Source: a bacterium (GTDB lineage Bacteria > Patescibacteriota > Doudnabacteria > UBA920). From it: a stretch of 64,000 bases of DNA. Positions 1 to 64,000 of this stretch are shown piece by piece (within the stretch, counting starts at the first letter, position 1; each line of letters starts with the position of its first letter). The stretch covers positions 50,358-114,357 of the forward strand of contig JAKAGU010000001.1 of the NCBI GenBank assembly GCA_021825655.1, written 5' to 3'. Below the pieces are notes generated by a model. The model searched no databases and was not told the origin of the DNA. It saw only the letters and a list, made by a program, of their open reading frames with translations. The position numbers and the translations under genes were made by a program.

Positions 1-207
1 GCCACCAACAGCACGCCATTTTTCAAATCCATGGCCCGGGTTAAGTCTTTAGCTTCAAGAATGAACCCTGAAGCGGCCTTTTCCCAATTCTTTAGAACCT
101 TATACCGATTAAAGGCTCCAACCAGTTTTTTTTCTTTGGCCGCATGACCAATAGCGCGCTCCAGGCTTTCAAATGATTTGTACATTGTGTTTGTTTTTTA
201 AATAAAT

Positions 208-1302
208 TTATTCCTGCGGTTTCTCCTCCACCGTAGCCGGGCTCAGAGTAATATGCTGGGCGGGCATTTCCAGGGGGTGGGTGGTGGTGATAAAAGTTTG
301 AAAACGGTTTTGCAGGTACTTCAGCAAAAAGGTTCTGCGGGTATCGTCCAGTTCGGAAAGCACGTCATCTAAAAGCAAAATCGGCTTATCTTCTCCGCGG
401 CTCAGGTAGTCGAGTTCCAAAATTTTTAAAGCCAATACCTGGCTTCTGAGTTCGCCGCGGGAAGAAAACGGGGACAAAAATAAGCCCTCGCTTTTCAAAG
501 AAAAATCGTCCCGGTGAGGCCCGACCAGGCAGGAACCGGCTAACGTTTCCCTGCTTTTTAGCGCTTCGAGTTTGACGCTAAAAGCCTGAGTTATTTCCTC
601 TAAAGTTTCGCCGGCTAAACTGTCGTAAGTCACCTCAACGGGCCGATGGAACCCCGAGATGGTGGTGTAAATATCGGAGATGCTTTGGTTGAGAAAATTT
701 ATAAACTGGCGGCGGGCAAAAATCAAACGGCTGCCAAGTGCCACCAACTGCTGGTTCCACTCGTGCAGGCTGTTTACCGCCCCGGTGTTGCCTGCGCGAA
801 TATCGGCCAACAGGCGGTTTTTTTGGTAAAGAACTTTTTTATACTGGGCAATGTCTTCCAGGTACTCCGGGCTTTTTTGGGAAAGCACCATGTTCAAATA
901 CTTGCGCCGGGTTTCGGGCGACTTGCTGAACATGTCCACGTCCGATGGGTCAAAAATAACCACCCGTAAAAACCCCTGGGCTTCGCGCCTTTTGGTTTTT
1001 ACCCCGTCAATTAAAAAATTGGCGTAAATTTTTTCCCGTCTGGAAAGGAAAATATCCAGCTGATGGCTCTCCCCTTCTCTTTCCACCAACATGCGGATTT
1101 CGGCACTAGCGGAGTCTTTTAAAAAAATAAATTCGTTATCGTCCCGAAAAGACTTGAATAAAGAGGCAAAATAGATGGACTCCAGCAGGTTGGTTTTACC
1201 CACGGCGTTCGGCCCGGTCAAAACCACCGTGTCGCTGGAAATTTTTAAATCTAAATCGGGGTAATTGCGGAAGTTTTTTATCTGAATATTTTTTACTTTC
1301 AT
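208..1302 (-). CDS. recF: DNA replication and repair protein RecF
   Basis: 364 aa with an N-terminal Walker A (GPNAVGKTN) and SMC-like RecF architecture. Sits next to dnaN and dnaA. Confidence 0.9.
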   Translation of the reverse strand: MKVKNIQIKNFRNYPDLDLKISSDTVVLTGPNAVGKTNLLESIYFASLFKSFRDDNEFIFLKDSASAEIRMLVEREGESHQLDIFLSRREKIYANFLIDGVKTKRREAQGFLRVVIFDPSDVDMFSKSPETRRKYLNMVLSQKSPEYLEDIAQYKKVLYQKNRLLADIRAGNTGAVNSLHEWNQQLVALGSRLIFARRQFINFLNQSISDIYTTISGFHRPVEVTYDSLAGETLEEITQAFSVKLEALKSRETLAGSCLVGPHRDDFSLKSEGLFLSPFSSRGELRSQVLALKILELDYLSRGEDKPILLLDDVLSELDDTRRTFLLKYLQNRFQTFITTTHPLEMPAQHITLSPATVEEKPQE

Positions 1303-1306
1303 GAAA

Positions 1307-2407
1307 TTAGTTCTTGATGGGCATTACCAAATAAAGATAACTGTCATTGTTTTCAGGGGTAAGCAGGCTGGGAGAACTGTCGTTGGTAACTTTTATAACC
1401 ACGTTTTCAGCAGTCAGGTTAGCCAAGCACTCCAACAGATAGTGAAAGTTCACCATCAGTCCCCCGTTTTGGCCTTCCACCCGCGAAGGCAGCTCCACTA
1501 CGCTTTTCCCCAACTCACCAGACTCGGTGTGCAGAACCAAAGCCTGGGCGCTGCTGTCATACTCAACCTTAACACTGGCGTTGTTTTGGCTAAACACCCC
1601 ACCCGCCCGCAAGCCATTAACCAAAGCCTGGCGGTTGGTGGTAATGGTGGTGGTGAACTCGCTGGGAATAATTTGTTCATAAGGCGGATATTCCCCGTCA
1701 ATTAAGCGGCTGACAATCTGGGTGTTGTTTAAAGTAAAAGAAATCTGGGTCTCGTTTACGGCAATCTGCACCTGGCCTTCTTGGGTACCAATATTCCTGG
1801 ACAGCTCAATGATTGTTTTTTGGGGTAGGATCAAACTGTGCGGTAGGTTGGGGTTTTCGCTTAAATTCAGCTTTTTTTCTGCCAGGCGGTACCGGTCGGT
1901 GGCAGCAATTTTCAAAACACCACCCTCAGTCTTAAACAATACCCCGGAAATTTCCGGCTGGGTTTGGTTGGTAGAAACCGCAAACACCACCTGGGTTAGG
2001 GCCTGCTTCAGCTCTTGGGAGGAAAGGGAGAAGTTTTTTACATTTTCCACCTCTGGTATCAGCGGGAACTCTTCCGCGGGCAAGGTCTTGATGGTGGTGT
2101 GGTAATTTTCTGTTTCCACCGACAACTCTGTTTCTTTGGTTTCAAGGGTAATGTTTTTGTTGGGAAGGCTACCAACCAGGTCACTTAGGGTTTTACAAGC
2201 TACTGTAACAACCCCCTCTTCTTCCACCTTGCACCTCACATAGGTTGTTACCGCAATCTCCAGGTTGGTTGAAGATATTTTCAGCAAGCCATTCTCGGTT
2301 TTTAACAACACGTTGCTTAAAATCGGCAGACTTACACTTGAAGAAATAATTCTTCCCACAGAGACTAAACCGGTTTTTAGGTTTTCCTGGGTGCAGATTA
2401 CTTTCAT
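1307..2407 (-). CDS. dnaN: DNA polymerase III beta sliding clamp
   Basis: 366 aa with beta-clamp fold signatures, in the canonical dnaA-dnaN-recF order. Confidence 0.9.
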   Translation of the reverse strand: MKVICTQENLKTGLVSVGRIISSSVSLPILSNVLLKTENGLLKISSTNLEIAVTTYVRCKVEEEGVVTVACKTLSDLVGSLPNKNITLETKETELSVETENYHTTIKTLPAEEFPLIPEVENVKNFSLSSQELKQALTQVVFAVSTNQTQPEISGVLFKTEGGVLKIAATDRYRLAEKKLNLSENPNLPHSLILPQKTIIELSRNIGTQEGQVQIAVNETQISFTLNNTQIVSRLIDGEYPPYEQIIPSEFTTTITTNRQALVNGLRAGGVFSQNNASVKVEYDSSAQALVLHTESGELGKSVVELPSRVEGQNGGLMVNFHYLLECLANLTAENVVIKVTNDSSPSLLTPENNDSYLYLVMPIKN

Positions 2408-2632
2408 ATATTTATATATAAATAATTTAATACAAAATAATAATAAGCGCTGTGGATTTGTGGATTAGCGGGATATACCAGTAATTTATCAATTTTTTCG
2501 TTTTGGCTTGTTGATAAAACAAGAACAAGTGTGGAAGATTTTATCCGCAGGAAAGTGAAGAAGAAACAAAAAACTTCATCCCCAACAATACCAACAGACA
2601 ACTACCATACAAATACACAACCTTACCCCCAG
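2408..2632. promoter_or_regulatory. dnaA-dnaN intergenic origin-type region (DnaA-box cluster plus AT-rich unwinding element)
   Basis: Tandem TGTGGATTTGTGGATTAG at about 2451-2468 and a TTATCCGCA variant at about 2541-2549. A nearly pure AT stretch (atatatttatatataaataatttaatacaaaataataataa) at about 2405-2445 matches a DNA-unwinding element. Confidence 0.6.
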
Positions 2633-3979
2633 CTATATAAACAGTTTATCCAGAATTAAATCCATCTCCTGTTTGAAGCCGTCTTTATCCTTAACTAAAG
2701 TCTCCATTTTTTCTACTGCATGCATTACAGTCGTGTGGTCACGCCCCCCAAAAAAATCACCAATTGAAGGGAAGGAGCTGTCCAGCTCCCGGCGAATAAG
2801 ATACATGGCTATCTGCCTTGGTTTTACAAATTCTTTTTTTCGCGACTGTTTTACCAGGTCTTCCATAGAGATGTTGTAGAATTCGGCGACCACCTCGGCA
2901 ATTTTTTTCGCTGAGGTGACTTTCTTTTTAGCCCCGACAATACTGGCCAAAATCCCTTTAGCCTGCTCCAAAACCAACCCCCGGTTATCCATTTGTTGAT
3001 AAATCGCCAGGCGGTTAAGTGCCCCTTCCAACTCTCGAACGTTATTTTGGATGTTTTCCGCGATATAAAAGAGGATTTCTTCCGGCATCTGCACCCCGCG
3101 TTTTTCCATTTTAGTGCGTAAAATTGCCATGCGGGTTTCGAGATCGGGCGCTTGGATATCCGCAATCATCCCCCACTCAAACCGGGAGATCAGCCGCTGT
3201 TCTATGGCCGGAATTTCTTTCGGCGGCCGGTCGGAGGTGATGATGATTTGCTTTCCGTTGTCGCGTAATTCGTTGAAAGTATGGAAAAATTCTTCCTGGG
3301 TGCCTTCCTTGCCCGCCAAAAATTGGATATCGTCTATAAGCAAAGCATCCACTTCACGGTAGGCTTTTTTAAAATCATCCATGCGCTTCTGGCTGATAGC
3401 GTTAATATAGTCGTTGGTAAATTTTTCACTTGTAACATATAGAATTTTTTTATGGCTGGATTCCAGAATGCGGTGCCCCACAGCCTGCATTAAATGGGTT
3501 TTACCTAAACCCACCCCGCCGTAAATGAAGAGCGGGTTGTATTGCGTGCCCGGATTTTTTGCCACAGCCTGGCTGGCTGCGTGGGCAAGCTCGTTATTTT
3601 TTCCGATTATCAGGGTTTCAAAAGTGTATTTTGGGTTTAAACCAGAGGTAAAAGCCGAGGGTCTCTCCTTGGTAAGGCCGGCACTCTCGGATTTTTTGAA
3701 CATATTGGTTTGCTGGCTGGCCTGTGTTGTGGGTTGGTTGCCAAGTTGGTATCTAATTTCTTTAATCTCTGGGGCAATCCCTTTCAGGCTTTTAAGCATT
3801 TCTTGGTGGTACTTAGCAGAAATCCAGTCGCGGTTGAAAGCGCTGGGTACGCCGATGATGATATGGTCCGCACCTCTTTCTAGGATGAGTGTGTTCTTAA
3901 ACCAGGTATTAAAGTTGGCCTTGCTCAGTGAAACTTCTAGACTGCCTAAGATTGCTTGCCAGAGCTGCTGATTAGTCAT
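2633..3979 (-). CDS. dnaA: Chromosomal replication initiator DnaA
   Basis: 448 aa with AAA+ Walker A ([10 protein letters not shown]) and the C-terminal DnaA DNA-binding signature. Confidence 0.95.
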
Positions 3980-4234
3980 ACTTTTGTTTCTAAAAATGGC
4001 GGTTCAATGGTTAAAAACACGTGTCTTATCTATTCTAACAGCCAGTTATCAACATGTAAAATTCATTTTTTTGCGCTTATTAATAAGGAAAAACTATTTA
4101 TCTGTTTATATCGTGTGGATAAATTGTGGGTTGGTCCAGGTTCCGAATTATCTTTGGCTTAGAATTGACTTTAACACCTGTTTTTTAGTATAATTAGCCA
4201 AGATATTATTAAAAAGTGAGAGAGGATTTCGCGT
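3980..4234. promoter_or_regulatory. rpmH-dnaA intergenic region with DnaA boxes and rpmH promoter
   Basis: Perfect DnaA box TGTGGATAA (reverse complement of TTATCCACA) at about 4114-4122. TTATCAACA at about 4046-4054 and several TTATCT-type half matches. rpmH promoter TTGACT, 18 nt spacer, TATAAT at about 4165-4194. Confidence 0.6.
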
Positions 4235-4369
4235 ATGAAGCGAACTTATCAACCCAAAGTTAAGCGCAGAAAGCGCAGGCATGGTTTCATGAAGCGCATG
4301 CAAACCAAAACCGGCCGCAATGTTTTGGCCAGAAGAAGGGCAAAAGGCAGAAAAAAATTGAGCGTTTAA
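4235..4369 (+). CDS. rpmH: 50S ribosomal protein L34
   Basis: 44 aa ([44 protein letters not shown]). Below the ORF-track size cutoff. Canonical position upstream of rnpA. Confidence 0.85.
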
Positions 4370-4378
4370 TTTTTCAGA

Positions 4379-4735
4379 GTGATGTTTAAAAAAGAACACC
4401 GCCTGGCCAAAACCAAAGATGTAAAAGCGGCATTTGAGCAAGGTCGGGGTTTTTTTAACCCTTATTTTTCAGTCAGGCATAATGCCAAAACAGGGCAGCA
4501 AAGGCGTTTTACAGTCGTGGTTTCTACTAAAGTGTCAAAAAACGCCACCCGACGTAATCGTTTAAAAAGGTTAGTAAGAGAGTTTGCCCGCATAAATATG
4601 GCAAATTTTTTACCCGGTGACTATATTTTGGCCTTAAAACCAAAAGCCAACCAATTACCAGACCCAGAAGTGGTGGTGGTTTTGAGTAAGCTCCTTATCC
4701 AAGCCAAAGTTTATGAAAATAAGAGAATTGTCTAA
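4379..4735 (+). CDS. rnpA: Ribonuclease P protein component
   Basis: 118 aa basic protein with an RnpA-like RNR motif region, immediately after rpmH. The first Met in the ORF track is a GTG. Confidence 0.85.
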   Translation: MMFKKEHRLAKTKDVKAAFEQGRGFFNPYFSVRHNAKTGQQRRFTVVVSTKVSKNATRRNRLKRLVREFARINMANFLPGDYILALKPKANQLPDPEVVVVLSKLLIQAKVYENKRIV

Positions 4736-4970
4736 AAATTTATTACTGGGATTGATTGGTTTGTACCAAAGATCCCTCTCCCCCGATCATGGCTGGTTTA
4801 AGCACCGACATCCCCATGGCTATTGTCGGTTTTACCCGAGTTGCAGCGAGTATGCTCGCCAGGCGGTAACCAAGCACGGCGCGGTTAAGGGGGCTGGTTT
4901 GAGCGCAGCACGGCTCTTAAGGTGCCACCCCTGGGCTCAGCCGAAGGTTGACAATGTACCCAATTCTTAA
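4713..4970 (+). CDS. yidD: Membrane protein insertion efficiency factor YidD
   Basis: 85 aa with the conserved YidD/haemolytic-domain motif (HGYCRFYPSCSEYA). Overlaps the rnpA 3' end as in many bacteria. Confidence 0.85.
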   Translation: MKIRELSKNLLLGLIGLYQRSLSPDHGWFKHRHPHGYCRFYPSCSEYARQAVTKHGAVKGAGLSAARLLRCHPWAQPKVDNVPNS

Positions 4971-4985
4971 TTTTAAACCAAACCC

Positions 4986-5696
4986 ATGTTTCTTGTTTCT
5001 CTGTACAACGAAATCATCTATCGTCCCCTTCTAAACCTTTTGGTTTATTTTTACCACTACATTCCCGATATTGGAGTGGTGATTGTGCTTTTAACCATAC
5101 TGATTAGGCTGCTTATGGCGCCCAGCTTCCATAAGTCTTTAAAGAGCCAGAAGGCAATGACCGAGCTGCAGCCTAAGCTTAATGAGGTTAAGGAAAAGTA
5201 TAAGGATGACAAGGAAGGCCAGGCGCGGGCTATGATGCAGTTGTATAAAGACCACCAAATTAACCCGCTTTCTTCCTGTTTGCCTCTTTTGGTCCAGTTT
5301 CCCATCTTAATTGCCCTTTATCAGGTTTTCAGCAAGGCTTTAAACAATCACTTAACCGGTTTGTATGCTTTTGTACCCAAACCGGAGACCATCAACCCCT
5401 TCTTTTTACACCTAATGGATTTGTCCAAACCCAGCATAGTTTTGGGCGTGCTAGCCGGCTTGGCCCAGTTCTGGCAGTCGAAAATGATGCTGCCCAAAAC
5501 TTCAGCAGCTTCGCAGGATGCAACCACCAAAGCAATTCAGATGCAAACCACCTATTTTTTGCCTATTGTTTCCGTGGTGATTGCCATTAAGTTGCCGGCT
5601 GGCCTGCCTTTGTACTGGCTGGTGACAACTCTCTTCGCCGTCGGCCAGCAGTATTGGCTGGTGAAAAGACAGCAACCCCAGGCTCCGCGTTCTTAA
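4986..5696 (+). CDS. yidC: Membrane protein insertase YidC/Oxa1 family (short form)
   Basis: 236 aa polytopic protein of Oxa1/YidC type in conserved rnpA-yidD-yidC synteny. Confidence 0.85.
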   Translation: MFLVSLYNEIIYRPLLNLLVYFYHYIPDIGVVIVLLTILIRLLMAPSFHKSLKSQKAMTELQPKLNEVKEKYKDDKEGQARAMMQLYKDHQINPLSSCLPLLVQFPILIALYQVFSKALNNHLTGLYAFVPKPETINPFFLHLMDLSKPSIVLGVLAGLAQFWQSKMMLPKTSAASQDATTKAIQMQTTYFLPIVSVVIAIKLPAGLPLYWLVTTLFAVGQQYWLVKRQQPQAPRS

Positions 5697-5764
5697 ATTT
5701 TGGCGATTAGTTTCAGCGGCCATACTTTTCGCCGCTGGCTACTAATTACTAAATCTCGAAATCC

Positions 5765-6235
5765 ATGACCGACTACAATAAGATAGAAGCCGTCAAACAG
5801 ATAATCGGCCAAACCTTAGACCATCTCGGCGTACCCGGCAAGGTGGAGTTTGAAGAAAGTATTACCAAAGGGCTGATTTTTAATATTTCTTCCCCGGAAT
5901 CTTTTATGTTGATCGGCCGCCAGGGCGCCACCCTGCATGCTTTGCAGGTTTTGGTGCAGAATATCGCCGTCAAACAATTGGGCGGCCAGGAGCCGTTTTG
6001 GTTTACCTTAGACGTGGATGATTATAAGCGCAAGCGGGAATGGTATTTGAAAGAAACAGCCAAAGCTGCGGTAGACCATTTGAAAAAAACCGATAAGCCG
6101 GTGCGGCTGGAGTCGATGCCGGCTTACGAGCGCCGGTTTGTACATGCTTATCTGCAGGAGCATTTTCCCGATGTGGAAAGCGAGAGCCAGGGCGAAGACC
6201 CCCATCGGAAAATTGTTATTCGGTTTAGACGCTAA
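5765..6235 (+). CDS. jag: Jag/KhpB-like RNA-binding protein (KH plus R3H domains)
   Basis: 156 aa with a C-terminal R3H-like motif (ERRFVHAYL...HRKIVI). Conserved position after yidC. Confidence 0.75.
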   Translation: MTDYNKIEAVKQIIGQTLDHLGVPGKVEFEESITKGLIFNISSPESFMLIGRQGATLHALQVLVQNIAVKQLGGQEPFWFTLDVDDYKRKREWYLKETAKAAVDHLKKTDKPVRLESMPAYERRFVHAYLQEHFPDVESESQGEDPHRKIVIRFRR

Positions 6236-6243
6236 CCCATTTA

Positions 6244-6279
6244 AAAAACCCCGTCCTCCTTAGGAGGACGGGGTTTTAT
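6244..6279. terminator. Bidirectional intrinsic terminator
   Basis: aaaaaaCCCCGTCCTCCttaGGAGGACGGGGtttta lies between the convergent jag (+) and aldo/keto reductase (-) genes. Confidence 0.7.
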
Positions 6280-6280
6280 T

Positions 6281-7165
6281 TTAAGCCAGCGGGATGGTGT
6301 CTGAAATGTTTTCTTGGTGCGAAAAGTCTGTTTGCAGTTTTTTTACGTCTTCGGGCGCCATTGCCCAATCTAAAGCCCCCAGGTTTTCTTTTAAATGTTC
6401 CTGGTTGCTGGTTTTGGTCAGGGTAACAACGTTGGGTTGCATAACTAGCCAGTTGATGGCAATTTGGGCAGGTGTTTTTTTGTATTTGCCACACAACTTT
6501 TGAATCAAAGGTTCGCTGTCCAGGTCGGTTTTTCCTCGGGTAAGACTGCCCATGCCCAGCGGGCGCCAAGCAACCAGAAAAATGTCATTCGCCTGGCAAT
6601 ATTCAAGCAGTCCGGACTTTTCAGGTTCTCTAAACCTTACGCTGTAGTGGACCTGGGTTGCCTCAATAGGGTGCCGGGCCAGGTCCTGGGCCTGTTTGGT
6701 GTGCTCAAGGTTGAAATTACTGATACCCAGGTGTTTAATCAGCCCTTCATCAGCCAGCTCGTCCAAAGCTTTCATGCACTCCCCAATTTTTTCCTCTCCG
6801 GGGTAGCGGTGGAGGTAATAAAGGTCCAAGTAATCCGTGCCCAGTCTTTTTAAACTTGCCAAAGCCGCTTTTTTGATGTCCTGGTAGTTTAAGTGGGTCT
6901 GTTGCGCTTTGGAAGAAATAAATAGTTTTTTTCTGTCCTGGCCTAAAATTGCCTGGCCCACAAATTTTTCAGCCTGCCCGGCGGCGTAAACTTCGGCCGT
7001 ATCGATTGCGGTAATGCCTGAGTTAAGGGCTGATTTTATGGCCCCAATGTCTTTTAAATCGTCGTTATTTGGATCAGGTTCGTTGCGCCCGCCCATTGCC
7101 CAAGTGCCCAGTCCTAGCACGGGCAGCTCAAGTCCGGTTTTAAGTTTTTTTATGGGGATACTCAC
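6281..7165 (-). CDS. Aldo/keto reductase family oxidoreductase
   Basis: 294 aa. The N-terminus (LPVLGLGTWAMGG) and overall pattern are typical of the AKR family. Confidence 0.8.
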   Translation of the reverse strand: MSIPIKKLKTGLELPVLGLGTWAMGGRNEPDPNNDDLKDIGAIKSALNSGITAIDTAEVYAAGQAEKFVGQAILGQDRKKLFISSKAQQTHLNYQDIKKAALASLKRLGTDYLDLYYLHRYPGEEKIGECMKALDELADEGLIKHLGISNFNLEHTKQAQDLARHPIEATQVHYSVRFREPEKSGLLEYCQANDIFLVAWRPLGMGSLTRGKTDLDSEPLIQKLCGKYKKTPAQIAINWLVMQPNVVTLTKTSNQEHLKENLGALDWAMAPEDVKKLQTDFSHQENISDTIPLA

Positions 7166-7168
7166 GGT

Positions 7169-8359
7169 CTAGATGATTAAGGAGAGGGTGAGCCAAAATA
7201 TTAACGCCAAATCATTTTTAAAATATGGGTTGTCAATCTGGCCTTGGACCAGCAGGGTTATTATAAACAGCACCGCTCCTAAGCCGAAGGCGTTCCGGCG
7301 GTTTTTAACGCCCTGGTACAGCGCCAGAACAGATAAGCCAATAAAGCTTAACATGCCCAACAGTCCGGTTTCCACCCAAAAATCCAAGAAGATGTTGTGG
7401 GGGAAATTGTGCGTGTCCAGGTTGGGGTCGGTGTTGAGCTGCGGCCATTTTGTGGCAAAGCCGGTTAATCCCAAGCCGAAAATCGGTGACTGTTTTACGC
7501 CCTTAAGCCCTGTATTCCAGAGCGATAGGCGCGATACGGCCGATTTCTCGCCCAGGAAAGGCAAGATTACTCGATAACGGAGGTTGGGGGTAATTAATAC
7601 TATACCCGCCAGCGCCACGCCCGCCAGCAAAGCTGCGTACCTGAGCTTTTTATCTCCAGCGATTAGCACGTACAAGCCTATCCCCACTGCCAAACCCAAC
7701 CAGCCGGCCCGGGACATGGACAAAAATAACCCGACTGCTCCGAGCAGCCAGAACATAAAAAGTTTTTGGGTTAGCGGCAGGTGTTTGTAGCTGCGCACCC
7801 GTTCCATGAGGTCGGGCACCAGAAAAGCGAGCAATGGGGCGCTAAATAAAGCATAAAAATTTGGGTGCCCAAAAAAACCCAGTGCGCGCTTGGGTTCTAC
7901 GGCATTGCCCCAGTATTGGGGCGGCAGGCCGAAAAGCGTAAAGTATTGGACAATTGACCAGACGCCCATAATTCCCAGCAGCAAATAGGCGGCGTAAGTC
8001 CAAGCGTTTTTTGTGCCAGGGTTTCTGTGGAAAAGGTAGCCAAATAAAAAGAACAGGCTGATAGGCTGGAAAATAAGCACGATAAATTGCCCCAGGTTTT
8101 TTTGGGAAAAGCCCGGAACAAAAAGCGAGATCGCGCCTGCCAAAAAAAACAGGCCTACCAGCCCCAGCCACCATTTATTTAAGGACTTCAGCCAGAACCA
8201 AAAATCAGCCAGTTTTTGCTGCCGGGCAAAGTAATAGGCGAAACATAGCCAAACCAAGGCCACCCAAACCATTAACAGGTTTAGGGGCACTGGCCCGATG
8301 CTAAAACGTAATGCGTAAGCGGGGGCAAGGAGTAGGGTACAAAAGATTAAGTAAGACAT
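7169..8359 (-). CDS. O-antigen ligase (Wzy_C) family polytopic membrane protein
   Basis: 396 aa with about 10-12 predicted TM helices and a Wzy_C-like central loop (SMSRAGWLGLAVG). Tightly packed with the AKR and PBP1A genes, 3-4 nt gaps. Confidence 0.6.
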   Translation of the reverse strand: MSYLIFCTLLLAPAYALRFSIGPVPLNLLMVWVALVWLCFAYYFARQQKLADFWFWLKSLNKWWLGLVGLFFLAGAISLFVPGFSQKNLGQFIVLIFQPISLFFLFGYLFHRNPGTKNAWTYAAYLLLGIMGVWSIVQYFTLFGLPPQYWGNAVEPKRALGFFGHPNFYALFSAPLLAFLVPDLMERVRSYKHLPLTQKLFMFWLLGAVGLFLSMSRAGWLGLAVGIGLYVLIAGDKKLRYAALLAGVALAGIVLITPNLRYRVILPFLGEKSAVSRLSLWNTGLKGVKQSPIFGLGLTGFATKWPQLNTDPNLDTHNFPHNIFLDFWVETGLLGMLSFIGLSVLALYQGVKNRRNAFGLGAVLFIITLLVQGQIDNPYFKNDLALIFWLTLSLII

Positions 8360-8362
8360 GGT

Positions 8363-11245
8363 TTAAGGCACAGAGACTTTAATTTTAGGTGTGGTCAGGC
8401 CGGTGCTGGTGCGGGCAAATACCGAATATTCACCGCTGCCCGGCGACTTGGTCCAATCAATGGTGTATTGGTAGCGGCCGCTGAAGTTGCCCAGGTTTTG
8501 CGCCTGGCCAATTGGTTTGGGTGTGCCGCCTTTCGTGTTTTGGTAATAGAAATTTACGGCGTCGTAGTTCTCGGCGCTTTCAGCTTTCAAGCTGACCGGG
8601 AAAAGAATGAGGCTGGAGCCGCTGGGCTCGGTGATGGTAATGGGTTCGTTCAGAGCAAACTTAAGATTTATGCTGGTGTCCGCGGTTTTGTTGTAAACGT
8701 CCGTGGCGCGCACGGCCAAAATGTGCGTACCATCGCTGTACTTTTTATTTATATCTAGAATGTACGGGCTGGCAGTGAGGGTTGCCGCCTCCTGGCCGTC
8801 CACAGATATGGTAACTTTGCTTAACTGGTTTTCGGAACTGGCCGAAACCACAACCCGCAAAGGCAGGCTGGAAATAGTCTGGCCGTCAACGGGCTCGACA
8901 ATGTCCACGCTAGGCGGTCCGCCGGGCGTACCGTTGTTGCTCTGGGGATTGTAGGTAATGGTGCTGGGCGGGTAGACATAACCCTGCGCCTGAGCCCAGG
9001 CGATAACCGGGTTCTCCCAATCGGGATTGTCCGGTCGCTCGCTGTGAAAGACGGTAAAATTTTTGTAGACAATCTTGTCTTTGGGTGTGTCCTGGGTCGC
9101 GGGCTGGTCTGTGGTGCTGTCGTATGGCAGGGAGATGTGCACGTCGTCATACTGCGTGGGGGCATTGTAGCTGGCAAACGTTTCCACTTTGGTGGAGGGG
9201 GTTAAGCCGGTGGGGAGCTTGCCGGAAACCGCATCCACAGTTACTTGCTGAATGCCGTCCGGAGCTTTAAATTCTTCTGCGGGCTTGCCTTTTAAAGCCT
9301 CTTTCATAAAACGGTTCCAAATGGGCGCGGCCACCAAAACGCCGTCCGCGCCTTTTTTCATGTCTGTATTGGGCGTGCCGGCTCCGGGGTTGTTACCTGC
9401 CCATACGCCGGCAACCAAACTGGGAGTAAAGCCCATAGTCCAGCCATCGTGCCAGTTCTGGGTGGTGCCGGTCTTGGCAGCCACTGGCCGGTCAGGCAGG
9501 GTGAGCGGCGAATTAGGGCCAAAGACATAAGTGCGCGCAGCATTATCGCTCATTACGTTTGTCAGCAGGTACACCGCTTCAGGGTTGAGTATGGGCTGGC
9601 TGTGCTGCTGGTATTCTTCCAGGGTGTTGCCGTCCTTGTCCTCAATTTTTAATATAAAAGCTTTTTCGTTTTTTACTCCCCCGTTGGCCAGGGTGGCATA
9701 AGCAGAGACGTGGTCGATAAGCTTAACTTCACAACCGCCTAAAACCAGAGATAAGCCGCAGTCGGCCATGGGACTGGTGATGCCTAAGCTTCGCGCGGTT
9801 TGGACCACATTATCGACGCCGACCAAAGACAGGGTTTTGACGGCCGGAATATTTAAGCTGCCGGCCAAAGCCTGGCGCATGGATACCGGGCCGCGCTGTT
9901 TGCCGTCGTAGTCTTGCGGTTTGTATTCCTTGTCCCCGAATTTGCCGAAATTGGTTTCTACGTCCATCAGCATGGTGGCGGGGGCGTATTTGTAATCAGG
10001 GCCAAAGGCGGTCACGTATGCGTAGGGTTTAAAGCTGCTGCCGGGCTGGCGCGGCGCAATGGCTACATTGTAATTGGGTTCAAAAAGGCAGTCCCGCCCG
10101 GGCGTGCAATTTTTTGGCTCCGGGTCGCCAAAGTAATCCTTACTGCCCACCATGGCCAGAATTTGGCCGGTCTTCGGGTCTTCAGCCACCAAGGCGGCGT
10201 TATAAGCGTTGTATTTTTTTGCGTTCGCTTCGGCGCCTTGCTTCACTGCGTCTTCAGCAATTTTTTGCAGGTTTAAGTCCAGGGTGGTATAAACTTTTAA
10301 TCCGCCTTCTTCCAGAGTTTTTTCACCGTACTTTTTAGCCAGATAGTCCTGGACCATCATGGAAAAATGAGGGGCCTGGATGCCGGTGGTGACGTTCAAG
10401 AAGGCCACCTCTTCCTGCCGGGCTTGGGTTTCCTGGTCTTTGGTGATGTAGCCCTGGTCGCGCATTAGCGAGAGGATAGTGTTTTTGCGGTTGTCCAAAG
10501 CCTGGCGGTTGGGACCAAAAGGATTGTAATAAGTGGGGGCCTGGGGCATGGCGGCCAGGTACGCGCTCTCCGCCAAATCCAGGTCCTTTGCCGACTTGTT
10601 AAAATAGGACCGGCTGGCCGCCTCTACGCCGTAAGCGTTGCGGCCGTAAGGGATTTCATTCAGGTACATCTGCAGTACCTGGTCTTTGGTAAAGCGCGAA
10701 TCTATCGCCACGGCCAAAATCAATTCCCGGATTTTTCGGTCCCAGGATTTGTTGTTGGTAAGAATCGCGTTTTTTACCAGCTGTTGGGTAATTGTGCTGC
10801 CGCCCTGGGCTTTGCGGCCGCTGAGTACATCCACCACTGCCGAACGCAGAATCCCGGTTATAGAAATCCCCCCATGTTTGTAAAAGTCCTTATCTTCCAC
10901 CGCAATCGTGGCGTGTTTTAAGTTGTCCGTAATTTGGTCAAGGTTAACCTGGGTGCGCTTAATTTCGCCATGAATTTCATACAGCAGTTGCCCGTCGCGC
11001 GCAAAAATTTTTGTTGATTCAGCCACGTTGCGGTCCATGAGCCGGTTCGGGTCGGGCAAATCTTTGGCATAATATAAAAATAGGATGGCAATGCCCAATA
11101 CGCCCAAAGCAGCGAGTCGGAACAGCCAGGTTAAGGTTTTTCGCCAGTTCCAGCGGAAAGGTAATTTAGCTTTTCCCGTGGTGCGGCTTTTAACCACCGG
11201 CTTGGACGCGGGCCGGTCTTTGGTTTTAAACGAGTAAATTTTCAT
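8363..11245 (-). CDS. Penicillin-binding protein 1A (bifunctional transglycosylase/transpeptidase) with a roughly 300 aa C-terminal extension
   Basis: 960 aa with an N-terminal TM anchor, GT51 motifs (EDKDFYKHGGI...GGSTITQQLVKN), a transpeptidase domain, and a Ser/Thr-rich beta-rich C-terminal tail. Confidence 0.85.
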   Translation of the reverse strand: MKIYSFKTKDRPASKPVVKSRTTGKAKLPFRWNWRKTLTWLFRLAALGVLGIAILFLYYAKDLPDPNRLMDRNVAESTKIFARDGQLLYEIHGEIKRTQVNLDQITDNLKHATIAVEDKDFYKHGGISITGILRSAVVDVLSGRKAQGGSTITQQLVKNAILTNNKSWDRKIRELILAVAIDSRFTKDQVLQMYLNEIPYGRNAYGVEAASRSYFNKSAKDLDLAESAYLAAMPQAPTYYNPFGPNRQALDNRKNTILSLMRDQGYITKDQETQARQEEVAFLNVTTGIQAPHFSMMVQDYLAKKYGEKTLEEGGLKVYTTLDLNLQKIAEDAVKQGAEANAKKYNAYNAALVAEDPKTGQILAMVGSKDYFGDPEPKNCTPGRDCLFEPNYNVAIAPRQPGSSFKPYAYVTAFGPDYKYAPATMLMDVETNFGKFGDKEYKPQDYDGKQRGPVSMRQALAGSLNIPAVKTLSLVGVDNVVQTARSLGITSPMADCGLSLVLGGCEVKLIDHVSAYATLANGGVKNEKAFILKIEDKDGNTLEEYQQHSQPILNPEAVYLLTNVMSDNAARTYVFGPNSPLTLPDRPVAAKTGTTQNWHDGWTMGFTPSLVAGVWAGNNPGAGTPNTDMKKGADGVLVAAPIWNRFMKEALKGKPAEEFKAPDGIQQVTVDAVSGKLPTGLTPSTKVETFASYNAPTQYDDVHISLPYDSTTDQPATQDTPKDKIVYKNFTVFHSERPDNPDWENPVIAWAQAQGYVYPPSTITYNPQSNNGTPGGPPSVDIVEPVDGQTISSLPLRVVVSASSENQLSKVTISVDGQEAATLTASPYILDINKKYSDGTHILAVRATDVYNKTADTSINLKFALNEPITITEPSGSSLILFPVSLKAESAENYDAVNFYYQNTKGGTPKPIGQAQNLGNFSGRYQYTIDWTKSPGSGEYSVFARTSTGLTTPKIKVSVP

Positions 11246-11308
11246 AACTTAATTATAACGGTTTTCCTCTAAAAATGGTATAATGCAGAAAGCATTAAGA
11301 ACTATGCC

Positions 11309-12475
11309 ATGGACAACATTCAAGAACTGCTTAGCCGGGGGGTGGAAGAGGTTATCGAACGTGAAAAACTGGAAGCTGTGCTGAAGGGCAAAAAGAAACT
11401 CAGAGTCAAGCTGGGGATTGACCCAACCAGCCCCAATATCCACATTGGCCGGGCGGTGGTGCTGTGGAAGCTGCGTGCTTTTCAAGAATTGGGCCACAAG
11501 GTGATATTTATTGTGGGGGATTTTACCGGCCTGATCGGCGACACCTCGGACAAGGATGCGGAACGGCCCATGCTTTCGGAAAAACAGATTGCGGTTAACC
11601 TGAAAACTTACTTTGAGCAGGCCTATAAAATTTTGGACAAGAAAAAAACTGAAGTTTATTACAATTCCAAATGGCTGAAGAAGCTTGGTTTTGCGGAAAT
11701 CGGCCGCCTGGCCGACTTATTCAGCTTGCACGAGTTTGAAGCCCGGGAAAATATTGCCAAACGCCTCAAATCCGGCAAGCGCGTGTCTTTGCGCGAGCTG
11801 CTGTATCCCCTGATGCAGGGCTATGACAGCGTGGCCGTGAAAGCTGATGTGGAATTGGGCGGTACCGACCAACGGTTTAACCTGTTGGCGGGCCGGGTTA
11901 TCCAGCCCGCATATGGGCAGTCTCCCCAAAATATTTTGACCATGACTTTAATGGAGGGCACGGATGGCCGCAAGATGTCGTCTTCTTGGGGCAACACTAT
12001 TAACATTACTGCCGAACCCAATGATATGTTCGGCAAGGCCATGTCCATTCCGGACGACTTGATAAAAAAATATTTTATCTTAGCTACGCGCGTGCCTCTT
12101 GCTGCGATAGACGAGATTGTCCGCAGCAATTCCAACCCGCGTGACCAAAAAATGCGCCTGGCCCTTGAAATTACCAGATTGTACCACGGCGCAAAAAAAG
12201 CCGAGATTGCAAAACAGGCTTTCGTAAGCCAATTTAGCAAAGGCGAATTGCCTGAAGATATCAAAACAAAGACATTAAAGGCCGGCAGATACCAGCTTTT
12301 GGATATTTTAATTGAAACAGGCATAGTGGGCAGCAAGTCCGAAGGACGGCGGTTGTTTGAACAAAACGGCGTTAAGTTAAACCAAAAAACAACCAAAGAC
12401 GCTTTGGTGGTTTTGGATGGAAAGAGTGAGATTTTGCTGCAGGTGGGAAAAAGAAAATTTCTTCGCGTAAAATAA
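11309..12475 (+). CDS. tyrS: Tyrosine--tRNA ligase
   Basis: 388 aa class I aaRS with a HIGH-type motif (PNIHIGRAV), a KMSSS variant of KMSKS, and a C-terminal S4-like domain. Confidence 0.8.
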   Translation: MDNIQELLSRGVEEVIEREKLEAVLKGKKKLRVKLGIDPTSPNIHIGRAVVLWKLRAFQELGHKVIFIVGDFTGLIGDTSDKDAERPMLSEKQIAVNLKTYFEQAYKILDKKKTEVYYNSKWLKKLGFAEIGRLADLFSLHEFEARENIAKRLKSGKRVSLRELLYPLMQGYDSVAVKADVELGGTDQRFNLLAGRVIQPAYGQSPQNILTMTLMEGTDGRKMSSSWGNTINITAEPNDMFGKAMSIPDDLIKKYFILATRVPLAAIDEIVRSNSNPRDQKMRLALEITRLYHGAKKAEIAKQAFVSQFSKGELPEDIKTKTLKAGRYQLLDILIETGIVGSKSEGRRLFEQNGVKLNQKTTKDALVVLDGKSEILLQVGKRKFLRVK

Positions 12476-12508
12476 AAAAAGCCCTCCGTTTAACGGAGGG
12501 CTTTTTGT
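12474..12508. terminator. Bidirectional intrinsic terminator
   Basis: aaaaaaaGCCCTCCGTTtAACGGAGGGCtttttgttt. The stem overlaps the ruvC stop codon. Confidence 0.7.
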
Positions 12509-12984
12509 TTGGGGAAGTGCCAGCCCGCGCAGAGGGCAATGGCCAGCGCATCAGCCGCATCATCAGGTTTGGGGATTTTTGTAAGACCGAAGGTTTTTTG
12601 CACCACGTATTGGACCTGTTTTTTGTCGGCTTTCCCGTAGCCGCAAATAAAGTTTTTTACCTGCAACGGCGTAAATTCCAGAATCGGCAGTTTATGCTTT
12701 TGGGCCAGAAACAGCACCACTCCCCTGGCTTGGGATACGGTCATCACCGTTTTCTGGTTGGTGGTAAAAAAAAGTTTTTCTATGCCTACGGCCGCGGGCC
12801 TGTGTTTTTTTATAAGGCTTTCCAGGTCCTGGCCTAAAATTTCCAAGCGCTCCGCGTCAGAAAGCATTTTTTTTGTGGCAATAACCCCGTATTCCAGAAT
12901 TCCAAAGCCGTTTTTGGCCTTGGTTTTTTGGATAACACCGTAACCGGTTGTGGCAGTGCCCGGGTCAATCCCTAAAATTACCAT
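12490..12984 (-). CDS. ruvC: Crossover junction endodeoxyribonuclease RuvC
   Basis: 164 aa. The N-terminal MVILGIDPGTATTGYGV motif is diagnostic of the RuvC/RNase H fold. Confidence 0.85.
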   Translation of the reverse strand: MVILGIDPGTATTGYGVIQKTKAKNGFGILEYGVIATKKMLSDAERLEILGQDLESLIKKHRPAAVGIEKLFFTTNQKTVMTVSQARGVVLFLAQKHKLPILEFTPLQVKNFICGYGKADKKQVQYVVQKTFGLTKIPKPDDAADALAIALCAGWHFPKQKALR

Positions 12985-12987
12985 ACA

Positions 12988-13491
12988 TTATTTGCCGATT
13001 AGCCCCGGCAAGGCTTCAATGCTCAAGATAGGCGAATAAATATCCTCCAGGTTTTCGCGCTCAATTAGGAGGGTAAAATGTTCCTTAATCCGCCAGTTCC
13101 GCTGCTCCCAGGCTTCCAAGAAGATTTTAGCCGTAGGAATGAGCGGCAAAAAAGCCAGTTGTGCCACTGGTACGGTTTCTACCCGGCCTTCGTTGCAGAC
13201 TAAAGGCTCGCCAATATACAGGCCGGAAAATTGGTAGAGAATTTTTTTTTGGTTGATTATTATCCGGCCAAATTCCTTGAGTTTTATCTGGGTCAAGCCC
13301 GTCTCCTCGGTCAGTTCGCGGTAGGCTCCCTGGACGTGGGTCTCCCCCACTTCTACTTTCCCACCGAAACCGGTAAACAGGTTGGGGGCAAACTTCTTAT
13401 TTGGCGACCTCCTGAGCAGGTGGAAGCAGGTGGGTTTGCTCTTGTCGGCCAGGAAAATGGTGGTATATTTTTCTGTGTCTGTTTCATTCAT
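12988..13491 (-). CDS. NUDIX hydrolase
   Basis: 167 aa with a Nudix box (GGKVEVGETHVQGAYRELTEETGL). Confidence 0.75.
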   Translation of the reverse strand: MNETDTEKYTTIFLADKSKPTCFHLLRRSPNKKFAPNLFTGFGGKVEVGETHVQGAYRELTEETGLTQIKLKEFGRIIINQKKILYQFSGLYIGEPLVCNEGRVETVPVAQLAFLPLIPTAKIFLEAWEQRNWRIKEHFTLLIERENLEDIYSPILSIEALPGLIGK

Positions 13492-13500
13492 GGGCTGTGT

Positions 13501-14223
13501 TTAAAGGTTGGCTGAGGTATGTACGGAAATAACGTCTTCGTCGTTCTCCAATTCAGCAAATAAGGCGTCCACTTTGGGTTTTTGCTCCTCAGTGAGGTCG
13601 ACGCCCTGGCTGGACTCTTTGATAATATCCGCTCGGGCAATTTTAGCACCTGCAGCCAAAAGCGCGGTTTTGGTTTTTTGTAAATCATTGGGCAGAGTGT
13701 AGACTTCCAGTCCTTCTTCGGATTCGCGCACGTCGTCTGCGCCTGCGTCTATGGCGGCCAGTTGGATTTCTCCCAAGTCAGGTCGGTCTCGTTCCACCAA
13801 AATTTGGCCTTTGGTGTTAAACTGCCAGGCTACGGAACCCTGTGCGCCCATGTTACCGCCATGCTTGGCAAAAATATGTTTAATGTTATTGGAAGTGCGA
13901 TTGGTGTTATCGGTGGCAACTTCCACCAAGAAAGCCGTGCCGAACGGGCCATAGCCTTCGTAAGCGACTTCTTTAATTTGGCCTGCGCTGCCTCCGGCGG
14001 CAGCTTTGATGGCCCGGTCGATGTTATCGTTGGGCATCCCCTGGTCTTTGGCATAATCCACGGCGGCTTTTAGTTTGTAGTTAACCATGGGGTCACCGCT
14101 GCCTCCGCCTTCTTTCACGGCAATGGAAATTTTTTTAGAAAGTTTGGAAAACAGCAGGCCGCGCTTTTGGTCGGCTGCGCCTTTAGTCCTTTTAATCTGT
14201 GCCCATTTGGAATGTCCCGACAT
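13501..14223 (-). CDS. YebC/PmpR family DNA-binding transcriptional regulator
   Basis: 240 aa. The N-terminal MSGHSKWAQIKRTKG is a YebC family signature. Confidence 0.85.
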   Translation of the reverse strand: MSGHSKWAQIKRTKGAADQKRGLLFSKLSKKISIAVKEGGGSGDPMVNYKLKAAVDYAKDQGMPNDNIDRAIKAAAGGSAGQIKEVAYEGYGPFGTAFLVEVATDNTNRTSNNIKHIFAKHGGNMGAQGSVAWQFNTKGQILVERDRPDLGEIQLAAIDAGADDVRESEEGLEVYTLPNDLQKTKTALLAAGAKIARADIIKESSQGVDLTEEQKPKVDALFAELENDEDVISVHTSANL

Positions 14224-14224
14224 G

Positions 14225-14890
14225 CTATTTGAATGAAATTAAGACTGTAAATTCTCCTTTTATTGCGGGCCTGTCCTTCAGCTGGTTCAAGACTTCGTAG
14301 GGCGAGCCACGCAAAAATTCTTCATGAAGCTTGGTCAGCTCCCGGGCAACGGCAACCTGGCTATTGGGAAAGGCGTTAGCTACGTAGTTGAGGGTTTTTA
14401 TGATGCGTTCAGGGGATTCATAAAAAATAGCCGTAGCCTCGGCATTTTGGGCTGCCTGGAGCGCGGACACGGTTTTAGCCGCGGTCTTCTGCAAGAAGCC
14501 TAAAAATAAGAATCTGTCCGTGGGCAGGCCGGAGGCGGACAGCGCGGTTACGGCTGCGTTGGCCCCGGGCAGGGGCACCACGCTCACATTTTCTTTCACG
14601 CATTCCCGCACCAGGCGGAAGCCCGGATCCGAGACGCCGGGCGTGCCCGCATCTGTAATCAGACAGCCGTCGGCTTTGCCCAAGCGCCGGGTAAGGTCTT
14701 TGACCACTTGCTGTTCATTATGCTCGGCAAACTGTACCATTTCTTTTGGCCAGGCGCCAATGTGTTCCAATAGCCGCCTGGAATAATGCGGATTTTCAGC
14801 AATTATAAACTCGCACGCTTTAAGGCTTTCAATAGCGCGCTGGGTAATATCTTTCAAATTGCCGATGGGTGTGGCGACGATGTATAACAT
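14225..14890 (-). CDS. rsmI: 16S rRNA (cytidine1402-2'-O)-methyltransferase RsmI (tetrapyrrole methylase fold)
   Basis: 221 aa with an RsmI-like N-terminus (LYIVATPIGNLKDIT...). Confidence 0.8.
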   Translation of the reverse strand: MLYIVATPIGNLKDITQRAIESLKACEFIIAENPHYSRRLLEHIGAWPKEMVQFAEHNEQQVVKDLTRRLGKADGCLITDAGTPGVSDPGFRLVRECVKENVSVVPLPGANAAVTALSASGLPTDRFLFLGFLQKTAAKTVSALQAAQNAEATAIFYESPERIIKTLNYVANAFPNSQVAVARELTKLHEEFLRGSPYEVLNQLKDRPAIKGEFTVLISFK

Positions 14891-14921
14891 ACACCTTATT
14901 TTAACCTAAATTCTCAAATAG

Positions 14922-14985
14922 AAAAACCCCTGCGGGTTCGCCTAGCCGTCGGGCTTATTGGCGAAACAGGGGTTTTGAAAAGCGA
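14922..14985 (-). terminator. Long hairpin plus U-tract terminator downstream of the cofE-like/protease operon (minus strand)
   Basis: aaaaaCCCCTGcgggttcgcc...ggcgaaaCAGGGGtttt read on the minus strand is followed by tttttctatttg. Confidence 0.5.
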
Positions 14986-15177
14986 AAGAAGAGTCCTTTA
15001 ACCTAAAGATTCACCTTTAGGCCAATTACCTCGAAATTGAAGTAATTATAGCGCACCCTGACGGGTACGTGGTTAAAACCTATTTAGTTGGGTTTTATTT
15101 TTGTTTCTTCTTTGAAAGACAAGAAGAACTCACTTTTCTATAGGTATTATAGCAAATTTTTCGGCACTTGTAAAGAC

Positions 15178-15885
15178 CTATCTGACCGGTTTAAAAACTT
15201 TGAGCAGGGGCGCGTACTTGTCTTCTGTTCTGGGCACAACTATTTTTTTGTAAGCGGACTTTTGCGTAAATTCCGCAAACTTTGCGTTGCGCAGAATTAA
15301 CAGCGGAGTGCTTTCGCCGCTCTCCCCCATAAGCAGTACGGCCATGGCAGCCAGCGAGTCGAGCGCATTGGCCCGGGTAAATTTCAGCGGCCGGCGGAAC
15401 ACATCGTTTTTTCCGCGGTAGTCAATTAACGGCTCTAAGCCAAAACTGCCGATAGCTGTGCCTACCGTGCCGTACCTGAGCGGCGTGGAATGCGTGTCTG
15501 TGGCGATTATTGCCAGGCGTTTCAGCTGGTGGCGGTTTTTAAGTTTTTGCCATATTTGTTTCAAAGTGGCTTCAATCCGGTTAGGCCATAGCACGTAATA
15601 GCCGTTGCCGTTGCTCGAATCAATGCCGGCATTGGAAACCAAAATATTGTTTTTAATGGTCAGGCGGGTTTTTGGAACATATTCATCCGCCTCTTTTTTT
15701 ATTAGGGCCAGCTTGTCGGTGCCGGGGCCGTCCTTTATGCACCGGCCTTGGCCGATGGCCATAACCTTGGAGGTGATGAAAACAATATCGCCTTCGCGCA
15801 GCCGGGGCAGGTGCTGTTCCAGCAGCTGGAACAGGTCGTCTTTAGGCGGCAGGAATTTTCGGGTTTTGATTTTTATAAAGTGCAT
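15178..15885 (-). CDS. CofE-like gamma-glutamyl ligase family protein (F420-0:gamma-glutamyl ligase fold)
   Basis: 235 aa. Motifs resembling CofE/pfam01996 (ITSKVMAIGQGR, SNAGIDSSN, ATDTHS). The substrate is unknown in a non-F420 organism. Confidence 0.5.
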   Translation of the reverse strand: MHFIKIKTRKFLPPKDDLFQLLEQHLPRLREGDIVFITSKVMAIGQGRCIKDGPGTDKLALIKKEADEYVPKTRLTIKNNILVSNAGIDSSNGNGYYVLWPNRIEATLKQIWQKLKNRHQLKRLAIIATDTHSTPLRYGTVGTAIGSFGLEPLIDYRGKNDVFRRPLKFTRANALDSLAAMAVLLMGESGESTPLLILRNAKFAEFTQKSAYKKIVVPRTEDKYAPLLKVFKPVR

Positions 15886-15887
15886 AA

Positions 15888-17516
15888 TCAGGAATGCGCA
15901 AAAGCTTGGTTGATCTCGGTTTCTTCCCAGCCCGCCCGCTGCAGTTCTTCCCGGATTTGCTGGTCAGTCAGTTCTACATTTCGGGCCTGTGTGATGAAGT
16001 CCACCAAGTGGGGGTGGGGCAGGTTTAAGGATAAGCGGCTCTGGGCATGCAGCTCTGTTTCCGGCAAAGGCAGGGGCGTGCCCGCGGCCTCCATTTTTTT
16101 AAGCAGCTCGTTTTTATGGTCTTCTTCGGCCTGTAGTTCAATTTCCAAAGCTTGGATTTGCTGCTCATCTTTTTTTAGGCGCCGGTAGAGGTGTTCTAAG
16201 GCCAGCAGGGCCAGGAGGATTAAAAGCAGCCGCCCGCCGACTACAAACCAGGTAAAAGCGTCAACCTTTTTGATGCTGGCCCAGAACTGCTGCCCCGCGC
16301 TGTCCAGGGATGTCCCGGCCGCAATTAAGTTTTCGCAGTTGGTGGTGTAATTGTCGAAGATCTTAGTACTGGTAAAATTTGGGTTTAGTTCCGCCGCTGC
16401 ATCAAAACTCTTCATAGCTTTTTGGCACTGCCGGGTGCGATAGTAGCCCGCAGCCTGTCGGAAGATTTCTGCGTACGGCCCTTCCGTATTGTTGACGTTG
16501 TTCTTTGTCAAAAACTCTTTGGCCAGATTAATAGGGATGGCAAAAGCAAAGTTGTCGCCTTTTTGCCTTAAGGCGTCGCCGGTCTGGAACGTAATAATGC
16601 CGATTACCCGGCCGTCTTTGTCCAAGAGGGGGCCGCCCGAAGAACCTTGGGAAATTTTAGCGTCGGTTTGAAAAATTTTAAACTCTTTGCTCTGGGCGAA
16701 CTTCAGCGCGCTGACCAGCCCTTGGGTGAGGGTGGCTTCGAGCGGGCTGCGGCCGTTGACTTCCGCGGTGGACGGAAAACCAAAGACCAGAATTTTATCA
16801 CCCGTGCTTACTTGGTTGCTGTCTCCCAGCAGTAGGGCCGGCAAGTTGCCCGCCTGGATTTTAATCAGGGCAACGTCCTTTTCGTCCGCGGCAAAATTAT
16901 TATTGGCACTGACTATGCTGGCCTCAAAACCGGTTTTCAATAACGAGGTCAGGTATTCCTGGGAGTCCGAGGGGTTGAGCACAGTGAGTTTGCTGACAAT
17001 ATTAAACTGTACCCGGTTTTTTAATGCTGCCAGGGAGTTTTGGTAAAAGTTATTAAAATTGTCAGCGTCTTTAAAATTTTGAAGCAAGGTTTGGTCGTCG
17101 AGACTGCCGAGTTTGGCTTGGAGCGCATTGTTTAAGAGTTCTTCCAAATAGCTTTCTTTAATGCTCTCTTCCGTGGCCACGTGGGCGTTGGTCAAAATAT
17201 AGCCGTCGGGGTTGACTACAAAGCCGCTGCCGCTCAGGTAGACATCAACTTTTTCCGCTTGTTGTGGCTGGTTGTCGGGAAAAACCAAAGCCGCTGCCGC
17301 CAAGTTTATTTCAAAATTCGGCAAAGTAACCTGGCCGCTGGCATGGTTGATAATCCGGACAATGCTCGGCTTGATCATTTGAGCCAGGTCCTGTTGGTCC
17401 AGCGGCTGGGCCGGGCCAGGCGCTTGAGCCTTTAAGCTGAGGTAGGCAGCCAGGCCGCATAAAAAAACGGCAAAAACCGCCACCAAGAATTTGGAATTGT
17501 ATTTTAGTTTCGTCAT
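15888..17516 (-). CDS. Membrane-anchored trypsin-like (S1C, HtrA-like) serine protease with a C-terminal TM helix and cytoplasmic tail
   Basis: Catalytic motifs GYILTNAHV and DAKISQGSSGGPLL. No PDZ domain is apparent. Start placed at the internal ATG (MTKLKYNSKFLVAVFAVFLCG, a signal anchor). The ORF-track extension up to 17738 is antisense to tRNA genes and is rejected. Confidence 0.7.
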   Translation of the reverse strand: MTKLKYNSKFLVAVFAVFLCGLAAYLSLKAQAPGPAQPLDQQDLAQMIKPSIVRIINHASGQVTLPNFEINLAAAALVFPDNQPQQAEKVDVYLSGSGFVVNPDGYILTNAHVATEESIKESYLEELLNNALQAKLGSLDDQTLLQNFKDADNFNNFYQNSLAALKNRVQFNIVSKLTVLNPSDSQEYLTSLLKTGFEASIVSANNNFAADEKDVALIKIQAGNLPALLLGDSNQVSTGDKILVFGFPSTAEVNGRSPLEATLTQGLVSALKFAQSKEFKIFQTDAKISQGSSGGPLLDKDGRVIGIITFQTGDALRQKGDNFAFAIPINLAKEFLTKNNVNNTEGPYAEIFRQAAGYYRTRQCQKAMKSFDAAAELNPNFTSTKIFDNYTTNCENLIAAGTSLDSAGQQFWASIKKVDAFTWFVVGGRLLLILLALLALEHLYRRLKKDEQQIQALEIELQAEEDHKNELLKKMEAAGTPLPLPETELHAQSRLSLNLPHPHLVDFITQARNVELTDQQIREELQRAGWEETEINQAFAHS

Positions 17517-17621
17517 GTTTTCTTTTTTGCAGTGTAACATAAAGCTGTAGAAAAAGCATCCCGGGGGGCGTTGAAAAAGCCCGCTAAATAAACTATAATA
17601 AGGTGAGCCAGAAAATTTTCG

Positions 17622-17690
17622 GGCGTAAGCTTGGGTTGGTAGAGCGGACGTCTTATACACGTCTGGTCCTAGGCCCGCCCCGTCACCCTT
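17622..17690 (+). pseudogene. Truncated or degenerate copy of tRNA-Ile(UAU): 5' two-thirds retained, no T-arm or acceptor 3' strand
   Basis: About 36 nt (ggttggtagagcggacgtcttatacacgtctggtcc) are identical to the downstream tRNA, and the flanking 5' portion is similar. The 3' part diverges (ctaggcccgccccgtcaccc) and cannot form a T-arm. Confidence 0.5.
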
Positions 17691-17698
17691 TAGTAAAT

Positions 17699-17774
17699 GC
17701 GCGCGTAGCTCAGTTGGTAGAGCGGACGTCTTATACACGTCTGGTCCCAGGTTCGAGTCCTGGCGCGCGCACCA
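17699..17774 (+). tRNA. tRNA-Ile (anticodon UAU), CCA encoded
   Basis: Folded by hand: acceptor gcgcgcg/cgcgcgc, D-arm gctc-agttggta-gagc, anticodon stem gacgt/acgtc, loop cTTATac (U33, anticodon TAT, A37), T-arm ccagg-ttcgagt-cctgg, then ACCA. Confidence 0.8.
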
Positions 17775-17824
17775 ATAACCAACAATTTTGGGTGACTGGG
17801 TGAAAGTCCTAGTACGCCCACCAA

Positions 17825-17850
17825 AAACCCCCGAAAGGTCGGGGGTTTTT
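17825..17850. terminator. Bidirectional intrinsic terminator
   Basis: aaaaaCCCCCGAaaggTCGGGGGttttt between the tRNA-Ile gene and the convergent HAD hydrolase gene. Confidence 0.7.
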
Positions 17851-17851
17851 A

Positions 17852-18445
17852 TTATGCGCTCACTTTGAGTTTTTTGAGAAAAGCTTCGAGCTTATGAACG
17901 TTCTTTTTGTATTGGAACGTGTGCATGCCCAAGCGTTTGGCTGGGATGAGATTTTTTTTCTTGTCGTCGACCAGAATGGTTTGTGCGGGTTTGAGTTTGA
18001 ATGTTTTAATCACGTAGTTATAAATATTCAAATTCGGTTTGCGCATGCCGACTTTGGAAGAATTTACAAAAGGCAGGCTGCCAAAAGTTATTCCGAGTTT
18101 TTTGGCAATAAAAGCGGGCCCGTTTTTGCTGTTGTTGGACAAAATAATGACTTGGTATTTTTGCGCGAGCCGGTTGGCCAGCTTCCAAGTGGGTTTAAAT
18201 AATTTGAAGCCGGTGATGACTTGCCTGATTTGGGTTTCGGCCACCTGGGGCGTGACTTGCTGGCTCAGTAATTTGCAGTATTCTTCAATCGTACATTGGT
18301 TCAAGTCATCCATGCGGCAAATTTTTCGAAAGGCCAGAGCCTGTTTGGCGCTCCAAAGCCGGGAGTATTTGTTTTCAAATTCTTTGGATGTGTCGCTGAC
18401 TAGCACATCGCCAAAGTCAAAAATAATGGCTGTGATATCGGGCAT
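17852..18445 (-). CDS. HAD superfamily hydrolase
   Basis: 197 aa with an N-terminal DxD motif (IIFDFGDVLV) and HAD core motifs. Confidence 0.75.
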   Translation of the reverse strand: MPDITAIIFDFGDVLVSDTSKEFENKYSRLWSAKQALAFRKICRMDDLNQCTIEEYCKLLSQQVTPQVAETQIRQVITGFKLFKPTWKLANRLAQKYQVIILSNNSKNGPAFIAKKLGITFGSLPFVNSSKVGMRKPNLNIYNYVIKTFKLKPAQTILVDDKKKNLIPAKRLGMHTFQYKKNVHKLEAFLKKLKVSA

Positions 18446-18484
18446 CTTTTTAAAAAGGGCTCTTTTAGGAGCCCTTTGTTATGG

Positions 18485-20950
18485 TTAGATGATTGTTGCA
18501 GAAGCGACCTTGTCCCCTTCGTCCAGGCGCATGACGCGTACGCCCTGGGTGGCGCGGCCGAGGGTAGAAACCGAATTGAGCGGCGTGCGGATGGTTTGGC
18601 CCGCTTTGGAGATAATTACCAAATCATGTTCTTCTTTGTTGTTTAGAATATACATGGCCACAATTTTGCCCGTTTTAGGCGTAACCTTCAGTGTTTTAAT
18701 GCCGCTGCCCGAACGCTTCTGGACTTTGTAATATGCGGCTTCGGTTTTTTTACCCAGCCCGTTTTCAGTAACAATTAGAACTTCCAGGTCTTTGACGTTT
18801 ACTTCTTTGCGGATAATGTCCATGGAAATAATCTGGTCGCCCTTCTTAAGGCGCATGCCCGTCACTCCGGCCGCAGACCGGCCCATGGGGCGGACGTCTT
18901 TTTCCGAAAAGCGGATGGCTTGGCCGTTTTCCGTGGACAGCATTACCTGGTCGTCGCCCGCGGAAATATCCACCCACTTGAGTTCGTCCCCGTCTTTCAG
19001 GTTTAAGGCAATCATACCCGTGCGGCGCACTTTTGCAAATTCTTCCCGCGCGGTTTTCTTAATCAACCCGTTCCGGGTGGCCATAATGAAGTATTTGGCC
19101 GAAGTTTTTTTGGACATGGTGAGCACGGCCTGGGCGGTTTCGCCGCCTTGCAGCTGCAAAAAGTTAACCAGTGCTTGGCCTTTGGAGGTCCGGCTGCCCT
19201 CGGGCAGCTCGTATACCTTGGTTTGGAAGACCCTTCCCCGGTTGGTGAAAAACAGGATGTCGTCGTGGGTGTGGGAAGAAATAAGTTTGTCGACCACATC
19301 CTCCTCTTTCAGGGTTTGGCCAATCACCCCTTTGCCGCCGCGAGCCTGCTGGCGGTATGTGTCCGGAGCCAGCCGTTTGACGTAGCCGGACTTGGTAATG
19401 GTAATAATCACATTTTGTTCCGGGATCAGGTCTTCGGCCGAGAAGGTGCCGACCGCATGTTTGACGACCTGGGTTTTCCTTTCATCGCCGTATTTTTCTT
19501 TGAGCTCCAACACTTCGTTTTTAATGATGCCTAAAATTAACTTTTTGGAAGAAAGGATTTTCTCCAGTTCCGCAATCAAAGCCTTTTTTTCTTTAAGTTC
19601 ATCGTCGATTTTTTTCCGTTCCAGTCCGGCCAGTGTCTGCAAGCGCATTTCCAAAATTGCGTCGGCCTGGATTTCGCTGAGCTTGAATTTTTTAATCAAA
19701 TTCGCCTTGGCTTCTTCCTTGGTCGGGCTTTTTTTGATGGTGTTAATAACCTCGTCAATGTGGTCCAGGGCTTTTTTCAGACCTTCCAGAATATGGGCCC
19801 GTTCCTTGGCTTTTTTCAGTTCATACTCCGTGCGGCGGCGCACCACAATCTGGCGGTGCTCCAGGTATTTTTCTAACACGGTTTTCAGGTTGAGGACATG
19901 GGGTTCAATGCCATCCACCAGGGCCAGCATATTCATGTGGAAGGTTTCCTGCAGCTGGGTGTAGGAAAACAGCTGGTTTAAAATTTTGTTGGGCAGGCCG
20001 TCTTTTTTAATGTCCACCACAATACGCACGCCGTCCTTATCGGATTCGTCGCGCACATCACGGATACCCTCGATTTTTTTATCTGAGACCAGTTGTGCAA
20101 TTTTTTCCAGCAGGGTGGCCTTGTTAACGCGGTACGGAATTTCGTGGACGAGAATTTGGAAAGTACCGCTTTTGGTTTCCACAATGTCGGTTTTGGCCCG
20201 CATGACGATGCTTCCCTTGCCGGTGGCATAGGCGTTTTTAATGGCGTTGATGTCATAGATGATGCCGCCAGTGGGGAAGTCCGGGCCTTTAATGAATTCC
20301 AACAAATCTTCCACGGTAATTTCCGAATCGTTAATCAGTGCCACGACGGCATCGCAGACTTCGGTCAGGTTATGGGGCGGGATGTCGGTTGCCATGCCTA
20401 CGGCAATGCCCAGAGTCCCGTTTAGTAATAAATTCGGCAGCTTGCCGGGCAGCACGGCCGGTTCCTTGCGGGTGGCGTCATAGTTGTCGCGCCAGTCCAC
20501 AGTTTCCTTGTCGAGGTCCAGGAGAATCTCTTCCGCGGGCGCAGACATGCGGGCTTCCGTGTACCGCATAGCCGCAGCGCCGTCACCGTCCATGGAACCG
20601 AAGTTGCCTTGGCCGTCAATTAGCCGGTAGCGCATGGCAAAGCTTTGGGCCATGTGAACCATGGAGTCGTATACGGCAATATCCCCGTGCGGGTGGTATT
20701 TTCCCAGCACATCACCCACCACAGCCGCTGACTTTCTGAATTTTACATTGTGGCGCAGGCCCATTTCATGCATGGCGTAAAGAATTCTGCGGTGCACAGG
20801 CTTCAGGCCGTCGCGAACATCGGGCAAGGCACGGGAGACAATCACGCTCATCGCATAATCCAAATAGGATTCTTGCATTTCCGTCTGAATGTCGCGGTCT
20901 TTCAGCAAGCCGATGTTATCCTTTAGAGGTTCGTTGGAGTCTTTGGGCAT
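18485..20950 (-). CDS. gyrA: DNA gyrase subunit A
   Basis: 821 aa. Region around the active-site Tyr ([28 protein letters not shown]) and a C-terminal beta-pinwheel. Confidence 0.9.
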
Positions 20951-20970
20951 AGGGTTTAAGAGGTGTTGAG

Positions 20971-21534
20971 TTAGATGTTTTGGACTTTAGTTTGTTGTGA
21001 AATTTTTTGCAGAACGCTGCGCGTTTTTTGAATTCTCTCCATCCAAATTGAGACGCGGAAAGGAAATTTTTCTAAATCTTGGGGCAGATCCTCTGCCAGC
21101 CAGTGCTGTTCCAGTTCCTGGAAAAGCGCGTTTGTCAGATTTTTTATGCTCGGGGTCTCAGGTTCTCCTTTTGAGCTGTTACCCAAGAGCCGAAGCTCTT
21201 TTTCCCAGTTTTCCAGAAGCCTGGCCTGCTCCGCCTGTTCCTGGGGTGTGCCGGTAAAATTAGCCGGCTGCATCAGTAACTGTTTTTTCCAGACGTTTTC
21301 CTGAAAGCTTTGCCAGAGTTGGTTTTGGGCTTTGCGCCGCTCGTGTAAGTTGCCCAGTTGGTGGCTATCACCCAGTTTTTTTACAATGGGCCGGCTGGTT
21401 AACAGCCATTCGTAGAGTGCGGAGAGTTCTTTGTCTTGTTTTTTCAAGTAATCGGCGCTGGCCTGGGAAATTGACTCAGAAGACTCTGGGGTTTCCACGG
21501 ACAGGAGATTCTCCCTGTTCCCTAAGTATTTCAT
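20971..21534 (-). CDS. Hypothetical coiled-coil protein
   Basis: 187 aa, Gln/Glu/Leu-rich with heptad-like spacing. No recognisable motif. Confidence 0.4.
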
Positions 21535-21537
21535 GCG

Positions 21538-21747
21538 CTATTGTTTTTTCCCGAAACTGTTTTTTACGTCGCCAAAACCCCGGTAGATAACCTGGAAGAG
21601 CGAAGTGTCTTTGGGAACGTTTTTGGAATAGCGGCTAGTCAGAACCCAAACCAACACCAGCAGCGCAGCCGTAATTATAACCGCTCCCCAGATGATGCGG
21701 ATTTTTTCCGAATGGGATTTTTTTTGCAGGCGTTCTAAGAGTCCCAT
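21538..21747 (-). CDS. Hypothetical small membrane protein (1 TM)
   Basis: 69 aa with one hydrophobic helix (IIWGAVIITAALLVLVWVL). Tightly packed between neighbouring genes. Confidence 0.35.
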   Translation of the reverse strand: MGLLERLQKKSHSEKIRIIWGAVIITAALLVLVWVLTSRYSKNVPKDTSLFQVIYRGFGDVKNSFGKKQ

Positions 21748-21749
21748 GG

Positions 21750-22376
21750 CTATCTTAAGGGTTCAAGGATGATTAATTTTACACCTTCTTCCACCAGATC
21801 TTTTTTCTTCAAAGTCAGCTTGTCGGTCTCCTCTTTCTTGCCGCCCATTTCCTTGATGAATTTTTCCAGGGGATCCAGATCCAAGATTAAATCCTTCATT
21901 CTGTAATGGGAAGGGATGATTATTTTTGGCTCGATGGCGTTTACCGCTTTGCTGGCCGCGCTGGCCGACATGACGGTGTTCCCGCCCACCGGTAGGATTA
22001 AGATGTCGATGTCCCCTAAAGATTCCAACTCCTCTTCTTTCAGGTTCATTTCTTTTATATGGGTAAGGTTCAGGATGCGGATGTCTTCGCTTTCAATCAA
22101 AAAAGCCGTGACATAGTGGTCTTCCTGTTTTAGGGGTAGGCCGGTGATGGTGACGCCTTTGATATCGTATTCACCCGGGTCGAACACCTCAAAATATTCG
22201 CCGGAGATGCCCGAAACCGCGCTATAAAGGCTTTTATTTTTTTGGGATAAAACTAAAATATCGGCTTGGCCCCTTGGCGGCACCAGTCCGGAGTCTTTAT
22301 GAAAAGGGTCGGTAATAATGGTGGCGTTTTTGGTGGAGATTTTAAAACTGGACAGGCCGAAGTATTGGATTTGCAT
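21750..22376 (-). CDS. MBL-fold metallo-hydrolase (UPF0173-like)
   Basis: 208 aa with beta-lactamase-fold features (ADILVLSQKN...ILPVGGN...IIIPSHY). Confidence 0.6.
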   Translation of the reverse strand: MQIQYFGLSSFKISTKNATIITDPFHKDSGLVPPRGQADILVLSQKNKSLYSAVSGISGEYFEVFDPGEYDIKGVTITGLPLKQEDHYVTAFLIESEDIRILNLTHIKEMNLKEEELESLGDIDILILPVGGNTVMSASAASKAVNAIEPKIIIPSHYRMKDLILDLDPLEKFIKEMGGKKEETDKLTLKKKDLVEEGVKLIILEPLR

Positions 22377-22507
22377 AAGTAGGACTTTTCGGGTTAAACA
22401 AAAATAAAAAACCTTAATGAATTGAGGGTTTTTAACCCGATGTAGGTACCTCCATTATAGCCTTTTTTATGCCAAAAAGCAAAGGTTTTTTCTCTTTTTT
22501 AGGCCTT

Positions 22508-22536
22508 GCCAAAAGGCCCGGTTTTTGGTAGAATAC
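22508..22536 (+). promoter_or_regulatory. Putative sigma70-type promoter for rpsA
   Basis: TTGCCA, 17 nt spacer, TAGAAT upstream of the rpsA leader. The leader contains a long-range inverted repeat (aagtgcct ... aggcactt). Confidence 0.4.
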
Positions 22537-22720
22537 GAGAGCTTACATTGGGTAAGTGCCTGCAAGTAAAAAATATTAATCCCCGGTAAGCTTTAAGTTT
22601 TTTAGGCACTTTAATAATTAATCGTGTGGTTATTAATATTGCTCTTATTCCATCGGCTGCAATAGTCGATTTTTATTTGGATTAGCAAAGTAATACGCGA
22701 TTAAAGAAAGTATAATTATT

Positions 22721-23914
22721 ATGTCAGAAGAAGCACAAGTTACCCCACAGGTCCCGCAGCCAGTGGTGTACAGCCCAGCAGCCCAGAAAGCCCAGACCAT
22801 GCAGGAGTTGCTGTCCTCGGGTGTGGAAATTAAGGTCTTAAAGGCCGGCGACATGGTGGAAGGCTCGCTTATTTCCGTGGGCAAAAACGAAGTTTATGTG
22901 GACTTGGAAGGCTATGGCGTTGGCGTGGTCCGCGGCCGCGAACTTTATGACGACCAGGCTACCCTAAACGCCTTGAAGCCCGGCGACAAGGTGTTTGTGT
23001 CTGTCGTGGACCCGGAAAACAAAGATGGTATTGTGGAGTTGTCCATGCGCCAGGCCGGCCAGGAGCGGGTATGGCAGACCATCAAGGACAAGATGGACAA
23101 AAAAGAAGTGGTCCGCACCAAGATCCTGGAAGCCAACAAGGGCGGTTTAATGGTGGAGATAAACGGCGTTGTTGGTTTTTTGCCGGTCTCCCAGCTTTCC
23201 CTGGAGCATTATCCCCGGGTGGAAGATGGCGACAAGAACAAAATCTTGCAAGTGCTGCAGTCTTACGTCGGCCAGTTGTTCGATGTTCAGATTATTACCG
23301 CTGACAGCGAAGAAGAAAAGCTAATTGTCAGCGAAAAAGCCGTGTTTGAAGAAGAAATGGAAGCCAAACTGTCCAAACTTAAAATCGGCCAGGTGGTGGA
23401 AGGTATGATTACCGGCGTGGTGGATTTTGGCGCTTTCGTGAAGTTCGGCGAACTGGAAGGTTTGGTGCATATTTCCGAATTAGCCTGGCAGCGCATTGAA
23501 AATCCCAAAGACATTGTGCATGTTGGCCAGAAAGTCACGGCCAAAGTTATTTCCATCGATAAGGGCCGGGTTTCCCTGTCCATTAAACAGCTCATGGAAG
23601 ACCCTTGGCTGGAAGCCGTGAAAAAATACCAGATCGGCCAGAAGATTACGGGCCGGGTTACCAAGTTGATGCCCTTTGGCGTGTTTGTGGAATTGGATAA
23701 AAACATCCAGGGTTTGGCCCATATTATGGAATTGTCCCACGAAGCGGTTAAAAATCCGGAAGAAGTGCTGAAAGTCGGCGAAGAAAAAGAATTTAAAATA
23801 ATTTCCATTGAGCCGGCGGAGCACCGTTTGGGTTTGTCTTTGCGGGCTTTGCAGGAGCCGCCGAAAAAAGCAGAAGAGAAGCCGGTGGCAACCGAAGCGG
23901 CACCTCAGGCTTAA
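22721..23914 (+). CDS. rpsA: 30S ribosomal protein S1 (4 S1 domains, short form)
   Basis: 397 aa with repeated S1 OB-fold motifs (GxV...GAFV.F/L...GLVH.SE). Confidence 0.85.
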   Translation: MSEEAQVTPQVPQPVVYSPAAQKAQTMQELLSSGVEIKVLKAGDMVEGSLISVGKNEVYVDLEGYGVGVVRGRELYDDQATLNALKPGDKVFVSVVDPENKDGIVELSMRQAGQERVWQTIKDKMDKKEVVRTKILEANKGGLMVEINGVVGFLPVSQLSLEHYPRVEDGDKNKILQVLQSYVGQLFDVQIITADSEEEKLIVSEKAVFEEEMEAKLSKLKIGQVVEGMITGVVDFGAFVKFGELEGLVHISELAWQRIENPKDIVHVGQKVTAKVISIDKGRVSLSIKQLMEDPWLEAVKKYQIGQKITGRVTKLMPFGVFVELDKNIQGLAHIMELSHEAVKNPEEVLKVGEEKEFKIISIEPAEHRLGLSLRALQEPPKKAEEKPVATEAAPQA

Positions 23915-23930
23915 GCCTGTTTCCGCTAAC

Positions 23931-23967
23931 CTAAAACCCCCTCTCCGCATTAGGAGAGGGGGTTTTA
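23931..23967. terminator. Intrinsic terminator after rpsA
   Basis: aaaaCCCCCTCTCCgcattaGGAGAGGGGGtttta. Confidence 0.7.
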
Positions 23968-23978
23968 GTATTTCGGCT

Positions 23979-24203
23979 TTACATTGCCGGTTTGGCATCG
24001 CACATCTTGCAGGTCTTTTTGTGGGTGAAGGCTTCGTACAAAGCGGCTAAGCCTACGAGGAGGTAGACGAGCATTTCCAAGGTTGGCCACTTGCCAACCA
24101 GGACATTGACCAGGTTAAACTTAAAGGCCACCAAGCCCCAGTTCAGCCCGCCGATGACAAGCAGGACAAAACTAATCATATGCATCATTTTCATTTTAGT
24201 CAC
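23979..24203 (-). CDS. DUF378-family small membrane protein
   Basis: 74 aa. IGGLNWGLVAF...LVGLAALYEAF matches the DUF378 two-helix pattern. Confidence 0.6.
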   Translation of the reverse strand: MTKMKMMHMISFVLLVIGGLNWGLVAFKFNLVNVLVGKWPTLEMLVYLLVGLAALYEAFTHKKTCKMCDAKPAM

Positions 24204-24290
24204 CCCCTCTCTTTCAAGGTTTGAGTAAAATATTCTCTATCTATAGTATACCAGCTTTTGGCAAGTTTTCTGGCGGAGTTATCCAGTTCT

Positions 24291-24324
24291 ATAAAAAAAT
24301 CGCCTTATTTAGGCGATTTTTTGA
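24291..24324. terminator. Bidirectional intrinsic terminator
   Basis: aaaaaaAATCGCCttatttAGGCGATTttttg between the DUF378 gene and the decarboxylase gene. Confidence 0.6.
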
Positions 24325-24326
24325 AT

Positions 24327-25715
24327 TTACCAGCCAAACATTTTCCCCACTTCTTCCGGGTTTTCCCGGCGGCGGGCCACTTTTATTTCCCCGTTTTGGG
24401 CAATCAGCTTAGCCGGGCTGGACAAGAGGCAGTGATGGGAGGCCAGCGAATCTTGGTAGGCGCCAGTGTCTAAAAAGGCAATGTAAAGTTCGTCAGTCTC
24501 CGACAGCCGGGGCAGCAGGATGTAGCCGCCGCCAGCCGTGTATTTGTCGTCAGAGTCACAGGAGCTGCCGGCCAGCCAGACTTTCTCCAGCTTTCTCGTA
24601 GTCATTTGGTTAATGGGGACCACGTGCCATTTTTGATGTATGGCCCAGGTGTCAATGAGGTCGTTCATAAAACTGCCGTTGACCACGTACCATTTGTTTT
24701 TGCCTTTATTCTCCACGGTCTTTTCAGCCAGGATTTTGTAAATAGTCAGCTGCGCCGGAGCGGCCACATAACGACCCCACTCCACGATTAGGTTGGGATG
24801 TTTGACGCCCAAACGGTCGCAGTGGCTCTTGGCATTTTTAATTAAGTGTTGAATCAGGTTTTTAGCTGAATAGAAATGTTTGCGCTTCTCGTAAGGCACG
24901 CCCGCTCCCCCGCCCATATCAATCGTGTCCAGGCCCGGGTTTTTTTCCCGCAGCTTGGCATAGAGCTCGATGGCGCGTTTTAGGGGCTTGACCAGCCCGT
25001 CCATTTTTTCGATCTGGCTGGAGATGTGGTAGTGGAGCACGGACAGGCCCCTGACTTTGCCCAGGCGCAGCAGCTCTTCTTCCGTAAAGCCGAAACGGTT
25101 GAACTTTTTATCCCAATGGCTGTTGATTTTGATGTTGAGGTTGACCCGGATGCCGACTTCGCCTTTGAACTTTTTTAAGCGCTCCAGCTCCGTATAGTCT
25201 TCAATAATCGGGATAACAATCAGGCCCTTGCCTTTCAGCTCCTCAATCAGGCTAATGTATTTTTCCGTCTTGGGGCCGTTGCAGATAACCCGGATTTTGG
25301 CATTAAACTTGTCTTGCTCAATCATGCGTTTAACCAAAAACAGCTCATTGGCGCTGGAAACTTCCAAGTTGGCGCCTTCGGCTACGGCCGGCAGGACAAA
25401 TTCCTTGTTCTGGTTAACCTTCATGGCATAGTGGTAGTAGAAGCGCGCCTTATAATTCAGGACTTTAATGTAGGCGTTGAAGGTTTCAATCAAATCCCGC
25501 ACCCGGTTTTCGATAATCGTCGGAAACATGATTTCCGTGCTGGAGCCGTATTTTTTGACAATGTCAAAAATGTTGTATTGGAAGTTGCCTTCCCTTACAA
25601 TCAGTTCGCCGTCAGGGCTGATATCAAAATTTTGGGTATTGTATTCTTCAATGCCCAGCTTCCAGAATTTTTTGAACCCGTTCTTTTTTTTGGCTGCGGT
25701 CTTGGTGGTCATCAA
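24327..25715 (-). CDS. PLP-dependent decarboxylase of the Orn/DAP/Arg decarboxylase fold, arginine decarboxylase (SpeA)-like
   Basis: 462 aa. The N-terminal region resembles SpeA (YNIFDIVKKYGSSTEIMFPTIIENRVRDLIETFN). Also has Gly-rich GGGAGVPY and a C-terminal SSCDSDD motif. Starts at TTG/ATG. Confidence 0.6.
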   Translation of the reverse strand: MMTTKTAAKKKNGFKKFWKLGIEEYNTQNFDISPDGELIVREGNFQYNIFDIVKKYGSSTEIMFPTIIENRVRDLIETFNAYIKVLNYKARFYYHYAMKVNQNKEFVLPAVAEGANLEVSSANELFLVKRMIEQDKFNAKIRVICNGPKTEKYISLIEELKGKGLIVIPIIEDYTELERLKKFKGEVGIRVNLNIKINSHWDKKFNRFGFTEEELLRLGKVRGLSVLHYHISSQIEKMDGLVKPLKRAIELYAKLREKNPGLDTIDMGGGAGVPYEKRKHFYSAKNLIQHLIKNAKSHCDRLGVKHPNLIVEWGRYVAAPAQLTIYKILAEKTVENKGKNKWYVVNGSFMNDLIDTWAIHQKWHVVPINQMTTRKLEKVWLAGSSCDSDDKYTAGGGYILLPRLSETDELYIAFLDTGAYQDSLASHHCLLSSPAKLIAQNGEIKVARRRENPEEVGKMFGW

Positions 25716-26000
25716 ATTTAAATTAATTAACTGCTAAGAGTACAGTATTTTTTGGAATTAGTCAACCCTTTGAGCCGGATAAAAAAAGACCCGTTCAGCT
25801 GGAACGCGTCTCATGTTGAATTAAGCCATTGGCTTGACCGCTTTGGTTGTGGACGGAGAAGGCTAAGTTGTAATTTTGGTTCAACTCCAGAAAATGAATA
25901 ACAAACGTAATTTATCACCAAAGAAAAACCTTGTCAAATTGAGCTTTTGAGCTTGATTTTATGAGGTATTTTGAGTAGAATTATAAGGCTTTATGCTCCG

Positions 26001-26076
26001 GGCGCATGGGCGAAGCATCTAACGCAGCGGTCTGCAAAACCGCGATTCATGGGTGCAAATCCCATCTGCGCCTCCA
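26001..26076 (+). tRNA. Probable tRNA-Cys (anticodon GCA), non-canonical D-loop and T-loop
   Basis: Hand fold: anticodon stem gcggt/accgc with loop cTGCAaa, T-arm atggg-tgcaaat-cccat, acceptor ggcgcat/ctgcgcc with one mismatch, discriminator U73 typical of tRNA-Cys, CCA. The D-loop lacks GG and position 54 is G, so confidence is lower. Confidence 0.6.
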
Positions 26077-26083
26077 AAAGCTT

Positions 26084-26170
26084 GCCCAGGTGGCGGAACT
26101 GGTATACGCTACAGACTTAAAATCTGTCGCCCGCAAGGGATTGAGGGTTCGATTCCCTCCCTGGGCACCA
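26084..26170 (+). tRNA. tRNA-Leu (anticodon UAA), class II with long variable arm
   Basis: Acceptor gcccagg/cctgggc, anticodon stem acaga/tctgt with loop cTTAAaa, variable arm cgcccgcaagggat, T-arm gaggg-ttcgatt-ccctc, ACCA. Confidence 0.85.
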
Positions 26171-26206
26171 CGTGTTTCCGTAAAATCTATAAATAGCAGT
26201 TTACAT

Positions 26207-26248
26207 AAACAACACCCCCGCCTAAAAGGCGGGGGTGTTGTTTATTGT
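26207..26248. terminator. Bidirectional intrinsic terminator
   Basis: AACAACACCCCCGCCtaaaaGGCGGGGGTGTTGTTtattg after the tRNA pair. Also serves the convergent secreted-protein gene. Confidence 0.7.
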
Positions 26249-26252
26249 AATA

Positions 26253-26954
26253 TTATTTAATAGCCAGTTCCGGAAAAGTGGTTAAGGCTTCGGCCGGAGC
26301 TTGGGTGTTGTTCTGGGCCGCCAAAGCGAGTTTCTCGTTTTGGGCTTCAGAAGTAAGCACCATTAATTCAGCGTATTTCTGTTTGGCTCCGTACACCCAG
26401 GCGGCTGAACCGGGCTGTACGTATACGCCCCTCATTTTTTCAAAAGTGGCGTATTTATCTTTGTAGATGGGCTTTTCCAGCAATTGGCACATGTCTTTAA
26501 ACCACTCTAATTTGCTGGAATATTTGCGCCAGGACGGATGCCCCGGCTCCACGCCAATGCCGCTGCAGTTATTGTCTGCGCAGTAACGGCCGAAATTGCT
26601 TTCGACCCAGGAAACCGCTAGCGCTCTCTGCCACTGGGGCTGCTGGATAATCTCGTTTGAGTACTGGGCCAGCGGCGAGTCGTGTTCTTCCAGGTAAGCC
26701 TTTAACTTAATGGCAAGCGGGTCAGTGGAGGTAATTTGCTCAAAAGCAATGGAATTTTGGTTTTCAGTCTGATTGGCTGATAGTTTTGAAGAATCGTTGA
26801 TTTCAAAAACTAGAGCGCCATTTTCCCTATTGACCGGACCTTCTGCGGCTAAAGTGATTTCAGGATAAATCGCAGGGGTCAGCGCAACCAGTGCCACAAG
26901 AACTGACAAAACGTGCTGGTTGCAGGCGGCCTTGAGGGCTAAAAGAGCTTTCAT
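26253..26954 (-). CDS. Hypothetical secreted protein (signal peptide, Cys-containing domain)
   Basis: 233 aa with an N-terminal signal sequence (MKALLALKAACNQHVLSVLVALVAL) and a conserved-looking WVESNFGRYCADNNCSGIG segment. Preceded by a roughly 350 nt structured leader. Confidence 0.5.
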   Translation of the reverse strand: MKALLALKAACNQHVLSVLVALVALTPAIYPEITLAAEGPVNRENGALVFEINDSSKLSANQTENQNSIAFEQITSTDPLAIKLKAYLEEHDSPLAQYSNEIIQQPQWQRALAVSWVESNFGRYCADNNCSGIGVEPGHPSWRKYSSKLEWFKDMCQLLEKPIYKDKYATFEKMRGVYVQPGSAAWVYGAKQKYAELMVLTSEAQNEKLALAAQNNTQAPAEALTTFPELAIK

Positions 26955-27294
26955 TTATAGAATCAAACCCCTTTCTCCCCTATTGCCTTATTTGTCCTAC
27001 TTAGGACAAGAAAGACAATCAGTCTATTAAAGTGCGACCGTTGACCGGTATCAGCTTTTTGGTGAAATGGTAAAAAGTGGATACCACAGTCGCCCCGCCT
27101 TAGCGGGGTAAAATGCCTTTTGGCCTCTTTTTTATAAGGATATTCAGTAATAAAAAAGAGTGCCATCTAGCACTTTCTGAATTAATTATACCCTTTTTAG
27201 CCTAGTTTTTCAAGCCCTTTTTATCGATTTATGGCTTAAATAAGCCAAACAACCTTTTTTCGGTTACAAGCATGGGAAAAACAGGTAAAAAAAT

Positions 27295-27327
27295 TAAGAA
27301 AAAAACCCTCTTGTTTAAGAGGGTTTT
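27295..27327 (-). terminator. Intrinsic terminator downstream of the 27344..28225 gene (minus strand)
   Basis: Minus strand reads AAAACCCTCTTaaacaAGAGGGTTttttttt. Confidence 0.6.
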
Positions 27328-27343
27328 AGTCAGTTTTATTAAA

Positions 27344-28225
27344 TCAAACTTTTTCGCCCCGCAAGGCTCGATAGAGCACGTAGCCGTAAACGAGCGTGAG
27401 CGGAGTGAGTACAAAAGATATAAGATTGCTTAATAAAGGGATAAATGAGGTGATAATTGCGATTCCGTAAACTATGACCCCGATCAAAAGGTACTTTTTA
27501 AACACCTCCCATAACCTGCCTTGGACATAGGCTTTGCTTTTTTTAAGCGCAACCGTGTTGTAAAGGTTTTCGCAGATCACGACAAACATTGCCTGGCTGA
27601 ACCAGAGGGCAAAAAGTATGCCCGGAATGATAAAAAGTATCATGCCGCCGGCGATTGCCAGTCCAGCTAGCAGGCTGGTGGTGAAGAAAGTGCCCAAGTG
27701 GGGTTGGGCCCGTTTAAAGGCTTCCTGGAAAGTCAGGTTTTCCTGATGGTCTTTTATTACGAAAATTTGGGCCACCGAGCTCCAGACTCCGAAATAAACC
27801 AGCACGACCAACATTATCAGAAGCAGGATAGCGCCGGTGCCAACAGAGGTAAAAAAGCCGCCATGGCCGGTTCTGGTCAGGAACACTCCTCCGCCGAACA
27901 GCAGGCCGAAAACCAGCATGATGGCCCCAGGCACCGCAGTGATGCCCAAAAGCAACCAGAATTTTTCCTGGTAAATTTTCCAGGCAGTTTTAAGGATTTC
28001 CGTGGCCGGGGGGAGGGCCGCTTCTCCGGCCGGGCCAGCAGGAGCTGCGCCCAGACCCAGCTGGATGTCGGCTTCTTGCCAACCGGACTGTCTTAAGGCT
28101 TGGGCAATTTGTTCGCTGGTTTTGCCCGCCTGTTGTTGCCGCTTGATGTAATCAAGCATTTCCGGGGTTGTCATTTTAGTTTCGTTAAAGATAACTTTGT
28201 TCCAGTATAGCATTTTAACCAACAA
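27344..28225 (-). CDS. Hypothetical polytopic membrane protein with an N-terminal cytoplasmic ~35-aa GW-motif domain
   Basis: 293 aa. The likely true start is an internal ATG (MTTPEMLDYIKRQQQAGKTSEQIAQALRQSGWQEADIQ), followed by 5-6 TM helices. The N-terminal domain is homologous to the C-terminal tail of the protease at 15888..17516. Confidence 0.5.
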   Translation of the reverse strand: MLVKMLYWNKVIFNETKMTTPEMLDYIKRQQQAGKTSEQIAQALRQSGWQEADIQLGLGAAPAGPAGEAALPPATEILKTAWKIYQEKFWLLLGITAVPGAIMLVFGLLFGGGVFLTRTGHGGFFTSVGTGAILLLIMLVVLVYFGVWSSVAQIFVIKDHQENLTFQEAFKRAQPHLGTFFTTSLLAGLAIAGGMILFIIPGILFALWFSQAMFVVICENLYNTVALKKSKAYVQGRLWEVFKKYLLIGVIVYGIAIITSFIPLLSNLISFVLTPLTLVYGYVLYRALRGEKV

Positions 28226-28254
28226 AAAACACCTCTATGTAGAGATGCTTTTTG

Positions 28255-28328
28255 TGGAGCGGCTAAGGGGAATCGAACCCCTATCCTCTCCATGGCAAGG
28301 AGAAGTTCTACCATTGAACCATAGCCGC
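28255..28328 (-). tRNA. tRNA-Gly (anticodon GCC)
   Basis: Reverse complement folds as acceptor gcggcta/tagccgc, anticodon stem tctcc/ggaga with loop tTGCCat, T-arm agggg-ttcgatt-cccct, then TCCA. Confidence 0.85.
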
Positions 28329-28367
28329 AAGTAGAAAAATTATATCAAACGTACTGATTTTTTCAAA

Positions 28368-28442
28368 TGGTGCCTCGGGTCAGAATCGAACTGACGACGC
28401 CAGCCTCTTCAGGGCTGCGCTCTGCCACTGAGCTACCGAGGC
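28368..28442 (-). tRNA. tRNA-Phe (anticodon GAA)
   Basis: Reverse complement folds as acceptor gcctcgg/ccgaggc, D-arm gctc-agtggca-gagc, anticodon stem cagcc/ggctg with loop cTGAAga, T-arm gtcag-ttcgatt-ctgac, then ACCA. Confidence 0.85.
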
Positions 28443-28468
28443 GCAATAGTATTTGTGTAAGTTTACAC

Positions 28469-28545
28469 TGGTGGGCGGTATAGGATTCGAACCTATGACC
28501 TCCTCGGTGTAAACGAGGCGCTCTAACCAGCTGAGCTAACCGCCC
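28469..28545 (-). tRNA. tRNA-Val (anticodon UAC)
   Basis: Reverse complement folds as acceptor gggcggt/accgccc, D-arm gctc-agctggtta-gagc, anticodon stem cctcg/cgagg with loop tTTACac, T-arm atagg-ttcgaat-cctat, then ACCA. Confidence 0.85.
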
Positions 28546-28563
28546 TCGCGCCCACATAATATA

Positions 28564-28881
28564 TCAAAACATGACGTTTTTGGCAAGACTCTCAGAGAGT
28601 CCGGTTAAGGCTTCGATGCTATCCTCGGGCACGCTTTTACAGCGGGCGCGGGCGCCGCAATCCTGGCAAACATGGAGAATGTGGTATTCGCCCTTTTGGT
28701 ATTCTACGCCCACCGGCTCCATCATGCCGCCGCAAGGGTTGCCCCGGTCGCCGGGGTAATTGTCCACGTGCCGGCTCCACAGGCATTTGGGGCAGTGGTT
28801 GGTGTAGCCGTTGCCTTTGACTTTGGTTTTGCAATGTCCGCAAACAAAGTCTTCAATGGTACGTTGGAATTTTTTAGGCAT
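28564..28881 (-). CDS. RNHCP-domain zinc-ribbon protein
   Basis: 105 aa with CxxC...NHCPKC...CxxC cysteine pairs (FVCGHCKTKV, YTNHCPKCLW, CQDCGARARC) matching the RNHCP motif. The gene is GC-rich, about 57-60%. Confidence 0.6.
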   Translation of the reverse strand: MPKKFQRTIEDFVCGHCKTKVKGNGYTNHCPKCLWSRHVDNYPGDRGNPCGGMMEPVGVEYQKGEYHILHVCQDCGARARCKSVPEDSIEALTGLSESLAKNVMF

Positions 28882-29033
28882 GTTTATATTTTACCAAAAT
28901 ACTTATAAATGTTAAGGAGCGCGAGTCCTCTGCTTTTTTGGGCAGAGAAATCGCGCTCCTGGTTGTAGGGTTTGCTGTACGTACGGTGTCGCCGGCTGCT
29001 TCCTTGTCAGCCGCTAGCCGCGCAGGTTGGTGG

Positions 29034-29798
29034 TTAGACTGCGCTTGGTGCTTCCATTGCAGCCTTGAGTTCCGGCCAGTGATCTTTGGGTTTTTTCACC
29101 CATTGGCCGGCTGCGATGTACCTTGCAACCATCGGGTCGTCCTGCCGGTACTGAGCGGTTGGAATCCACTTGTAGCAGAGGATGGGCACGCTGGTCCCGT
29201 CCGGGCATTCGAACAGATCTTTGCCGGAACGGTTGAACGCGCAGGTGATGGCCACCAGTTTGGCGCCGAAGCTTTGGATGACTTCCCAAGCTTTGCCCGT
29301 GGTTGACAGGTTGTTGACCACGTCCTCGCTGAGGACGGCGAGGTCGCCCGAGAAGAGTTCGTGCCGATCCATAATGAGGTGCGATTTTTCCCGGCTAGTT
29401 GCCGTCTCGGCCTCGTCAACCTTCTTTTCCATGAACACGGTGCGGCGGTTGGCCAGCCGACCGATGTCCCCGGAAAGCAGTATCCCGCCCATGGGTGCGC
29501 CGATGACCGCGTCGAAATCAATTTCTCCGCCGGCAAGCATCCCAAGGATGCCTCTGGCGAAGAGGTCGCGGACATGGGGGAAGCGTTCAGCCCGGGCAAA
29601 GTTGTAGTACACATCGCCGACGTACTGAAGCTGATGGCCGTGGCCGTCGTCGTAACGGCCGGCGTAGCCGACCAGGGGCCCGGCGTAGTTGCCTGCCGAA
29701 TCCTTGGGGCACTGGTAGTAGCCGTCGCATTTGGTCAGAATATCCAGAGCTTCGTCGTCCTGGTTAATCTGCGCAGCGAGGGTGGCTTTTCGATGCAT
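29034..29798 (-). CDS. Type I phosphoribosyltransferase-like protein (orotate phosphoribosyltransferase-like)
   Basis: 254 aa with a PRPP-binding-loop-like motif (DLAVLSEDVVNNLSTTGKA) and a PRTase-like core (AVIGAPMGGILLSG). Translationally coupled to the upstream gene (TAAccATG). Confidence 0.55.
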   Translation of the reverse strand: MHRKATLAAQINQDDEALDILTKCDGYYQCPKDSAGNYAGPLVGYAGRYDDGHGHQLQYVGDVYYNFARAERFPHVRDLFARGILGMLAGGEIDFDAVIGAPMGGILLSGDIGRLANRRTVFMEKKVDEAETATSREKSHLIMDRHELFSGDLAVLSEDVVNNLSTTGKAWEVIQSFGAKLVAITCAFNRSGKDLFECPDGTSVPILCYKWIPTAQYRQDDPMVARYIAAGQWVKKPKDHWPELKAAMEAPSAV

Positions 29799-29800
29799 GG

Positions 29801-30619
29801 TTAGTCGTCTCCTTCGCTGTGTTGGTTAACGGCTTCGAGGATGTTGTCCGCTACGAGTTCGGCGGCCGCCACTACGTCTGTCGCGCCGGTAATATCCCGG
29901 CCCACGACTACGCCATTGGCGCCGTCACGGATGGAGTTGCCCGGGGCGCTGACTGCCTTTTGGTCTTGCTTGCTGGAGCCAGGCAGACGCACGCCGGGGG
30001 TGTAGATGAGAAACAGCGGTCCGCAGGCTGCGCGGATTGCCGTAACCTCCAGGGGTGAGGCAATGACGCCATCGCAGCCATGTCGTTGGGCCAGCTTGGC
30101 AAGCCGGACCACAATTTCCAGGCGGCGCGGCTCAGTATCGTCTTCGGCTTTGAGCCCGAGTTGGACGAGGTCGTCTTCACCCAGGCTGGTGAGCAGGGTC
30201 ACTGCAATCAGCAGGGGCTTCTGTTCCAGGCCGAGCTGGGCCGATATCTCATCCACGGCCTGTCGTGCCGCCTTGAGGGCAGGCGGCCCGGCAAAAGCGT
30301 GGACGTTGAACATGAGCGGCTGGAGCCGACAGATGGCCTTGCTGGCGCCGGCAACGGTGTTGCCGATGTCCGCGATTTTGCCATCCACGAACTCGAGGTT
30401 GTTGAAGGCGGAAAACAGCGTCCGCAGTCGGACCAGGGTATGGAAAGCGCTGTCCTGGCCGGTCGTGATGAGGGTTGAGAACATGGAGTAAATGAACTCA
30501 AAGCCGATCTTGAATCCGCCGACGTAGCCCTTGAGCTTGGCTACGAGCTCGATCGCCTTCTCCACGTCATTAACGTCGAGTGCTACAATAACGCGCTCGC
30601 GCGCGCCTTGTCTGGTCAT
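29801..30619 (-). CDS. Orotidine 5'-phosphate decarboxylase-like protein (type 2-like)
   Basis: Start chosen at the internal ATG (MTRQGARERVIVALDV...). Active-site motif DxKxxDIG.T (FVDGKIADIGNTV) and N-terminal VIVALDV...GGFKIG are diagnostic of the OMPDC fold. Gene GC about 60-63%. Confidence 0.7.
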   Translation of the reverse strand: MTRQGARERVIVALDVNDVEKAIELVAKLKGYVGGFKIGFEFIYSMFSTLITTGQDSAFHTLVRLRTLFSAFNNLEFVDGKIADIGNTVAGASKAICRLQPLMFNVHAFAGPPALKAARQAVDEISAQLGLEQKPLLIAVTLLTSLGEDDLVQLGLKAEDDTEPRRLEIVVRLAKLAQRHGCDGVIASPLEVTAIRAACGPLFLIYTPGVRLPGSSKQDQKAVSAPGNSIRDGANGVVVGRDITGATDVVAAAELVADNILEAVNQHSEGDD

Positions 30620-30728
30620 GATTGTTCTCTCTTTCACGTGAAATGAAAAGAAGACACGACTTGTACAGCTTATCGTGCCTCCTTTAAGGTGGGGCAATTA
30701 TATACCCTAAAGACCTTTTAATCAAGGC

Positions 30729-30757
30729 TTGAAAAAAGGTTTGGATTTGGGTATAAT
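30729..30757 (+). promoter_or_regulatory. Sigma70-type promoter for tRNA-Leu(GAG)
   Basis: TTGAAA, 17 nt spacer, TATAAT about 20 nt upstream of the tRNA 5' end. Confidence 0.5.
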
Positions 30758-30777
30758 TGGTAAGCAATTTTGCATGA

Positions 30778-30864
30778 GCCCAGGTGGCGGAATTGGTATA
30801 CGCACTACCTTGAGGTGGTAGCGCTCGCAAGGGCATGGAGGTTCGAGTCCTCTCCTGGGCACCA
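30778..30864 (+). tRNA. tRNA-Leu (anticodon GAG), class II
   Basis: Acceptor gcccagg/cctgggc, anticodon stem ctacc/ggtag with loop tTGAGgt, long variable arm cgctcgcaagggcat, T-arm ggagg-ttcgagt-cctct, ACCA. Confidence 0.85.
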
Positions 30865-30929
30865 AAATACTCCGGTAATTCGGAGTGTTTTTAATTTCAA
30901 GGTATAATATAGGTAATTAAACTTATCTT

Positions 30930-31490
30930 ATGTATAACATCCCGGTAATCTTAGGCAGTGTGCGCGAAGGCCGCCGGAGCCTCGCTCCAGCCCAGTATCT
31001 TGTTAAGAAGCTGCAAGGCCTGGGCCACCAGAGCCAGCTGGTGGACTTTAAAGAAATGCCGTTGCCGTTTTATAACGCACCCACCGTGCCCGTGGTCTAC
31101 TATAAAACCGCTTACCCTGACCCCAATGTCCAGAGGTGGAGCGAGCTTGCCCGTTCAGCCCACGGTTTTATTATTGTGACGCCCGAATATAACCACGGTT
31201 ATCCGGCTGTGTTGAAAAACGCCCTGGATTGGCTGTATTTGGAATTTGAGCATAAGGCGTTTGGTTTGGTCGGGGTGTCCAACGGGTCCGTGGCCGGAGC
31301 CAGGGTCATTGAGCAGCTCAGGACCGTGATAGAAAATTTTGGCGCACTGGCTGTAAGGGAAACCGTAATGCTGGGACCGATTGATAAATATTTTGATGCA
31401 ACTGGCAAGCTTTTGGACGATGCGCTGGATAAGCGCGTAACCGGGCTTATTGAGAGTGTGGTTTGGTGGTTAAAAAAATTGCAAGCATAA
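30930..31490 (+). CDS. NAD(P)H-dependent FMN reductase (flavodoxin-like fold)
   Basis: 186 aa with family motifs (ILGSVREGR...IVTPEYNHGYPAVLKNALDWL). Confidence 0.75.
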   Translation: MYNIPVILGSVREGRRSLAPAQYLVKKLQGLGHQSQLVDFKEMPLPFYNAPTVPVVYYKTAYPDPNVQRWSELARSAHGFIIVTPEYNHGYPAVLKNALDWLYLEFEHKAFGLVGVSNGSVAGARVIEQLRTVIENFGALAVRETVMLGPIDKYFDATGKLLDDALDKRVTGLIESVVWWLKKLQA

Positions 31491-31520
31491 AAAGACCCCG
31501 CCGCCGGCGGGGTCTTTTTA
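31489..31520. terminator. Bidirectional intrinsic terminator
   Basis: aaaaGACCCCGCCGccggCGGCGGGGTCttttta between the FMN reductase gene and nrnA. Confidence 0.7.
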
Positions 31521-31522
31521 TG

Positions 31523-32476
31523 CTAACTGATTTGCAGTTCGCCGCTGAGCTTCCGGCTGATTTTGCCGTTCAACGAGAAGCCGGCTGCCAGTTTGTGGCC
31601 GCCACCGCCGAAGAGCCGGGCGATTTTGGAAACATCCACGTCCTTGTGCGTGTCGCTTCTTAGGCTGCCTTTGATAACCGCACCATCCTGCCTGATGAAG
31701 AGGGCAAACCGGGCTTCCGGCATGGTGTTTAAGGTTTCTACAAAGCCTTCAAAAGCTGACTTGGGCAGTTCGCCCAAATCCAACAAATCTTCCTCGGTAA
31801 TGGCCGCGCTGATAATCCGGCTGCTTGGGTCAAAACGGGAGTTTTCCATGGCCCGGGCCCAGGCTTTTAGCACCTGGGGCTTTTTGTTTTTAAAAGTGTG
31901 CCGGGTAATTTTGTTGGTGCGCGCCCCTTTGTGCATCAAGTCTGCCGCTGCCATAAGGGTGGAGCTCTGTGTATTGGCGTGCATAAAGCTGCCGGTATCG
32001 GTAATGATCCCGGTCAGCAAACAAGCGGCGATATCCTGGGTGATAGGCCATTGGCAGAAATTAAAAAAATCATAAACAAGTTCGGCAACCGAGGACTTGG
32101 TCTTGTCCACCAGATTTACCTTACCGAAAAAAGTGTTGTCCGGATGATGGTCAATGTTGATGCTGGGGATGTCCAAGCTGACAATCTCGTCCAGGCCGCT
32201 GCGCTCTTTATTGGAACAGCCAAATGTAATTAGCAGGTCATAGTTGTTGGGTTGGGGCACGCTGTCTTGTATTTTGCCGCTGCCGGGTAAAAATTTTAGC
32301 GCTTCAGGTACGCCGTACTTGATGACGGCCGTAACTTGTTTGTCCTGGCTTTCCAAAAAGTGCGTGAAAGCCAAAAGGCTTCCGCCGTCATCCCCGTCCA
32401 TGCGTTCGTGCATGGAGAGCAGGATTTTGCGGGCCTGTTCAATGAGTTTTTTTGCATTTATAAAATCTGTTTCCAT
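31523..32476 (-). CDS. nrnA: DHH/DHHA1 phosphoesterase, NrnA-like oligoribonuclease/pAp phosphatase
   Basis: 317 aa with a DHH motif (NIDHHPDN), a DGDxxGS-like motif (MDGDDGGSLLAF) and a DHHA1 GGGH motif (FGGGGHKLAAG). Confidence 0.75.
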   Translation of the reverse strand: METDFINAKKLIEQARKILLSMHERMDGDDGGSLLAFTHFLESQDKQVTAVIKYGVPEALKFLPGSGKIQDSVPQPNNYDLLITFGCSNKERSGLDEIVSLDIPSINIDHHPDNTFFGKVNLVDKTKSSVAELVYDFFNFCQWPITQDIAACLLTGIITDTGSFMHANTQSSTLMAAADLMHKGARTNKITRHTFKNKKPQVLKAWARAMENSRFDPSSRIISAAITEEDLLDLGELPKSAFEGFVETLNTMPEARFALFIRQDGAVIKGSLRSDTHKDVDVSKIARLFGGGGHKLAAGFSLNGKISRKLSGELQIS

Positions 32477-32492
32477 ATCCTGAAATTTGGTG

Positions 32493-32888
32493 TTAGGCGG
32501 CTGTTTTTTTCCTTTTTTTTGTTGCGGGCTTGTTCTGTTCTTCTTCAGCGTGCACGCGCCTTACCAGCTCGTCGATATGCTCGGCATAGCGGGGGCTGGT
32601 GTCCAGGAAAAATTGCAACCGCGGGACGATTTTGGTGGTAAATTTTTGGTTGAGTTCGCCCTGGATGTGGTACAGGCTGCGGTTAATATGGTCCAGGATT
32701 TTCTGGTCATCGCCGCCAAAAATAGAGATCCAGACTTTGGCCCAGCGGAGGTCGCGGCTGGCTTCCACTTTGGAGATGGTTACCAGGCCGTTTGCCGGCT
32801 CCAAGAATTCCAACAAAATCGGGCCCAGCGCCTGCTGGATGAAGGAGTTGACTTTGGCAATGCGGTTAGTATCTTTTTTGGGTTGCAT
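32493..32888 (-). CDS. rbfA: Ribosome-binding factor A
   Basis: 131 aa with an RbfA KH-like fold pattern. Immediately downstream of infB. Confidence 0.85.
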   Translation of the reverse strand: MQPKKDTNRIAKVNSFIQQALGPILLEFLEPANGLVTISKVEASRDLRWAKVWISIFGGDDQKILDHINRSLYHIQGELNQKFTTKIVPRLQFFLDTSPRYAEHIDELVRRVHAEEEQNKPATKKRKKTAA

Positions 32889-32989
32889 AAGTTTAAGCTT
32901 TTAACATTAGAGTATATCGAAAAACGCCCCTGCTGGCAAGGGCGCTATGTGATAAGACTCGTTAAGACAAAGATATTGCCCACTTTTTG

Positions 32990-34921
32990 TTAGAGGGTTT
33001 TGGGTTTAATTTTTTCCTCGAAGCTTTCCAGAATATCATTAACCTGCAGCTTAACCGGCGTTTTTATCCGCATTCCGAACTCGTTTCCTGCAGTAACGCT
33101 TTTGGCCATTACCTTGCTTTGCTGCAGTTCCAAAATTTCGCCCCGGCCCAGTTCTGCGCCTTCCCGGGAAACCAGGATTTGTCCGTTCTTTTTAATTTCG
33201 CCGTCATTAACCCGGCCGCCAATAATCATTTCGCCTTTTTCCGTCCGGAAGATTGCCAGGATTTTGGCGCGGCCAAAACTGACCTTTTCCAGCTCGGGGG
33301 TAAACATTTTAATTACAGCGCTGGTGACGTCTTCAATCAGTTCGTAAATTACGTCGTAAGGGTCAATTTGGACGTTTTTTTGTTTGGCCAGGCTAATGGC
33401 TTTCGGGTTAATTTTGGTGCGGAAGGCAATCACGCTGGCGCGGGAGTTGCCGGCCAGCAGCACATCGGATTCGTTAACCTCGCCTACGCCTTCGCTTAAA
33501 ATGTTGATTTTGACCTCATCATTTTTGAGTTTGGAAATCGATTGTTTGATGGCTTCCAGCGACCCGGCCACATCCGTTTTCAGTATCAGGTTGAGAGTCT
33601 TGGTTTCCATGTCACCAGACAGCCGCAGAGTGTGGGAGAGTTTGTGGCTGCGGTTCTTGCGCTGGGCGGCTAGGGCGATGTTTTTGGCTTCGTCCAAAGA
33701 GGCGATGGTCTGCAAAATATCCCCGGCCTGGGGCAGTTCGGAAAAGCCGGAAATTTGCGCGGGCTGGGCAGGCAGGACTTCTTTCAATTTGCGGCCGTTT
33801 TCGTCTTCCAAAGACCTGACCCGGCCAAAGGCCGGCCCGGCGGCAATAATGTCCCCGACCCGCAAAGTGCCGTTTTGGATAACTACCGTGGCGGTTGGGC
33901 CTTTGCCCTGAGTGACCTTGGATTCAATAATCGTACCCACGGTTTTGCCCGCTGGATTGGCTTTGAAGTCTTCCAGGTCCGCAGTCAGCAGGATCATTTC
34001 CAGCAGCCCGTCGATGCCCTTGTTCTGTTTGGCGGAAATTTCGCAGGCAATGGTTTTGCCGCCCCATTCTTCGGTCAGGACGCCGTGGCCGGCCAATTCT
34101 TGCTTGACCTTCATGACGTTGGCTTCGGGTTTGTCCACTTTGTTGATGGCCACAATCATGGGGGTGCCGGTAAACTTGGCGCGGTTGATGACTTCCAGGG
34201 TTTGGGGGCGCACGCCGTCATCAGCTGCCACAACCAGGACGATTATATCCGTAACGTTGGCTCCGCGGGCGCGCATTTCGGAAAAAGCCTCGTGTCCCGG
34301 GGTGTCCAAAAAAGTAATATAGCGCCCGTTCTTTTTAATCTGATAGGCGCCAATGTGCTGGGTGATGCCGCCGCTCTCCCCTTCCGCGACTTTGGTTTTG
34401 CGGAGGGTGTCGAGCAGGGTGGTTTTGCCGTGGTCTACATGGCCCATAATGGCGACAATCGGCGGCCGGCTTTTTAGGTTTTCCGCTTTTTCTGCGTCCG
34501 AAACTTCCTGTAAAAAACCCGTACCGTACTCTTTTACTGTCTGGTCAGTTTCCGTCGCCACTTCAAAACCCAAGTCCTGGGCCACAATGCTGGCGGTTTC
34601 AAAGTCCACCTCTTCGTTGATGGTAGCCATGATGCCGTTTTTAATCAGCACTTTAATCACATTAACGACAGGCAGTTTTAAGAGTTCGGCAAAATCCCTC
34701 ACTTTTATAAAACTGGGCAGTTTGATGATTTTAGGTTCAACGTCTTGCTCTTGGGGCTTTTGGCTGCCGCTGTTCTCCGTCAAGGTTTCCAGAATTTTTT
34801 TGGCCAAATAGTTGTCGACTTTGTTGGCTTTGGGCGAAATGAAAAACCCTTTCTCGCGGGCGCGGGAACGCAATTCCTGGATGGATAGATTGAGTTGTGA
34901 GGATAGAGAGGAAAGGTTCAT
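32990..34921 (-). CDS. infB: Translation initiation factor IF-2
   Basis: 643 aa with a GTPase domain ([27 protein letters not shown]) and C-terminal IF2 domains. Confidence 0.9.
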
Positions 34922-35096
34922 AATGCGGAAAAACTATTTATAACTTATTAACTTTACCAGAATTTTTAATAAAAATCAAGGAAGGTTTTTGCCTGCCGGA
35001 AGTTGGGTTCGCGCGCAAAAAACCCGCCGTTCCCTTCTTTGGGTGCGGCAGGCGCCGTATTAAAGCAAAGTGGTTTTTAGAAAAACCAGCGGGGAA

Positions 35097-35939
35097 TTAA
35101 AAAGTCCGGTTTTTGCCTACTATCAGGCGGAGGCGCTGTGGAATCAATTCAACGGCCGCCGGGAATTTGGCCACAATCCTGCCCAGCATGGTCAGGGGCG
35201 TGCCTCGGGGCTCCAAAAAGTCAATCTTGCGGCATTTAATAACCGTGGTGTTGGGGATTTTTTCCAAATTACCCGAAACGATATCCTGCCGGTACCTTAA
35301 GATTTGCATTTTGGACATTTTTTCCAAAATCAGGAGGTCAAGGTGGCTGTCCGTAGGGTCCGCAATTTTTTGGCCGGAGGCCGAAGCGGAACGGATGTTA
35401 ACGGCTAAGCCGCCCAGGGCAGCAATGCTTAGGTTGTAGGAATCATCAATGCGGATGGTGTAGTTTTTGGCTTCAGAGGAGAGTAGTTTTAGGGCTGCAT
35501 ACCAGCTCAGGCTTTTTAAATTGTGGCTGGTCACCCCAAACTCCAGGTAGTTGATAAAAAAATTGTTGGAAATTTTTGCCAGGTCGATTTTTTCAATTCT
35601 CCTGGCCGCAATGGTTTTGGCCCCGATATAAATATTTTCAATGCCCAGGATTTTGGAAAGGAAGGATTTTTCGTCCAGGGGAACAAAACCCAAGGTAAAA
35701 TCGCGGCCTTTCAAAGAGGCCAGCATGAGGTTAAAAGTGTCGTCAGAGCCGCAGGCAACCAGGGTTTTGGCGCCGCGCTGGCTGGCCGTATCGACCAGGT
35801 CAGCGACGGAGCGCAGGGGGGTAACCCGCGCCGCTTCGCCCGAAATTTTAAATTCCGCAAAGTAACCCAAAGCTTCGGTCTGCAGCCTTTCGAATTTGTC
35901 CATGGGCAGGTTGCCCTGGTCGAAAATATAGTAGTACAT
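35097..35939 (-). CDS. Diacylglycerol-kinase-catalytic-domain (YegS/DAGK_cat)-like lipid kinase family protein with a degenerate GGDG motif
   Basis: 280 aa. LVACGSDDTFNLM sits in the position of the GGDGT motif. Overall DAGK_cat-like organisation. Assignment is tentative. Confidence 0.45.
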   Translation of the reverse strand: MYYYIFDQGNLPMDKFERLQTEALGYFAEFKISGEAARVTPLRSVADLVDTASQRGAKTLVACGSDDTFNLMLASLKGRDFTLGFVPLDEKSFLSKILGIENIYIGAKTIAARRIEKIDLAKISNNFFINYLEFGVTSHNLKSLSWYAALKLLSSEAKNYTIRIDDSYNLSIAALGGLAVNIRSASASGQKIADPTDSHLDLLILEKMSKMQILRYRQDIVSGNLEKIPNTTVIKCRKIDFLEPRGTPLTMLGRIVAKFPAAVELIPQRLRLIVGKNRTF

Positions 35940-35999
35940 AGGCGCAGTCTGTGTAACCGCGCAGGCCTGTTATTGCCTGCGTTTAGAACGAAGCCGGGT

Positions 36000-36407
36000 T
36001 TATTCTTCGCTTTCCGGTTCTTCGTGGGTGGGCGTAACAGCCTTTTTGCCGTTACCGTTGCTCGGGTTCATAGTGCACTTGCCGGTAAACTGGGCCCCGT
36101 CTTCGACCCTCAGAATCTGGCAGGAGATATCTCCGGTGATTTTAGCCGTATTTTGCAGGATGAGGTGGCCGGTAACTTTGATGTTGCCTTGGACTTCCCC
36201 GCCGATTACGCTATTGCCGGCCAGAATGTCGGCGGTAATATGCGAGCCGTTCATTACGAATACGCTTTGGCTGGTCTTTACCTTGCCGGTAACATAGCCT
36301 TCGATTTTTATATTGCCGTCGCTGTTCAGGTCGCCCTGTATTTTAACACTGGGGCCAACCACGGTTTCCGCCTGTTGATTCAGGCTTTCGTCTGAAAACT
36401 TGTCCAT
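36000..36407 (-). CDS. Bactofilin family cytoskeletal protein
   Basis: 135 aa beta-helical repeat pattern (G.V.G.I.G...) flanked by N- and C-terminal tails, typical of bactofilin/DUF583. Confidence 0.7.
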   Translation of the reverse strand: MDKFSDESLNQQAETVVGPSVKIQGDLNSDGNIKIEGYVTGKVKTSQSVFVMNGSHITADILAGNSVIGGEVQGNIKVTGHLILQNTAKITGDISCQILRVEDGAQFTGKCTMNPSNGNGKKAVTPTHEEPESEE

Positions 36408-36461
36408 AGGATTCCTTTTTCGCTGAAGACTCAGCGGTTAATTGCGGATGCGGTTTTGGTT

Positions 36462-36986
36462 TTAGTTAAATTTGGTGTTAGCCAGAGCAATGGCGTGCTC
36501 TTCCTCTTCGGTGAGCTGGGTTTCGGCCTTGCCGTGAGCCAGCTGTTTGGCGTAAATGCGGTTTTGCTCCCGGCCGTGCATGGAAGTGATTACCACTCCG
36601 GTGTTGTGCCCGTCGAGCAGTGCCAAAGTGAAACTAAAATTGCCCCCGCCATCTGCGAATGGGTTAAACCGGTGTACGCCAATTTGCTGGATGGCAAAAG
36701 TCGAGCTGGTCTTCAGGGAGGCCAAGCTAGCTTCCAGCACGGTTTTTTCGTCTTCCAGGAGCTGGAGTTTCTGCGTAAGTTCCATAAGGACGTTTTCCAG
36801 ATCGCGCCCGTTCCGGCCTGCAAAAAAAGCCTTGCGCACCCGGTTGAAAGCCAGGTTTTGCCAAAACAAAAACCCAATCAAAAACAGGCAGATTAGGCTT
36901 AAAATCAAGGCAAAGAGGCTTAGGTTGGTGATGGTGGTTGGCATTTTTGGCTTTGTTATTGTAACACTCTTAAAGGTTGCTTTCAA
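36462..36986 (-). CDS. DUF4446-family membrane-anchored protein
   Basis: 174 aa with an N-terminal TM helix, then VHRFNPFADGGGNFSFTLALLDGHNTGVVITSMHGREQNRIYAKQL, which matches the DUF4446 conserved core. Confidence 0.5.
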   Translation of the reverse strand: MKATFKSVTITKPKMPTTITNLSLFALILSLICLFLIGFLFWQNLAFNRVRKAFFAGRNGRDLENVLMELTQKLQLLEDEKTVLEASLASLKTSSTFAIQQIGVHRFNPFADGGGNFSFTLALLDGHNTGVVITSMHGREQNRIYAKQLAHGKAETQLTEEEEHAIALANTKFN

Positions 36987-37068
36987 ATGGCTAAAATGTT
37001 AAAATACCCCTGCTTCTCTCCTGCCATCCAAGGCAAAAGCAGCGTTAATTTAGACTTAAAGCAACCTT

Positions 37069-37272
37069 ATGAGCAAGAACCGAAATTCTTCTAGCCCCAA
37101 ACCCGTGAGTTCTCCGGAACTGCAAGCGGCCGAGCATGTGATTATCAGCCACGACTTGTGGAAAGTGCTTATTTTAAATGTGATTTATCTGGCGGGCCTT
37201 TTGGCTTTGTATTATGCCAACCAACAAACCCATTTTTTGGAAAATTGGTTCAGCAAACTCATGAGCATGTAA
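37069..37272 (+). CDS. Hypothetical small membrane protein
   Basis: 67 aa with one TM helix (VLILNVIYLAGLLALYY). Followed by a strong terminator. Confidence 0.35.
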   Translation: MSKNRNSSSPKPVSSPELQAAEHVIISHDLWKVLILNVIYLAGLLALYYANQQTHFLENWFSKLMSM

Positions 37273-37285
37273 GCTTTCGGATTTA

Positions 37286-37316
37286 ATAACCGGCCACTCT
37301 GGCCGGTTTTTTGTTT
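37286..37316 (+). terminator. Intrinsic terminator
   Basis: AACCGGCCactctGGCCGGTTttttgttttt. Confidence 0.65.
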
Positions 37317-37318
37317 TT

Positions 37319-38875
37319 GTGATACAATATATCATATATGATATATTAACTTTTATTACTATGACTACCCAAAAGATGATTGGCCAGCTAATCTCCAGAC
37401 TCCGCGAACAAAAGGGTCTGACCCAGGCGCAGTTTGCGAGAAGCCTTAAAACCAGCCAGTCCGCCGTGGCCCGCATGGAAAACGGTTTGCAGAACCTGAG
37501 TACGGAAATGCTGGAAAAAATTGGGGACATACTGAAAAAACCCCTGATTGCGCTGGCGGGAGACTCGGTTAATTTAAGGATTGAGGGCGGCCACAAATTG
37601 TCCGGCCGGGTTGCCACCAACACTTCCAAGAACGCCGCCATGGGCCTTTTGGCCGCCAGCTTGTTGAACGCCGGGCAGACTACCTTAAAAAACGTGCCAA
37701 GAATTGAAGAGGTTAACCGGATGCTTGAGGTGCTTTCAAGCATCGGAGTCAGGGCTGAATGGCAGGGCCAGGATTTAAAAATTACACCCCCGAAAAAATT
37801 CAATCTCAAGAACCTAAATGCCGAAGCCGCGGTCAAAACCCGCAGTATTTTAATGCTTATCGGGCCGTTGGTGCATTTGTTTAGGCATTTTAAGTTGCCG
37901 GTTGCCGGCGGCTGCAAGTTGGGTGCGCGCACTATCCGCCCGCATTTATATGCTTTAGAGAAGCTGGGTGTGAATATCCAGACCAGCCACGACCAGTATG
38001 ATATTAGCGTGCAGGGTTTGGCGTCCGCAGAGGTAGTTCTTTATGAAACCGGCGATACGGTAACGGAAAACGCTCTGCTGGCCGCGGCCAAATTGCCGGG
38101 TAGGACCGTTATCAAATATGCCTCCTCGAATTATATGGTCCAGGATGTATGCTTCTTTTTGGAAAAGTTGGGCGTGCGGGTTGAAGGTTTAGGCACTTCC
38201 ACTCTGGTTGTTCATGGCAAGCCGGAAATTAAGGCGGACGTGGAGTACTATTTAAGCGAAGACCCGATTGAGTCCATGCTTTTTTTGTCCATTGCTGCTA
38301 CCACGAATTCCAGCATCACCATTGAGCGCTGCCCTATAGATTTTTTGGAACTGGAACTGCTTAAGCTGGAAAAGATGGGCTTGAAATTCCAAATCCAAAA
38401 ACACTATAAAGCCCGCAACGGCCGGACTAACCTGGTGGATATAAAAACTTTGCCTTCCAAGCTTACGGCTTTGGAAGAAAAGATTCATCCCCTGCCTTAC
38501 CCCGGCATTAACATAGATAACTTGCCGTTTTTTGTCCCAATTGCCACGCAGGCCGAAGGCTCTACCCTGATTCATGATTGGGTCTACGAAAACCGGGCCA
38601 TCTATTATTTGGAATTATCTAAACTTAGGGCCAATATCATCCTGGCCGATCCGCATCGGGTGTACATTGAGGGGCCTACGGAGTTGCGCGCGGCCGAGGT
38701 AATTTGTCCCCCAGCCTTAAGGCCAGCAGCAATTATTCTGATTGGCATGCTGGCGGCCAAAGGCACTTCGGTGTTGCGGAACGTGTACTCCATTTCCCGC
38801 GGCTACGAGGATCTGGTTAACCGGTTAAAAAAACTGGGCGCAAAAATTGAAATCATCAACAGTCTTGGTATATAG
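37319..38875 (+). CDS. murA: UDP-N-acetylglucosamine 1-carboxyvinyltransferase (MurA) with an N-terminal XRE-type helix-turn-helix fusion
   Basis: The likely start is the internal ATG near 37358 (MTTQKMIGQLISRLREQKGLTQAQFARSLKTSQSAVARMENG, an HTH_3/XRE pattern). The EPSP-synthase-fold MurA body begins at LRIEGGHKLSGRVATNTSKNAAMGLLAASLL. The catalytic Cys loop is retained (LPVAGGCKLGARTIRPH). Confidence 0.8.
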   Translation: MIQYIIYDILTFITMTTQKMIGQLISRLREQKGLTQAQFARSLKTSQSAVARMENGLQNLSTEMLEKIGDILKKPLIALAGDSVNLRIEGGHKLSGRVATNTSKNAAMGLLAASLLNAGQTTLKNVPRIEEVNRMLEVLSSIGVRAEWQGQDLKITPPKKFNLKNLNAEAAVKTRSILMLIGPLVHLFRHFKLPVAGGCKLGARTIRPHLYALEKLGVNIQTSHDQYDISVQGLASAEVVLYETGDTVTENALLAAAKLPGRTVIKYASSNYMVQDVCFFLEKLGVRVEGLGTSTLVVHGKPEIKADVEYYLSEDPIESMLFLSIAATTNSSITIERCPIDFLELELLKLEKMGLKFQIQKHYKARNGRTNLVDIKTLPSKLTALEEKIHPLPYPGINIDNLPFFVPIATQAEGSTLIHDWVYENRAIYYLELSKLRANIILADPHRVYIEGPTELRAAEVICPPALRPAAIILIGMLAAKGTSVLRNVYSISRGYEDLVNRLKKLGAKIEIINSLGI

Positions 38876-38883
38876 GCTGAAAT

Positions 38884-38914
38884 AAAAATACCCGCCGTTC
38901 GGCGGGTTTTTTTA
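38884..38914. terminator. Bidirectional intrinsic terminator
   Basis: aaaaatACCCGCCGttcGGCGGGTttttttatt between murA and the convergent tRNA-Ala. Confidence 0.6.
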
Positions 38915-38918
38915 TTAT

Positions 38919-38992
38919 TGGTGGACCTGGGGGGAATCGAACCCCCGCCTCGGCAATGCGAATGCCGCGTAATACCACTTTACTACAGGCCC
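38919..38992 (-). tRNA. tRNA-Ala (anticodon CGC)
   Basis: Reverse complement folds as acceptor gggcctg/caggtcc with the G3:U70 alanine identity pair, anticodon stem cggca/tgccg with loop tTCGCat, T-arm ggggg-ttcgatt-ccccc, then ACCA. Short D-loop and variable loop give 74 nt. Confidence 0.75.
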
Positions 38993-39036
38993 TAAATTAC
39001 TGTCTAATTTTATCTGATTATGTTAAATTAGTAAAT

Positions 39037-39507
39037 ATGTTAAAGGTACGGATTATAACTCTAGGCAAGTTTAAAGAAAAAGCTTTTTTGGAATTGGAAA
39101 AAGAGTATTTAAAGCGCCTCTCCCCTTTCGCTAAAATAAAAATTGTCGAATTGCCCGAAGAGCCCTACCGCAGCCACGATGACGCGGAAAAAATTAAGCA
39201 GAAAGAAGCGGAAAAAATCGTTAAGCAGCTGCCGGAAGATGCTTTGGTAATGCTTTTGGAAGAAAAAGGCACCCTCAGGAGCTCTAGAGATTTTGCGAAT
39301 TTTGTTGAACGCGTGGGCGGTTTTGGCAGAGAACTGGTGTTTGTGTTGGGCAGCGGTTTGGGGTTGCATAGCAGCCTGAAAGAACATGCTAATTATTCCA
39401 TTTCGCTTTCCCCTCTTACCTTTACCCATAATTTTGCCCGCGTGCTTTTGGAAGAGCAGCTCTACCGGGCCTGTACACTAATTAACCACAAAGACTACCA
39501 TAAATAG
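39037..39507 (+). CDS. rlmH: 23S rRNA (pseudouridine1915-N3)-methyltransferase RlmH (SPOUT)
   Basis: Start at the internal ATG (MLKVRIITLGKFKEKAF...). RlmH-like C-terminal motifs (FVLGSGLGL...ISLSPLTFTH). The longer ORF-track N-terminus overlaps the tRNA-Ala gene and is rejected. Confidence 0.8.
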   Translation: MLKVRIITLGKFKEKAFLELEKEYLKRLSPFAKIKIVELPEEPYRSHDDAEKIKQKEAEKIVKQLPEDALVMLLEEKGTLRSSRDFANFVERVGGFGRELVFVLGSGLGLHSSLKEHANYSISLSPLTFTHNFARVLLEEQLYRACTLINHKDYHK

Positions 39508-39525
39508 ACAGTGGATTTTGCAGAA

Positions 39526-39561
39526 TAAAAAAACAGCCCGTTGGAATGGGCTGTTTTTTTA
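39526..39561. terminator. Bidirectional intrinsic terminator
   Basis: aaaaaaACAGCCCGttggaatGGGCTGTttttttag. Confidence 0.65.
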
Positions 39562-40875
39562 GTTTGCGGAAGCTTGGGCAGGCGGTTTCGTGGCCAGCGC
39601 AGCTGCGCCCAGAAAAACCCAAAGCAGTAGCTGGGTTTGTTCAAGCGTGTAAAAATAGTGGTCAAACTGCATGAGGACAAAAATGGCAAAATAAAGCGAA
39701 AGTAACAGCATGCCCAAAAGACTGCCTTGCTTGGCAAGCCGTATCGCGGCTGGAACGTCTCGCCAAAACAGCCACAGTAGTATAAGCATGCCCGGCAAGC
39801 CTAATTCTGCGGCTGAGAGCAAAAAGTAGTTATGTACTGGTTGTTTTTCCCAGGGCTGCAACCTTTGGTTCAGGAATTGTTCCATATGAAGCACGCTCTC
39901 CCCTATTCCAACCCCAAACACTGGGTGGGTTTGAACCATTTTTAAACCAGCTTCGTTGTATTTCATTCTTTCCAGCGTGGAATTATCAGTGATTGTTGCC
40001 CGGGTGGAGAGCCAGGGCCAAAAAATTAACAAGCAAGAAATTATTGTGAGCGTAATGGCGAGCACAGGCAAACGCAAGCCCTGTGTTTTTTTTAGAATCA
40101 AAAAAATAAGCAAGGCCCCAAGCCCCCCAAGCCCTGCCAAATAGCCTGCCCGGGAAAAGGTTACCGTAAGACCAAAAAGGTTAAGCACGAGGAGGCAGGT
40201 GGCAAAAACTTGTCCAAATTTCTTTGGTGCGCTTAGAAGTAGGTATAGGGATATTACAGCAGATATTGCCAGAAAAGCTGAAAGCAGGTTGGGGTGGGGA
40301 AAGGTTCCATAACTGCGGATGTATACTGTTCCACTTGAAACAATTTTTGCTACCCCAGAAATACTGGGCCCAATCAGGTTTTCGCCCAGCCACTTTAGTC
40401 CAACTGACCTTTGCAACCAGAACTGAACCAGCCCCAAAATTGATTCAAGTGAACCTAGGCTGGCAAAAAGCCAAGCTAGCTGTTGTTTATTGGAAATCTT
40501 TCCAAGCATGATAACCGTTGTTCCATATGCAACAAGTAATTCCGCATATTTAAAGAAAAAATATAGGTTTAAGGATTTATAATCTTGAAAATGGATAATT
40601 AAGCCTAAAATAAGCCAAAAAATGAGTATTACAGGCTTTCTCACCACGTGGTAGAATGACTTTAATTCTCCACCACGTGGTAGAAATAAGCAGCACCACG
40701 TGGTGAGAAGTAATAAATCGCTTAAATATAAGGAAAATGAAGTAAAATCTGAATATGCCCCGGTTTGGTAAGCTGAATTTGAAAAAAACACATGCCTTAG
40801 GGGCAGGAACATACTAATAATGAATAAAAAAAAGCTTATTTTAGCGGCTTTTTGGAAAGTTTCCCGTGAAAACAT
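39559..40875 (-). CDS. O-antigen ligase (Wzy_C) family polytopic membrane protein (second copy in window)
   Basis: 438 aa with multiple TM helices and a Wzy_C-like loop (TFSRAGYLAGLGGLG). The 5' end of the ORF contains three ACCACGTGGT palindromes in different reading frames, so the N-terminus is uncertain. Confidence 0.55.
   Translation of the reverse strand: MFSRETFQKAAKISFFLFIISMFLPLRHVFFSNSAYQTGAYSDFTSFSLYLSDLLLLTTWCCLFLPRGGELKSFYHVVRKPVILIFWLILGLIIHFQDYKSLNLYFFFKYAELLVAYGTTVIMLGKISNKQQLAWLFASLGSLESILGLVQFWLQRSVGLKWLGENLIGPSISGVAKIVSSGTVYIRSYGTFPHPNLLSAFLAISAVISLYLLLSAPKKFGQVFATCLLVLNLFGLTVTFSRAGYLAGLGGLGALLIFLILKKTQGLRLPVLAITLTIISCLLIFWPWLSTRATITDNSTLERMKYNEAGLKMVQTHPVFGVGIGESVLHMEQFLNQRLQPWEKQPVHNYFLLSAAELGLPGMLILLWLFWRDVPAAIRLAKQGSLLGMLLLSLYFAIFVLMQFDHYFYTLEQTQLLLWVFLGAAALATKPPAQASAN
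40636..40705. repeat. Three direct copies of a ~16-bp element, each centred on the perfect 10-bp palindrome ACCACGTGGT (CACGTG core)
   Basis: tCTCACCACGTGGTAGAAtg, tCTCCACCACGTGGTAGAAat and agCAGCACCACGTGGTGAGAAg. Core-to-core spacings are about 29 and 23 bp, not multiples of 3. Confidence 0.6.
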
Positions 40876-40988
40876 ATATACTATTTACAAAATAAACAAT
40901 TTATGGTATAATATATTATAAAGAAATTTGCCGAATCCATAGGCATTTTATCATGCTCTGGGTTTATGATATAATTTTCGGGTCTAAC

Positions 40989-41063
40989 GCCTTCGTAGCT
41001 CAATGGATAGAGCAAATCCGTCCTAAGGATGAGATGTAGGTTCGATTCCTACCGAGGGCACCA
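40989..41063 (+). tRNA. tRNA-Arg (anticodon CCU)
   Basis: Acceptor gccttcg/cgagggc (one G-U pair), D-arm gctc-aatggata-gagc, anticodon stem aatcc/ggatg with loop gTCCTaa, T-arm gtagg-ttcgatt-cctac, then ACCA. The upstream region has a TATAAT-like -10 (tatggtataat). Confidence 0.8.
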
Positions 41064-41081
41064 AAATTAAACAAAAAAACC

Positions 41082-41345
41082 ATGATTGAGCCAGAACTCA
41101 AGACCCAATTAGAAAAAATCGACAACCATTTGGTTGGTATTTTTCATAAGACCGAGAGTCTGTGGCGGGCTTTTGTTCGGGGAATGCTGCAGGGCATTGG
41201 GAGTATTGTTGGGATTGCGCTGGCAATTTTGGTGATTGGCTGGATTCTGAATGTTTTGGGTATAATTCCCGGGATCAGAGAACAGGCCCAAGAGTGGCAG
41301 AGTTTGTGGAAGCAAACACTTGAACAAGTTCAAAAAGTCAGGTAA
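41082..41345 (+). CDS. Hypothetical small membrane protein
   Basis: 87 aa with one TM helix (IGSIVGIALAILVIGWILNVLGII) flanked by charged segments. Sits between two tRNA genes. Confidence 0.4.
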   Translation: MIEPELKTQLEKIDNHLVGIFHKTESLWRAFVRGMLQGIGSIVGIALAILVIGWILNVLGIIPGIREQAQEWQSLWKQTLEQVQKVR

Positions 41346-41364
41346 AATTAGGCGTACCTAGTCA

Positions 41365-41440
41365 GGGCCATTAGCTCATTTGGTAGAGCGCTTCCATGGC
41401 ATGGAAGAGGCGACCGGTTCAAATCCGGTATGGTCCACCA
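41365..41440 (+). tRNA. tRNA-Ala (anticodon GGC)
   Basis: Acceptor gggccat/atggtcc with G3:U70, D-arm gctc-atttggta-gagc, anticodon stem cttcc/ggaag with loop aTGGCat, T-arm accgg-ttcaaat-ccggt, then ACCA. Confidence 0.85.
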
Positions 41441-41443
41441 TCA

Positions 41444-41473
41444 CAAAACCCGCGTTAAGCGCGGGTTTTGTGT
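41444..41473 (+). terminator. Intrinsic terminator after tRNA-Ala(GGC)
   Basis: caaAACCCGCGttaaGCGCGGGTTttgtgt. Confidence 0.6.
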
Positions 41474-41516
41474 ATCTGTATAGTATAATAAAGATAAGAA
41501 GTTTAAATACAAAAAA

Positions 41517-41747
41517 ATGGCAGACTATAACCAGGAACAAGCCGACGCCAGGCACCGCGAAAGGCGCGACCGGCTGCAGTCCATGAGAAACGAGCTGAGC
41601 GATGTTTTGAATGATTATTACGAAAGTTTTCCGGAAAACGAAACAGGGGAGAGGGACTTGGAATACAGGATCGAGGAAAGGCTGAGAAGGCTGGAGCGGG
41701 AAATGGACGCCTTTATTGCAGATTTTAGAAACCTGGCCAACAGATAA
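41517..41747 (+). CDS. Hypothetical small highly charged protein (predicted helical/coiled-coil)
   Basis: 76 aa, Arg/Glu/Asp-rich (RHRERRDRLQSMRNELSD...RLRRLEREMDAF). No recognisable motif. Lies between tRNA-Ala and tRNA-Pro. Confidence 0.35.
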   Translation: MADYNQEQADARHRERRDRLQSMRNELSDVLNDYYESFPENETGERDLEYRIEERLRRLEREMDAFIADFRNLANR

Positions 41748-41816
41748 CTGGCCCGTGTTTTTATGGGCTTGCTGTATTGCCAAAAACCCAATAAATCTTT
41801 ATAATTAGGGCTGTTT

Positions 41817-41890
41817 CGGGATGTAGTATACCGGTAGTACGCGCGCTTCGGGTGCGTGAAGACAGGGTTCGATTCCCTGCATCCCGACCA
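41817..41890 (+). tRNA. tRNA-Pro (anticodon CGG)
   Basis: Acceptor cgggatg/catcccg, anticodon stem cgcgc/gcgtg (one G-U pair) with loop tTCGGgt, T-arm caggg-ttcgatt-ccctg, then ACCA. The D-stem is short. Confidence 0.75.
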
Positions 41891-41896
41891 TGATTG

Positions 41897-41925
41897 AACC
41901 CCGGCAAAACCGGGGTTTTGTCTTA
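41897..41925 (+). terminator. Intrinsic terminator after tRNA-Pro
   Basis: aaCCCCGGcaaaaCCGGGGttttgtctt. Confidence 0.6.
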
Positions 41926-41950
41926 GGTTGACTAGTGTTATGATTTAAAT

Positions 41951-42712
41951 ATGGATCAACAGGTAATTATAGGTAGCCATCTTATTAGTTTTAAGAGTCT
42001 AAATTTTCAAGCGGGCAGGACCGCGATAGTGTTTTTGCATGGATGGGGAAGCAGCAAAGAAGCTTGGCAGGGGATTGAGACGCGATTGAAAACTACGGAC
42101 CAAGCCGTCCTTGCTTTGGATTTGCCGGGTTTTGGCGCATCCCCTTTGTCCAGGCAGGATTTGTCCATTGCGGATTACGCGGCCATTGTGGCCGGGTTTG
42201 TAAAGAAGCAGGATTTGGCCAAAGTTAATATTGTGGGACATTCTTTTGGTGGCCGGATTGGTATAAAGCTGGCCGCCCAGTATCCCGAGTTGGTTGCGAA
42301 ATTGGTTTTGGTGGACAGCGCGGGCTTTGCCATGGAAAGCAGAAAAAAAAGCGGATACGGATTTGTCGCCAAGCTGGTAAAGCCATTTTTTAAGCCCGCC
42401 TCTATGCAGGGTTTAAGAAAGTGGGTTTACAAGCTGATTGGTGCAGAAGACTATTTGGCCACTCCGGCCCTGCAAAAAACTTTTATAAAAGCGGTGGGCG
42501 AGGATTTGGCCGGGGACATGAAAAAAATTGCGTGCCCCACGCTTGTTGTTTTTGGCGAAAAAGACACGGATACGCCCCTGGAGTTTGGTGAACGCATGCA
42601 TAAGCTGATTGCGGGCTCTGAGTTTCACGTGTTGGCCGACGCGGGGCATTACAGTTTTTTGGACAAGCCTGAGGAATTTACCATACTTTTAAAAGAATTT
42701 ATTAGGCAATGA
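41951..42712 (+). CDS. Alpha/beta hydrolase fold protein
   Basis: 253 aa with HGWGSS, nucleophile elbow GHSFGG, and a C-terminal Asp/His region (DAGHYSF). Confidence 0.7.
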   Translation: MDQQVIIGSHLISFKSLNFQAGRTAIVFLHGWGSSKEAWQGIETRLKTTDQAVLALDLPGFGASPLSRQDLSIADYAAIVAGFVKKQDLAKVNIVGHSFGGRIGIKLAAQYPELVAKLVLVDSAGFAMESRKKSGYGFVAKLVKPFFKPASMQGLRKWVYKLIGAEDYLATPALQKTFIKAVGEDLAGDMKKIACPTLVVFGEKDTDTPLEFGERMHKLIAGSEFHVLADAGHYSFLDKPEEFTILLKEFIRQ

Positions 42713-44133
42713 AATTTTTTACCGCTGTACCCAAATATCAGCTGTATTTGCTGCAGCTGGAAAATTACGAACTAACCAGGTTCTGGAAGCTGCTTTTTAA
42801 AAAAGGGTTTTTACCCCAACCTCAGCAAAGAAAGAACCTGGTCTGGACAGGGAAAGCCGCGGCAATTTTCGTCCTGGCAGAGCTTTTTAATGTGCTAATG
42901 GGCGCCCTGTTTTTTTTGTTCTACAGGTTTGGTCTGGGCATTTTTTATGCCGCTGGTTTGGGCGTGCTGCTCTTTTTTGTTTTGAAAAGCCTGCCGTTTT
43001 TCGCTTACAGTTTGGCTGTAATAATCTTGTGGCCGTTGGACTGGTTGTTGAAACGAGTTTTGGTTTTCAGGGCGCGCCATAAGATTAACGCCATGCCGAC
43101 GCTAAAAGTTATCGGCATAGCGGGCAGCTACGGCAAGACTACCATGAAGGAGGTTCTGTCAGGGGTTTTAAGCACGAAACTGAAAGTGGCAGCCACGCCG
43201 GAAAGCGTAAACACGCCCGTGGGTATTGCCCGATGGGTGCTGAAAAACATAAACCCTTCGGTTGAGGTGGCTGTGGTGGAGATGGGCGAGCACTACAAAG
43301 GCGATGTGGAAGAAGTGTGCGCCATTGCCAAACCTGACATTGCTGTAGTCACTGGCATTAACGAGGCGCATTTGGAAAGAATGAAAAGCCCGGAGAGTGT
43401 GATTGATACCATTTTTGAAATTGTTTCTTCTTCTAAGCCCGGCGCTTTGGTGCTGCTGAATGCGGACGATGAGAATGTGGCCGGGAATTTTAAGCAGTAT
43501 ATCTGGCCGGACCACAAGGTTGAAAGGTACAAGACGGAAGATTTAAGGAACAGCAGTTTTAATTCACAAACTTTACAGTGGGAAGCGGAGGTGGAGAACT
43601 TCGGACAAATAAAGATTAGTTTGCTCGGAAGTTATGCTTTGGGCGATGTAAGTGCAGCCATAAAAATTGCCAAAAGCCTTGGTATAAGTAATGAAGAGGT
43701 TAAGAAAGGCGTGGAAAAAATTCAGCCGGTGGAACACCGTTTGCAGCCCATTAAATCCGCTGGCGATATTTTGGTGATTGATGATGCCTATAATGGCAAT
43801 TCAACCGGGGTGACTGAGGCAATTAGGGCCCTGTCACGTTTTTACGGCCGGAGAAAAATTTATATTACACCCGGCCTGGTGGAAACTGGCAGCCGGGCTG
43901 CGGAGGTGCATAGACAAATTGGCCGGGAATTGGCAAGCACGGCGGATTTGGTTATCCTGATAAAGAACAGCGTGACGCCGTTCATTGCGGAAGGGCTTAA
44001 AGCGGCCGGGTATGCTCCGGAAAAAATTGTTTGGTTTGATACGGCCCAGGCAGCGCATGAAGATTTAAAAAATATTTTGAAGCCCAAGGATGTTGTTCTG
44101 TTCCAGAATGACTGGGGCGACCAGTATTTATAG
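42709..44133 (+). CDS. murF: Mur ligase family protein, MurF (UDP-MurNAc-tripeptide--D-Ala-D-Ala ligase)-like, with an N-terminal membrane-spanning extension
   Basis: 474 aa. The first ~120 aa contain 2-3 hydrophobic helices. The ATP-binding motif IGIAGSYGKTT and Mur-ligase middle and C-terminal domains follow. Immediately upstream of ddl, the classical murF-ddl arrangement. Confidence 0.65.
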   Translation: MKFFTAVPKYQLYLLQLENYELTRFWKLLFKKGFLPQPQQRKNLVWTGKAAAIFVLAELFNVLMGALFFLFYRFGLGIFYAAGLGVLLFFVLKSLPFFAYSLAVIILWPLDWLLKRVLVFRARHKINAMPTLKVIGIAGSYGKTTMKEVLSGVLSTKLKVAATPESVNTPVGIARWVLKNINPSVEVAVVEMGEHYKGDVEEVCAIAKPDIAVVTGINEAHLERMKSPESVIDTIFEIVSSSKPGALVLLNADDENVAGNFKQYIWPDHKVERYKTEDLRNSSFNSQTLQWEAEVENFGQIKISLLGSYALGDVSAAIKIAKSLGISNEEVKKGVEKIQPVEHRLQPIKSAGDILVIDDAYNGNSTGVTEAIRALSRFYGRRKIYITPGLVETGSRAAEVHRQIGRELASTADLVILIKNSVTPFIAEGLKAAGYAPEKIVWFDTAQAAHEDLKNILKPKDVVLFQNDWGDQYL

Positions 44134-44147
44134 GTAATCATATCCAT

Positions 44148-45338
44148 ATGGAAAAAAATAAAAAAACCATTGGCGTGTTCTTTGGCTCCGGCAGCCCGGA
44201 ACATGATGTGTCTATCATTACAGCGCAATTAATCATCTCCGGGCTTAAGGGTTTGGGCTATCCCGTGGTGCCCGTGTACATTACCAAGAAAGGCCAGTGG
44301 CTCCTAGGCGAGGATTTGGGCAATTTAAAGATGTTCACCGATCCCAACAAGAAAGTGGAAGAGGTTAAAAATTTTGCCCACTATTTTTTGGATATGGAAG
44401 AATCGTCCGGCAAAATGGTGTTTAAGAAAAAGGGTTTGGCCGGCAAGACCGTTACTATCGATTTGGCTTTCCCCGCGCTTCACGGTTCGTTTGGCGAAGA
44501 CGGGACCATCCAGGGGATGTTTGAAATGCTGGGTGTGCCCTATGTGGGGTGCAATGTGCCGGCTTCGGCTGTGGCCATGGACAAAGCCCTGACCAAACAG
44601 GTCATGCAGGCAAGCCAGATACCCACCACCAAGTTTGTGGTCTTTACCAAAACTGATTGGGAAGGGGATAAGCAGGGCGTGCTGACAAAGGTGAAAACCA
44701 ATTTGGCTTGGCCTATGTTTGTAAAACCCGTGCACTTGGGCTCATCCATTGGCATTGGCAAAGCCAAAGACGACAAGGCCTTGGAGGAAAAAATTGAAGT
44801 GGCGCTATTTTATGACCACAAGGTTCTGGTGGAAGAAGGAGTTAAGGAAGTTATGGACGTGACCTGCTGCCTGATTGGTAACGAAAAGTTACGGACCTCG
44901 GCGCTCCAGGAGTCGGTCTACAATGCCGACCTGTTTGATTTCGAAGAAAAATATCTGAAAGACGGCGGGGCGCAGACAGGTAAGGCGCAAAACAGCCTGG
45001 TGATTCCGGCGCGCCTGGATGAAACAACCACGAAACAGATTCAGGAAACGGCCAAGCAGGTGTACCGGGCTTTGGGGTGCACTGGTATTGCGCGCGTGGA
45101 TTTTCTTTATGACAAACAATCTAAAATGTTTTACGCCAACGAAGTTAATCCTTTGCCGGGCACTTTATACCACCATTTGTGGAAAGCTTCGGGTTTGGAG
45201 TTGCCGGAGCTTTTGCAGCAGCTTGTGCGTTTGGCTGAAGAGCATTACCAAAAACAGCGCGAAGTGAACTACACTTTTGAATCTTCTTTGTTGAAGAGCC
45301 TGAATTCGACCAAGCTCAATTCGCAAAAGCTGAAATAG
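44148..45338 (+). CDS. ddl: D-alanine--D-alanine ligase
   Basis: 396 aa ATP-grasp protein with an N-terminal Ddl pattern (IGVFFGSGSPEHDVSI) and C-terminal ATP-grasp motifs. Confidence 0.85.
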   Translation: MEKNKKTIGVFFGSGSPEHDVSIITAQLIISGLKGLGYPVVPVYITKKGQWLLGEDLGNLKMFTDPNKKVEEVKNFAHYFLDMEESSGKMVFKKKGLAGKTVTIDLAFPALHGSFGEDGTIQGMFEMLGVPYVGCNVPASAVAMDKALTKQVMQASQIPTTKFVVFTKTDWEGDKQGVLTKVKTNLAWPMFVKPVHLGSSIGIGKAKDDKALEEKIEVALFYDHKVLVEEGVKEVMDVTCCLIGNEKLRTSALQESVYNADLFDFEEKYLKDGGAQTGKAQNSLVIPARLDETTTKQIQETAKQVYRALGCTGIARVDFLYDKQSKMFYANEVNPLPGTLYHHLWKASGLELPELLQQLVRLAEEHYQKQREVNYTFESSLLKSLNSTKLNSQKLK

Positions 45339-45416
45339 CGTTACATAACTAATTTGGGCCTGCTTGAAATAAACACGGTGAAACGCTTTAAGCTTTCGCC
45401 GTGTTTTATATAGAAC

Positions 45417-46034
45417 ATGAATTTAAAATTTGAAAAAGCAAAACTTAATAGCGGTGTCCGCTATGTTATTGGCTGCGACGAAGTCGGCCGTGGCAGTTTG
45501 GCCGGACCGGTGGTTGCGTGCGCGGTCGCGCTGGACATAAATTGTAAGAGCATGGGTTTGGGAGAGGTCAAAGACAGCAAGCAGCTGCTGCCTGCCAAAA
45601 GACGCGAGTTAAGTGCGCTTATTAAAGAAAGAGTTTGTGCTTGGGCCGTGGCGGAAGTGCAGCCGGCAACAATCGATAAGATGAATATCCATCACGCAAC
45701 TTTGCTAGCCATGAGGCGGGCCGTGGAAAAAATCTTGAAGGCTGTTCCATCCGAAACATGTTTGGTTTGCGTGGATGGAAAATTCATCATTCCAAAGTTT
45801 GGTATAAAACAGCAAGCAGTTGTGGGCGGCGACAATAAAATTTTTTCCATTGCCGCAGCTTCTATAGTTGCCAAAGTGCATCGCGACAAGTTAATGGAAA
45901 AGTTGGACAAGGTTTATCCGGAGTACGGCTTTGCCAAGCATAAAGGTTATGGAACGTTGCATCATAGGCAGGCGATTAAAAAATCCGGCATGAGCCCCGT
46001 GCACAGGAAGACTTTTTGCAGCCATTTGGTCTAG
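45417..46034 (+). CDS. rnhB: Ribonuclease HII
   Basis: 205 aa with an N-terminal GCDEVGRGSLAGPVV motif diagnostic of RNase HII. Confidence 0.85.
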   Translation: MNLKFEKAKLNSGVRYVIGCDEVGRGSLAGPVVACAVALDINCKSMGLGEVKDSKQLLPAKRRELSALIKERVCAWAVAEVQPATIDKMNIHHATLLAMRRAVEKILKAVPSETCLVCVDGKFIIPKFGIKQQAVVGGDNKIFSIAAASIVAKVHRDKLMEKLDKVYPEYGFAKHKGYGTLHHRQAIKKSGMSPVHRKTFCSHLV

Positions 46035-46056
46035 GTGCACCTTTAAGAAACGTTTC

Positions 46057-46086
46057 ATCAGCCGCTTTATTAAAAGCGGTTTTTTG
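46057..46086 (+). terminator. Intrinsic terminator after rnhB
   Basis: tcAGCCGCTTTattaAAAGCGGTttttttg. Confidence 0.6.
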
Positions 46087-46241
46087 ATTATAATAGTGTA
46101 AGTTTGTAGGGTTCCCAAAAATTAGGAGCGCAGGCATCCGAAGGATGGCGAGCACGGATTTTTGGGAAAGAGGAAGGCTTTCGGGGCTAGTGAGTTTTGA
46201 GCCGAAGGCCAAAACGAACAAGCATAAGATAAGCCTGACGA

Positions 46242-46332
46242 GGAGAGGTCGCATAGTGGTCTAGTGCGCTGGTCTCGAAAACCGGTAAGGGCCAAAAGCC
46301 CTTCGAGGGTTCGAATCCCTCCCTCTCCGCCA
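46242..46332 (+). tRNA. tRNA-Ser (anticodon CGA), class II
   Basis: Acceptor ggagagg/cctctcc, anticodon stem ctggt/accgg with loop cTCGAaa, long variable arm (taagggccaaaagcccttc), T-arm gaggg-ttcgaat-ccctc, discriminator G, CCA. Confidence 0.8.
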
Positions 46333-46343
46333 GTAAATAACCA

Positions 46344-46601
46344 TTGATGCATTATTTTTATATTTTGAAATGCCGGGACAAGAGCCTCTATAGCGGCGTG
46401 GCTAAGGACTTGGAGAAAAGAGAAGCGGTTCATAATTCAGGCAAAGGCTCCAAGTACGTTTGGGCGCATGGGGGCGGCAAAATTATTTACTCGGAAAAAT
46501 TTAAGACAATTGGCAAGGCTTTACGTAGGGAAGCGGAAGTGAAGAAATTTTCCAGGCGAGAAAAATTGGGTTTGATAAAGCTTGCCAAAAGGAAGAAATA
46601 A
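46344..46601 (+). CDS. GIY-YIG nuclease family protein (small, YhbQ/UPF0213-like)
   Basis: 85 aa. YFYILKCRDKSLYSGVAKDLEKR matches the GIY-YIG core. Starts with TTG or ATG immediately after tRNA-Ser. Confidence 0.65.
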   Translation: MMHYFYILKCRDKSLYSGVAKDLEKREAVHNSGKGSKYVWAHGGGKIIYSEKFKTIGKALRREAEVKKFSRREKLGLIKLAKRKK

Positions 46602-46959
46602 TTCTATGGATTTCAAATTCACCGACCAGGCTTTTGAAAACGAGTATCCCAAACTGGTCAGGGACAATATTCCGGCACTCTACAAAGCACGGACAGGCAA
46701 GGATGCGAAAATTGAAACCATCAAGTCAGACGAGGAGTTTTTGAAGTTCTTGCTAAAAAAGATGGTGGAAGAAGCCAGGGAATTGGAGTACTCTGTAAAA
46801 GCGGGCAATACGCAGGAAGAGCTGGCGGACATTTTCGAAATTATTGCGGCAATTTTGGACCTAAAAGGTTGGAGCCTTGAAGGTGTTGCAAGAGTCCAAA
46901 AAGACAAGCGGGCCAAGAATGGCGCGTTTGAAAAGCGGATAATCCTTTTGGAAAAATAA
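46582..46959 (+). CDS. MazG-like nucleotide pyrophosphohydrolase (all-alpha NTP-PPase) family protein
   Basis: 125 aa. EYPKLVRDNIP...EELADIFEIIAAI...RAKNGAFEKRIIL resembles the MazG/HisE-type NTP pyrophosphatase core. Overlaps the 3' end of the GIY-YIG ORF. Confidence 0.55.
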   Translation: MPKGRNNSMDFKFTDQAFENEYPKLVRDNIPALYKARTGKDAKIETIKSDEEFLKFLLKKMVEEARELEYSVKAGNTQEELADIFEIIAAILDLKGWSLEGVARVQKDKRAKNGAFEKRIILLEK

Positions 46960-46979
46960 CCAATAACCATCTAATTAAC

Positions 46980-47714
46980 ATGCAAAACAAAACCATACTT
47001 ATAAGCGGGGGAGTTACGGGCATTGGCGCGGCCACGGCTTTGGAGTTTCTGGAGCACGACTGGCAGGTTTCGGTTTTTAGCAACATGAAGGAAAATAACG
47101 AAGAATTTTTGAGGCTCGCCAAGTCGCAGGGCCTCTCCAGGGGCTTGTTAGTTTTAGATGCCGATATCACCAGGGAAAAAGATTTAAAAAAAGTCGTGGC
47201 TGAGACTAAAAAGAAGTTTAAGACAATTGACGTGCTGTTTAACAACGCCGGCATGGGCTATTTTACGGAAGCCGACAAGGTGGATGTGAAAAAGTTCGAC
47301 CAGATGATGGAGGTGAATGTGATCGGCATGGCGGATTTGACCAAGCAGGTTATCCCAATAATGAAGAAGCAGAAGCACGGCCAGATAATCAACAACTCCT
47401 CCATTGCGGGCAAGGTTGGGCATGCCAAAAGCGAATTCTACGCGGCTACCAAGTCCGCGGTTATGCGCTACTCGGAAGGCCTTAGGGCCGAACTGCAAAA
47501 GTTCGGCATCAAAGTCGCGGTGATTTATACCAGCACGGTGAAAACCGGCTTTTGGAGCAAAAAAGAATACAGCCGCCGCAAGAAAGAAAACTGGAAAGGC
47601 AAAGACCCGGTATTCTTAACTACCCAGGATTTGGCACGCACCGTGCAGTTTATAGTGGATCAGCCGGATCACAGTGCGGTCGAGGAAGTTACTATTATGC
47701 CGTTCGGCAAATGA
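46980..47714 (+). CDS. SDR family NAD(P)-dependent oxidoreductase
   Basis: 244 aa with a Rossmann motif ISGGVTGIG, NNAG, and the catalytic Y...K (YAATKSAV). Confidence 0.8.
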   Translation: MQNKTILISGGVTGIGAATALEFLEHDWQVSVFSNMKENNEEFLRLAKSQGLSRGLLVLDADITREKDLKKVVAETKKKFKTIDVLFNNAGMGYFTEADKVDVKKFDQMMEVNVIGMADLTKQVIPIMKKQKHGQIINNSSIAGKVGHAKSEFYAATKSAVMRYSEGLRAELQKFGIKVAVIYTSTVKTGFWSKKEYSRRKKENWKGKDPVFLTTQDLARTVQFIVDQPDHSAVEEVTIMPFGK

Positions 47715-47715
47715 T

Positions 47716-49038
47716 ATGGAAAAGTATTTTGGTGAAGAGACAAAAAAAGCCCTGCGCAATTTTCCATTTTCCACGCACCCCGTGAAAATGGAATTTATTT
47801 TGGCTATAGTAAAAATCAAGAGAGCCGCCGCCCTTGCAAATTTTAAGGCCGGCAACTTTAAGCGGCCGGTAAGCAACGCGATTATTAAAGCTTGCGATGA
47901 GGTTCTGTCCGGCAGGATAAAAGGCCAGTTTCCGCTATCTTCGTTCCAGGGCGGCGCCGGCACGGCCATTAACATGAATGTAAATGAGGTACTGGCTGCG
48001 CGGGCCACGGAAATTCTGGGTGGAAAAACTTTAGTGCACCCCAATGACCATGTGAATTGCAGCCAGTCCACCAACGATGTTAACCCTTCGGCCATAAAAG
48101 TGGCAGTGCGCGGTTTGCTTTTGGAACTGGACGCAGCTTTGGCCGGGCTTATAAAAACTTTCGAAACCAAAGCCAGGGCATTTTCCGGAACCGTCAAGCT
48201 GGGCCGGACACATTTGCAGGACGCAGTGCCTACGACTTTGGGGGCGGAGTTTGGGGCGTATGCGGAAAATTTGAAGGGCCACAAAAATACCTTGGAAGCT
48301 GCCCGTGGCTATTCAGAAATTTTGAATTTGGGCGGCACCGCCATCGGCAATTCAGCTAATGCCAGCCCTAAATATATAAAAGAAGTTTTTGCGGAATTAA
48401 ACAGGGTAACTAGGAGCCGGTTTGCGCCAGCGAAAAATTTTATGGCCAAAACGGGGTCGCACACGGACTTTGTAGCAATTTCTCAGGCAGTCACGGCCTT
48501 AAGCGTTGAACTGTCCAAAATTGCCAACGATTTTAAGCTTATGGCTTCGGGCCCGCGCGGAGGACTTGGAGAGCTGGTGTTGCCTGAATTGCAAAAAGGC
48601 TCATCCATTATGCCGGGTAAAATAAACCCGGTCCTGCCGGAAACCTTGAACCAACTGTATTTTTTGGTTTCAGGCAATAATTTGACGATAGAAAAAGCGT
48701 CCGAAGCTTCGCAGTTGGAACTGGGCGTAATGCTACCCGTGATTGCCGATCGTTTATTGGAGTCCGTTAAGCTGGCGGCCGAAAGCGTAAGGCAATTTGA
48801 TAAGTTTTGCGTAGCCAAGGTTAAAGCGGACGCCAAGCAATGCCGCGAACATTTGGAAAATTCGACTGCTTTTGCAACTTTCCTTACCCCAAAGTATGGG
48901 TATGACCGCATTAGCCAGCTGGTGAAGGCGGCGGTCAGAAATCACACCTCGTTCAAACAAGAGGTGCTGTCCAGCGGCCTGATGAAACCGGCTGAATGGC
49001 AGAGTTTCGTGCAGGGCGTAACCAAAAAGATAAGGTGA
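47716..49038 (+). CDS. aspA: Aspartate ammonia-lyase-like protein (fumarase/aspartase class II family)
   Basis: Start at the ATG (MEKYFGEE...) one nt after the SDR stop. Family signature GSSIMPGKINPVLPE. N-terminal FQGGAGTAINMNVNEV and overall similarity favour aspartase over fumarase C. Confidence 0.7.
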   Translation: MEKYFGEETKKALRNFPFSTHPVKMEFILAIVKIKRAAALANFKAGNFKRPVSNAIIKACDEVLSGRIKGQFPLSSFQGGAGTAINMNVNEVLAARATEILGGKTLVHPNDHVNCSQSTNDVNPSAIKVAVRGLLLELDAALAGLIKTFETKARAFSGTVKLGRTHLQDAVPTTLGAEFGAYAENLKGHKNTLEAARGYSEILNLGGTAIGNSANASPKYIKEVFAELNRVTRSRFAPAKNFMAKTGSHTDFVAISQAVTALSVELSKIANDFKLMASGPRGGLGELVLPELQKGSSIMPGKINPVLPETLNQLYFLVSGNNLTIEKASEASQLELGVMLPVIADRLLESVKLAAESVRQFDKFCVAKVKADAKQCREHLENSTAFATFLTPKYGYDRISQLVKAAVRNHTSFKQEVLSSGLMKPAEWQSFVQGVTKKIR

Positions 49039-49643
49039 AATATATTGATTTAACCCAGGTGCTCCGGGCGGGTATGCCGGTGTTTCCCGGCGACCCGGCT
49101 GTGGGGCTAAAAACAGCAACGGCCTCCCCCCAGGTGACGGAAGTTATTTTTGGCACGCACAGCGGGACCCATTTGGACGCGCCTAGCCATTTTTTTCCAG
49201 ACGGCAAAAAGTTGTCCGACTTTGCCGTGGAGAGCTTTGTGGGAAAAGGGGTCCTCTTGGATGTGCGCGGCAAAAAAAATATCGACAAAGAAATTTTATT
49301 GCATGCGGAAATTAAACCCGGAGATATTGTACTTATATACACAGGCTGGCAAGGAAAATATGGGACTAAAGAATACTTTAAGGATTATCCGGTTGTATCG
49401 GAGGGGCTGGCAAAAGAACTCGTGCGCCTACAGGTTAAAATGCTGGGGATAGATACTCCAAGCCCGGATAAAGAGCCCTTTTTGGTCCACGAGACCTTGC
49501 TCCAAAAAGAAATTTTAATTTTGGAAAATTTGTGCAACTTAGAAAAATTGTTAAAGACTAAAGATTTTGGAATTATCGCTTTGCCCTTAAGGCTGGAAAC
49601 GGACGGCGGCCCGGCCAGGGTGGTGGCAAAAATTTATGAATAA
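49035..49643 (+). CDS. Cyclase family protein (kynurenine formamidase-like, PF04199-type)
   Basis: GTG start overlapping the lyase stop (GTGA). HxGTHxDxPxH metal-binding motif (HSGTHLDAPSHF) and an N-terminal MPVFPGDP pattern. Confidence 0.6.
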   Translation: MKYIDLTQVLRAGMPVFPGDPAVGLKTATASPQVTEVIFGTHSGTHLDAPSHFFPDGKKLSDFAVESFVGKGVLLDVRGKKNIDKEILLHAEIKPGDIVLIYTGWQGKYGTKEYFKDYPVVSEGLAKELVRLQVKMLGIDTPSPDKEPFLVHETLLQKEILILENLCNLEKLLKTKDFGIIALPLRLETDGGPARVVAKIYE

Positions 49644-49980
49644 ATTCGGTGTGGTGCTTATTGTATTTTTCGGTGAGGCGCTAATGATCCTTGCCGAAAT
49701 GTGGGGCGCCAGGCACTACCAGCCCGGCGCATTTTGGAATGTTTTTTTCAAAATGCTGGCGGTCATGGGGGCGGGCGGAGCTTTGCTGGTGGCGGGGTAT
49801 GTGCTGGGCTATTCCAGCTTTAAGAACATCTGGGTGGTCAGCGTAGTTTCCATCACCTCGATTTTAATTATTGAGCCAACCTTAGCTTATGTGATTTTTC
49901 AGCAGACTCCCACCAAGGGGGCTGCCGCGGGCCTGCTGCTTGGTGCGTTGGGCTTGGCCCTGTCCTTATTTTGGAAATAG
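49636..49980 (+). CDS. Hypothetical 4-TM membrane protein
   Basis: 114 aa with four hydrophobic helices. Its start overlaps the cyclase stop (ATGAATAA). Confidence 0.45.
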   Translation: MNKFGVVLIVFFGEALMILAEMWGARHYQPGAFWNVFFKMLAVMGAGGALLVAGYVLGYSSFKNIWVVSVVSITSILIIEPTLAYVIFQQTPTKGAAAGLLLGALGLALSLFWK

Positions 49981-49985
49981 CTTTT

Positions 49986-51089
49986 ATGAAAAAAGTTTTG
50001 ATTTTTTACACCTCGGTGGGCCTGGGCCACAAGTACATTGCGGAAAATATCGGCTGGCAGCTGGGGCAGGCCGGGTTAGAGGTGCGCCTGGAGGATGTTT
50101 CCAAAGTACAGGACGGCAAGTTTGCCAGAACCCTGATCGGGGTGCATTGGTTTATAAACCGGTACCTGCCTTTTGTCTGGAGCTGGCTGTACAAAAGCCG
50201 GCTGGTTAATTTTTTAATCTCACCCCTGCGTTTGCCGCTGGCCGCCCGGAATTCCGGGCGCGTTGAAAAACTGATTCTGGCATACCGGCCTGATATGGTC
50301 ATTACCACCCAGACCACGGCCTCCGCTGCGGTTGCGTATTTGAAAAAGCGAGGGGTCTACACCCGGCCGTTTGGCATTGCCTTTTCGGATTTTCACCTGC
50401 ACCGTTTCTGGTTGTATGACCAGGCGGATTTTTACCTGGCTAATATTTTGGAGCAAAAAACAGAAATGCTGCGCCTGGGCATTTTGCCTGAAAAAATTTA
50501 CGTGTGCGGCATGGCCCTGCAGCCGCAGCCGGAAGTGGATACGGCGGCGATAAAAGAAAAGTTGGGCATAGTCCCAGTAGAGAAGGTAGTGCTTGTCGGC
50601 AGCGGTTCTTTGGGCACGGGTTTGAATGAGGAGTTAATCCGAAATATATCCAGCCTGCAAAAGGTAAGGGTGCTTGTGGTGTGCGGCAAGAACGAAGGTT
50701 ACAAAGAACGCCTAATGCAAAAATTTGTCCAAACCAATATCAAGATCTTCGGTTTCTATTCGCCCATGAGCGAACTTTACGCGATTGCGGATATATATGT
50801 CGGCAAGCCGGGCGGTCTCACCACGGCTGAGGCTTTGTCCTGGAATCTCCCACTGCTGGTCACCCACTGGTTGCCGGGGCAGGAAGAGCTGAATGTCGAA
50901 TATTTAAAAAACCGCCGTTTGATTATGCTGGCAGGCAATGCGGTCGCTCAGGTTAAACAGGAAATTGACACCGGCGAGTTTAAAAAGCAGCTGGCCATAA
51001 ATTCGGCGGCGGCCCGGTTGGTTAGGCCCGAATTTAGCGTTCAAACGGCCGTTTTGCGGGTGCTTCACGGTTTGACTAATCGCGGCTGA
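49986..51089 (+). CDS. GT28-family diacylglycerol glycosyltransferase (UgtP/MGDG-synthase-like)
   Basis: ATG start (MKKVLIFYTSVGLGHKYIAENIG...). MGDG-synthase-like N-terminal domain plus GT28 C-terminal domain. Confidence 0.65.
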   Translation: MKKVLIFYTSVGLGHKYIAENIGWQLGQAGLEVRLEDVSKVQDGKFARTLIGVHWFINRYLPFVWSWLYKSRLVNFLISPLRLPLAARNSGRVEKLILAYRPDMVITTQTTASAAVAYLKKRGVYTRPFGIAFSDFHLHRFWLYDQADFYLANILEQKTEMLRLGILPEKIYVCGMALQPQPEVDTAAIKEKLGIVPVEKVVLVGSGSLGTGLNEELIRNISSLQKVRVLVVCGKNEGYKERLMQKFVQTNIKIFGFYSPMSELYAIADIYVGKPGGLTTAEALSWNLPLLVTHWLPGQEELNVEYLKNRRLIMLAGNAVAQVKQEIDTGEFKKQLAINSAAARLVRPEFSVQTAVLRVLHGLTNRG

Positions 51090-51141
51090 TTGTTTATCAT
51101 AACCTTGCAAAGGTTTGAGGATTAATTTCGCGCGAGATTTT

Positions 51142-51702
51142 ATGGCAAAGAAAGAAAAAACTTCGTTTTTTGGGAAAATTATGGGCGGTAATGTTACGGA
51201 AGAAATGCCTGAAAAAGTCGCTGTTTCACATATCCAAGAAACCGAATACGAAGAAGAGCTGACTCCGGAAGAAGAAGTTGAAGAGCAAGATATGGTTGTG
51301 GAGGCCGTGGAACCCGTGCCCACAAAACCGGAACAGCCTGCGCAGCAGGGCGATGACTGGATGGCTGACTACGAAGGACAGCTGAATATTGATATGTACC
51401 AGACCAAGGACAACGTTATTATCAAATCGACGATTGCCGGCGTCCGGCCTGAGGATATTGATATCACGGTAGCCAACGACATGGTTACGGTAAAAGGCGC
51501 CCGCAGGAAAGAAGAGAATGTGGCGGAAGATGACTATTTCTACCAGGAATGCTATTGGGGCGGTTTTTCCCGCAGCGTGATTGTGCCGGTGGATATTGAC
51601 AGCGAGCATATTGAAGCCGATTTGAAAGACGGAATATTAACCATAATTATTCCCAAAGCGGCCAAGGCCAAAACCAAAAAAGTGAAAGTTAAGGGCCTGT
51701 AA
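51142..51702 (+). CDS. Hsp20/alpha-crystallin family small heat-shock protein with an acidic N-terminal extension
   Basis: ACD motifs (DMYQTKDNVIIKSTIAGVRPEDIDITV...FSRSVIVPVDIDSEHIEADLKDGILTIIIPK). The ATG start is chosen over the upstream TTG. Confidence 0.75.
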   Translation: MAKKEKTSFFGKIMGGNVTEEMPEKVAVSHIQETEYEEELTPEEEVEEQDMVVEAVEPVPTKPEQPAQQGDDWMADYEGQLNIDMYQTKDNVIIKSTIAGVRPEDIDITVANDMVTVKGARRKEENVAEDDYFYQECYWGGFSRSVIVPVDIDSEHIEADLKDGILTIIIPKAAKAKTKKVKVKGL

Positions 51703-51716
51703 TCCAATACTTTTTT

Positions 51717-51754
51717 CCCCTGGAAACCTTTTGGTTTCCAGGGGAATTTCTTTT
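51717..51754 (+). terminator. Intrinsic terminator after hsp20
   Basis: CCCCTGGAAACCttttGGTTTCCAGGGGaatttctttt. Confidence 0.6.
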
Positions 51755-51820
51755 GCCGGACGTGTGGCAAGGCCGGAGGAAAAATGCTAAAATAAACCTG
51801 CTGAATATAACTCTTATATA

Positions 51821-54064
51821 ATGAAAAAAGACAAAAAGCCTGAAGAAAAAAACAAGCTCCAGCCGCCCCGACTCAACCTTTCAGCCGAAGCTAAGCGCGG
51901 AATAGCCGTTGTGGTTTTTGCTACCCTTGCCGTTATTACTTTTTTGGCTGTGGTAGAATTGGCCGGCTCGCTGGGAGCGGCTCTGCTTTCGGGGCTGAAA
52001 TGGATTTTTGGGGTACTGGCCTATTTCGTACCGATTTTTTTGCTGCTGATCGCCTGGCTGTTGGCCAACCACCGCATGCCGCATGACGATGAAGACCGGG
52101 GAGAGGACCGCGGGTTTTATTGGCGGGTCTATCTGGGCTCCCTGCTGATGCTGGGCAGCATTGCGGGCCTGGTCCATATTTTTTATTTGAAAAACGGCAG
52201 CACGGCCTGGGATTTGGTGGCTGCCGGCAAGGGCGGAGGATTTTTGGGTGCCGGTTTTGGCGGCGCAGCTTTTGGCTTGCTGGATTTTTGGGCGGGCGGC
52301 AGCCTGCTTTTGGCCATTTTGGTGATTGGGGCTTTGATGGCCTTCAATGCGCCTTTGCACAAATTGTGGTTTAAGGACAAAGAGCAGCAGCCTGAAGAAG
52401 CGGAAAAGAAAGCCAAGGCGGGCGAGGTGAAGATTAATGCCATGGCCAGCGAGGGGTTTGTGAGCAATAAGGTTTTGGATCGGAACAAAAAATTGAAGGA
52501 AGACTTGGACGAGGGAGAGGTTTCTGTACCTGAACCGGTCCGGGAAAAACTTGAAACCAAAATTATCAACGCGGGCGGCGCTTCTAAGGCTATTGAGCTG
52601 GATACGGTCAAGGTAGACAATAAAATAGACTACAAGCTGCCCTCGTTTGACCTTTTAGAACAGGGCGCCAGCGACGTGGATAGCGGCAACATTGAAGTGA
52701 ATATTGAAATTATCAGGAAGACCTTGGCCGATTTCGGCATTGAGGTGGAAATGGGTGAGGTGAATGTGGGGCCGACCGTTACCCAGTATACTTTGCGTCC
52801 GGCCACGGGCGTCCGACTGAACCAGATTGCCGCGCTGCAAAACGACCTGGCTTTGGCGCTCTCCGCGCATTCTATCCGCATGGAATTGCCCATTCCGGGC
52901 AAGGCCTTGGTCGGTATTGAAGTGCCGAATAAATCTACGGCCATCGTGCGCTTGCGCGATGTCATGCAGACGCAAGAATTTGTAAACCACAAAAGCAAGT
53001 TGGCCTTTGCTTTGGGCAGGGACGTGGCCGGACATACCATGGTCGCGGATTTGGCCAAGATGCCCCACCTGCTGATTGCAGGCGCCACTGGCACGGGCAA
53101 GAGCGTGGGGATTAACAGCCTGCTGATTTCCCTGCTGTTCCGCAATACGCCGCAAGACGTGAAGTTTATTGTTGTGGACCCAAAAAGGGTGGAGCTGAAT
53201 TTGTATAACGGCATTCCACACCTACTGACTCCGGTCGTCATTGACCACGAAAAAGCGGTGAATGCCCTGAAATGGGCGGTTTCGGAAATGGAACGGAGGT
53301 ATAAGCTGCTTTCCGAGGTCGGCAAGCGCAATATTATAGAGTATAACGAGTCGAACGAGCTGAAGATGCACTACATTGTTATCATTGTGGACGAATTGGC
53401 CGACTTAATGGCTGTTGCCCAGGCTGATGTGGAAGCGGCGATTGTGCGTTTGGCGCAAATGGCCCGCGCTGTGGGGATTCATCTGGTCTTGGCCACGCAG
53501 CGGCCCAGCGTGGAAATTATTACCGGTTTGATTAAAGCCAACATCACTTCCCGCATTGCCTTTGCCGTGGCCAGCCAGATTGACAGCCGGACTATTTTGG
53601 ACGGCTCAGGCGCGGAAAAACTGCTGGGTAACGGCGACTTACTGTTCACTTCCGCGGAATTCAACAAGCCCAAGCGCGTGCAAGGCGCATACATAGGCGA
53701 AAAAGAAGTTAAGAAAGTGGTGGACTTTTTCAAAAACCAGGCGGGCGCGGTTATTTATAACGAGGAGATTTTGGAAAAGCCGAAAAAATCCATGGGTATT
53801 CCTGGTTTCGAAGGCGACGAGGATACTGACCCGTTGTTCGAAGAAGCCAAGGAAGAGGTTCAGCGCATGGGCAAGGCTTCCACAACTCTACTGCAGAGGC
53901 GGCTGAGGATTGGTTATGCGCGCGCGGCCCGGATTATGGACATGCTGGAGCAGGCCCAGATTATTGGTCCGGGCGAGGGTGCCAAGCCCCGTGAAGTTTA
54001 CGGGGCCATTCCCCAGGCAGAGAAGGCCGAATACGGGGTGGAAGAGGATAGCGAGGAAGTGTAA
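51821..54064 (+). CDS. ftsK: DNA translocase FtsK/SpoIIIE
   Basis: 747 aa with N-terminal TM helices, linker, motor domain Walker A (GATGTGKSV) and Walker B (IIVDELADLM), and a C-terminal gamma winged helix. Confidence 0.9.
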   Translation: MKKDKKPEEKNKLQPPRLNLSAEAKRGIAVVVFATLAVITFLAVVELAGSLGAALLSGLKWIFGVLAYFVPIFLLLIAWLLANHRMPHDDEDRGEDRGFYWRVYLGSLLMLGSIAGLVHIFYLKNGSTAWDLVAAGKGGGFLGAGFGGAAFGLLDFWAGGSLLLAILVIGALMAFNAPLHKLWFKDKEQQPEEAEKKAKAGEVKINAMASEGFVSNKVLDRNKKLKEDLDEGEVSVPEPVREKLETKIINAGGASKAIELDTVKVDNKIDYKLPSFDLLEQGASDVDSGNIEVNIEIIRKTLADFGIEVEMGEVNVGPTVTQYTLRPATGVRLNQIAALQNDLALALSAHSIRMELPIPGKALVGIEVPNKSTAIVRLRDVMQTQEFVNHKSKLAFALGRDVAGHTMVADLAKMPHLLIAGATGTGKSVGINSLLISLLFRNTPQDVKFIVVDPKRVELNLYNGIPHLLTPVVIDHEKAVNALKWAVSEMERRYKLLSEVGKRNIIEYNESNELKMHYIVIIVDELADLMAVAQADVEAAIVRLAQMARAVGIHLVLATQRPSVEIITGLIKANITSRIAFAVASQIDSRTILDGSGAEKLLGNGDLLFTSAEFNKPKRVQGAYIGEKEVKKVVDFFKNQAGAVIYNEEILEKPKKSMGIPGFEGDEDTDPLFEEAKEEVQRMGKASTTLLQRRLRIGYARAARIMDMLEQAQIIGPGEGAKPREVYGAIPQAEKAEYGVEEDSEEV

Positions 54065-54101
54065 GCCATTAATTTTTTCCGGCTGAATCCAGGAAACAAG
54101 C

Positions 54102-55076
54102 ATGGTTTTTGAAAAGAAAAAAATTCGAATGGAAACTTTGTCTGAATATCTGTCAGCCGTCCGGCAGGGTGCCGGGCTGTCATTGGCTGAGGTTTCCGGC
54201 AAGACCGGCATTAAGCAGGTGTTTTTGGAAAATCTGGAAGCCGGCAATTTTTCGCATTTGCCAGCCGATGTATATGTGTGCGGTTTTCTCAGGCAGCTGT
54301 CGGAAATGTACCGCGTGGAAGCCGCCAGCCTGATTGAACAGTTTAAAAAAGAAAAAGGCATCTACGGCCAGCTGCAGGGCAAAGTGCTGGCCAGGCAGCG
54401 CGGCTGGAAAAGGTTTTTTGACCGCCTGACAATTACGCCCAAGATTTTAACCCTGGTGCTGGCCGTAATTTTTGTCAGCGCCAGCGTGGCTTACATTGTC
54501 TGGCAGGTCTTTTCCATCAACCGCATGCCGACCCTGGAAATAACAGAGCCCCAGCCGAACCAGGTGATAAAAAATTCTTTTGTGAAAGTTAAGGGCAAGA
54601 CCGATCCCGGCATGTCCGTAACGGTAAATGGCCAATCGGTTTTTGTGGAAAGCGACGGCGGTTTTGAGACCCAGCTCAGCCTGACTTCCGGACCAAAAGA
54701 TATTACGGTAGCGGCTAAAAACAAGTTTGATAAAAGCGTGGCTAAAAACGTAACCATTATCGGCGAAGTGGACTCTGCGGTATTGGCTGCCAGCATTCAA
54801 AACAAGGTTCAGCTGGTGCTGAATTTTTCGGGTAATGTGGATTTGGCTTATGTTTTAGACGACGGCCAGAAAAATAAGATTGCCTTTCACAAAGGCGACG
54901 CCAAAACCCTTTTGGCAGAAAATAAAATCAGCATATCAGTCTCTGATGCGGGGGCGACATCGGGGGTGCTAAACGGCCAAGCGCTGGGGGCTCTGGGCCG
55001 CCCAGGGGAAGCCCTGTCGGATATTCCGTTCTCCGCAGATGCGGTTGCGCCCACAGGGGACAAAAACGGCAAGTAA
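54102..55076 (+). CDS. rodZ: RodZ-like cytoskeleton-associated protein (HTH_XRE plus TM plus C-terminal beta domain)
   Basis: 324 aa. N-terminal HTH (LSEYLSAVRQGAGLSLAEVSGKTGIKQVFLENLEAGNF), a single TM (ILTLVLAVIFVSASVAYIVW), and a Ser/Thr-rich extracytoplasmic domain. Preceded by a good SD-like aggaaa. Confidence 0.6.
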   Translation: MVFEKKKIRMETLSEYLSAVRQGAGLSLAEVSGKTGIKQVFLENLEAGNFSHLPADVYVCGFLRQLSEMYRVEAASLIEQFKKEKGIYGQLQGKVLARQRGWKRFFDRLTITPKILTLVLAVIFVSASVAYIVWQVFSINRMPTLEITEPQPNQVIKNSFVKVKGKTDPGMSVTVNGQSVFVESDGGFETQLSLTSGPKDITVAAKNKFDKSVAKNVTIIGEVDSAVLAASIQNKVQLVLNFSGNVDLAYVLDDGQKNKIAFHKGDAKTLLAENKISISVSDAGATSGVLNGQALGALGRPGEALSDIPFSADAVAPTGDKNGK

Positions 55077-55226
55077 ACTTTTTTTGAGTGGATATCTTTT
55101 ATTTTCCCTCGTATTTTTCCAGGAAAATGGGCGAAATTAAGCCATTGACTTTTGGTGAACGATTGTATACCATTATTATATTGAGCAATAACAGCCAGAA
55201 ACCAAAATACTAACAGGTTAAAATAT

Positions 55227-56282
55227 ATGGCCAAAAATACCAAAGCCCCTGCTGAAACGGGCAAATGGAAAGCGGTTGAGTCAGCGCTTGACCAGATAAA
55301 AGACAAGTTTGGCGACGGGAGCATTATGAAGCTCTCGGACACCAAAACCTTGGACATTGAAACCACGCCGTCCGGCAGCATTTCTTTGGATATCGCCTTG
55401 GGCGCGGGCGGCATACCCAAAGGCCGGGTAATTGAAATTTATGGTCCTGAGAGTTCAGGTAAAACCACTTTAACTTTGCATATGATTGCGGAGGTGCAGA
55501 AAAAAGGCGGCCTGGCGGCTTTTATTGATGCCGAGCACGCGCTTGATCCGGAATACGCAAGACGCATCGGCGTCCGCTTGGAAGACTTGTTGATTTCACA
55601 GCCGGACAACGGCGAGCAGGCTTTGGATATTTGCGAAACTCTGGTGAGGAGCAACGGGTTGGACCTAATTGTCATTGACTCTGTGGCCGCGCTGACTCCG
55701 CGCAACGAAATTGAAGGCGAGATGGGTGATTCGCACATGGGCTTGCAGGCCCGGCTAATGAGCCAGGCTCTAAGGAAGCTGACCGCCATAATTTCCAAAA
55801 CCCATACCACCGTGATTTTTATCAACCAGATTCGCATGAAAATCGGCGTGATGTTCGGCAACCCGGAAACCACCACGGGCGGCAATGCTTTGAAATTTTA
55901 CGCTTCGGTCAGAATCGAGGTTAGGCGGATTGCCCAGATTAAAGCCGCGGAGAAAATTATCGGCAACCGGGTGAAAGTGAAGATTGTAAAAAATAAGATT
56001 GCCCCGCCTTTCAAAACCGCTGAATTTGATATTATGTATAACGAAGGTATCAGTGCGGCCGGCGACCTGCTGGATACGGGGGTGGCCCTGGGGGTGATTG
56101 AGAAGTCCGGCAACACCCACCTATTCGGTGAAGTTAAGCTGGGGGTGGGCCGGGAAAACGCCAAAAATTTTTTGAAAGACAATCCGAAAGTTTTTAAAGA
56201 CGTGGACAAAGCCGTGCGCGATAAAGTCAAAAGCGGGGAGGCGGTGCCAAGCAAACCGGAAGCCGCTGACGAGTCCGAATAA
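55227..56282 (+). CDS. recA: Recombinase RecA
   Basis: 351 aa with Walker A (GPESSGKTT) and the RecA signature ([14 protein letters not shown]). Confidence 0.95.
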
Positions 56283-56288
56283 GATTTT

Positions 56289-56321
56289 GGCCCCTGCGGC
56301 TTGCCGCAGGGGCTTTTTTAT
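56289..56321 (+). terminator. Intrinsic terminator after recA
   Basis: GGCCCCTGCGGCttgCCGCAGGGGCttttttattt. Confidence 0.65.
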
Positions 56322-56340
56322 TTGAAAGTTAAATGATAAA

Positions 56341-58797
56341 ATGCAAGCTATGGGCACTGACAGACAAAGAAAATTAGCCAAAACTGGTTTTGTAAAGACT
56401 ATGAAAAAGCCTGGTATAAAAAAAATTGTTGAACCAGAAAACGAGGATGACGGCGCGCCGGTTTATTGCAGTCTGGATATTGAAACTACCGGTTTTGATC
56501 CGCTGACTGAAGAGATTTTGGAAGTCGGGTTCGTTTTCTTTAAAGCAACATCCGAGGGCCTGAAGCCGTTTCAGGAGTGGACTCAGGTTTTTTGCCCCAG
56601 CAAGCCGGTCAGTCCGAAAATTCTTGGCTTGACCGGGATTACTCCCAAAGAGCTGGCGGCCGCCCCGCAGTTTAAGGAGTTTAAAGATTTTTTGCAGGAA
56701 AAACTTGGCAATGCGGTGATTGTCGGCCACAACATAGCGTTCGATATTAAATTTTTGGAAAATTTCGGGATTAAGTTTTCTGGGGGCCAGCTGGATACTT
56801 TAGAGCTGGTGCAGTGGCTGCTGCCTTCCCACCATTCGTACAACCTGGAAAACTTGATGCACTTTTTTAAAATCCCTCATGAAGAGGCTCACCGGGCATT
56901 GGCTGACGCCAAAGCCGCGTTGCTGGTTTTGGAAAAACTTCTAGGACTTTATGCCGGGCTGCCCAGCCAAACCAGCGCCAGAATTTTAGAAATTGTCAAA
57001 CCTTTTCATTTTTCCTGGGCGCGGCTGCTTCCGGCTGCGGCCAATTTTAAGCCAAAGGCAGCGGCTTTGGGCAAAAAAAAAGCCCCGGAACGCAAAAAAC
57101 CAGCGAAGGCTGCCGGGGAATTCGAAGCTTTTAAACTTGCTCCGGGGATTTTGTATGACTTTCCTCTGTTTTCGCAGTATGCCGGTTGTTTGCTGGAAAA
57201 ACTAAAAGCCGCAAAACGCAAGAGTTTGCTGGTTGTGCCAAAGAAACAGCAAGTGATGGACATTTGGCGCTCCGGCCAGGCCCAAAGCGTATTTTTACCT
57301 GCTGAAAGTTTTGACCCCGCGCGTTTTGAAGCCATGCTGAATAAGGGCCAGCACACGCCGGAAGAAGCTAAGTTCTTGCTCAAGCTTTTGGTCTGGCAGG
57401 CTACGAATTGGCAACAACAGGGCTTGGGCGATTTAAACCTCACTTTTTTTGGAGGCCAGTTCAAATCCGCCGTTGCCCGGAGCGAGTTTTTGTTGGACGA
57501 AACAGCCAAGGTTTGGGTATGCGACACCCACACTTTTTTATCGCTGAGCCGCAATGGCGGGGCGCTGGCCGAACGCCTGGTCACGGTCATAGGCTTGCCT
57601 GAACTGGAAAACGCTTTAAGCCTGGGAATTAGCCACCGGGTTTCGTGGAGTTTTATCACCTATCTGCTAAAGTCCTATTACAATCCGGAAACTCAGACAG
57701 GCAGCCTAAGCTATGAAGCTACGGTGCAGAACGCCATTAATGAGGCCGATTTATTTTTTGGCTTGGCTAACGCTCTTTTAAAACAGAATCCCGCGGGGTT
57801 TGAATATTTTAAGGTTTTACCCGGCACGGAGCAGGCGGATAATTTTCAAAAGGTGAAACAAGCAGCCGCAAATTACGCTTTGAAATTATTGGAAACAGCG
57901 CAAAGCCTTGAAGCCGAAGCCTTGGCGGACACGGCGCGCAATTTGCAGGCATTTTTTGAAAACGTGCCCAATAGAGTAAAGTGGGTTGAATTGGCAGAGG
58001 GCCGTTGCATTTTTTATGACAATCCGGTGAATTTGAAAGAGCCTATGGAACGGGTAACGGCGGCCTGCGGCCAGTTGTGCTTTGCCGACAGCCTGTCCCA
58101 GCCCAAGGTGGTGGAGCTGTTTTTGTCCCGCTTGGGCCTGGATACTTTAAAAGTTAAAGGGGTACAGGCTGCTGCCCAGACCAGGCGTTTGCTCCAAGGT
58201 GATCTGTTTTCAGGCTGGCTGGGCCGGATAAAAGCCGAATGCCAGCTGCAGGCCAGCGGGCTTTTAGATTCTGAACTTAAGGCCTACCTGCAGCCCAGCA
58301 GCTTGCCTGCTGCGGTCCTGTTTGCCGGTCCCTTACAGGTTAAGGAATTTTATGAGAAGAACTACGAAGATCTCCAGGCGTATGCCAATGTCTTGAGCCA
58401 AAACCATTCCGGAGGCAGTAACAAGCTTTTTAGGAACTTTGAAATTTATCCGGAAAGCATCTTGCTGGCCACAGACAAGCTGATTTTGAAATATTTGACC
58501 GAGTCCGCGGGCAGCGCCTTAGATTTTTTGTCTGTAAAAACTCTGATTTTGGGCCACCTGCCTTTTGAACAGTACACGCACCCCTATTTGGAAGCGGTAG
58601 CAGGCACCTATGAACGGCCGTTTGAACAGTTCAGTCTGCCTCGGGCTGTATACAATTTAATCAGAATTTTACGCTTTTTCTATACTAACAAGCTAAAACA
58701 CGTGGTAATAGCCGACCCTAAGCTTTCTAAGGAATATGCCAGTGCCTTTGTTGCTTTGGTCCAAAAAATCCCGGGTTTTCGGGTTAAAGTGGGTTAA
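56341..58797 (+). CDS. DinG-like protein: N-terminal DEDDh 3'-5' exonuclease domain fused to a Rad3/DinG-like helicase-like domain with degenerate ATPase motifs
   Basis: 818 aa. Exo I DIETTG, Exo II HNIAFDIKFL and Exo III HRALADAKA are intact. The C-terminal ~600 aa resemble the DinG helicase C-region (motif VI-like RILRFFYTNKLKHVVIADPKL, motif V-like AAVLFAGPL) but no Walker A GxGKT/S is found, and WVCDTHTF replaces DEAH. Confidence 0.6.
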   Translation: MQAMGTDRQRKLAKTGFVKTMKKPGIKKIVEPENEDDGAPVYCSLDIETTGFDPLTEEILEVGFVFFKATSEGLKPFQEWTQVFCPSKPVSPKILGLTGITPKELAAAPQFKEFKDFLQEKLGNAVIVGHNIAFDIKFLENFGIKFSGGQLDTLELVQWLLPSHHSYNLENLMHFFKIPHEEAHRALADAKAALLVLEKLLGLYAGLPSQTSARILEIVKPFHFSWARLLPAAANFKPKAAALGKKKAPERKKPAKAAGEFEAFKLAPGILYDFPLFSQYAGCLLEKLKAAKRKSLLVVPKKQQVMDIWRSGQAQSVFLPAESFDPARFEAMLNKGQHTPEEAKFLLKLLVWQATNWQQQGLGDLNLTFFGGQFKSAVARSEFLLDETAKVWVCDTHTFLSLSRNGGALAERLVTVIGLPELENALSLGISHRVSWSFITYLLKSYYNPETQTGSLSYEATVQNAINEADLFFGLANALLKQNPAGFEYFKVLPGTEQADNFQKVKQAAANYALKLLETAQSLEAEALADTARNLQAFFENVPNRVKWVELAEGRCIFYDNPVNLKEPMERVTAACGQLCFADSLSQPKVVELFLSRLGLDTLKVKGVQAAAQTRRLLQGDLFSGWLGRIKAECQLQASGLLDSELKAYLQPSSLPAAVLFAGPLQVKEFYEKNYEDLQAYANVLSQNHSGGSNKLFRNFEIYPESILLATDKLILKYLTESAGSALDFLSVKTLILGHLPFEQYTHPYLEAVAGTYERPFEQFSLPRAVYNLIRILRFFYTNKLKHVVIADPKLSKEYASAFVALVQKIPGFRVKVG

Positions 58798-58918
58798 TTC
58801 AACAGGTTATCCACAAGTTATAAAAAAGCATTATAATAGCTTAAATCAGCATATTTAATCAAGAAAATTTGAATTTTTCTTATAAATAAGCCATTTATTT
58901 TTAGCATCAGAGCATATT

Positions 58919-58952
58919 CTTGACACGCCGTAAATACCCTGATATGATGAAT
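58919..58952 (+). promoter_or_regulatory. Near-consensus sigma70-type promoter
   Basis: TTGACA, 17 nt spacer, TATGAT. Perfect DnaA boxes at about 58808-58816 (TTATCCACA) and about 58963-58971 (TGTGGATAA) flank it. Confidence 0.5.
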
Positions 58953-58954
58953 AT

Positions 58955-59395
58955 ACTGAAGTTGTGGATAAAGAGCACTTTAAAAACTCAATAACTGGAC
59001 TGAGGAAAATAGCCTTAAATTGTTGAGATTGAAGGTTGCTTTCCTCTTAACTCCTCGTCATAGCCTGTCCAATCCAGGCTGATTGCAAAACAAAAACAAA
59101 AAAATGAAGTTGCCTCTCATCCCCATGAAGGCAAAAGGCTGTTTCAAAATAAAACATGCCCCAAAAATTGTTAGGTCTTCGGACCCCAAGAGGAGTTTTG
59201 AGTGCAGTTTTAAAGCAGATTGGGCATAAAACGCTTCTCTTTGGCTGTTATGCCAAAGAAGGCCTGAATCGCCAGAGTGTTGGCTTCTGCGTAACTAGTT
59301 TACGCGGATACCATCCGAGTGATTTGGGTTACAAGCGCCCAAGGACGGCTGACATATTATTTTAATTTGCAGCGCCCGTCGGGGCGCTTTTTCAT
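58955..59395 (+). ncRNA. Candidate unclassified structured RNA (~440 nt) or long regulatory leader
   Basis: No ORF of 60 aa or more on either strand across about 660 bp. Bounded by a consensus promoter and an intrinsic terminator (AGCGCCCgtcgGGGCGCTttttc). Contains at least five perfect hairpins (agcctg/caggct, GGTC-UUCG-GACC, ctttggc/gccaaag, gcgtaa/ttacgc, and the terminator). Confidence 0.3.
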
Positions 59396-59461
59396 TTGTA
59401 TTGGAATTTCGGGTGGGTTATAATATCGGCACAGCCTAAAAAATTTAAAAAGACTCTATAT

Positions 59462-59767
59462 ATGTTATCGCAAACATTTGTTGAAGAAATGAAGCAGAAG
59501 CTGCTTGACGCCAAGGCCAAGTTTGAGCAGGACCTGGCCGGGCTTTCGCCGCACACCGAGCTCGGCAACGGCATGGACGAAAGCGCTGAAGAGCTGGAAA
59601 TAGACGAGGTTAACCAGGATATGATTGTGCGCCTCAATGCGGATCTGGCAAAAATTGCCAAAGCCCTGGAGAAAATTGAAAAGGGCACCTACGGTACGGA
59701 TGACGCGGGCCAGGAAATTACCGAAGCCCGGCTGAAAGCTTTACCCTGGGCTGACAAGGCAATGTAA
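59462..59767 (+). CDS. DksA/TraR (YocK-like) family protein lacking the Cys4 zinc finger
   Basis: Start at the internal ATG (MLSQTFVEEMKQKLLD...). The C-terminal EKIEKGTYGTDDAGQEITEARLKALPWA aligns with the DksA/TraR zinc-finger region, but all Cys are replaced. Confidence 0.5.
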   Translation: MLSQTFVEEMKQKLLDAKAKFEQDLAGLSPHTELGNGMDESAEELEIDEVNQDMIVRLNADLAKIAKALEKIEKGTYGTDDAGQEITEARLKALPWADKAM

Positions 59768-59789
59768 AGGGCGCAAACCAGCAAGTTTT

Positions 59790-60209
59790 ATGATAAAAGA
59801 CTCGATATCCAAATTATGGCAAGGGTGGGCTTGGGTTCCGGTCTTTTTTTTATTGGTGGCCGCCGACCAGTACACCAAATTCTTTGCCCGCAACATTTTT
59901 TTAAACAACCGCTTTGCCTTTAGCCTACCGGTTCCCGTTTGGGCCATGTATGGAATTTATGCCGCTGTGCTGTGCAGCAGCATGGCGTATTTTTTAAAGC
60001 GCCGTGAAAGTATGGGCTTGTGGCCGCGCCTGGCTTGGGTGCTAATCTGGGCCGGGGCTGTGTCAAACGTAGGCGAACGCCTGGTGCTGGGCTACGTTCG
60101 GGATTGGTTCTATATTCTAAACGGCGTGTTCAATCTGGCCGACGGTTTTATCATATTGGGTATACTTATATTATTGCTTCGGCATAATCCAGCCGATAAT
60201 AACGCGTAG
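59790..60209 (+). CDS. lspA: Lipoprotein signal peptidase (signal peptidase II)
   Basis: 139 aa 4-TM protein with LspA motifs (GAVSNVGERLVLGYVRDWF, FNLADGFI). Confidence 0.8.
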   Translation: MIKDSISKLWQGWAWVPVFFLLVAADQYTKFFARNIFLNNRFAFSLPVPVWAMYGIYAAVLCSSMAYFLKRRESMGLWPRLAWVLIWAGAVSNVGERLVLGYVRDWFYILNGVFNLADGFIILGILILLLRHNPADNNA

Positions 60210-60223
60210 GTATTTTTAAATTT

Positions 60224-61729
60224 ATGATTGCCAAGGTTTATTCCGCTGCGGTCATTGGCCTGGATGCAGCGCGGGTAGAAGTGGAGGCCGATGTGTCCAA
60301 CGGCCTGCCAACAACTATAGTGGTGGGGCTGCCTGATGCGGCAGTGCAGGAATCCCGCGAGCGGGTGAAAGCCGCAATCAAAAATTCCGGGCTAAACTAT
60401 CCGCCCACGCGCGTGTCTGTGAACCTCGCGCCGGCCGACGTGCCGAAACTGGGTACGGTTTTCGACCTGCCCATTGCCCTAGCCGTGCTCTTGGCTTCCG
60501 AACAAGTGGCTTTTTCGCCTGAACACCGAATGTTTTTAGGCGAACTTTCCTTGGACGACCGCCTCCGCAGCGTGCCCGGCGTTTTGGCTGTGGCTTTAGC
60601 CGCCCGGGCCAGAGGAGATGTGGAAATTTTTGTACCGGCGGAAAATGCCGCAGAAGCGGCCCTGGTGGCGGGGCTCAAAGTTTTTGCCGCGCCCAGCCTG
60701 AAGGTTTTGCTGGAACATCTTTTGGGCGTTAGGCTAATTGTGCCGGAGCCGGAAATCCAAGCAGATAAGATTTTTAAAAATAGCCAGCCCATTTTGGACA
60801 TGAAAGATATTGCCGGACAGGAAATGGCCAAGCGGGCTTTGGAAATTGCAGCTGCGGGCGGCCATAATGTGCTGGTCAGCGGTCCGCCCGGCAGCGGCAA
60901 AACCCTATTGGCCCGAGCCATGACGGGCATTTTGCCCGATTTGTCCATGGAAGAAGCTTTGGAGCTCACAAAAATTTACAGTATTTCCGGAAAACTTGCC
61001 GGCAGTTTTGTGACCAGCCGGCCCGTGCGCAGCCCGCACCATACAACCTCGAATGTGGCCTTGGTCGGCGGCGGCGCTTTTCCCCGCCCGGGCGAGATTA
61101 CCTTGTCCCACCGGGGTATTTTATTTTTGGACGAATTTCCCGAATTTCCCCGCAACGTGCTGGAAGCCTTGCGCCAGCCTTTGGAGGACGGCGTGGTAAC
61201 GGTTTCCCGCGCTTCCGGCAGCCTGACTTTCCCCGCCAAATTTACTTTGGTGGCGGCCCAGAACCCTTGTCCCTGCGGCTATTATGGCGACAGTCAAAAG
61301 CGCTGTCAGTGCACGCCCGCGCAAATTTTTAAATACCAGAAGAAAATTTCCGGTCCGCTTTTGGACCGGATAGACTTGCACGTGGAGGTGCCGCGGCTGC
61401 CTTACGAAAAATTGGCCGCTGAAAACCGGGGAGAGGTATCGGCGGTGTTTAAGGCCCGGGTGGAGAAGGCGCGCGGCGTGCAGTCTGCCCGGTTTGGCCG
61501 CGCCAAAACCAATTCCGAAATGAGCCTGGTGGAATTGAGGCAATATTGCGCTTTGGCTGAACCCGAACAGGTACTGCTCAAGCAGGCCATGAAGCAGTTT
61601 GGGTTTTCGGGCCGCAGCCTTCACCGCATTTTGAAAGTGGCCCGCACTATTGCCGATCTTTCCAGCAGCGAAAGTATTGCCCTTGAGCACCTGGCCGAAG
61701 CCGTGCAGTATCGGCCAAAAACCGAGTGA
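60224..61729 (+). CDS. comM: YifB/ComM family Mg-chelatase-like AAA+ ATPase
   Basis: 501 aa. N-terminal Lon-like domain (MIAKVYSAAVIGLDA), Walker A GPPGSGKT, C-terminal ChlI-like domain. Confidence 0.85.
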   Translation: MIAKVYSAAVIGLDAARVEVEADVSNGLPTTIVVGLPDAAVQESRERVKAAIKNSGLNYPPTRVSVNLAPADVPKLGTVFDLPIALAVLLASEQVAFSPEHRMFLGELSLDDRLRSVPGVLAVALAARARGDVEIFVPAENAAEAALVAGLKVFAAPSLKVLLEHLLGVRLIVPEPEIQADKIFKNSQPILDMKDIAGQEMAKRALEIAAAGGHNVLVSGPPGSGKTLLARAMTGILPDLSMEEALELTKIYSISGKLAGSFVTSRPVRSPHHTTSNVALVGGGAFPRPGEITLSHRGILFLDEFPEFPRNVLEALRQPLEDGVVTVSRASGSLTFPAKFTLVAAQNPCPCGYYGDSQKRCQCTPAQIFKYQKKISGPLLDRIDLHVEVPRLPYEKLAAENRGEVSAVFKARVEKARGVQSARFGRAKTNSEMSLVELRQYCALAEPEQVLLKQAMKQFGFSGRSLHRILKVARTIADLSSSESIALEHLAEAVQYRPKTE

Positions 61730-61772
61730 TGGTGGCGGCGGGCACCTCGGTGTTGTATAATAAGGTTAAGTT

Positions 61773-62681
61773 TTGAAAATTGAATTACCCAAACAATTAC
61801 CCACTATGGCGCAAAAGAAAGTTCGTAAAGCAATCATTCCCGCAGCAGGTTTTGGCACCCGGTTTTTGCCGGCAACGAAAGCCATGCCCAAAGAGATGCT
61901 GCCCATCGTCGACAAACCCATCATCCAGTACGTGGTGGAAGAGGCGGTTGCTGCAGGCATTGAAGATATTGTAATAGTGACCGGCTGGCATAAGCGCACT
62001 ATTGAAGACCATTTTGATTATCCGTTTGAACTGGAAAAACGCTTGGAGCAGGCCGGCAAGCACGAGCAGGCGGAAGAAGTCAGGAAGATTGCCGAGCTTG
62101 CGAATTTTATTTATATTCGCCAAAAGGGCACGTACGGCAATGGCACGCCCGTGCTTAACGCCCGCCAGGTTATCGGCGACGAGCCGTTTGCCGTGCTGTG
62201 GGGCGATGAATTTATTTACTCCAACCCTCCGCGGCTCAAACAGATGATGGACGCCTGGGAAAAGTACGGGGTCCCCAATATTTCCGCAGTCCGGGTTCCC
62301 GAGTCATCGGTGGATCGTTATGGCATTGCGGATATTTCAGACGTCGCACCCGGGGTGTTTAAAATCAACAAGATGGTGGAAAAACCGGCTATTGGCACGG
62401 CGCCTTCCAATTTGGCCGCGCATGGCGCCTATATTATGCCGCCGCGGATTTTTGACCTGCTGTCCGAAGCCAAACCGGGCAAGGGGGGAGAGATTTGGCT
62501 GCCCGAAGCCGTGGACAAGCTGGCTCAGGAACAGGATGTTTACGCGATTGAAATTCAAAACGGCCGCTACTATGACACGGGCAACAAGCTGGAATATTTG
62601 AAAGCCGTGGTGGAGTTCGGTCTCAAGCATGAAGATTTGCGCCAGGAATTTTCCGGGTATTTAAAAAATTTGAAAATATAA
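61773..62681 (+). CDS. galU: UTP--glucose-1-phosphate uridylyltransferase
   Basis: 302 aa. KAIIPAAGFGTRFLPATKAMPKEMLPIVDKPIIQY is the GalU signature. The likely ATG start is 11 codons into the tracked ORF. Confidence 0.85.
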   Translation: MKIELPKQLPTMAQKKVRKAIIPAAGFGTRFLPATKAMPKEMLPIVDKPIIQYVVEEAVAAGIEDIVIVTGWHKRTIEDHFDYPFELEKRLEQAGKHEQAEEVRKIAELANFIYIRQKGTYGNGTPVLNARQVIGDEPFAVLWGDEFIYSNPPRLKQMMDAWEKYGVPNISAVRVPESSVDRYGIADISDVAPGVFKINKMVEKPAIGTAPSNLAAHGAYIMPPRIFDLLSEAKPGKGGEIWLPEAVDKLAQEQDVYAIEIQNGRYYDTGNKLEYLKAVVEFGLKHEDLRQEFSGYLKNLKI

Positions 62682-62694
62682 AACCAAATCTTTT

Positions 62695-63999
62695 ATGAAA
62701 CAAAAACCTTTAGCCCGTTTTTATAAAATCGCCGCCGTAGTTATGTCCGTAGCCTTTCTGGCAGCGGGCTGCGGCTCAAAGAGCACCGGCAACACCGGGC
62801 CGATAACCATCAAAATTTGGAAGACGTTTGAAGACAGCGACAACCTGCAGGCGCTTTTTGACGAGTATCAGCAGAAGCACCCGAACGTGCAAATTGTTTA
62901 TACCAAGAAAAACGTCGACACTTATGAAGCCGATTTGGTGGACGCCCTGGCTTCCGGCAGCGGACCGGATATTTTTTCCATCCACAATGACTGGCTGCCC
63001 AGGTACTTGGACAAGATTTCGCCCGCGCCCGACGCCACTTTTTTGTACAAGGACTACAAGAACACCTTCGTAGATACGGTGGTGCAGGATTTCACCAAGG
63101 ACAATAAAATTTACGGCACAGCCATGGCTGTGGATTCTTTGGGCCTTTATTACAACAAGGACATTATGGGCAGCGCAGGTATTGCCGTGCCGCCAAAAAC
63201 TTGGGACGAGCTGGCCGCGCATGTCCAACGGCTTAAGAAGAGCGACGGCAAGGGGTATTTTACCCGCAGCGGCGTAGCCATGGGTACCAACAGCAATGTG
63301 AACCGGGCCGTGGATATTTTGTATTTGCTCATGCTGCAGAAACGGACCGTACCGTTTAATGCGGACGGTACTGAGCCCATGTTCAACCAGGACATCAGCG
63401 CTAACGGTAACCGGGTTTATCCCGGGCAGGCGGCTTTGGACTTTTATACTTCGTTTGCCAATCCGGTCAGTATGAATTACAACTGGAACGCCCGCAGCGA
63501 CTACTCCATTGATGCGTTTGCCAACGGCCGGGCTGCCTATCTCTACTCTTATTCCTATACCCGGCAGTCCTTGCTGCAAAAAAACCCTAACCTGAATTTT
63601 GATGTGGCGCCGGTGCCCCAGCCGGATTTGGACCAGCCCGCCGTCAACTTTTCCAACTACTGGGGCGAGGTGGTATCCAAGCAGAGCAAAAACCAGGCCG
63701 TGGCCTGGGATTTGCTTAAATTTTTGTCCAGCAAAAATTCCCTGGACAAGTACTATGCCAAAAACAAGCAGCCGTCTTCCCGGAAAGACATGATTGAGTT
63801 GCAGATTAACGATCCGGAAATTGGCGTGTTTGCCAATGCCAACTTGACGGCCAAGTCTTTTTATAAGCCCAGCCAGGTGAAGATTGATGATATTTTTGCC
63901 AAGGCTATCGACAATGTCATCCTAAACGGCGTGAGTATTAATGACGCCATGTCGCAAGCCGAACAGCAAGCCGCAGTGGTGGCCAGGAGCTACCAGTAG
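62695..63999 (+). CDS. ABC transporter extracellular solute-binding lipoprotein (family 1, carbohydrate-type)
   Basis: 434 aa with a lipoprotein signal and lipobox (VAFLAAGCGS). SBP_bac_1-like fold. Complete within the window (stop at 63997-63999). Confidence 0.75.
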   Translation: MKQKPLARFYKIAAVVMSVAFLAAGCGSKSTGNTGPITIKIWKTFEDSDNLQALFDEYQQKHPNVQIVYTKKNVDTYEADLVDALASGSGPDIFSIHNDWLPRYLDKISPAPDATFLYKDYKNTFVDTVVQDFTKDNKIYGTAMAVDSLGLYYNKDIMGSAGIAVPPKTWDELAAHVQRLKKSDGKGYFTRSGVAMGTNSNVNRAVDILYLLMLQKRTVPFNADGTEPMFNQDISANGNRVYPGQAALDFYTSFANPVSMNYNWNARSDYSIDAFANGRAAYLYSYSYTRQSLLQKNPNLNFDVAPVPQPDLDQPAVNFSNYWGEVVSKQSKNQAVAWDLLKFLSSKNSLDKYYAKNKQPSSRKDMIELQINDPEIGVFANANLTAKSFYKPSQVKIDDIFAKAIDNVILNGVSINDAMSQAEQQAAVVARSYQ

Positions 64000-64000
64000 C

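Follow-up and report, generated by a model that had tools for sequence, protein, structure and literature searches.

The gene at 37361..38875 on the plus strand of the window, that is, of the whole 64-kb stretch of DNA analysed here, encodes a MurA carrying an N-terminal XRE-type helix-turn-helix (HTH) domain, and the favoured reading, to which a probability of about 0.75 is given, is that this HTH-MurA is a bifunctional enzyme-repressor that autoregulates murA. By transferring enolpyruvyl from PEP to UDP-GlcNAc, MurA carries out the committed entry step into peptidoglycan synthesis, and it is the target of the antibiotic fosfomycin; most accounts describe MurA enzymes as monomers, which counts against the enzyme-repressor reading. 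A perfect palindrome, newly recognised here, lies upstream of the HTH-murA gene and is predicted to be the operator. Autoregulation was one of the functions put forward for the HTH in a sequence-only reading of this locus, and it is the one favoured by the presence of this element on the gene's own promoter and by its co-variation with the recognition helix.

A MurA joined to a helix-turn-helix domain

A single open reading frame with no internal stops extends over 37319..38875 (plus strand). The first start codon in the frame is a GTG at 37319, which merely opens it; the true start is probably the ATG at 37361, giving a product of 504 aa, because the gene callers in four assemblies give the 504-aa product from there, because homologues begin 32-36 residues ahead of the QSA motif, and because the 42 nt between the GTG and the ATG hold the promoter and the palindrome. 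The open frame reported by the sequence-only reading therefore exists, and the start that it gave, 37319, lies 42 nt too far upstream. Profiles, solved relatives and gene calls support the coding sequence of 504 aa and a stop.

The MurA (UDP-GlcNAc 1-carboxyvinyltransferase) domain occupies aa 70-504 (37568..38872, plus strand), as assigned by Pfam, NCBIfam, solved relatives and Foldseek. The Pfam profile EPSP_synthase (PF00275) matches aa 75-489 over profile positions 2-417 of 417 (E 4.8e-47), the score of 326.9 bits for the NCBIfam subfamily model PRK09369 exceeds the cutoff (297), and that of 322.1 bits for the strict equivalog model TIGR01072 falls short of it (392.7). The closest solved relatives (5ujs, 5u4h and 1uae) are all MurA, as are the top 43 Foldseek matches of the AF2 model (mean pLDDT 85.6) in the PDB, with target-normalised TM-scores of 0.84-0.91. 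Lys90, Asn91, Arg161, Cys185, Arg190, Asp301, Asp386 and Arg412, the catalytic and ligand residues, are present, align with those of solved MurA and are invariant in 76 orthologues; we take their E. coli equivalents to be Lys22, Asn23, Arg91, Cys115, Arg120, Asp305, Asp369 and Arg397. The earlier claim of a complete MurA is thus borne out, including its opening motif LRIEGGHKLSG, found at aa 72-82, and the retained catalytic Cys loop AGGCKLGARTIRPH, which contains Cys185 (codon at 37913-37915, plus strand). Compared with the canonical MurA of E. coli/E. cloacae (1UAE) and C. jejuni (5UJS), HTH-MurA has the same two-domain inside-out alpha/beta-barrel fold (TM-score 0.85-0.91) and shares the catalytic Cys loop, modelled here as flexible, but adds 69 N-terminal residues (HTH plus linker) and an insertion of about 14 residues around aa 345-380.

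It could be argued that the MurA-like domain is a pseudoenzyme acting only as a ligand sensor, while a separate canonical MurA performs catalysis. Two members of a sister clade, P0138 and P0274 (see below), have just this arrangement, the TIGR01072 score is under the cutoff, and the search for a second murA covers 64 kb of the genome. However, the complete and invariant set of eight catalytic/ligand residues and the PRK09369 score over the cutoff, together with the absence of a second MurA-like sequence from the 64-kb window, where no HTH paralogue was found either, make this a very unlikely explanation. The C-terminal 435 residues are probably a catalytically competent MurA, a statement that carries the likelihood of the enzyme-repressor reading as a whole.

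The XRE/HTH_3 domain comprises aa 1-60 (37361..37540, plus strand), according to Pfam, the AF2 model and conservation. In agreement with the in-frame HTH described before, Pfam HTH_3 (PF01381) matches aa 12-62 with 45.9 bits (cutoff 23; E 6e-12), and PF13560 matches with 42 bits (cutoff 27); the solved sequences nearest to the domain are DBP48, PezA and SinR. The AF2 model of the full protein, a check proposed with the original observation, has four helices in the HTH (2-17, 22-29, 33-40 and 48-58), a low-confidence linker and the MurA fold; as a monomer prediction, it gives no reliable guide to contacts between HTH and MurA or to a dimer interface. The predicted recognition helix, QSAVARME, corresponds to aa 33-40 (37457-37480, plus strand) and is directly preceded by Ser32. 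The linker, aa 61-69 (37541..37567, plus strand), is short and poorly conserved, as seen from pLDDT (below 50 at residues 63-67) and pairwise identity. Mean pairwise identity is 61% for the HTH, 60% for MurA and 31% for the linker and, as judged by these values, the HTH is under a constraint equal to that of the enzyme. In alignment A3, which was picked by whole-protein similarity, the residues of the recognition helix vary little or not at all; in the scan of 80 loci, which used the peptide pattern QSA[VI][AN]R[IM]ExG, the invariance of those residues is partly by construction.

An identical protein was found on eight contigs from four independent assemblies. The top 120 homologues all combine HTH_3 and EPSP_synthase in about 505 aa, and fusions of this kind, sought in other genomes as had been advised, have their HTH/MurA junction encoded in at least 577 species-level genomes. 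The best 80 of these belong to Patescibacteria without exception, with an uninterrupted ORF in all 80 kept loci, and cultured Nonomuraea (Actinobacteria) also carry HTH-murA. That the fusion arose as an artefact of assembly, frameshift or annotation, or that translation begins solely at an internal start past the HTH, is a general possibility in metagenome assemblies, with nothing beyond that in its favour, and can practically be dismissed here, given the identical ORF in independent assemblies, the hundreds of orthologues that share the junction without a stop, an amino-acid conservation of the HTH as strong as that of MurA, and the lack of a conserved Met or start codon around the junction; the statement that neither a stop nor an alternative start separates the two domains therefore holds. 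Taken together, these comparisons show a genuine HTH-MurA fusion that is conserved and maintained by selection.

The promoter palindrome and its distribution

An intrinsic terminator at 37288..37318 (plus strand), an inverted repeat with a stem at 37288-37308 (9 bp, six GC pairs) followed by a T-tract, closes an upstream 67-aa ORF without a Pfam match, so that HTH-murA is considered its own transcription unit. On the other side, a bidirectional intrinsic terminator is predicted at 38890..38915, between murA and a convergent tRNA-Ala(cgc) (38919-38992), and the gene is thereby flanked by terminators on both sides. Its neighbours include DUF4446, bactofilin and RlmH.

Between the upstream terminator and the ATG lies a perfect 22-bp palindrome at 37326..37347, an inverted repeat whose arms, AATATATCATA and TATGATATATT, are 100% complementary and joined without a gap, and which is the predicted operator for an HTH dimer. 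Its core is the 16-mer ATATCATATATGATAT (ATATCA-N4-TGATAT, 37329-37344), and the centres of the half-sites are 10 bp apart, that is, one helical turn. At up to three mismatches the 22-bp palindrome has a single match in the 64 kb, against none in 100 shuffles. The right half contains a predicted extended -10 element, TGaTATATT (37339..37347, plus strand; hexamer 37342-37347), part of a promoter-like site at 37319-37347 with a TG before the second hexamer; since the right half-site coincides with this element, some of its conservation reflects the promoter. The ATG starts 13 nt past the -10 hexamer, a spacing that suggests a murA leader that is very short or absent. Shine-Dalgarno analysis was uninformative as support for a leaderless transcript, since SD-like motifs are rare in all genes here (14 of 49, and 6 of 79 HTH-murA). 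No second operator was found in the 64-kb window even with one mismatch, and matches with two mismatches fall inside genes, so that no regulon beyond murA is seen in this stretch.

The palindrome recurs in relatives. Of 81 loci, 37 carry the exact 16-mer core ahead of HTH-murA, within 150 nt in 35 of them and at -167 and -190 in the other two, and the core has zero occurrences elsewhere in about 470 kb. When one mismatch is allowed, 50 of the 81 loci have the core, mostly ending 9-13 nt ahead of the ATG. Some relatives have the palindrome in the gap separating divergent murB and murA, or before murC. A point against the enzyme-repressor reading is that Saccharibacterial sites are often only half-palindromic, being perfectly symmetric in 11 of 45 cases, compared with 23 of 33 in other lineages. 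In a blind metagenome search for TATATCAYATRTGATATA, 25 of 120 occurrences preceded an HTH-MurA gene by 14-173 nt, and about 20 more were located at Gp49-toxin/XRE-antitoxin operons, in which the antitoxin recognition helix, T[KRT]QS[ND][IV]ARMExG, resembles that of HTH-MurA. In Nonomuraea, with a GC content of about 70%, a perfect ATCTCATATGTGAGAT palindrome precedes HTH-murA by 14 nt, which indicates that gene and operator travelled together into this genus. By these counts, the putative operator is conserved phylum-wide and highly specific to the HTH-murA promoter.

A function of the palindrome as RNA, in the form of a 5' hairpin affecting translation or stability, appears highly improbable. 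A 9-bp A-U hairpin is possible, and joint changes in the two arms of variant sites would keep RNA pairing too; nevertheless the fold is weak and no better than that of shuffled sequences (z = -1.37), the symmetry passes through the centre (CATATG) with no obligatory loop, and very divergent lineages preserve the sequence itself as well as its pairing. In addition, the element overlaps the -10 and so is probably mostly untranscribed, and there is no Rfam match: in the Rfam search tRNAs alone reach the gathering score, with sub-threshold noise at 37000-37500.

The operator variants alter both half-sites together, and the form ATAGCA..TGCTAT pairs with a Thr in place of Ser32. A neighbour-joining tree places Thr and this operator together in one clade and, separately from it, in L068; within the Thr clade, L084 carries Ser with TATCA; the co-change of residue and operator has apparently arisen independently at least twice, the tree behind this correlation being rough and the independent events few. 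A simple code in which residue 32 reads base 4 is weakened, as Thr-containing antitoxins still adjoin TATCA sites.

It has also been considered that the HTH could be a protein-docking or localisation domain, in the manner of RodZ and MreB, with the palindrome either belonging to the promoter or serving another regulator. Some HTH domains do mediate protein contacts, and RodZ, like HTH-MurA, carries an XRE-type HTH on a cell-wall-related protein; the double role of the right half-site as extended -10 would also fit. Yet RodZ, whose HTH binds MreB, continues into a transmembrane helix and a periplasmic domain, whereas here the partner is an enzyme, a membrane segment is absent and all residues after the HTH belong to the MurA fold. 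Moreover, the left half-site, which has no promoter role, is still conserved as an exact mirror image, the full palindrome does not occur in other promoters across the 470 kb, its symmetric variants co-vary with the residue ahead of the recognition helix, it went with the gene into Nonomuraea, and related stand-alone XRE antitoxins occupy loci with the same palindrome. RodZ-like docking, another use suggested earlier for the HTH, is therefore not supported, the conserved partner being a DNA site and no membrane anchor being present, and the explanation is regarded as unlikely. Most likely, the HTH domain binds the palindrome.

Proposed autoregulation of murA

In the enzyme-repressor reading, two HTH copies, each tethered to MurA by a flexible linker of about nine residues, would bind ATATCA-N4-TGATAT, overlapping the extended -10 and the start site of murA. 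Repression is taken as the sign of regulation because the palindrome overlaps the -10, and HTH-MurA probably switches off its own gene: as the protein rises, operator binding would increase and murA would be repressed, a negative autoregulation of the MurA level. Other mur genes are perhaps co-regulated in relatives with a site near murB or murC. We infer dimerisation, DNA binding, repression, a leaderless transcript and any modulation by ligands (UDP-GlcNAc, PEP, UDP-MurNAc).

Enzyme-repressors that act on the promoters of their own pathway are known, namely the biotin ligase BirA, the proline dehydrogenase PutA and NadR. Like these trigger enzymes, HTH-MurA unites enzyme and DNA-binding domain in a single protein, as far as sequence evidence shows, a design that would tie transcription directly to the level or state of the enzyme; BirA (winged helix) and PutA (ribbon-helix-helix) differ from it in the class of DNA-binding fold and in the enzyme. 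The HTH itself resembles HigA-like XRE antitoxins of Gp49(HigB-like)/XRE type II toxin-antitoxin systems, to which it is 42-48% identical with a near-identical recognition helix (QSxxARxExG), and in which the same TATATCAyATrTGATATA palindrome lies at the operon promoter or start codon, in a classic autoregulatory layout. In contrast to these antitoxins, HTH-MurA is without a toxin partner, no toxin gene being found among the neighbours of the locus, and its HTH is joined to an essential biosynthetic enzyme in place of an antitoxin C-terminal domain, with murA as the predicted target. In Firmicutes, MurA is known to be controlled through ClpCP proteolysis, in which ReoM/PrkA take part, and feedback inhibition by UDP-MurNAc is known too, and to our knowledge transcriptional self-control of the enzyme-repressor kind is undescribed for MurA. 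No description of the HTH-MurA fusion or of its operator was found in the full-text literature searched, an absence that does not amount to proof.

In the sister clade of HTH-MurA-like proteins the catalytic Cys has been lost. These Cys-less genes form divergent pairs with mur operons whose own murA is canonical and has no HTH, and the palindrome is found in the intergenic region common to the gene and the operon; P0138 and P0274, for instance, combine the HTH with a Cys-less MurA fold next to an HTH-less murA. The family may thus offer a natural series from enzyme to pseudoenzyme-regulator. A broader and more tentative proposal, itself rather doubtful, is that HTH-MurA could be a feedback regulator of peptidoglycan-precursor synthesis that is ancestral in Patescibacteria and spans the phylum, in which the open or closed state of MurA, free or with UDP-GlcNAc/PEP or UDP-MurNAc bound, would gate HTH dimerisation on the operator and precursor flux would directly set how strongly murA is transcribed, together with murB, murC and murD where these are linked to it; the Cys-less offshoots would then be pure metabolite sensor-regulators, and the gene-operator cassette would be mobile and have reached Actinobacteria, which are the hosts of Saccharibacteria.

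If the enzyme-repressor reading is true, it would represent a previously undescribed mode of MurA control, model bacteria keeping the enzyme's level under tight control by quite different means. Ser32 with TATCA and Thr32 with TAGCA provide a specificity pair for testing HTH-DNA recognition. The regulatory mechanisms of Patescibacteria (CPR) "remain virtually unknown" according to a 2024 perspective (PMC11665869), and HTH-MurA and its palindrome would constitute a candidate transcription-factor/operator pair conserved across the CPR, among them Saccharibacteria, which are genetically tractable, and beyond the CPR in cultured Nonomuraea; the compact promoter and operator could become a genetic tool where inducible systems are wanting.

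Architecture and distribution of the HTH-MurA protein

The open reading frame at 37319..38875 (+) was found uninterrupted in the window and encodes, as the sequence-only reading had proposed, an XRE-type helix-turn-helix (HTH) domain followed by MurA. Pfam assigns HTH_3 to residues 12-62 of the 504-aa product (E 6e-12) and EPSP_synthase to residues 75-489, with the entire model covered (E 4.8e-47); in NCBIfam the score lies above the threshold of the MurA subfamily PRK09369 and below the cutoff of the strict equivalog TIGR01072. The closest solved structures are MurA in every case, and the AlphaFold2 model of the full protein (mean pLDDT 85.6) has the MurA fold, with target-normalised TM-scores of 0.85-0.91 against MurA structures; the HTH is modelled as a distinct bundle of four helices joined by a linker of low confidence. 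The motifs quoted in the sequence-only reading are all present: Cys185, within AGGCKLGAR, matches the catalytic Cys in alignments to solved MurA, and there are counterparts of E. coli Lys22/Asn23, Arg91, Arg120, Asp305, Asp369 and Arg397. On predicted fold and residues the protein is thus assigned to both the MurA and the XRE-HTH families. The catalytic residues show no variation among 76 orthologues, which makes it unlikely that the window's HTH-MurA is a pure sensor. Mean pairwise identity is 61% over residues 5-60, 60% over residues 70-500 and 31% in the 9-residue linker, so that, judged by identity, the constraint on the HTH equals that on the enzyme domain. Little or no variation occurs in the recognition-helix region T31-S32-Q33-S34-A35-x-x-R38-x-E40-x-G42-x-Q44-N45 of an alignment whose members were picked by similarity over the whole protein; in the 80 genome loci described below, some of these residues are set by the search pattern itself.

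The GTG at 37319, from which the gene had been read, is only the first start codon of the open frame. ATG 37361 is favoured because it is the start picked by gene callers in four assemblies, because homologues start 32-36 residues ahead of the QSA motif, and because the 42 nt between the two codons hold the promoter.

The identical 504-aa protein occurs on 8 contigs of the independent assemblies GCA_027341245.1, GCA_021840085.1, ERZ27237587 and ERZ27237563, and the best 120 homologues in a collection of 5.8 billion proteins are all of about 500-515 aa and carry HTH_3 and EPSP_synthase; those that are named are labelled plain MurA of Patescibacteria, Doudnabacteria or Parcubacteria. At least 577 genomes matched when an alignment restricted to the N-terminal region was used to search one genome per species. 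The best 80 of these are Patescibacteria by record title (Saccharibacteria, Doudna-, Pacei-/Parcu-, Gracili-, Lipton-, Zambryski- and Taylorbacteria), except for a few titled 'bacterium' and one titled Gammaproteobacteria (L025), and in each the frame is unbroken from the HTH across about 470 more residues, contig permitting. Among 1.84 billion cluster representatives searched without a profile, about 130 clusters (50% identity) span the junction. The worry that a frameshift or assembly artefact had created the fusion is therefore excluded, the same protein being present in independent assemblies and the frame continuous in 80 of 80 loci. Database labels read plain 'MurA' or 'helix-turn-helix domain-containing protein', and a literature search found no account of the fusion, of its operator, or of transcriptional self-control by MurA.

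A conserved palindrome at the HTH-murA promoter

Intrinsic terminators flank the gene, one at 37288-37318 at the end of a small upstream ORF and a bidirectional one at 38890-38915, between murA and a convergent tRNA-Ala, so HTH-murA forms a transcription unit by itself. Upstream of it are DUF4446 and bactofilin, and RlmH and a Wzy_C protein follow downstream; a Mur ligase and Ddl are encoded at a distance of about 4-6 kb, and no second MurA or related HTH was found in the 64-kb window. The small ORF (67 aa, 37069-37272, +), directly 5' of the palindrome described below and ending at the terminator, is annotated as a gene in another assembly; it has no match in Pfam and, judging from a hydrophobic stretch, may encode a small membrane protein. 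Elsewhere in the window, ARAGORN predicts a tRNA-Ile with anticodon TAT (17699-17774, +), unusual in bacteria, where AUA is normally decoded by a CAT tRNA carrying lysidine; the 5' end of the predicted TAT tRNA gene runs into the start of a long minus-strand ORF (15888-17738).

The interval from terminator to ATG contains a perfect 22-bp palindrome (37326-37347; halves AATATATCATA and TATGATATATT), which is single-copy in the window even at 3 mismatches, was absent from 100 shuffles, and holds an extended -10, TGaTATATT, in its right half. Nearly all of the 80 genome loci, a set picked by protein and not by DNA, have TATATCAyATrTGATATA or a close variant in the 130 nt upstream of HTH-murA. Of 81 loci, 35 have the exact 16-mer core (ATATCA-N4-TGATAT or ATAGCA-N4-TGCTAT) no farther than 150 nt upstream, and two further exact matches lie at -167 and -190, which gives 37 matches at the HTH-murA promoter and none in the other ~470 kb. 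With up to one mismatch the site is found in 50 of 81 loci, mostly ending 9-13 nt 5' of the ATG. That the palindrome acts as an RNA hairpin is disfavoured, since the RNA folds weakly (z = -1.37), the symmetry extends through the centre, the sequence itself is kept beyond mere pairing, and there is no Rfam match. The same conserved DNA target, together with the lack of any membrane segment in HTH-MurA, also disfavours the earlier suggestion that the HTH serves for protein docking as in RodZ; the palindrome is best read as a predicted operator.

In seven loci (L051, L055, L057, L065, L068, L070 and L075; around 2700-3000) murB is divergent and adjacent, so that the site lies within the common murB-murA intergenic region, and murB is within 3 kb of HTH-murA in 42 of 80 loci. 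There are four off-target one-mismatch matches, one of them (L065:909-924) 13 nt 5' of a murC-like ORF. Some lineages may thus have a small mur regulon. The near-constant distance of 9-13 nt from operator and -10 to ATG, with no Shine-Dalgarno sequence (window 37339-37363 and the equivalents in L005-L084), indicates that the mRNA may be leaderless or almost so, although such motifs are scarce for all window genes (14 of 49) and do not discriminate on this question.

Some lineages differ in the number or symmetry of sites. L005, L006, L009, L011 and L020, all closely related to the window organism, have two operator-like copies, against one in the window, the first about 55-105 nt upstream, just past a terminator, and the other abutting the ATG. 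In Saccharibacterial HTH-MurA, recognition-helix residue 37 is Asn, not Ala, and the sites are more often half-palindromic, with the right half TGGTAT giving a TGGTATAAT extended -10; perfectly symmetric sites number 11 of 45, against 23 of 33 in other lineages.

Co-variation, transfer and apparent origin of the HTH and its site

Operator variants are altered symmetrically in both half-sites. ATAGCA..TGCTAT is found at L046, L047, L048, L056, L062, L068 and L069, and hybrid sites at L035, L045 and L050; the proteins at all of these have Thr for Ser32, the residue directly before the recognition helix (TTQSA or STQSA vs TSQSA). In a rough neighbour-joining tree of the MurA domain, Thr with the variant site forms one clade, plus L068 independently, the sisters of which (L082, L083) have Ser with TATCA, as does L084 inside the Thr clade. 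Because the tree is rough, the events are few, and antitoxins with Thr at this position still stand at TATCA sites, the co-variation is regarded as supportive and not as a recognition code.

A third symmetric variant was found outside the phylum, in cultured species of Nonomuraea, a genus of Actinobacteria, with 246 sequences in the cluster. In Nonomuraea sp. NEAU-A123 (GCA_018603905.1), with a genome of ~70% GC, the perfect palindrome ATCTCATATGTGAGAT lies 14 nt 5' of the ATG of the HTH-MurA gene (site L207:5972-5987, gene L207:6001-7530). A phage-type integrase adjoins the gene, as does a small HTH gene. Gene and site evidently moved together, as would fit a self-contained autoregulatory cassette, and the distribution is a hint that the gene has passed horizontally between Patescibacteria and Actinobacteria, the latter being the phylum that hosts Saccharibacteria.

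In a reverse search of metagenome contigs with the 18-mer palindrome alone, 25 of the 120 matches listed lay 14-173 nt upstream of an HTH-MurA gene. About 20 others fell at operons of a Gp49 (PF05973; HigB-like) toxin followed by a ~100-aa XRE antitoxin (L110:5232-5249, L111:298-315, L171:2043-2060; also L173, L174, L184, L193, L196, L137, L140 and others), the HTH of which is 42-48% identical to that of MurA, with the recognition helix T[KRT]QS[ND][IV]ARMExG. Since type II antitoxins classically self-regulate through promoter palindromes, the same HTH type and palindrome are here paired in two unrelated gene contexts; given the identity between the domains, these HigA-like operons are the likely evolutionary source of both HTH and site. 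The palindrome includes the toxin ATG, so that the toxins start MIY.... A stand-alone 103-aa HTH protein (L127:5868-6176, -), with exactly the MurA-type recognition helix TSQSAVARMESG and no MurA domain attached, overlaps the same palindrome.

Predicted self-regulation and Cys-less relatives

At the sequence level, self-regulation is supported by the architecture with its intact active site, the specific conserved palindrome at the gene's own promoter, the protein-site co-variation and the co-transfer. Two HTH domains would occupy the two half-sites, the centres of which are 10 bp apart on one helix face. Since the extended -10 and the probable start point both overlap with the site, its occupation would repress transcription and hold MurA abundance homeostatic. 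MurA undergoes a large open/closed movement on UDP-GlcNAc binding and forms a tight feedback complex with UDP-MurNAc; more speculatively, either could gate dimerisation or HTH availability. By analogy, HTH-MurA may work like the bifunctional enzyme-repressors BirA, PutA and NadR.

A small divergent clade (P0138, P0271-P0274, P0164) retains both HTH and MurA fold; its Cys loop, Arg120 and Arg91 are gone, and close to the C-terminus the conserved RGYE has become xWYE. In both loci recovered the Cys-less gene and a mur operon point away from each other: in L205 (genes 3174-11518) murD, two Mur ligases, an HTH-less 437-aa murA (GGCVLGLR) and murB; in L206, a shorter contig (genes 95-5003), an unannotated 164-aa ORF, one Mur ligase and an HTH-less murA. 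The palindrome lies in the common intergenic region (L205 9973-9994, 6 nt before the ATG; L206 3482-3497). These proteins look like pseudoenzyme regulators, and the keeping of an HTH-bearing copy in the position of a pathway regulator, beside a separate MurA, speaks for a regulatory role that belongs to the HTH-MurA module itself.

The proposed mechanism is directly open to simple biochemistry, and Nonomuraea provides experimentally tractable carriers. Taken together, these data place a putative self-regulating form of MurA, an antibiotic target, phylum-wide in a group the regulation of which is essentially uncharted.

Follow-up and report, generated by a model that had tools for sequence, protein, structure and literature searches.

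CACGTG-centred palindromes and parS-like sites in a Wzy_C-family gene of Patescibacteria

The 64 kb stretch of DNA analysed here – referred to throughout as the window – comes from a Patescibacteria MAG and carries, within a gene for an O-antigen-ligase-like protein of the Wzy_C family, three closely spaced copies of the palindrome ACCACGTGGT. Comparison with orthologous genes shows these to be a real motif selected at the DNA level, whose most economical reader would be a dimeric DNA-binding protein for a CACGTG-centred palindrome. It also shows positional homology between sites in the window gene and canonical parS sites in relatives. Because those relatives have perfect canonical parS at homologous positions, a ParB-family site of the centromere type has more support than other specific readings, and we put at about even the chances that the array is made up of variant sites of parS type, bound by a ParB-family dimer.

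The palindrome array and its host gene

The window has exactly three occurrences of ACCACGTGGT, all within 70 bp (Table 1), whereas shuffled sequences give an expectation of 0.01 and none of 100 shuffles reaches three. A preliminary description of this DNA had reported three palindromes with a CACGTG core, spaced by about 29 and 23 bp, lying in different reading frames of an AT-rich region (about 35% GC) and about 290 bp from a tRNA-Arg gene. Measurement agrees on each point: the start-to-start distances are 29 and 23 bp, the copies are read as T-T-W, P-R-G and Y-H-V-V, the GC content is 0.31-0.37 over positions 40400-40999, and the tRNA gene lies 284 bp from the array. Copy B3 is the inverted form of B1, the two forming a perfect 15-nt inverted repeat (40638-52 / 40695-709), and the central CGT of B2 is the codon of the near-invariant Arg67. 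There are no extra copies of the 19-mer in the window, even with 3 mismatches allowed, and ACCACGTGGT is absent from the rest of the window and from about 14 kb of added flank. Taken alone, the hexamer CACGTG shows no enrichment in the window, with 12 occurrences against 8.3 expected.

Table 1. Positions in the window of the array, the other conserved sites of the host gene, and neighbouring or origin-associated features.
Feature	Coordinates	Strand	Sequence	Remarks
recF	208-1302			Beside dnaA; Pfam
dnaN	1307-2407			Beside dnaA; Pfam
dnaA	2633-3979	minus		Pfam; DnaA boxes nearby, at 4046 and 4114
oriC region	about 3980-4985
yidC/jag	4986-6235			Other side of oriC
Host gene	39559-40875	minus		438-aa polytopic Wzy_C-family (O-antigen-ligase-like) protein; Pfam Wzy_C, E = 5e-18
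parS-like palindrome G	39878-39893		TGTTCCATATGAAGCA	Codons V328-Q333; frame differs from D and E
Near-parS palindrome E	40327-40342		TGTTCCACTTGAAACA	Codons V179-T183
Near-parS palindrome D	40519-40534		TGTTCCATATGCAACA (sense strand TGTTGCATATGGAACA)	Codons V115-T119
Island C	40603-40617		TGGCTTATTTTAGGC	Near-palindrome conserved at DNA level; codons W87-G91; 3' of array in gene sense
Palindrome copy B1	40638-40656 (core 40643-40652)		TTCTCACCACGTGGTAGAA	Read Y-H-V-V in minus-strand ORF; slot +81 from LYLSD anchor; frame 0
Palindrome copy B2	40666-40685 (core 40672-40681)		TTCTCCACCACGTGGTAGAA	Read L-P-R-G-G; slot +52; frame 1
Palindrome copy B3	40694-40709 (core 40695-40704)		CACCACGTGGTGAGAA	Read T-T-W at end of transmembrane helix 2; slot +29; frame 2
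Island A	40714-40734		TCCTTATATTTAAGCGATTTA	Conserved at DNA level; codons S48-L54 (I54 in most orthologues); just 5' of array in gene sense
tRNA-Arg(CCT)	40989-41063	plus

The array occupies nucleotides 170-240 of the host ORF and codes for the last part of TM2 and for a short, variable loop ahead of TM3. The preliminary description had raised the possibility that the true gene start lies downstream of it, which is incorrect because orthologues conserve the N-terminus: the homologues span 93-100% of the protein and, across 120 of them, the first 55 residues rank with the most conserved, with F23, G39, Y41-S52 and D53 invariant. The gene order DUF5665 – tRNA – wzy – rlmH is kept in loci L004-L055, and a search of Rfam returned nothing besides tRNAs.

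The window also contains the predicted replication origin, flanked by dnaA, dnaN and recF on one side and yidC/jag on the other, with GC skew switching to positive at about 6 kb. Lying 36.7 kb from dnaA, the array is thus origin-proximal, as is characteristic of parS; a gene for SMC is found beyond the right-hand edge of the window, at a distance of about 18 kb. An origin at the switch of gene orientation near 40.9 kb was considered and rejected, because GC skew keeps its sign there and dnaA/oriC is located at about 4 kb. Readings of the motif as a DnaA box or a LexA box were dropped also, as canonical DnaA boxes are found near dnaA and recA has no copy of the motif upstream.

Conservation of the array among orthologues

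The same palindrome, with consensus TTCTACCACGTGGTAGAA, is present at the same place in about 25 orthologues sharing 43-57% identity, in one to four copies spaced by 13-29 bp (most commonly 20-23 bp) and in all three frames, giving TTW, PRG or HVV. Among 47 orthologues that could be anchored, 31 have at least one site, and the 57 sites yield the logo TTYTACCACGTGGTRRRR; the flanks of the palindrome are conserved as well. The slot at +52, that of copy B2, is the most widely conserved, and its codons in L013 read TGTTTCACGTGAAAAC, which is parS-like. Across 79 loci, ACCACGTGGT is found 37 times in the gene and not once in 391 kb of flanking sequence.

Codon choice at these sites is essentially fixed. 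PRG is encoded by CCA CGT GGN in all 27 orthologue motifs, against a background CGT use of 14% (P = 6.5e-24), HV by CAC GTG in all nine cases (slot +72/+81), and TT[WC] by ACC ACG in 12 of 13 cases, against a background ACG use of 9%; synonymous sites are saturated in invariant motifs elsewhere in the gene (YGTFPHPN and FDHYFYT). Similar constraint marks two neighbouring islands (Table 1), with island A using TCC in 36/44, TTA in 39/43 and AGC in 43/46 cases. The view put forward at the outset, that the copies are DNA-level elements and not an amino-acid repeat, is thus upheld by the use of three frames in the window, by varying copy number and spacing, and by synonymous codons fixed in diverged orthologues.

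Orthologues that have the motif have the PRG/HVV residues, and those that lack the motif lack them, and therefore the peptide follows the DNA. The preliminary description had proposed that conservation of the N-terminal residues in orthologues would make the palindromes coding-only coincidences; the residues are indeed conserved, and the proposed choice between the two is a false dichotomy. If the interpretation holds, the array is an unusually clean example of dual coding, with DNA-binding sites dictating conserved amino acids and the 'invariant' Arg67 being the CGT at the centre of a palindrome, and it calls for caution when protein conservation is interpreted.

parS-like sites in the same gene and in relatives

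Three further palindromes in the host gene, D, E and G (Table 1), have the form TGTTNCA..TGNAACA, with near-zero codon entropy and with all synonymous choices agreeing with parS. D has parS arms and a central TA, differs from the canonical parS sequence TGTTNCACGTGNAACA at 2 positions, and has a codon entropy of about 0 (GTT 42/43, GCA 31/31, TAT 40/40, GGA 34/34, ACA 38/42); the same slot is a perfect parS in L039 and L062. Positions 5 and 12 of D-type sites vary freely, like the N of parS. E has 1 mismatch to canonical parS and includes the perfect half-parS GTTCCAC, which is bound by several ParBs (PMC7022226). Its codons are similarly constrained (GTT 31/34, TCA 26/32, GGA 32/40, ACA 29/33; each P < 1e-8). 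G has 3 mismatches in the window gene and 1 in some relatives (TGTTGCACATGAAACA), with GTG in 32/33 (P = 2e-23) and CTT in 29/41 cases.

In some relatives, sites of this kind are canonical. Perfect parS sequences are present in or beside the orthologous gene at L039, L053, L054 (five copies), L058, L062, L064 (three) and L079 (four), and distant relatives reach as many as seven parS-like sites (≤2 mismatches) in or beside the gene, of which two to three match TGTTNCACGTGNAACA perfectly. Across the 79 loci, sites with ≤1 mismatch to parS number 49 in the gene and 12 outside it, versus an average of 0.4 for 40 control palindromes. The parS-like sites of relatives fall at the same protein positions as those of the window gene (aa 117, 181 and 331), and the array's own loop slot (aa 67-78) is parS-like in L013, L033, L034, L036, L050 and L055; perfect or one-mismatch sites at these three positions and the loop slot are seen in L013, L036, L039, L062 and L064. 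Homologous slots are filled in different lineages by canonical, core-variant (CATATG, CATGTG, CACATG) or arm-variant (TCTAC) sites.

Functional parS sites usually have ≤2 mismatches from TGTTNCACGTGNAACA. The array sequence, TCTACCACGTGGTAGA, is not a canonical match: it fits 10 of the 14 specified positions, keeping the parS core CCACGTGG and being changed symmetrically at two positions in each arm. Chromosomal parS/ParB (Spo0J) systems are similar to the array in using a 16-bp palindrome with an identical inner 8 bp, as in the TGTTCCACGTGGAACA type of P. aeruginosa and M. xanthus, and in having clustered, origin-proximal copies – the array is some 37 kb from dnaA – that are tolerated in coding sequence; such sites are typically present in 2-22 copies (PMC7022226). 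The array differs from chromosomal parS in having TCTAC and not TGTTN arms (changes at 2/4 and 13/15), in placing three copies within 70 bp of one gene, and in that no ParB gene was found in about 78 kb around it and its gene mixes the perfect-core variant with arm-perfect, core-imperfect sites. Noc and its site NBS (ATTTCCCGGGAAAT), a ParB paralogue system of Firmicutes, provide a precedent for a new 16-bp palindrome arising through a few specificity residues, the switch between parS and NBS specificity requiring four (PMC7383237). NBS and the array variant both depart from parS at two positions per half-site, 2 and 7 in NBS and 2 and 4 in the array, but NBS sites are dispersed over the chromosome whereas those of the array are clustered in one gene.

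The centromere arrays of plasmids and phages (e.g. F sopC, R1 parC, P1 parS) also have short, closely spaced repeats, which nucleate a partition complex, but are non-coding and located beside par genes; the array here is chromosomal and sits within an ORF, with no par gene beside it.

Candidate readers and alternative explanations

We propose that a dimeric DNA-binding protein recognises the three ACCACGTGGT palindromes, which are set within a conserved Wzy_C gene and exploit all three reading frames of a loop that is short and tolerant of sequence change. In Patescibacteria generally, the Wzy_C gene would serve as a platform for parS-type palindromes at which ParB dimers load, and in the window lineage it would hold two kinds of site: three copies of the variant TCTACCACGTGGTAGA in the loop slot, and three near-parS sites (1-3 mismatches) that are as parS-like as the protein motifs permit. 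A ParB-family CTPase would nucleate on these and mark the origin-proximal region for segregation and SMC loading, with any effect on wzy expression being secondary. A canonical ParB is not expected to bind the variant well, because 4 of 16 positions differ and one of these is the arm position separating parS from the Noc site (PMC7383237); candidate readers would be a chromosomal ParB of shifted or broadened specificity, or a Noc-like paralogue. Here, both the binding protein's identity and the role of the sites in segregation are inferred, and a ParB is assumed to be encoded in this genome. No ParBc or ParA domain was found in the 40 larger ORFs of the window (Pfam, with precomputed annotation for 45.4-51.1 kb), nor ParA or ParB in about 14 kb of extra flanks (precomputed annotation), together about 78 kb of the genome, and tblastn searches of the window and 79 orthologue loci with Soj and Spo0J gave no match. 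The neighbours of the canonical-parS loci include TrmB, MarR, IS200, IspDF and others, with no ParB among them. Weighing against a single ParB-like binder, sites of the ACCACGTGGT and TGTT..AACA types are both maintained by selection in one gene, an arrangement that would suit two binders at least as well as one.

Extending this to the wider group is a tentative step: a chromosomal centromere might be embedded in one Wzy_C gene throughout a large branch of Patescibacteria, its sites shaping the protein in three frames, with one lineage having switched or duplicated the code (TGTTC to TCTAC arms, with the CCACGTGG core unchanged). Such an arm switch would imply a co-evolved ParB or a new Noc-like paralogue, and would constitute a natural experiment in co-evolution of ParB-family specificity, complementing the laboratory trajectory from parS to NBS. 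If correct, the centromere reading would open a first way into the study of chromosome segregation in the Candidate Phyla Radiation (CPR), placing a predicted centromere of uncultured organisms at a gene that is conserved and easy to recognise, and the pairing of motif and gene could help to find origin-proximal parts of fragmented CPR MAGs. It predicts few TCTACCACGTGGTAGA (≤2 mismatches) or TGTTNCANNTGNAACA sites genome-wide, all origin-proximal and concentrated in the Wzy_C gene. Through a centromere in a gene whose product is co-translationally inserted in the membrane, the origin region could also become anchored to the envelope.

The preliminary description favoured an operator array for a dimeric regulator; the dimeric reader stands as the most economical, and an operator is possible, but the canonical parS of relatives favours a ParB-family site. 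As the main alternative, the array could bind a dimeric transcription factor outside the ParB family (e.g. winged-helix, XRE or TrmB-type), with the likeness to parS being convergent and the Wzy_C gene controlled from inside its 5' coding region by a roadblock or an internal or antisense promoter, and we regard this as possible though rather doubtful. The extended sites are palindromic and commonly about two helical turns apart (20-23 bp), as is typical of operators, and both island A and copy B1 coincide in part with hexamers that weakly resemble promoter elements. Pairs of (TG)ACCACGTGGT(CA) occur in intergenic promoter regions of unrelated bacteria (L120, L169 and L195, among the matches listed). 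Regulator genes are found nearby in some cases: in L053 and L058 perfect palindromes flank a TrmB-family gene adjoining wzy, a layout that looks like an ordinary autoregulated operator, a MarR gene is beside wzy in L064, and the window encodes an XRE-HTH-MurA fusion 0.7 kb downstream. However, no regulator gene is consistently adjacent across the 79 loci, no second target that would indicate a regulon is present in about 78 kb of window and flanks, and the sites are within the ORF and seemingly not at its promoter. They are not phased, because their spacing spans 13 to 29 bp. The palindromes of relatives fit all 14 specified parS positions, with up to 5-7 per locus, which is unlike an operator, and the three further codon-constrained parS-like sites over 1 kb of the same gene also count against it. 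Known intragenic roadblock operators – for example the CcpA cre, CodY and PurR sites – are palindromic sites in 5' coding regions too, but are single and belong to large regulons with promoter-proximal copies, whereas the array motif is confined to one gene in the available sequence.

Pairing of the palindromes in the transcript, of copy 1 with copy 3 through a stem of at least 15 bp, could slow translation between TM2 and TM3 or form an RNase III or regulatory hairpin. The 106-nt sense RNA does fold at -40 kcal/mol, compared to -20 +/- 3 for shuffles (z = -6.8), and the flanks of different copies are complementary (TTCTC versus GAGAA), but we consider this explanation improbable: several orthologues (L015, L022, L041 and L051) have a single copy that is unable to self-fold, the RNAalifold consensus of 11 orthologues reaches only -2.9 kcal/mol, its four pairs being trivial ones inside palindromes and no long-range helix being conserved, and Rfam contains no matching family. 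Moreover, D-type positions 5 and 12 do not covary, G·G being the commonest combination, and RNA pairing leaves the parS-like sites elsewhere in the gene unexplained.

A coding-only coincidence or peptide repeat, in which TTW, LPRG and YHVV share the 10-mer perhaps via small duplications, could draw on the near-invariance of R67 and G68 among closer homologues (alignment A1), in-frame LPRGE/PPRGG repeats in some homologues, and LPRGR in phage RecA genes sometimes encoded by CTACCACGTGGTAGA by chance, but is scarcely credible given one DNA word giving three unrelated peptides in three frames, its fixed codons in an otherwise saturated gene, the joint disappearance of residues and motif, and the conservation of the palindromic flanks.

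Wider searches returned mostly unrelated sequences. A metagenome-wide scan for ACCACGTGG-N4-24-ACCACGTGG gave at least 120 loci; the matches listed are unrelated and mostly of high GC, with no Wzy homologue among them, and the scan therefore says nothing about distribution in CPR genomes. Scans of viral contigs for the array and for TCTACCACGTGGTAGA gave 9 unrelated coding matches, e.g. RecA LPRGR. No literature was found that connects Patescibacteria with CACGTG motifs, or O-antigen-ligase genes with parS; among the papers listed, 15 of 59 matches, ACCACGTGGT itself is encountered mainly as the eukaryotic MYC/MAX E-box.

Palindromes embedded in a Wzy_C-family gene

The three ACCACGTGGT copies (Table) compare with 0.01 expected, a count that no shuffle reaches, and no further copy occurs in the 64 kb window, which is from a Patescibacteria (CPR) MAG; the plain CACGTG hexamer is not enriched (12 in the window versus 8.3 expected). 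Every copy is part of an extended near-palindrome, TTCT(C)ACCACGTGGT(G)AGAA; the third repeats the first in inverted orientation, and the two make up a 15-nt perfect inverted repeat. The copies use all three reading frames (giving TTW, PRG and YHVV) of an ORF whose 438-aa polytopic product has a Wzy_C (O-antigen ligase) domain, and they lie in ~500 bp of 31-37% GC, 284 bp from a tRNA-Arg gene on the opposite strand. The preliminary description of the palindromes – counts, position, GC and tRNA distance – is borne out in every detail. Its suggestion that the gene truly starts downstream of the array is rejected, because homologues span the query (coverage of 80-100% in the best 120 of 361 homologues from a protein database search, and at least 91% in all but three of these 120) and the N-terminal segment is among the best-conserved parts, with F23, G39, Y41-T45, S48-L51 and D53 invariant in an alignment of 29 homologues. 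A second Wzy_C paralogue of 396 aa (7169-8359, -), adjoining a class A PBP gene, has no CACGTG palindrome and none resembling parS (the ParB-loading centromere site), and the sites are therefore specific to one orthologue group.

Relatives in Patescibacteria MAGs supplied 79 genomic loci for comparison. About 25 of these (43-57% protein identity to the window gene) have one to four copies of CCACGTGG or CACGTG at the equivalent place (ORF nt 170-260), with almost none in the remainder of those 7-kb loci; across all 79, the gene contains 37 copies of ACCACGTGGT and the 391 kb of flanking sequence none. With the conserved LYLSD codons as anchor, the positions resolve into fixed slots (Table), at spacings of 13, 16, 20, 21, 23 and 29 bp, and 57 sites yield the logo TTYTACCACGTGGTRRRR. 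Within them PRG is CCA-CGT-GGN in 27/27 cases, CGT being only 14% of other Arg codons in these genes (P = 6.5e-24), while HV is CAC-GTG in 9/9 and TT is ACC-ACG in 12/13. As a control, invariant motifs of these sequences, YGTFPHPN and FDHYFYT among them, are saturated at synonymous sites, with observed codon entropy close to expected, so shared ancestry does not explain the fixed palindrome codons. In orthologues without the palindromes, PRG and HVV are missing from the protein too, which makes the peptide conservation a side effect of the DNA element; the near-invariant Arg67 is no more than the CGT at the palindrome centre. Three frames, fixed synonymous codons and this joint loss uphold the earlier claim that the palindromes act at the DNA level, and the array is, as a DNA element, real, not due to chance and conserved in evolution. 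Two orthologues of 32-33% identity (L050 and L055) have ACCACGTGGT-type palindromes, e.g. CCCACCACGTGGTGGG, at other slots (gene aa 292, 309, 337 and 389) and in two frames (PRG, HV), so the association of this motif class with the gene is old or recurrent.

Features of the window, of the aligned gene and of loci of relatives (L-numbers); slots are nt offsets from the LYLSD codons
Feature	Position	Sequence	Remarks
recF, dnaN, dnaA	0.2-4 kb
Probable oriC	~3980-4985		between dnaA (2633-3979, -) and yidC (4986-5696, +)
yidC, jag	5-6 kb		beyond dnaA
Array copies	starts 40643, 40672, 40695	ACCACGTGGT	inside ORF 39559-40875 (-)
Slot	+29		frame 2, TTW
Slot	+52		frame 1, PRG
Slots	+72/+81		frame 0, HVV
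Slots	+73/+94		in-frame PRG repeats, alternative in some orthologues
Island A	40714-40734	sense TCCTTATATTTAAGCGAT	synonymous-site conservation, 47 orthologues
Island C	40603-40617	sense TGGCTTATTTTAGGC	synonymous-site conservation, 47 orthologues
Island D	codons 115-119, 40519-40534	sense TGTTGCATATGGAACA	2 mismatches to parS
Island E	codons 179-183, 40327-40342	TGTTCCACTTGAAACA	1 mismatch to parS
Island G	codons 328-333, 39878-39893	TGTTCCATATGAAGCA	3 mismatches to parS; frame differs from D/E
L053	1652-1667, 2601-2616	TGTTCCACGTGGAACA	two perfect sites
L058	1628-1643, 2477-2492	TGTTCCACGTGGAACA	two perfect sites
L054	within 4.8 kb	TGTTTCACGTGAAACA	five perfect sites
L079			four perfect parS, one with 1 mismatch
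L064	within gene		three perfect parS and one more
L062, L060	within gene		seven sites each, at most 2 mismatches
L039, L036			five or six sites each

parS-like sites in the gene and in its relatives

A codon-entropy scan of 47 orthologues reveals discrete islands of near-zero synonymous variation. Three of them (D, E and G) are 16-bp palindromes of the form TGTTNCA-NN-TGNAACA, the canonical chromosomal parS being TGTTNCACGTGNAACA (PMC7022226). Their synonymous choices all match parS (TAT not TAC in 40/40, GCA in 31/31, GGA in 34/34), positions 5 and 12 are free to vary, like the N of parS, and they are as near parS as the protein motifs VAYGT, VSxGT and VLHME permit. Islands A and C, which flank the array, are not parS-like and are each unique in the window. 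At the codons for T-F-S-R-A (~40147-40161) the window has ACCTTTTCCCGGGCA, i.e. TTTCCCGGG, half of the binding site of the ParB paralogue Noc; about half of the orthologues have instead TTTTCACGTGGA, a parS-like half-site (TCA 25/47, CGT 24/45).

Canonical parS is present in more distant orthologue loci (Table), and of the sites with at most one mismatch 49 are within the gene and 12 beyond it, compared with a mean of 0.4 for 40 control palindromes of the same composition. The five L054 sites, at 486-3249 (2.8 kb), span the Wzy_C gene, an IS200-like transposase gene and ispF/ispD. Mapped on the window protein, relatives' sites coincide with D (aa 117), E (aa 181) and G (aa 331), the D slot holding a perfect parS in L039 and L062. 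In the loop slot of the array (aa 67-78), L013 has TGTTTCACGTGAAAAC on the exact codons where the window has CTACCACGTGGTGG, and parS-like sites occur there also in L033, L034, L036, L050 and L055; the window palindromes thus sit in a slot used for parS in related genomes. They keep the parS core CCACGTGG and depart from parS at two symmetric positions in each arm (TGTTC to TCTAC). The array would act in the manner of parS, but because its palindromes differ from canonical parS at 4 of 14 specified positions, and so fall outside its sequence definition, we rank the array as a parS variant and not as a canonical member.

Candidate binders and competing explanations

On the best-supported reading, which we consider about as likely as not, a ParB-family dimer loads on the copies, within a multi-site centromere-like island embedded in the gene. 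One of the altered arm positions is that at which parS and the Noc site diverge, and a change of four residues is enough to give a ParB-family protein a new specificity (PMC7383237); together these would lead one to expect either a Noc-like paralogue or a ParB whose specificity has shifted or broadened. Sites of the ACCACGTGGT type and of the TGTT..AACA type (with a centre that is never CACGTG) coexist both in the clade of the window and in the remote lineage of L050/L055, a coexistence that points to two binders; ACCACGTGGT is absent from lineages with perfect canonical parS. We found no description in the literature of parS sites in Patescibacteria, or of a conserved membrane-protein gene as a parS platform, and in the papers listed ACCACGTGGT features mainly as the eukaryotic MYC/MAX E-box. 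The finding would predict the centromere of uncultured CPR bacteria, expose natural variation of the parS code at homologous slots, and show cleanly how sites for a DNA-binding protein can dictate the sequence of an encoded one.

The array was originally proposed to be an operator array for a dimeric regulator. A protein-binding DNA element is indeed favoured, but judging from sequence a ParB-family binder is more likely than a classical regulator, and an unrelated regulator acting on the gene, the main rival, seems to us possible though rather doubtful. Pairs of (TG)ACCACGTGGT(CA) presumably serve unrelated bacteria as intergenic operators: among the matches listed, pairs or triples lie between genes in three metagenome contigs of unrelated low-GC bacteria (L120 ~895-945, L169 ~1135-1185, L195 ~865-905), adjoin AT-rich promoter-like sequence, and are presumably ordinary operators of some regulator. 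Moreover, in L053 and L058 the paired palindromes lie on either side of a gene for a TrmB-family regulator that immediately precedes the Wzy_C homologue, a layout that parS and an autoregulated operator pair would explain equally. However, the array sites are intragenic and unphased in spacing, no regulator gene is consistently linked, no second target was found in ~78 kb, and relatives' sites match parS exactly. An mRNA hairpin is improbable, since the structure, although very stable by folding energy in the window gene (-40 kcal/mol, z = -6.8), is not conserved (consensus -2.9 kcal/mol) and is impossible in single-copy orthologues. Coincidence at the peptide level, the least credible explanation, is excluded by the three frames and fixed codons.

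Origin-proximal surroundings

The array is 36.7 kb from dnaA and hence within the usual origin-proximal range of parS. Canonical DnaA boxes are located at 4046 and 4114, rnpA also lies between dnaA and yidC, and GC skew turns positive at ~6 kb. The gene order DUF5665 - tRNA - wzy (the Wzy_C-family gene) - rlmH is kept through L004-L055. Searches of the window, the extra flanks (~78 kb in all) and the orthologue loci turned up neither a ParA nor a ParB gene; an SMC gene is present ~18 kb past the right end of the window. In the sequence continuing to the right (L206, 11354-14390), six consecutive T4SS_pilin-domain genes are followed by FtsH, RNase III and SMC.

The origin-proximal region has twelve tRNA genes dispersed over 17699-46332, some alone and others in small groups; those for Arg-CCT, Ala-GGC and Pro-CGG alternate with small ORFs just upstream of the Wzy_C gene. 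A 518-aa fusion of an XRE-type HTH_3 and a MurA/EPSP-synthase domain is encoded at 37319-38875 (+), a possible DNA-binding enzyme and candidate binder; L004 and L010 have the complete fusion downstream of wzy-rlmH, whereas in another ten loci the flank ends after the MurA part.

Follow-up and report, generated by a model that had tools for sequence, protein, structure and literature searches.

Known relatives of the encoded proteins

Aspartate ammonia-lyases, such as AspA from E. coli (1JSW) and AspB from Bacillus sp. YM55-1 (1J3U), combine Lyase_1 and FumaraseC_C domains. Within this superfamily, the SS loop ends in NPV-x-PE in the aspartase type and in NPTQ-x-E in the fumarase type. In the cyclase family, the kynurenine formamidase KynB (4CO9), the structures 1R61 and 2B0A, and isatin hydrolase (4J0N) share a full-length PF04199 domain, an HxGTHxDxPxH motif and distal His/Glu ligands. 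The glycosyltransferases (GTs) UgtP/YpfP (9WDE) and plant MGD1 (4WYI), of CAZy family GT28, associate an MGDG_synth N-terminal domain with a GT28 C-terminal domain and carry GxGH and GKPGGxTxxE motifs. SMR proteins (EmrE, Gdx/SugE and the half-size DMT proteins ArnE/ArnF) are about 110 residues long, with four transmembrane helices and a conserved Glu 14 in helix 1. MazG and the all-alpha NTP pyrophosphohydrolases (PRA-PH) are helical proteins of about 115 residues with an EExxE ... EExxD motif. Proteins sharing these respective features are encoded, together with a short-chain-type oxidoreductase (SDR), by neighboring genes in the locus described here. To our knowledge, no pathway joins the lyase, cyclase and GT28 families, and literature searches for such a pathway found none.

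A compact gene string downstream of tRNA-Ser

The locus belongs to the chromosome of an ultrasmall (CPR/Patescibacteria) bacterium, represented by a contig of a metagenome-assembled genome, and lies in a window of 64,000 nucleotides, the whole stretch of DNA that was analysed. Seven open reading frames of the + strand follow a tRNA-Ser gene with anticodon CGA (46242..46332, + strand; ARAGORN). All are in place, with the families and couplings assigned by a sequence-only reading, which had proposed a single operon serving a common pathway or, possibly, an acquired islet. The starts used here are those of the public gene calls of the source contig, for each gene called there. The first gene (46347..46601), which the source record does not list, encodes an 84-residue GIY-YIG nuclease-family protein (PF01541, E 6e-14) and starts 14 nt past the tRNA gene. 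It had been described as overlapping the next gene, which encodes the MazG-like protein (46606..46959). This overlap exists only with the longest open reading frame, opened by TTG 46582; with the called start, ATG 46606, preceded by AGGAAG about 10 nt upstream, a 4-nt gap separates the two genes. Another 20 nt separate the MazG-like gene from that of the SDR (46980..47714).

The following five genes are joined by the couplings TGAnATG, GTGA and ATGAATAA and by gaps of at most 6 nt, as had been claimed and as read in the sequence. The SDR and lyase (47716..49038) genes are linked by TGA-t-ATG, with a 1-nt gap, the lyase and cyclase (49035..49643, GTG start) genes by GTGA, with a 4-nt overlap, and the cyclase gene and that of a small membrane protein with four transmembrane helices (4-TM; 49636..49980) by ATGAATAA, with an 8-nt overlap. 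The GT gene (49986..51089) starts after a 5-nt gap. These four successive junctions of at most 5 nt, in three of which the start overlaps or abuts the stop, form the tightest run of the window. When genes were delimited with a crude caller, 8 of the 37 other same-strand junctions in the window (22%) also measured 6 nt or less, and a second run of tight junctions is found at 12490-14890. The run is notable but not exceptional in so compact a genome. It would make co-expression obligatory, and the seven genes are probably co-transcribed. The tight start/stop junctions are probably due for the most part to compaction of the genome and to coupled translation, both common in the host; they fall short of demonstrating a shared pathway. 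Beyond the string, an Hsp20 small heat-shock protein gene (51142..51702, + strand; PF00011, E 1e-19) is preceded by a promoter-like site (51072-51100) and followed by a terminator-like 14-bp hairpin with a T-tail (51715-51746).

Predicted functions of the encoded proteins

The 440-residue lyase belongs to the class II aspartase/fumarase superfamily and matches AspA and AspB over its full length (Lyase_1, E 6e-80, plus FumaraseC_C). Its motifs GSSIMPGKINPVLPE, which forms the SS loop as in these enzymes, SQSTNDV and GRTHLQDAVP are intact. In the PDB, the aspartases 1J3U and 1JSW and the entries 3OCE/3OCF (deposited as 'Fumarate lyase:Delta crystallin') match best, with E 1e-99 to 1e-94, slightly ahead of the fumarases. 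Unlike AspA and AspB, however, the protein is shorter and remains under both curated AspA cutoffs, with 488 bits for NCBIfam PRK12273 aspartate ammonia-lyase (cutoff 510) and 416 for the second model (cutoff 681); its margin over the fumarase model is only about 15 bits. As judged from sequence, the lyase is closest to aspartate ammonia-lyases and is a putative aspartase. It may interconvert aspartate with fumarate and ammonium, and would then serve nitrogen or aspartate salvage in a host with little central metabolism.

The cyclase-family protein (202 residues; PF04199, E 4e-32) finds its best PDB match in Bacillus anthracis KynB (4CO9/4CZ1, E 1e-21), and 43 homologues share residues H42, H46, D48, H52, H152 and E164 without exception. 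In contrast with KynB, it scores far below the cutoff of the arylformamidase equivalog TIGR03035 (100 bits against 223), and kynurenine-pathway genes were not found nearby. The protein is predicted to have a kynurenine-formamidase-like fold and metal ligands. It would function as a binuclear-metal amidohydrolase acting on some formamide or amide.

The 367-residue GT (MGDG_synth, E 1e-10; Glyco_tran_28_C, E 8e-8) best matches the processive diacylglycerol beta-glucosyltransferase 9WDE (E 1e-29) and then MGD1 (4WYI) in the PDB. More than 100 homologues share about 50% identity or above, and all those with a named organism are from Patescibacteria. Unlike UgtP, the protein scores far under the equivalog cutoff (139 bits for PRK13609, cutoff 500); neither an LtaA-type flippase nor an LTA synthase gene adjoins, and Hsp20 always follows in this clade. 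It is a probable diacylglycerol glycosyltransferase, which would produce a membrane glycolipid.

The 4-TM protein (114 residues) has no match in Pfam, NCBIfam, PADLOC or PHROGs. Its family comprises 136 clusters among 1.84 billion representatives, with residues G13, E14, E21, Y55, W66, S72, E80, P81 and P92 conserved at 90% or more. The AF2 model contains four helices (pLDDT 94.5), and the top five hits of a Foldseek search of the PDB are all EmrE or Gdx-Clo (TM 0.57-0.67, E 0.4 or worse). An hhalign comparison with EmrE gave 18% probability, for helix 4 alone, and weak EamA matches occur in 3 of 90 family members. In one genome (L101), two members form a tandem paralogue pair that resembles heterodimeric SMR pairs. 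The protein nevertheless differs from SMR proteins in having no Pfam SMR match and in its additional conserved acidic residues E21 and E80. Modelling suggests that its fold resembles that of SMR proteins (EmrE/Gdx) and that the family, so far unannotated, is transporter-like.

The assignment of the 117-residue MazG-like protein is weaker. The EExxE...EExxD motif is visible, and a 91%-identical orthologue is named 'nucleoside triphosphate pyrophosphohydrolase' at NCBI. Unlike in the PRA-PH families, the match to PRA-PH (PF01503; E 0.002) remains under the Pfam cutoff (19.1 bits against 21.3). No sequence match was found in the PDB, and a model built from the single sequence is of poor quality (pLDDT 62) and structurally unusable. 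The protein is a weak candidate for an all-alpha NTP pyrophosphohydrolase. The SDR is a classical one (244 residues; adh_short, E 2.5e-46) of the YdfG/YMR226C type: its best full-length PDB match is YMR226C (3RKU) and one member of its cluster is labelled YdfG by JGI, while every NCBIfam model remains under its cutoff.

Probable growth of the locus at a conserved site

Nine related loci, several of them ended by contig edges, have in common the order MurF-Ddl-RNaseHII-tRNA-Ser(cga)-[variable]-GT28-Hsp20...FtsK-RodZ-like-RecA; presence and absence are given below for the locus, as distinct from the whole genome. The position of tRNA-Ser(cga) after RNase HII is unchanged in L010, L011, L013, L016, L097 and L098. 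L011, L014, L097 and L098 all keep the lyase, cyclase and GT28 (and Hsp20) genes side by side in this order. Their identities in L097 and L098 (lyase 58-60%, cyclase 45-46%, GT 51-52%) are close to or lower than the values for Ddl (69-70%) and FtsK (54-66%) on the flanks, which fits vertical inheritance. Of all genes at the locus, that of the GT is the most stable; it adjoins Hsp20 in the window, L011, L014, L016, L097, L098 and a JGI contig where the GT-Hsp20 pair is alone, with neither lyase nor cyclase.

The other genes are more scattered. The SDR gene is present at the locus only in the window, L010 and L011 (96% identity in both), L014 and L013 (73%), and is absent from L097, L098 and L016. 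L013 has SDR and cyclase genes without lyase, and L016 cyclase and GT genes without lyase. The GIY-YIG gene accompanies L010 (90% identity) and L011 (87%) and is absent from L013, L097, L098 and L016. In L011, a close relative, a NUDIX gene takes the place of the MazG-like one. At this locus, the 4-TM gene is confined to the two closest genomes, those of the window and L010, and L011, L014, L097, L098 and L016 lack it between cyclase and GT; its homologues in other genomes lie elsewhere, in unrelated contexts.

We consider it fairly probable that this co-directional, probably co-transcribed string was accreted stepwise at a conserved patescibacterial site, and is neither a seven-enzyme pathway nor an acquired islet. 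Growth would have taken place downstream of tRNA-Ser(cga) and upstream of the GT28-Hsp20 pair. The lyase-cyclase-GT28(-Hsp20) genes would form the older layer, and the GIY-YIG gene, the NTP pyrophosphatase gene (MazG-like here, NUDIX in the sister genome) and the YdfG-like SDR gene younger, lineage-specific additions. The SMR-fold 4-TM gene may have been inserted last, between cyclase and GT.

The idea that an islet bearing a small-molecule or glycolipid pathway entered horizontally and integrated at tRNA-Ser draws on the immediate proximity of the tRNA gene and on the variable content that follows it (a 152-aa ORF and DsrE in L010, NUDIX in L011, tRNA_bind and TauE in L016). In addition, L013 and L098 carry PaaX_M-family regulators a short way upstream of the tRNA, and the GC content of the GIY-YIG gene (0.42) is the lowest of the seven. 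However, every relative checked shares the synteny of the tRNA and its two flanks, which includes lyase, cyclase and GT, and GC, GC3 and codon usage are inside the host range. Moreover, searches found neither a direct repeat matching the tRNA 3' end, nor an integrase or recombinase within +/-10 kb, nor any match in PADLOC (defence) and PHROGs (phage). For the cluster as a whole, acquisition is therefore largely refuted, and we regard it as hardly credible; the variable spot is confined to a few hundred bases directly past the tRNA.

The proposed common pathway fares differently for different genes: lyase, cyclase and GT28 recur together in the four loci named above, whereas the SDR, 4-TM, MazG-like and GIY-YIG genes are not co-conserved with them. 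A conserved lyase-cyclase(-GT28) module could act as a unit, with the SDR and the SMR-like protein as later accessories. For example, the cyclase would deformylate or deacylate an N-substituted aspartate-like compound, from which the lyase would then free fumarate and ammonium; alternatively, the pair would make or modify a head group for transfer to a lipid by the GT. Lyase and cyclase are indeed adjacent in all six loci with a lyase, and cyclase and GT in 6 of 7 scorable loci, down to 45-60% identity, with overlapping stop and start codons in four genomes. Since the metal ligands of the cyclase and the catalytic motifs of the lyase are intact, both are probably active enzymes. But every one of these co-occurrences belongs to a single inherited syntenic backbone; they therefore amount to about one event in evolution, and common ancestry accounts for the adjacency no less well than common function. 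The cyclase occurs without the lyase in L013, L016, L015 and L005, and the GT without either in the JGI contig. Outside the backbone, no lyase, GT28 or 4-TM match was found in the stored flanks of 80 metagenomic cyclase loci, nor beside the cyclase in five genome loci (four non-CPR and the CPR Gottesmanbacteria L005), and ten sampled neighbors of such cyclases belong to unrelated families. Spacing also varies: between lyase and cyclase it is 113 nt in L097, a loose arrangement, but 3 nt in L098; between cyclase and GT, both have 28 nt. A functional link between lyase, cyclase and GT is possible and inseparable from inherited synteny; a working module appears unlikely.

Stepwise accretion has itself to accommodate the lyase-cyclase-GT adjacency still seen at about 50-60% identity, which counts against it. 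Random gene order usually breaks up sooner.

Lastly, the NTP pyrophosphatase, the arylformamidase-like cyclase and the SDR might act on a formylated intermediate resembling a purine or pterin, by dephosphorylation, deformylation and then reduction. A NUDIX gene is indeed directly upstream of the cyclase gene in two unrelated CPR loci, 18 nt from it in Gottesmanbacteria L005 and 49 nt from it in Taylorbacteria L015, a MazG-like (window) or NUDIX (L011) gene precedes SDR-lyase-cyclase, and a RibD_C reductase gene adjoins that of the cyclase in L024. The three NUDIX proteins, however, are not clearly orthologous (27-39% identity, in the NUDIX box region only), and a NUDIX-box scan indicated no overall enrichment by cyclases (2 near versus 2 far). 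Both pyrophosphatase and SDR are missing at the locus in L097, L098 and L016, and no cyclohydrolase or other pathway gene was found adjacent. Such a nucleotide-derived route seems highly improbable. Nevertheless, the exchange of MazG-like and NUDIX folds at one position, together with the NUDIX genes upstream of the cyclase in L005 and L015, hints at selection for function at the locus.

Gene Organization and Probable Transcription Unit

The sequence-only reading placed seven genes downstream of tRNA-Ser, and all seven are present on the + strand, after tRNA-Ser(cga) (46242-46332). For the six of them that are called in the public annotation, the starts derived from the sequence coincide with the public gene calls. 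These are a MazG-like candidate NTP pyrophosphohydrolase of 117 aa (46606-46959), a short-chain dehydrogenase/reductase (SDR, 46980-47714), an aspartase/fumarase-class lyase (47716-49038), a cyclase of family PF04199 with a GTG start (49035-49643), a small membrane protein with four helices (4-TM, 49636-49980) and a UgtP/MGDG-synthase-like GT28 glycosyltransferase (GT, 49986-51089). The seventh, a GIY-YIG ORF (46347-46601) with a clear Pfam match, is missing from the public gene list, which leaves the space from RNase HII to the 117-aa gene empty. Its orthologues are treated unevenly in two of the loci used for comparison, being called in L010 and again uncalled in L011. The junctions initially described (TGAtATG, GTGA, ATGAATAA and a 5-nt gap) all read correctly from the sequence. 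The overlap of the GIY-YIG and MazG-like genes holds for the longest ORF only; with the called ATG, a 4-nt gap is found, with AGGAAG upstream.

As expected for an operon, the genes lie on one strand, their junctions range from -8 to +20 nt, and a strong internal terminator is absent. Terminator-like matches within the cluster are weak and do not exceed shuffle expectation; overall, the promoter and terminator scans were close to this expectation. Stronger hairpins are located outside the cluster, at 46060-46081 (after RNase HII) and at 51715-51746 (after the Hsp20 gene, 51142-51702). Their positions would be compatible with a single transcription unit running from the tRNA through GT, and perhaps including Hsp20.

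Tight coupling had also been taken as an argument for a common pathway. Using a crude gene caller, junctions of 6 nt or less were counted at 12 of the 41 same-strand junctions of the window. Four of these are in the cluster and eight are among the 37 others (22%), including another run at 12490-14890. These counts are first-ATG and longest-ORF figures only; a "best SD" picking of starts behaved badly. Because tight junctions are frequent elsewhere in the window, they are a property of the genome and provide only weak evidence for a common pathway.

Predicted Functions of the Encoded Proteins

The lyase matches Lyase_1 (PF00206, E 6e-80) and FumaraseC_C (PF10415, 33.3 bits for a cutoff of 32.5) over its full length. 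The motifs GSSIMPGKINPVLPE, SQSTNDV and GRTHLQDAVP are present and align to 3OCE. The SS-loop pattern GSSxMPxKxNP and the TNDV and GRTHLQDA substrate-binding motifs are found; the catalytic motifs are intact. The protein scores below the curated AspA cutoffs that separate aspartases from fumarases (PRK12273, 488 vs 510; TIGR00839, 416 vs 681), and also below that of fumC (TIGR00979, 401 vs 665). Its best PDB matches are 3OCE, 1J3U and 1JSW (E 1e-99 to 1e-94); fumarases rank slightly lower. By the PRK12273 score and the PDB matches, the protein is closest to aspartases, and aspartate deamination is its putative activity. The exact lyase protein is encoded on contig DAIENE010000004.1 of a MAG (GCA_027341245.1) and on three metagenome contigs. 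The contig itself is carried by samples ERZ27237563, ERZ27237587 and SRR13240876.

The cyclase belongs to PF04199 (E 4e-32) and carries the HxGTHxDxPxH motif together with distal His and Glu metal ligands. In an alignment of 43 homologues, none of the six ligands (H42, H46, D48, H52, H152 and E164) varies. Its best solved relative is the kynurenine formamidase KynB from Bacillus anthracis (4CO9, E 1e-21), to which it was aligned. The protein reaches 100 bits with the arylformamidase equivalog TIGR03035, for a cutoff of 223. Genes of the kynurenine pathway (tryptophan dioxygenase, kynureninase) were found neither within 10 kb on either side on the source contig nor in the related loci.

GT contains an MGDG_synth N-terminal domain (PF06925, E 1e-10) and a GT28 C-terminal domain (PF04101, E 8e-8); it is a putative lipid glycosyltransferase that would move a hexose from a UDP-sugar onto diacylglycerol. 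The closest solved relative is UgtP, a processive diacylglycerol beta-glucosyltransferase (9WDE, E 1e-29). With the diglucosyl-DAG synthase equivalog PRK13609, the score is 139 bits for a cutoff of 500. GT is one of many related proteins (a large family, about 50% identity or higher), and those recorded with an organism name are Patescibacteria.

The SDR is a generic classical enzyme, nearest to YdfG/YMR226C. The MazG-like protein matches PRA-PH weakly (E 0.002, 19.1 bits for a cutoff of 21.3) and has no sequence match in the PDB; its orthologue is named NTP pyrophosphohydrolase by NCBI. A structural route was abandoned: the single-sequence AF2 model has a pLDDT of 62, which is too poor and makes a fold search meaningless. 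AF_0060 (2P06), which we take to be an all-alpha NTP pyrophosphatase-like protein, came out at rank 15 with this poor model, a faint hint at most.

The 4-TM protein shares several traits with the SMR transporters: a size of about 110 aa, four TM helices and a conserved, membrane-embedded glutamate in helix 1. AF2 gives a confident model (pLDDT 94.5), with helices at 3-27, 33-62, 65-88 and 94-112. E14 is at least 90% conserved, and E21 and E80 are also conserved. The top five PDB folds are all EmrE or Gdx-Clo (TM 0.57-0.67, probability 0.80-0.98), but with E values of 0.4-1.5. No profile match to Multi_Drug_Res or EamA was obtained for the protein, even at E 10, and a weak EamA match was seen in only 3 of 90 family members. 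Comparison of the family with EmrE by hhalign gave a probability of 18%, on helix 4 only; on its own, this value is not evidence of homology. The family, of 136 clusters at 50% identity and about 110-120 aa with an SMR-like predicted fold, is unannotated. Elsewhere, its members adjoin DUF2061 and VWA genes, or form a tandem pair of paralogues. No GT28 gene was found beside a 4-TM homologue in the two loci examined. The tandem pair (L101:5624-5992 and L101:6001-6342, on a comparison locus) resembles heterodimeric SMR pairs. One member of the family is labelled Woesearchaeota, and the distribution of the family looks patchy.

Comparison of Related Loci

The surroundings of the cluster (MurF, Ddl, RNase HII, many scattered tRNAs, Hsp20, FtsK, RecA) were judged typical of a CPR (Patescibacteria) genome, and the close homologues carrying names come from "Patescibacteria group bacterium". 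Neighbourhoods were compared for cyclase homologues at 80, 73, 53, 52, 50 and 49% identity and for GT homologues at 53, 52 and 51%, genes being scored by tblastn and tRNAs by ARAGORN. The loci share a backbone, MurF-(Alr)-Ddl-RNase HII-tRNA-Ser(cga)-[variable]-GT28-Hsp20-...-FtsK-RodZ-like-RecA. Between tRNA-Ser and Hsp20, the window has GIY-YIG, MazG-like, SDR, lyase, cyclase, 4-TM and GT. L010 has a 152-aa ORF, DsrE, GIY-YIG, MazG-like, SDR, lyase, cyclase and 4-TM, up to the contig end; L011 has GIY-YIG, NUDIX, SDR, lyase, cyclase and GT; L014, from the contig start, has SDR, lyase, cyclase and GT. Lyase, cyclase and GT are the only genes of this interval in L097, where the lyase begins 30 nt after the tRNA, and in L098. 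L016, from Doudnabacteria, has tRNA_bind, TauE, cyclase and GT, and a JGI contig has GT-Hsp20 only. L013 has SDR, cyclase and an unrelated secreted protein, with a PaaX_M regulator upstream of the tRNA. In this locus, the place of GT after the cyclase is taken by a partial ORF (L013:10819-11373), cut off by the contig end, that encodes a hydrophobic segment at the N terminus and a GDKGDPGTQGPSGAPG stretch resembling collagen.

From the gene content across loci, lyase-cyclase-GT would form the older layer. SDR, GIY-YIG and the pyrophosphatase would be additions in one lineage, and 4-TM the newest insertion. In L097 and L098, lyase, cyclase and GT have tblastn identities close to, or lower than, those of Ddl and FtsK on the flanks, a pattern that fits vertical descent.

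Hsp20 follows the UgtP-like GT28 gene in all seven scorable loci (window 49986-51702, L011, L014, L016, L097, L098 and JGI 3300041966). GT28-Hsp20 is the most stable pair of the region, kept even in the locus that has neither lyase nor cyclase.

In L011, whose Ddl is 92% identical to that of the window, a NUDIX hydrolase (L011:4827-5246) occupies the place of the MazG-like gene (window 46606-46959), between GIY-YIG and SDR. One NTP pyrophosphatase fold seems to have given way to another, unrelated in sequence. Such a swap at one position suggests a selection for NTP pyrophosphatase there.

The position next to a tRNA had also raised the possibility of an acquired islet. For the cluster as a whole, neither composition, repeats, an integrase search nor synteny supports this view. 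No integrase or recombinase gene was found within 10 kb on either side, and no direct repeat of the tRNA 3' end in 46200-51300. By one count the GC content is 0.44-0.52, for a window mean of about 0.49; by another, GC (0.42-0.52), GC3 and codon distance (0.09-0.14) do not leave the range spanned by 35 reference genes, gene length considered. Moreover, the position of tRNA-Ser is conserved among relatives, as determined with ARAGORN. Lyase, cyclase and GT are not absent from relatives as the genes of an island would be, since they occupy the same site in L011, L014, L097 and L098. The expected co-location of cyclase, AspA-like lyase and GT28 is borne out in these four loci and supports the sequence-only interpretation in part; GIY-YIG, MazG-like, SDR and 4-TM vary, and only these genes vary between relatives. 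A variable spot spans the first few hundred bases downstream of the tRNA. Searches with PADLOC and PHROGs found no defence or phage family in the cluster, and a defence-system reading of the GIY-YIG/MazG pair, for which they gave no match, was rejected.

Probable Mosaic or Possible Functional Module

It can be proposed that the cluster is a string of individually ordinary genes, mosaic in origin and probably co-transcribed. We consider this the most likely explanation, and a fairly probable one. Were it correct, little would change. The cluster would serve as a worked example of two points: in compact CPR genomes, tight start/stop coupling argues only weakly for a shared pathway, and a position next to a tRNA is not enough to define an islet.

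A real functional module made of lyase and cyclase, possibly with GT, seems unlikely. At this locus the lyase always adjoins the cyclase, and the lyase-cyclase-GT trio is retained down to about 50% identity, but every instance of the trio sits in one backbone and each of the three genes occurs without the others. Moreover, the spacing is loose (113 nt in L097; 28 nt in L097/L098). A metagenome scan with a cyclase alignment gave 80 loci, none above 46% identity and many of them short, whose only use was as a control expected to lack co-occurrence; a scan of a genome collection with the single cyclase protein gave five loci, one from CPR, which are uninformative for synteny. Lyase, GT28 and 4-TM are absent from the stored flanks of all of these loci. 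Ten sampled neighbours of these cyclases belong to unrelated families: NUDIX, DnaG, ferredoxin-like, TPR/SH3, RibD_C, Mfd, GT9 and three proteins without a Pfam match.

A nucleotide-derived route is weakly hinted at by the adjacency of NUDIX and cyclase genes in L005 (L005:9513-9983, Gottesmanbacteria) and L015 (L015:7563-7952, Taylorbacteria). In these otherwise unrelated contexts, the cyclase is immediately preceded by a NUDIX gene of the same strand, at a distance of 18 nt and 49 nt, respectively. However, there is no clear orthology among the three NUDIX proteins, and a regex scan for the NUDIX box did not show an overall enrichment near cyclases.

A more elaborate proposal, which we regard as very improbable, is that lyase-cyclase-GT28(-Hsp20) is a CPR-specific module kept for function and not by descent alone. 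The cyclase, as an amidohydrolase, and the aspartase-type lyase would supply or remodel a nitrogen compound tied to membrane glycolipid synthesis; recruitment in this lineage would have added SDR, the NTP pyrophosphatase and an exporter or flippase of SMR fold. If true, bacteria unable to make their own lipids would possess a lipid or small-molecule route that is new to science. No such cluster was found described in the literature on CPR/Patescibacteria with aspartate ammonia-lyase, kynurenine formamidase, UgtP or MGDG synthase.

With the mosaic origin as the preferred explanation, it remains that an aspartase-like lyase, a cyclase, a UgtP-like GT and Hsp20 constitute a block recurring across a clade of Patescibacteria. 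This block is a target for studying glycolipid building and aspartate/ammonium handling in lipid-scavenging ultrasmall bacteria. The value for annotation is modest and concerns the recurring block, the 4-TM SMR-fold family with its membrane-embedded glutamates and the MazG-like/NUDIX swap.

Other Features of the Window

ARAGORN calls a tRNA-Ile with the anticodon TAT (UAU) at 17699-17774. In bacteria, AUA is usually decoded by a lysidine-modified CAU tRNA. Finally, the composition of the window deviates most strongly on the - strand at 29034-30697, where two adjoining genes, encoding an OMP decarboxylase (PF00215) and a 254-aa protein without a Pfam match, have a GC content of 0.59 and a GC3 of 0.71-0.73, vs window means of 0.50 and 0.59.
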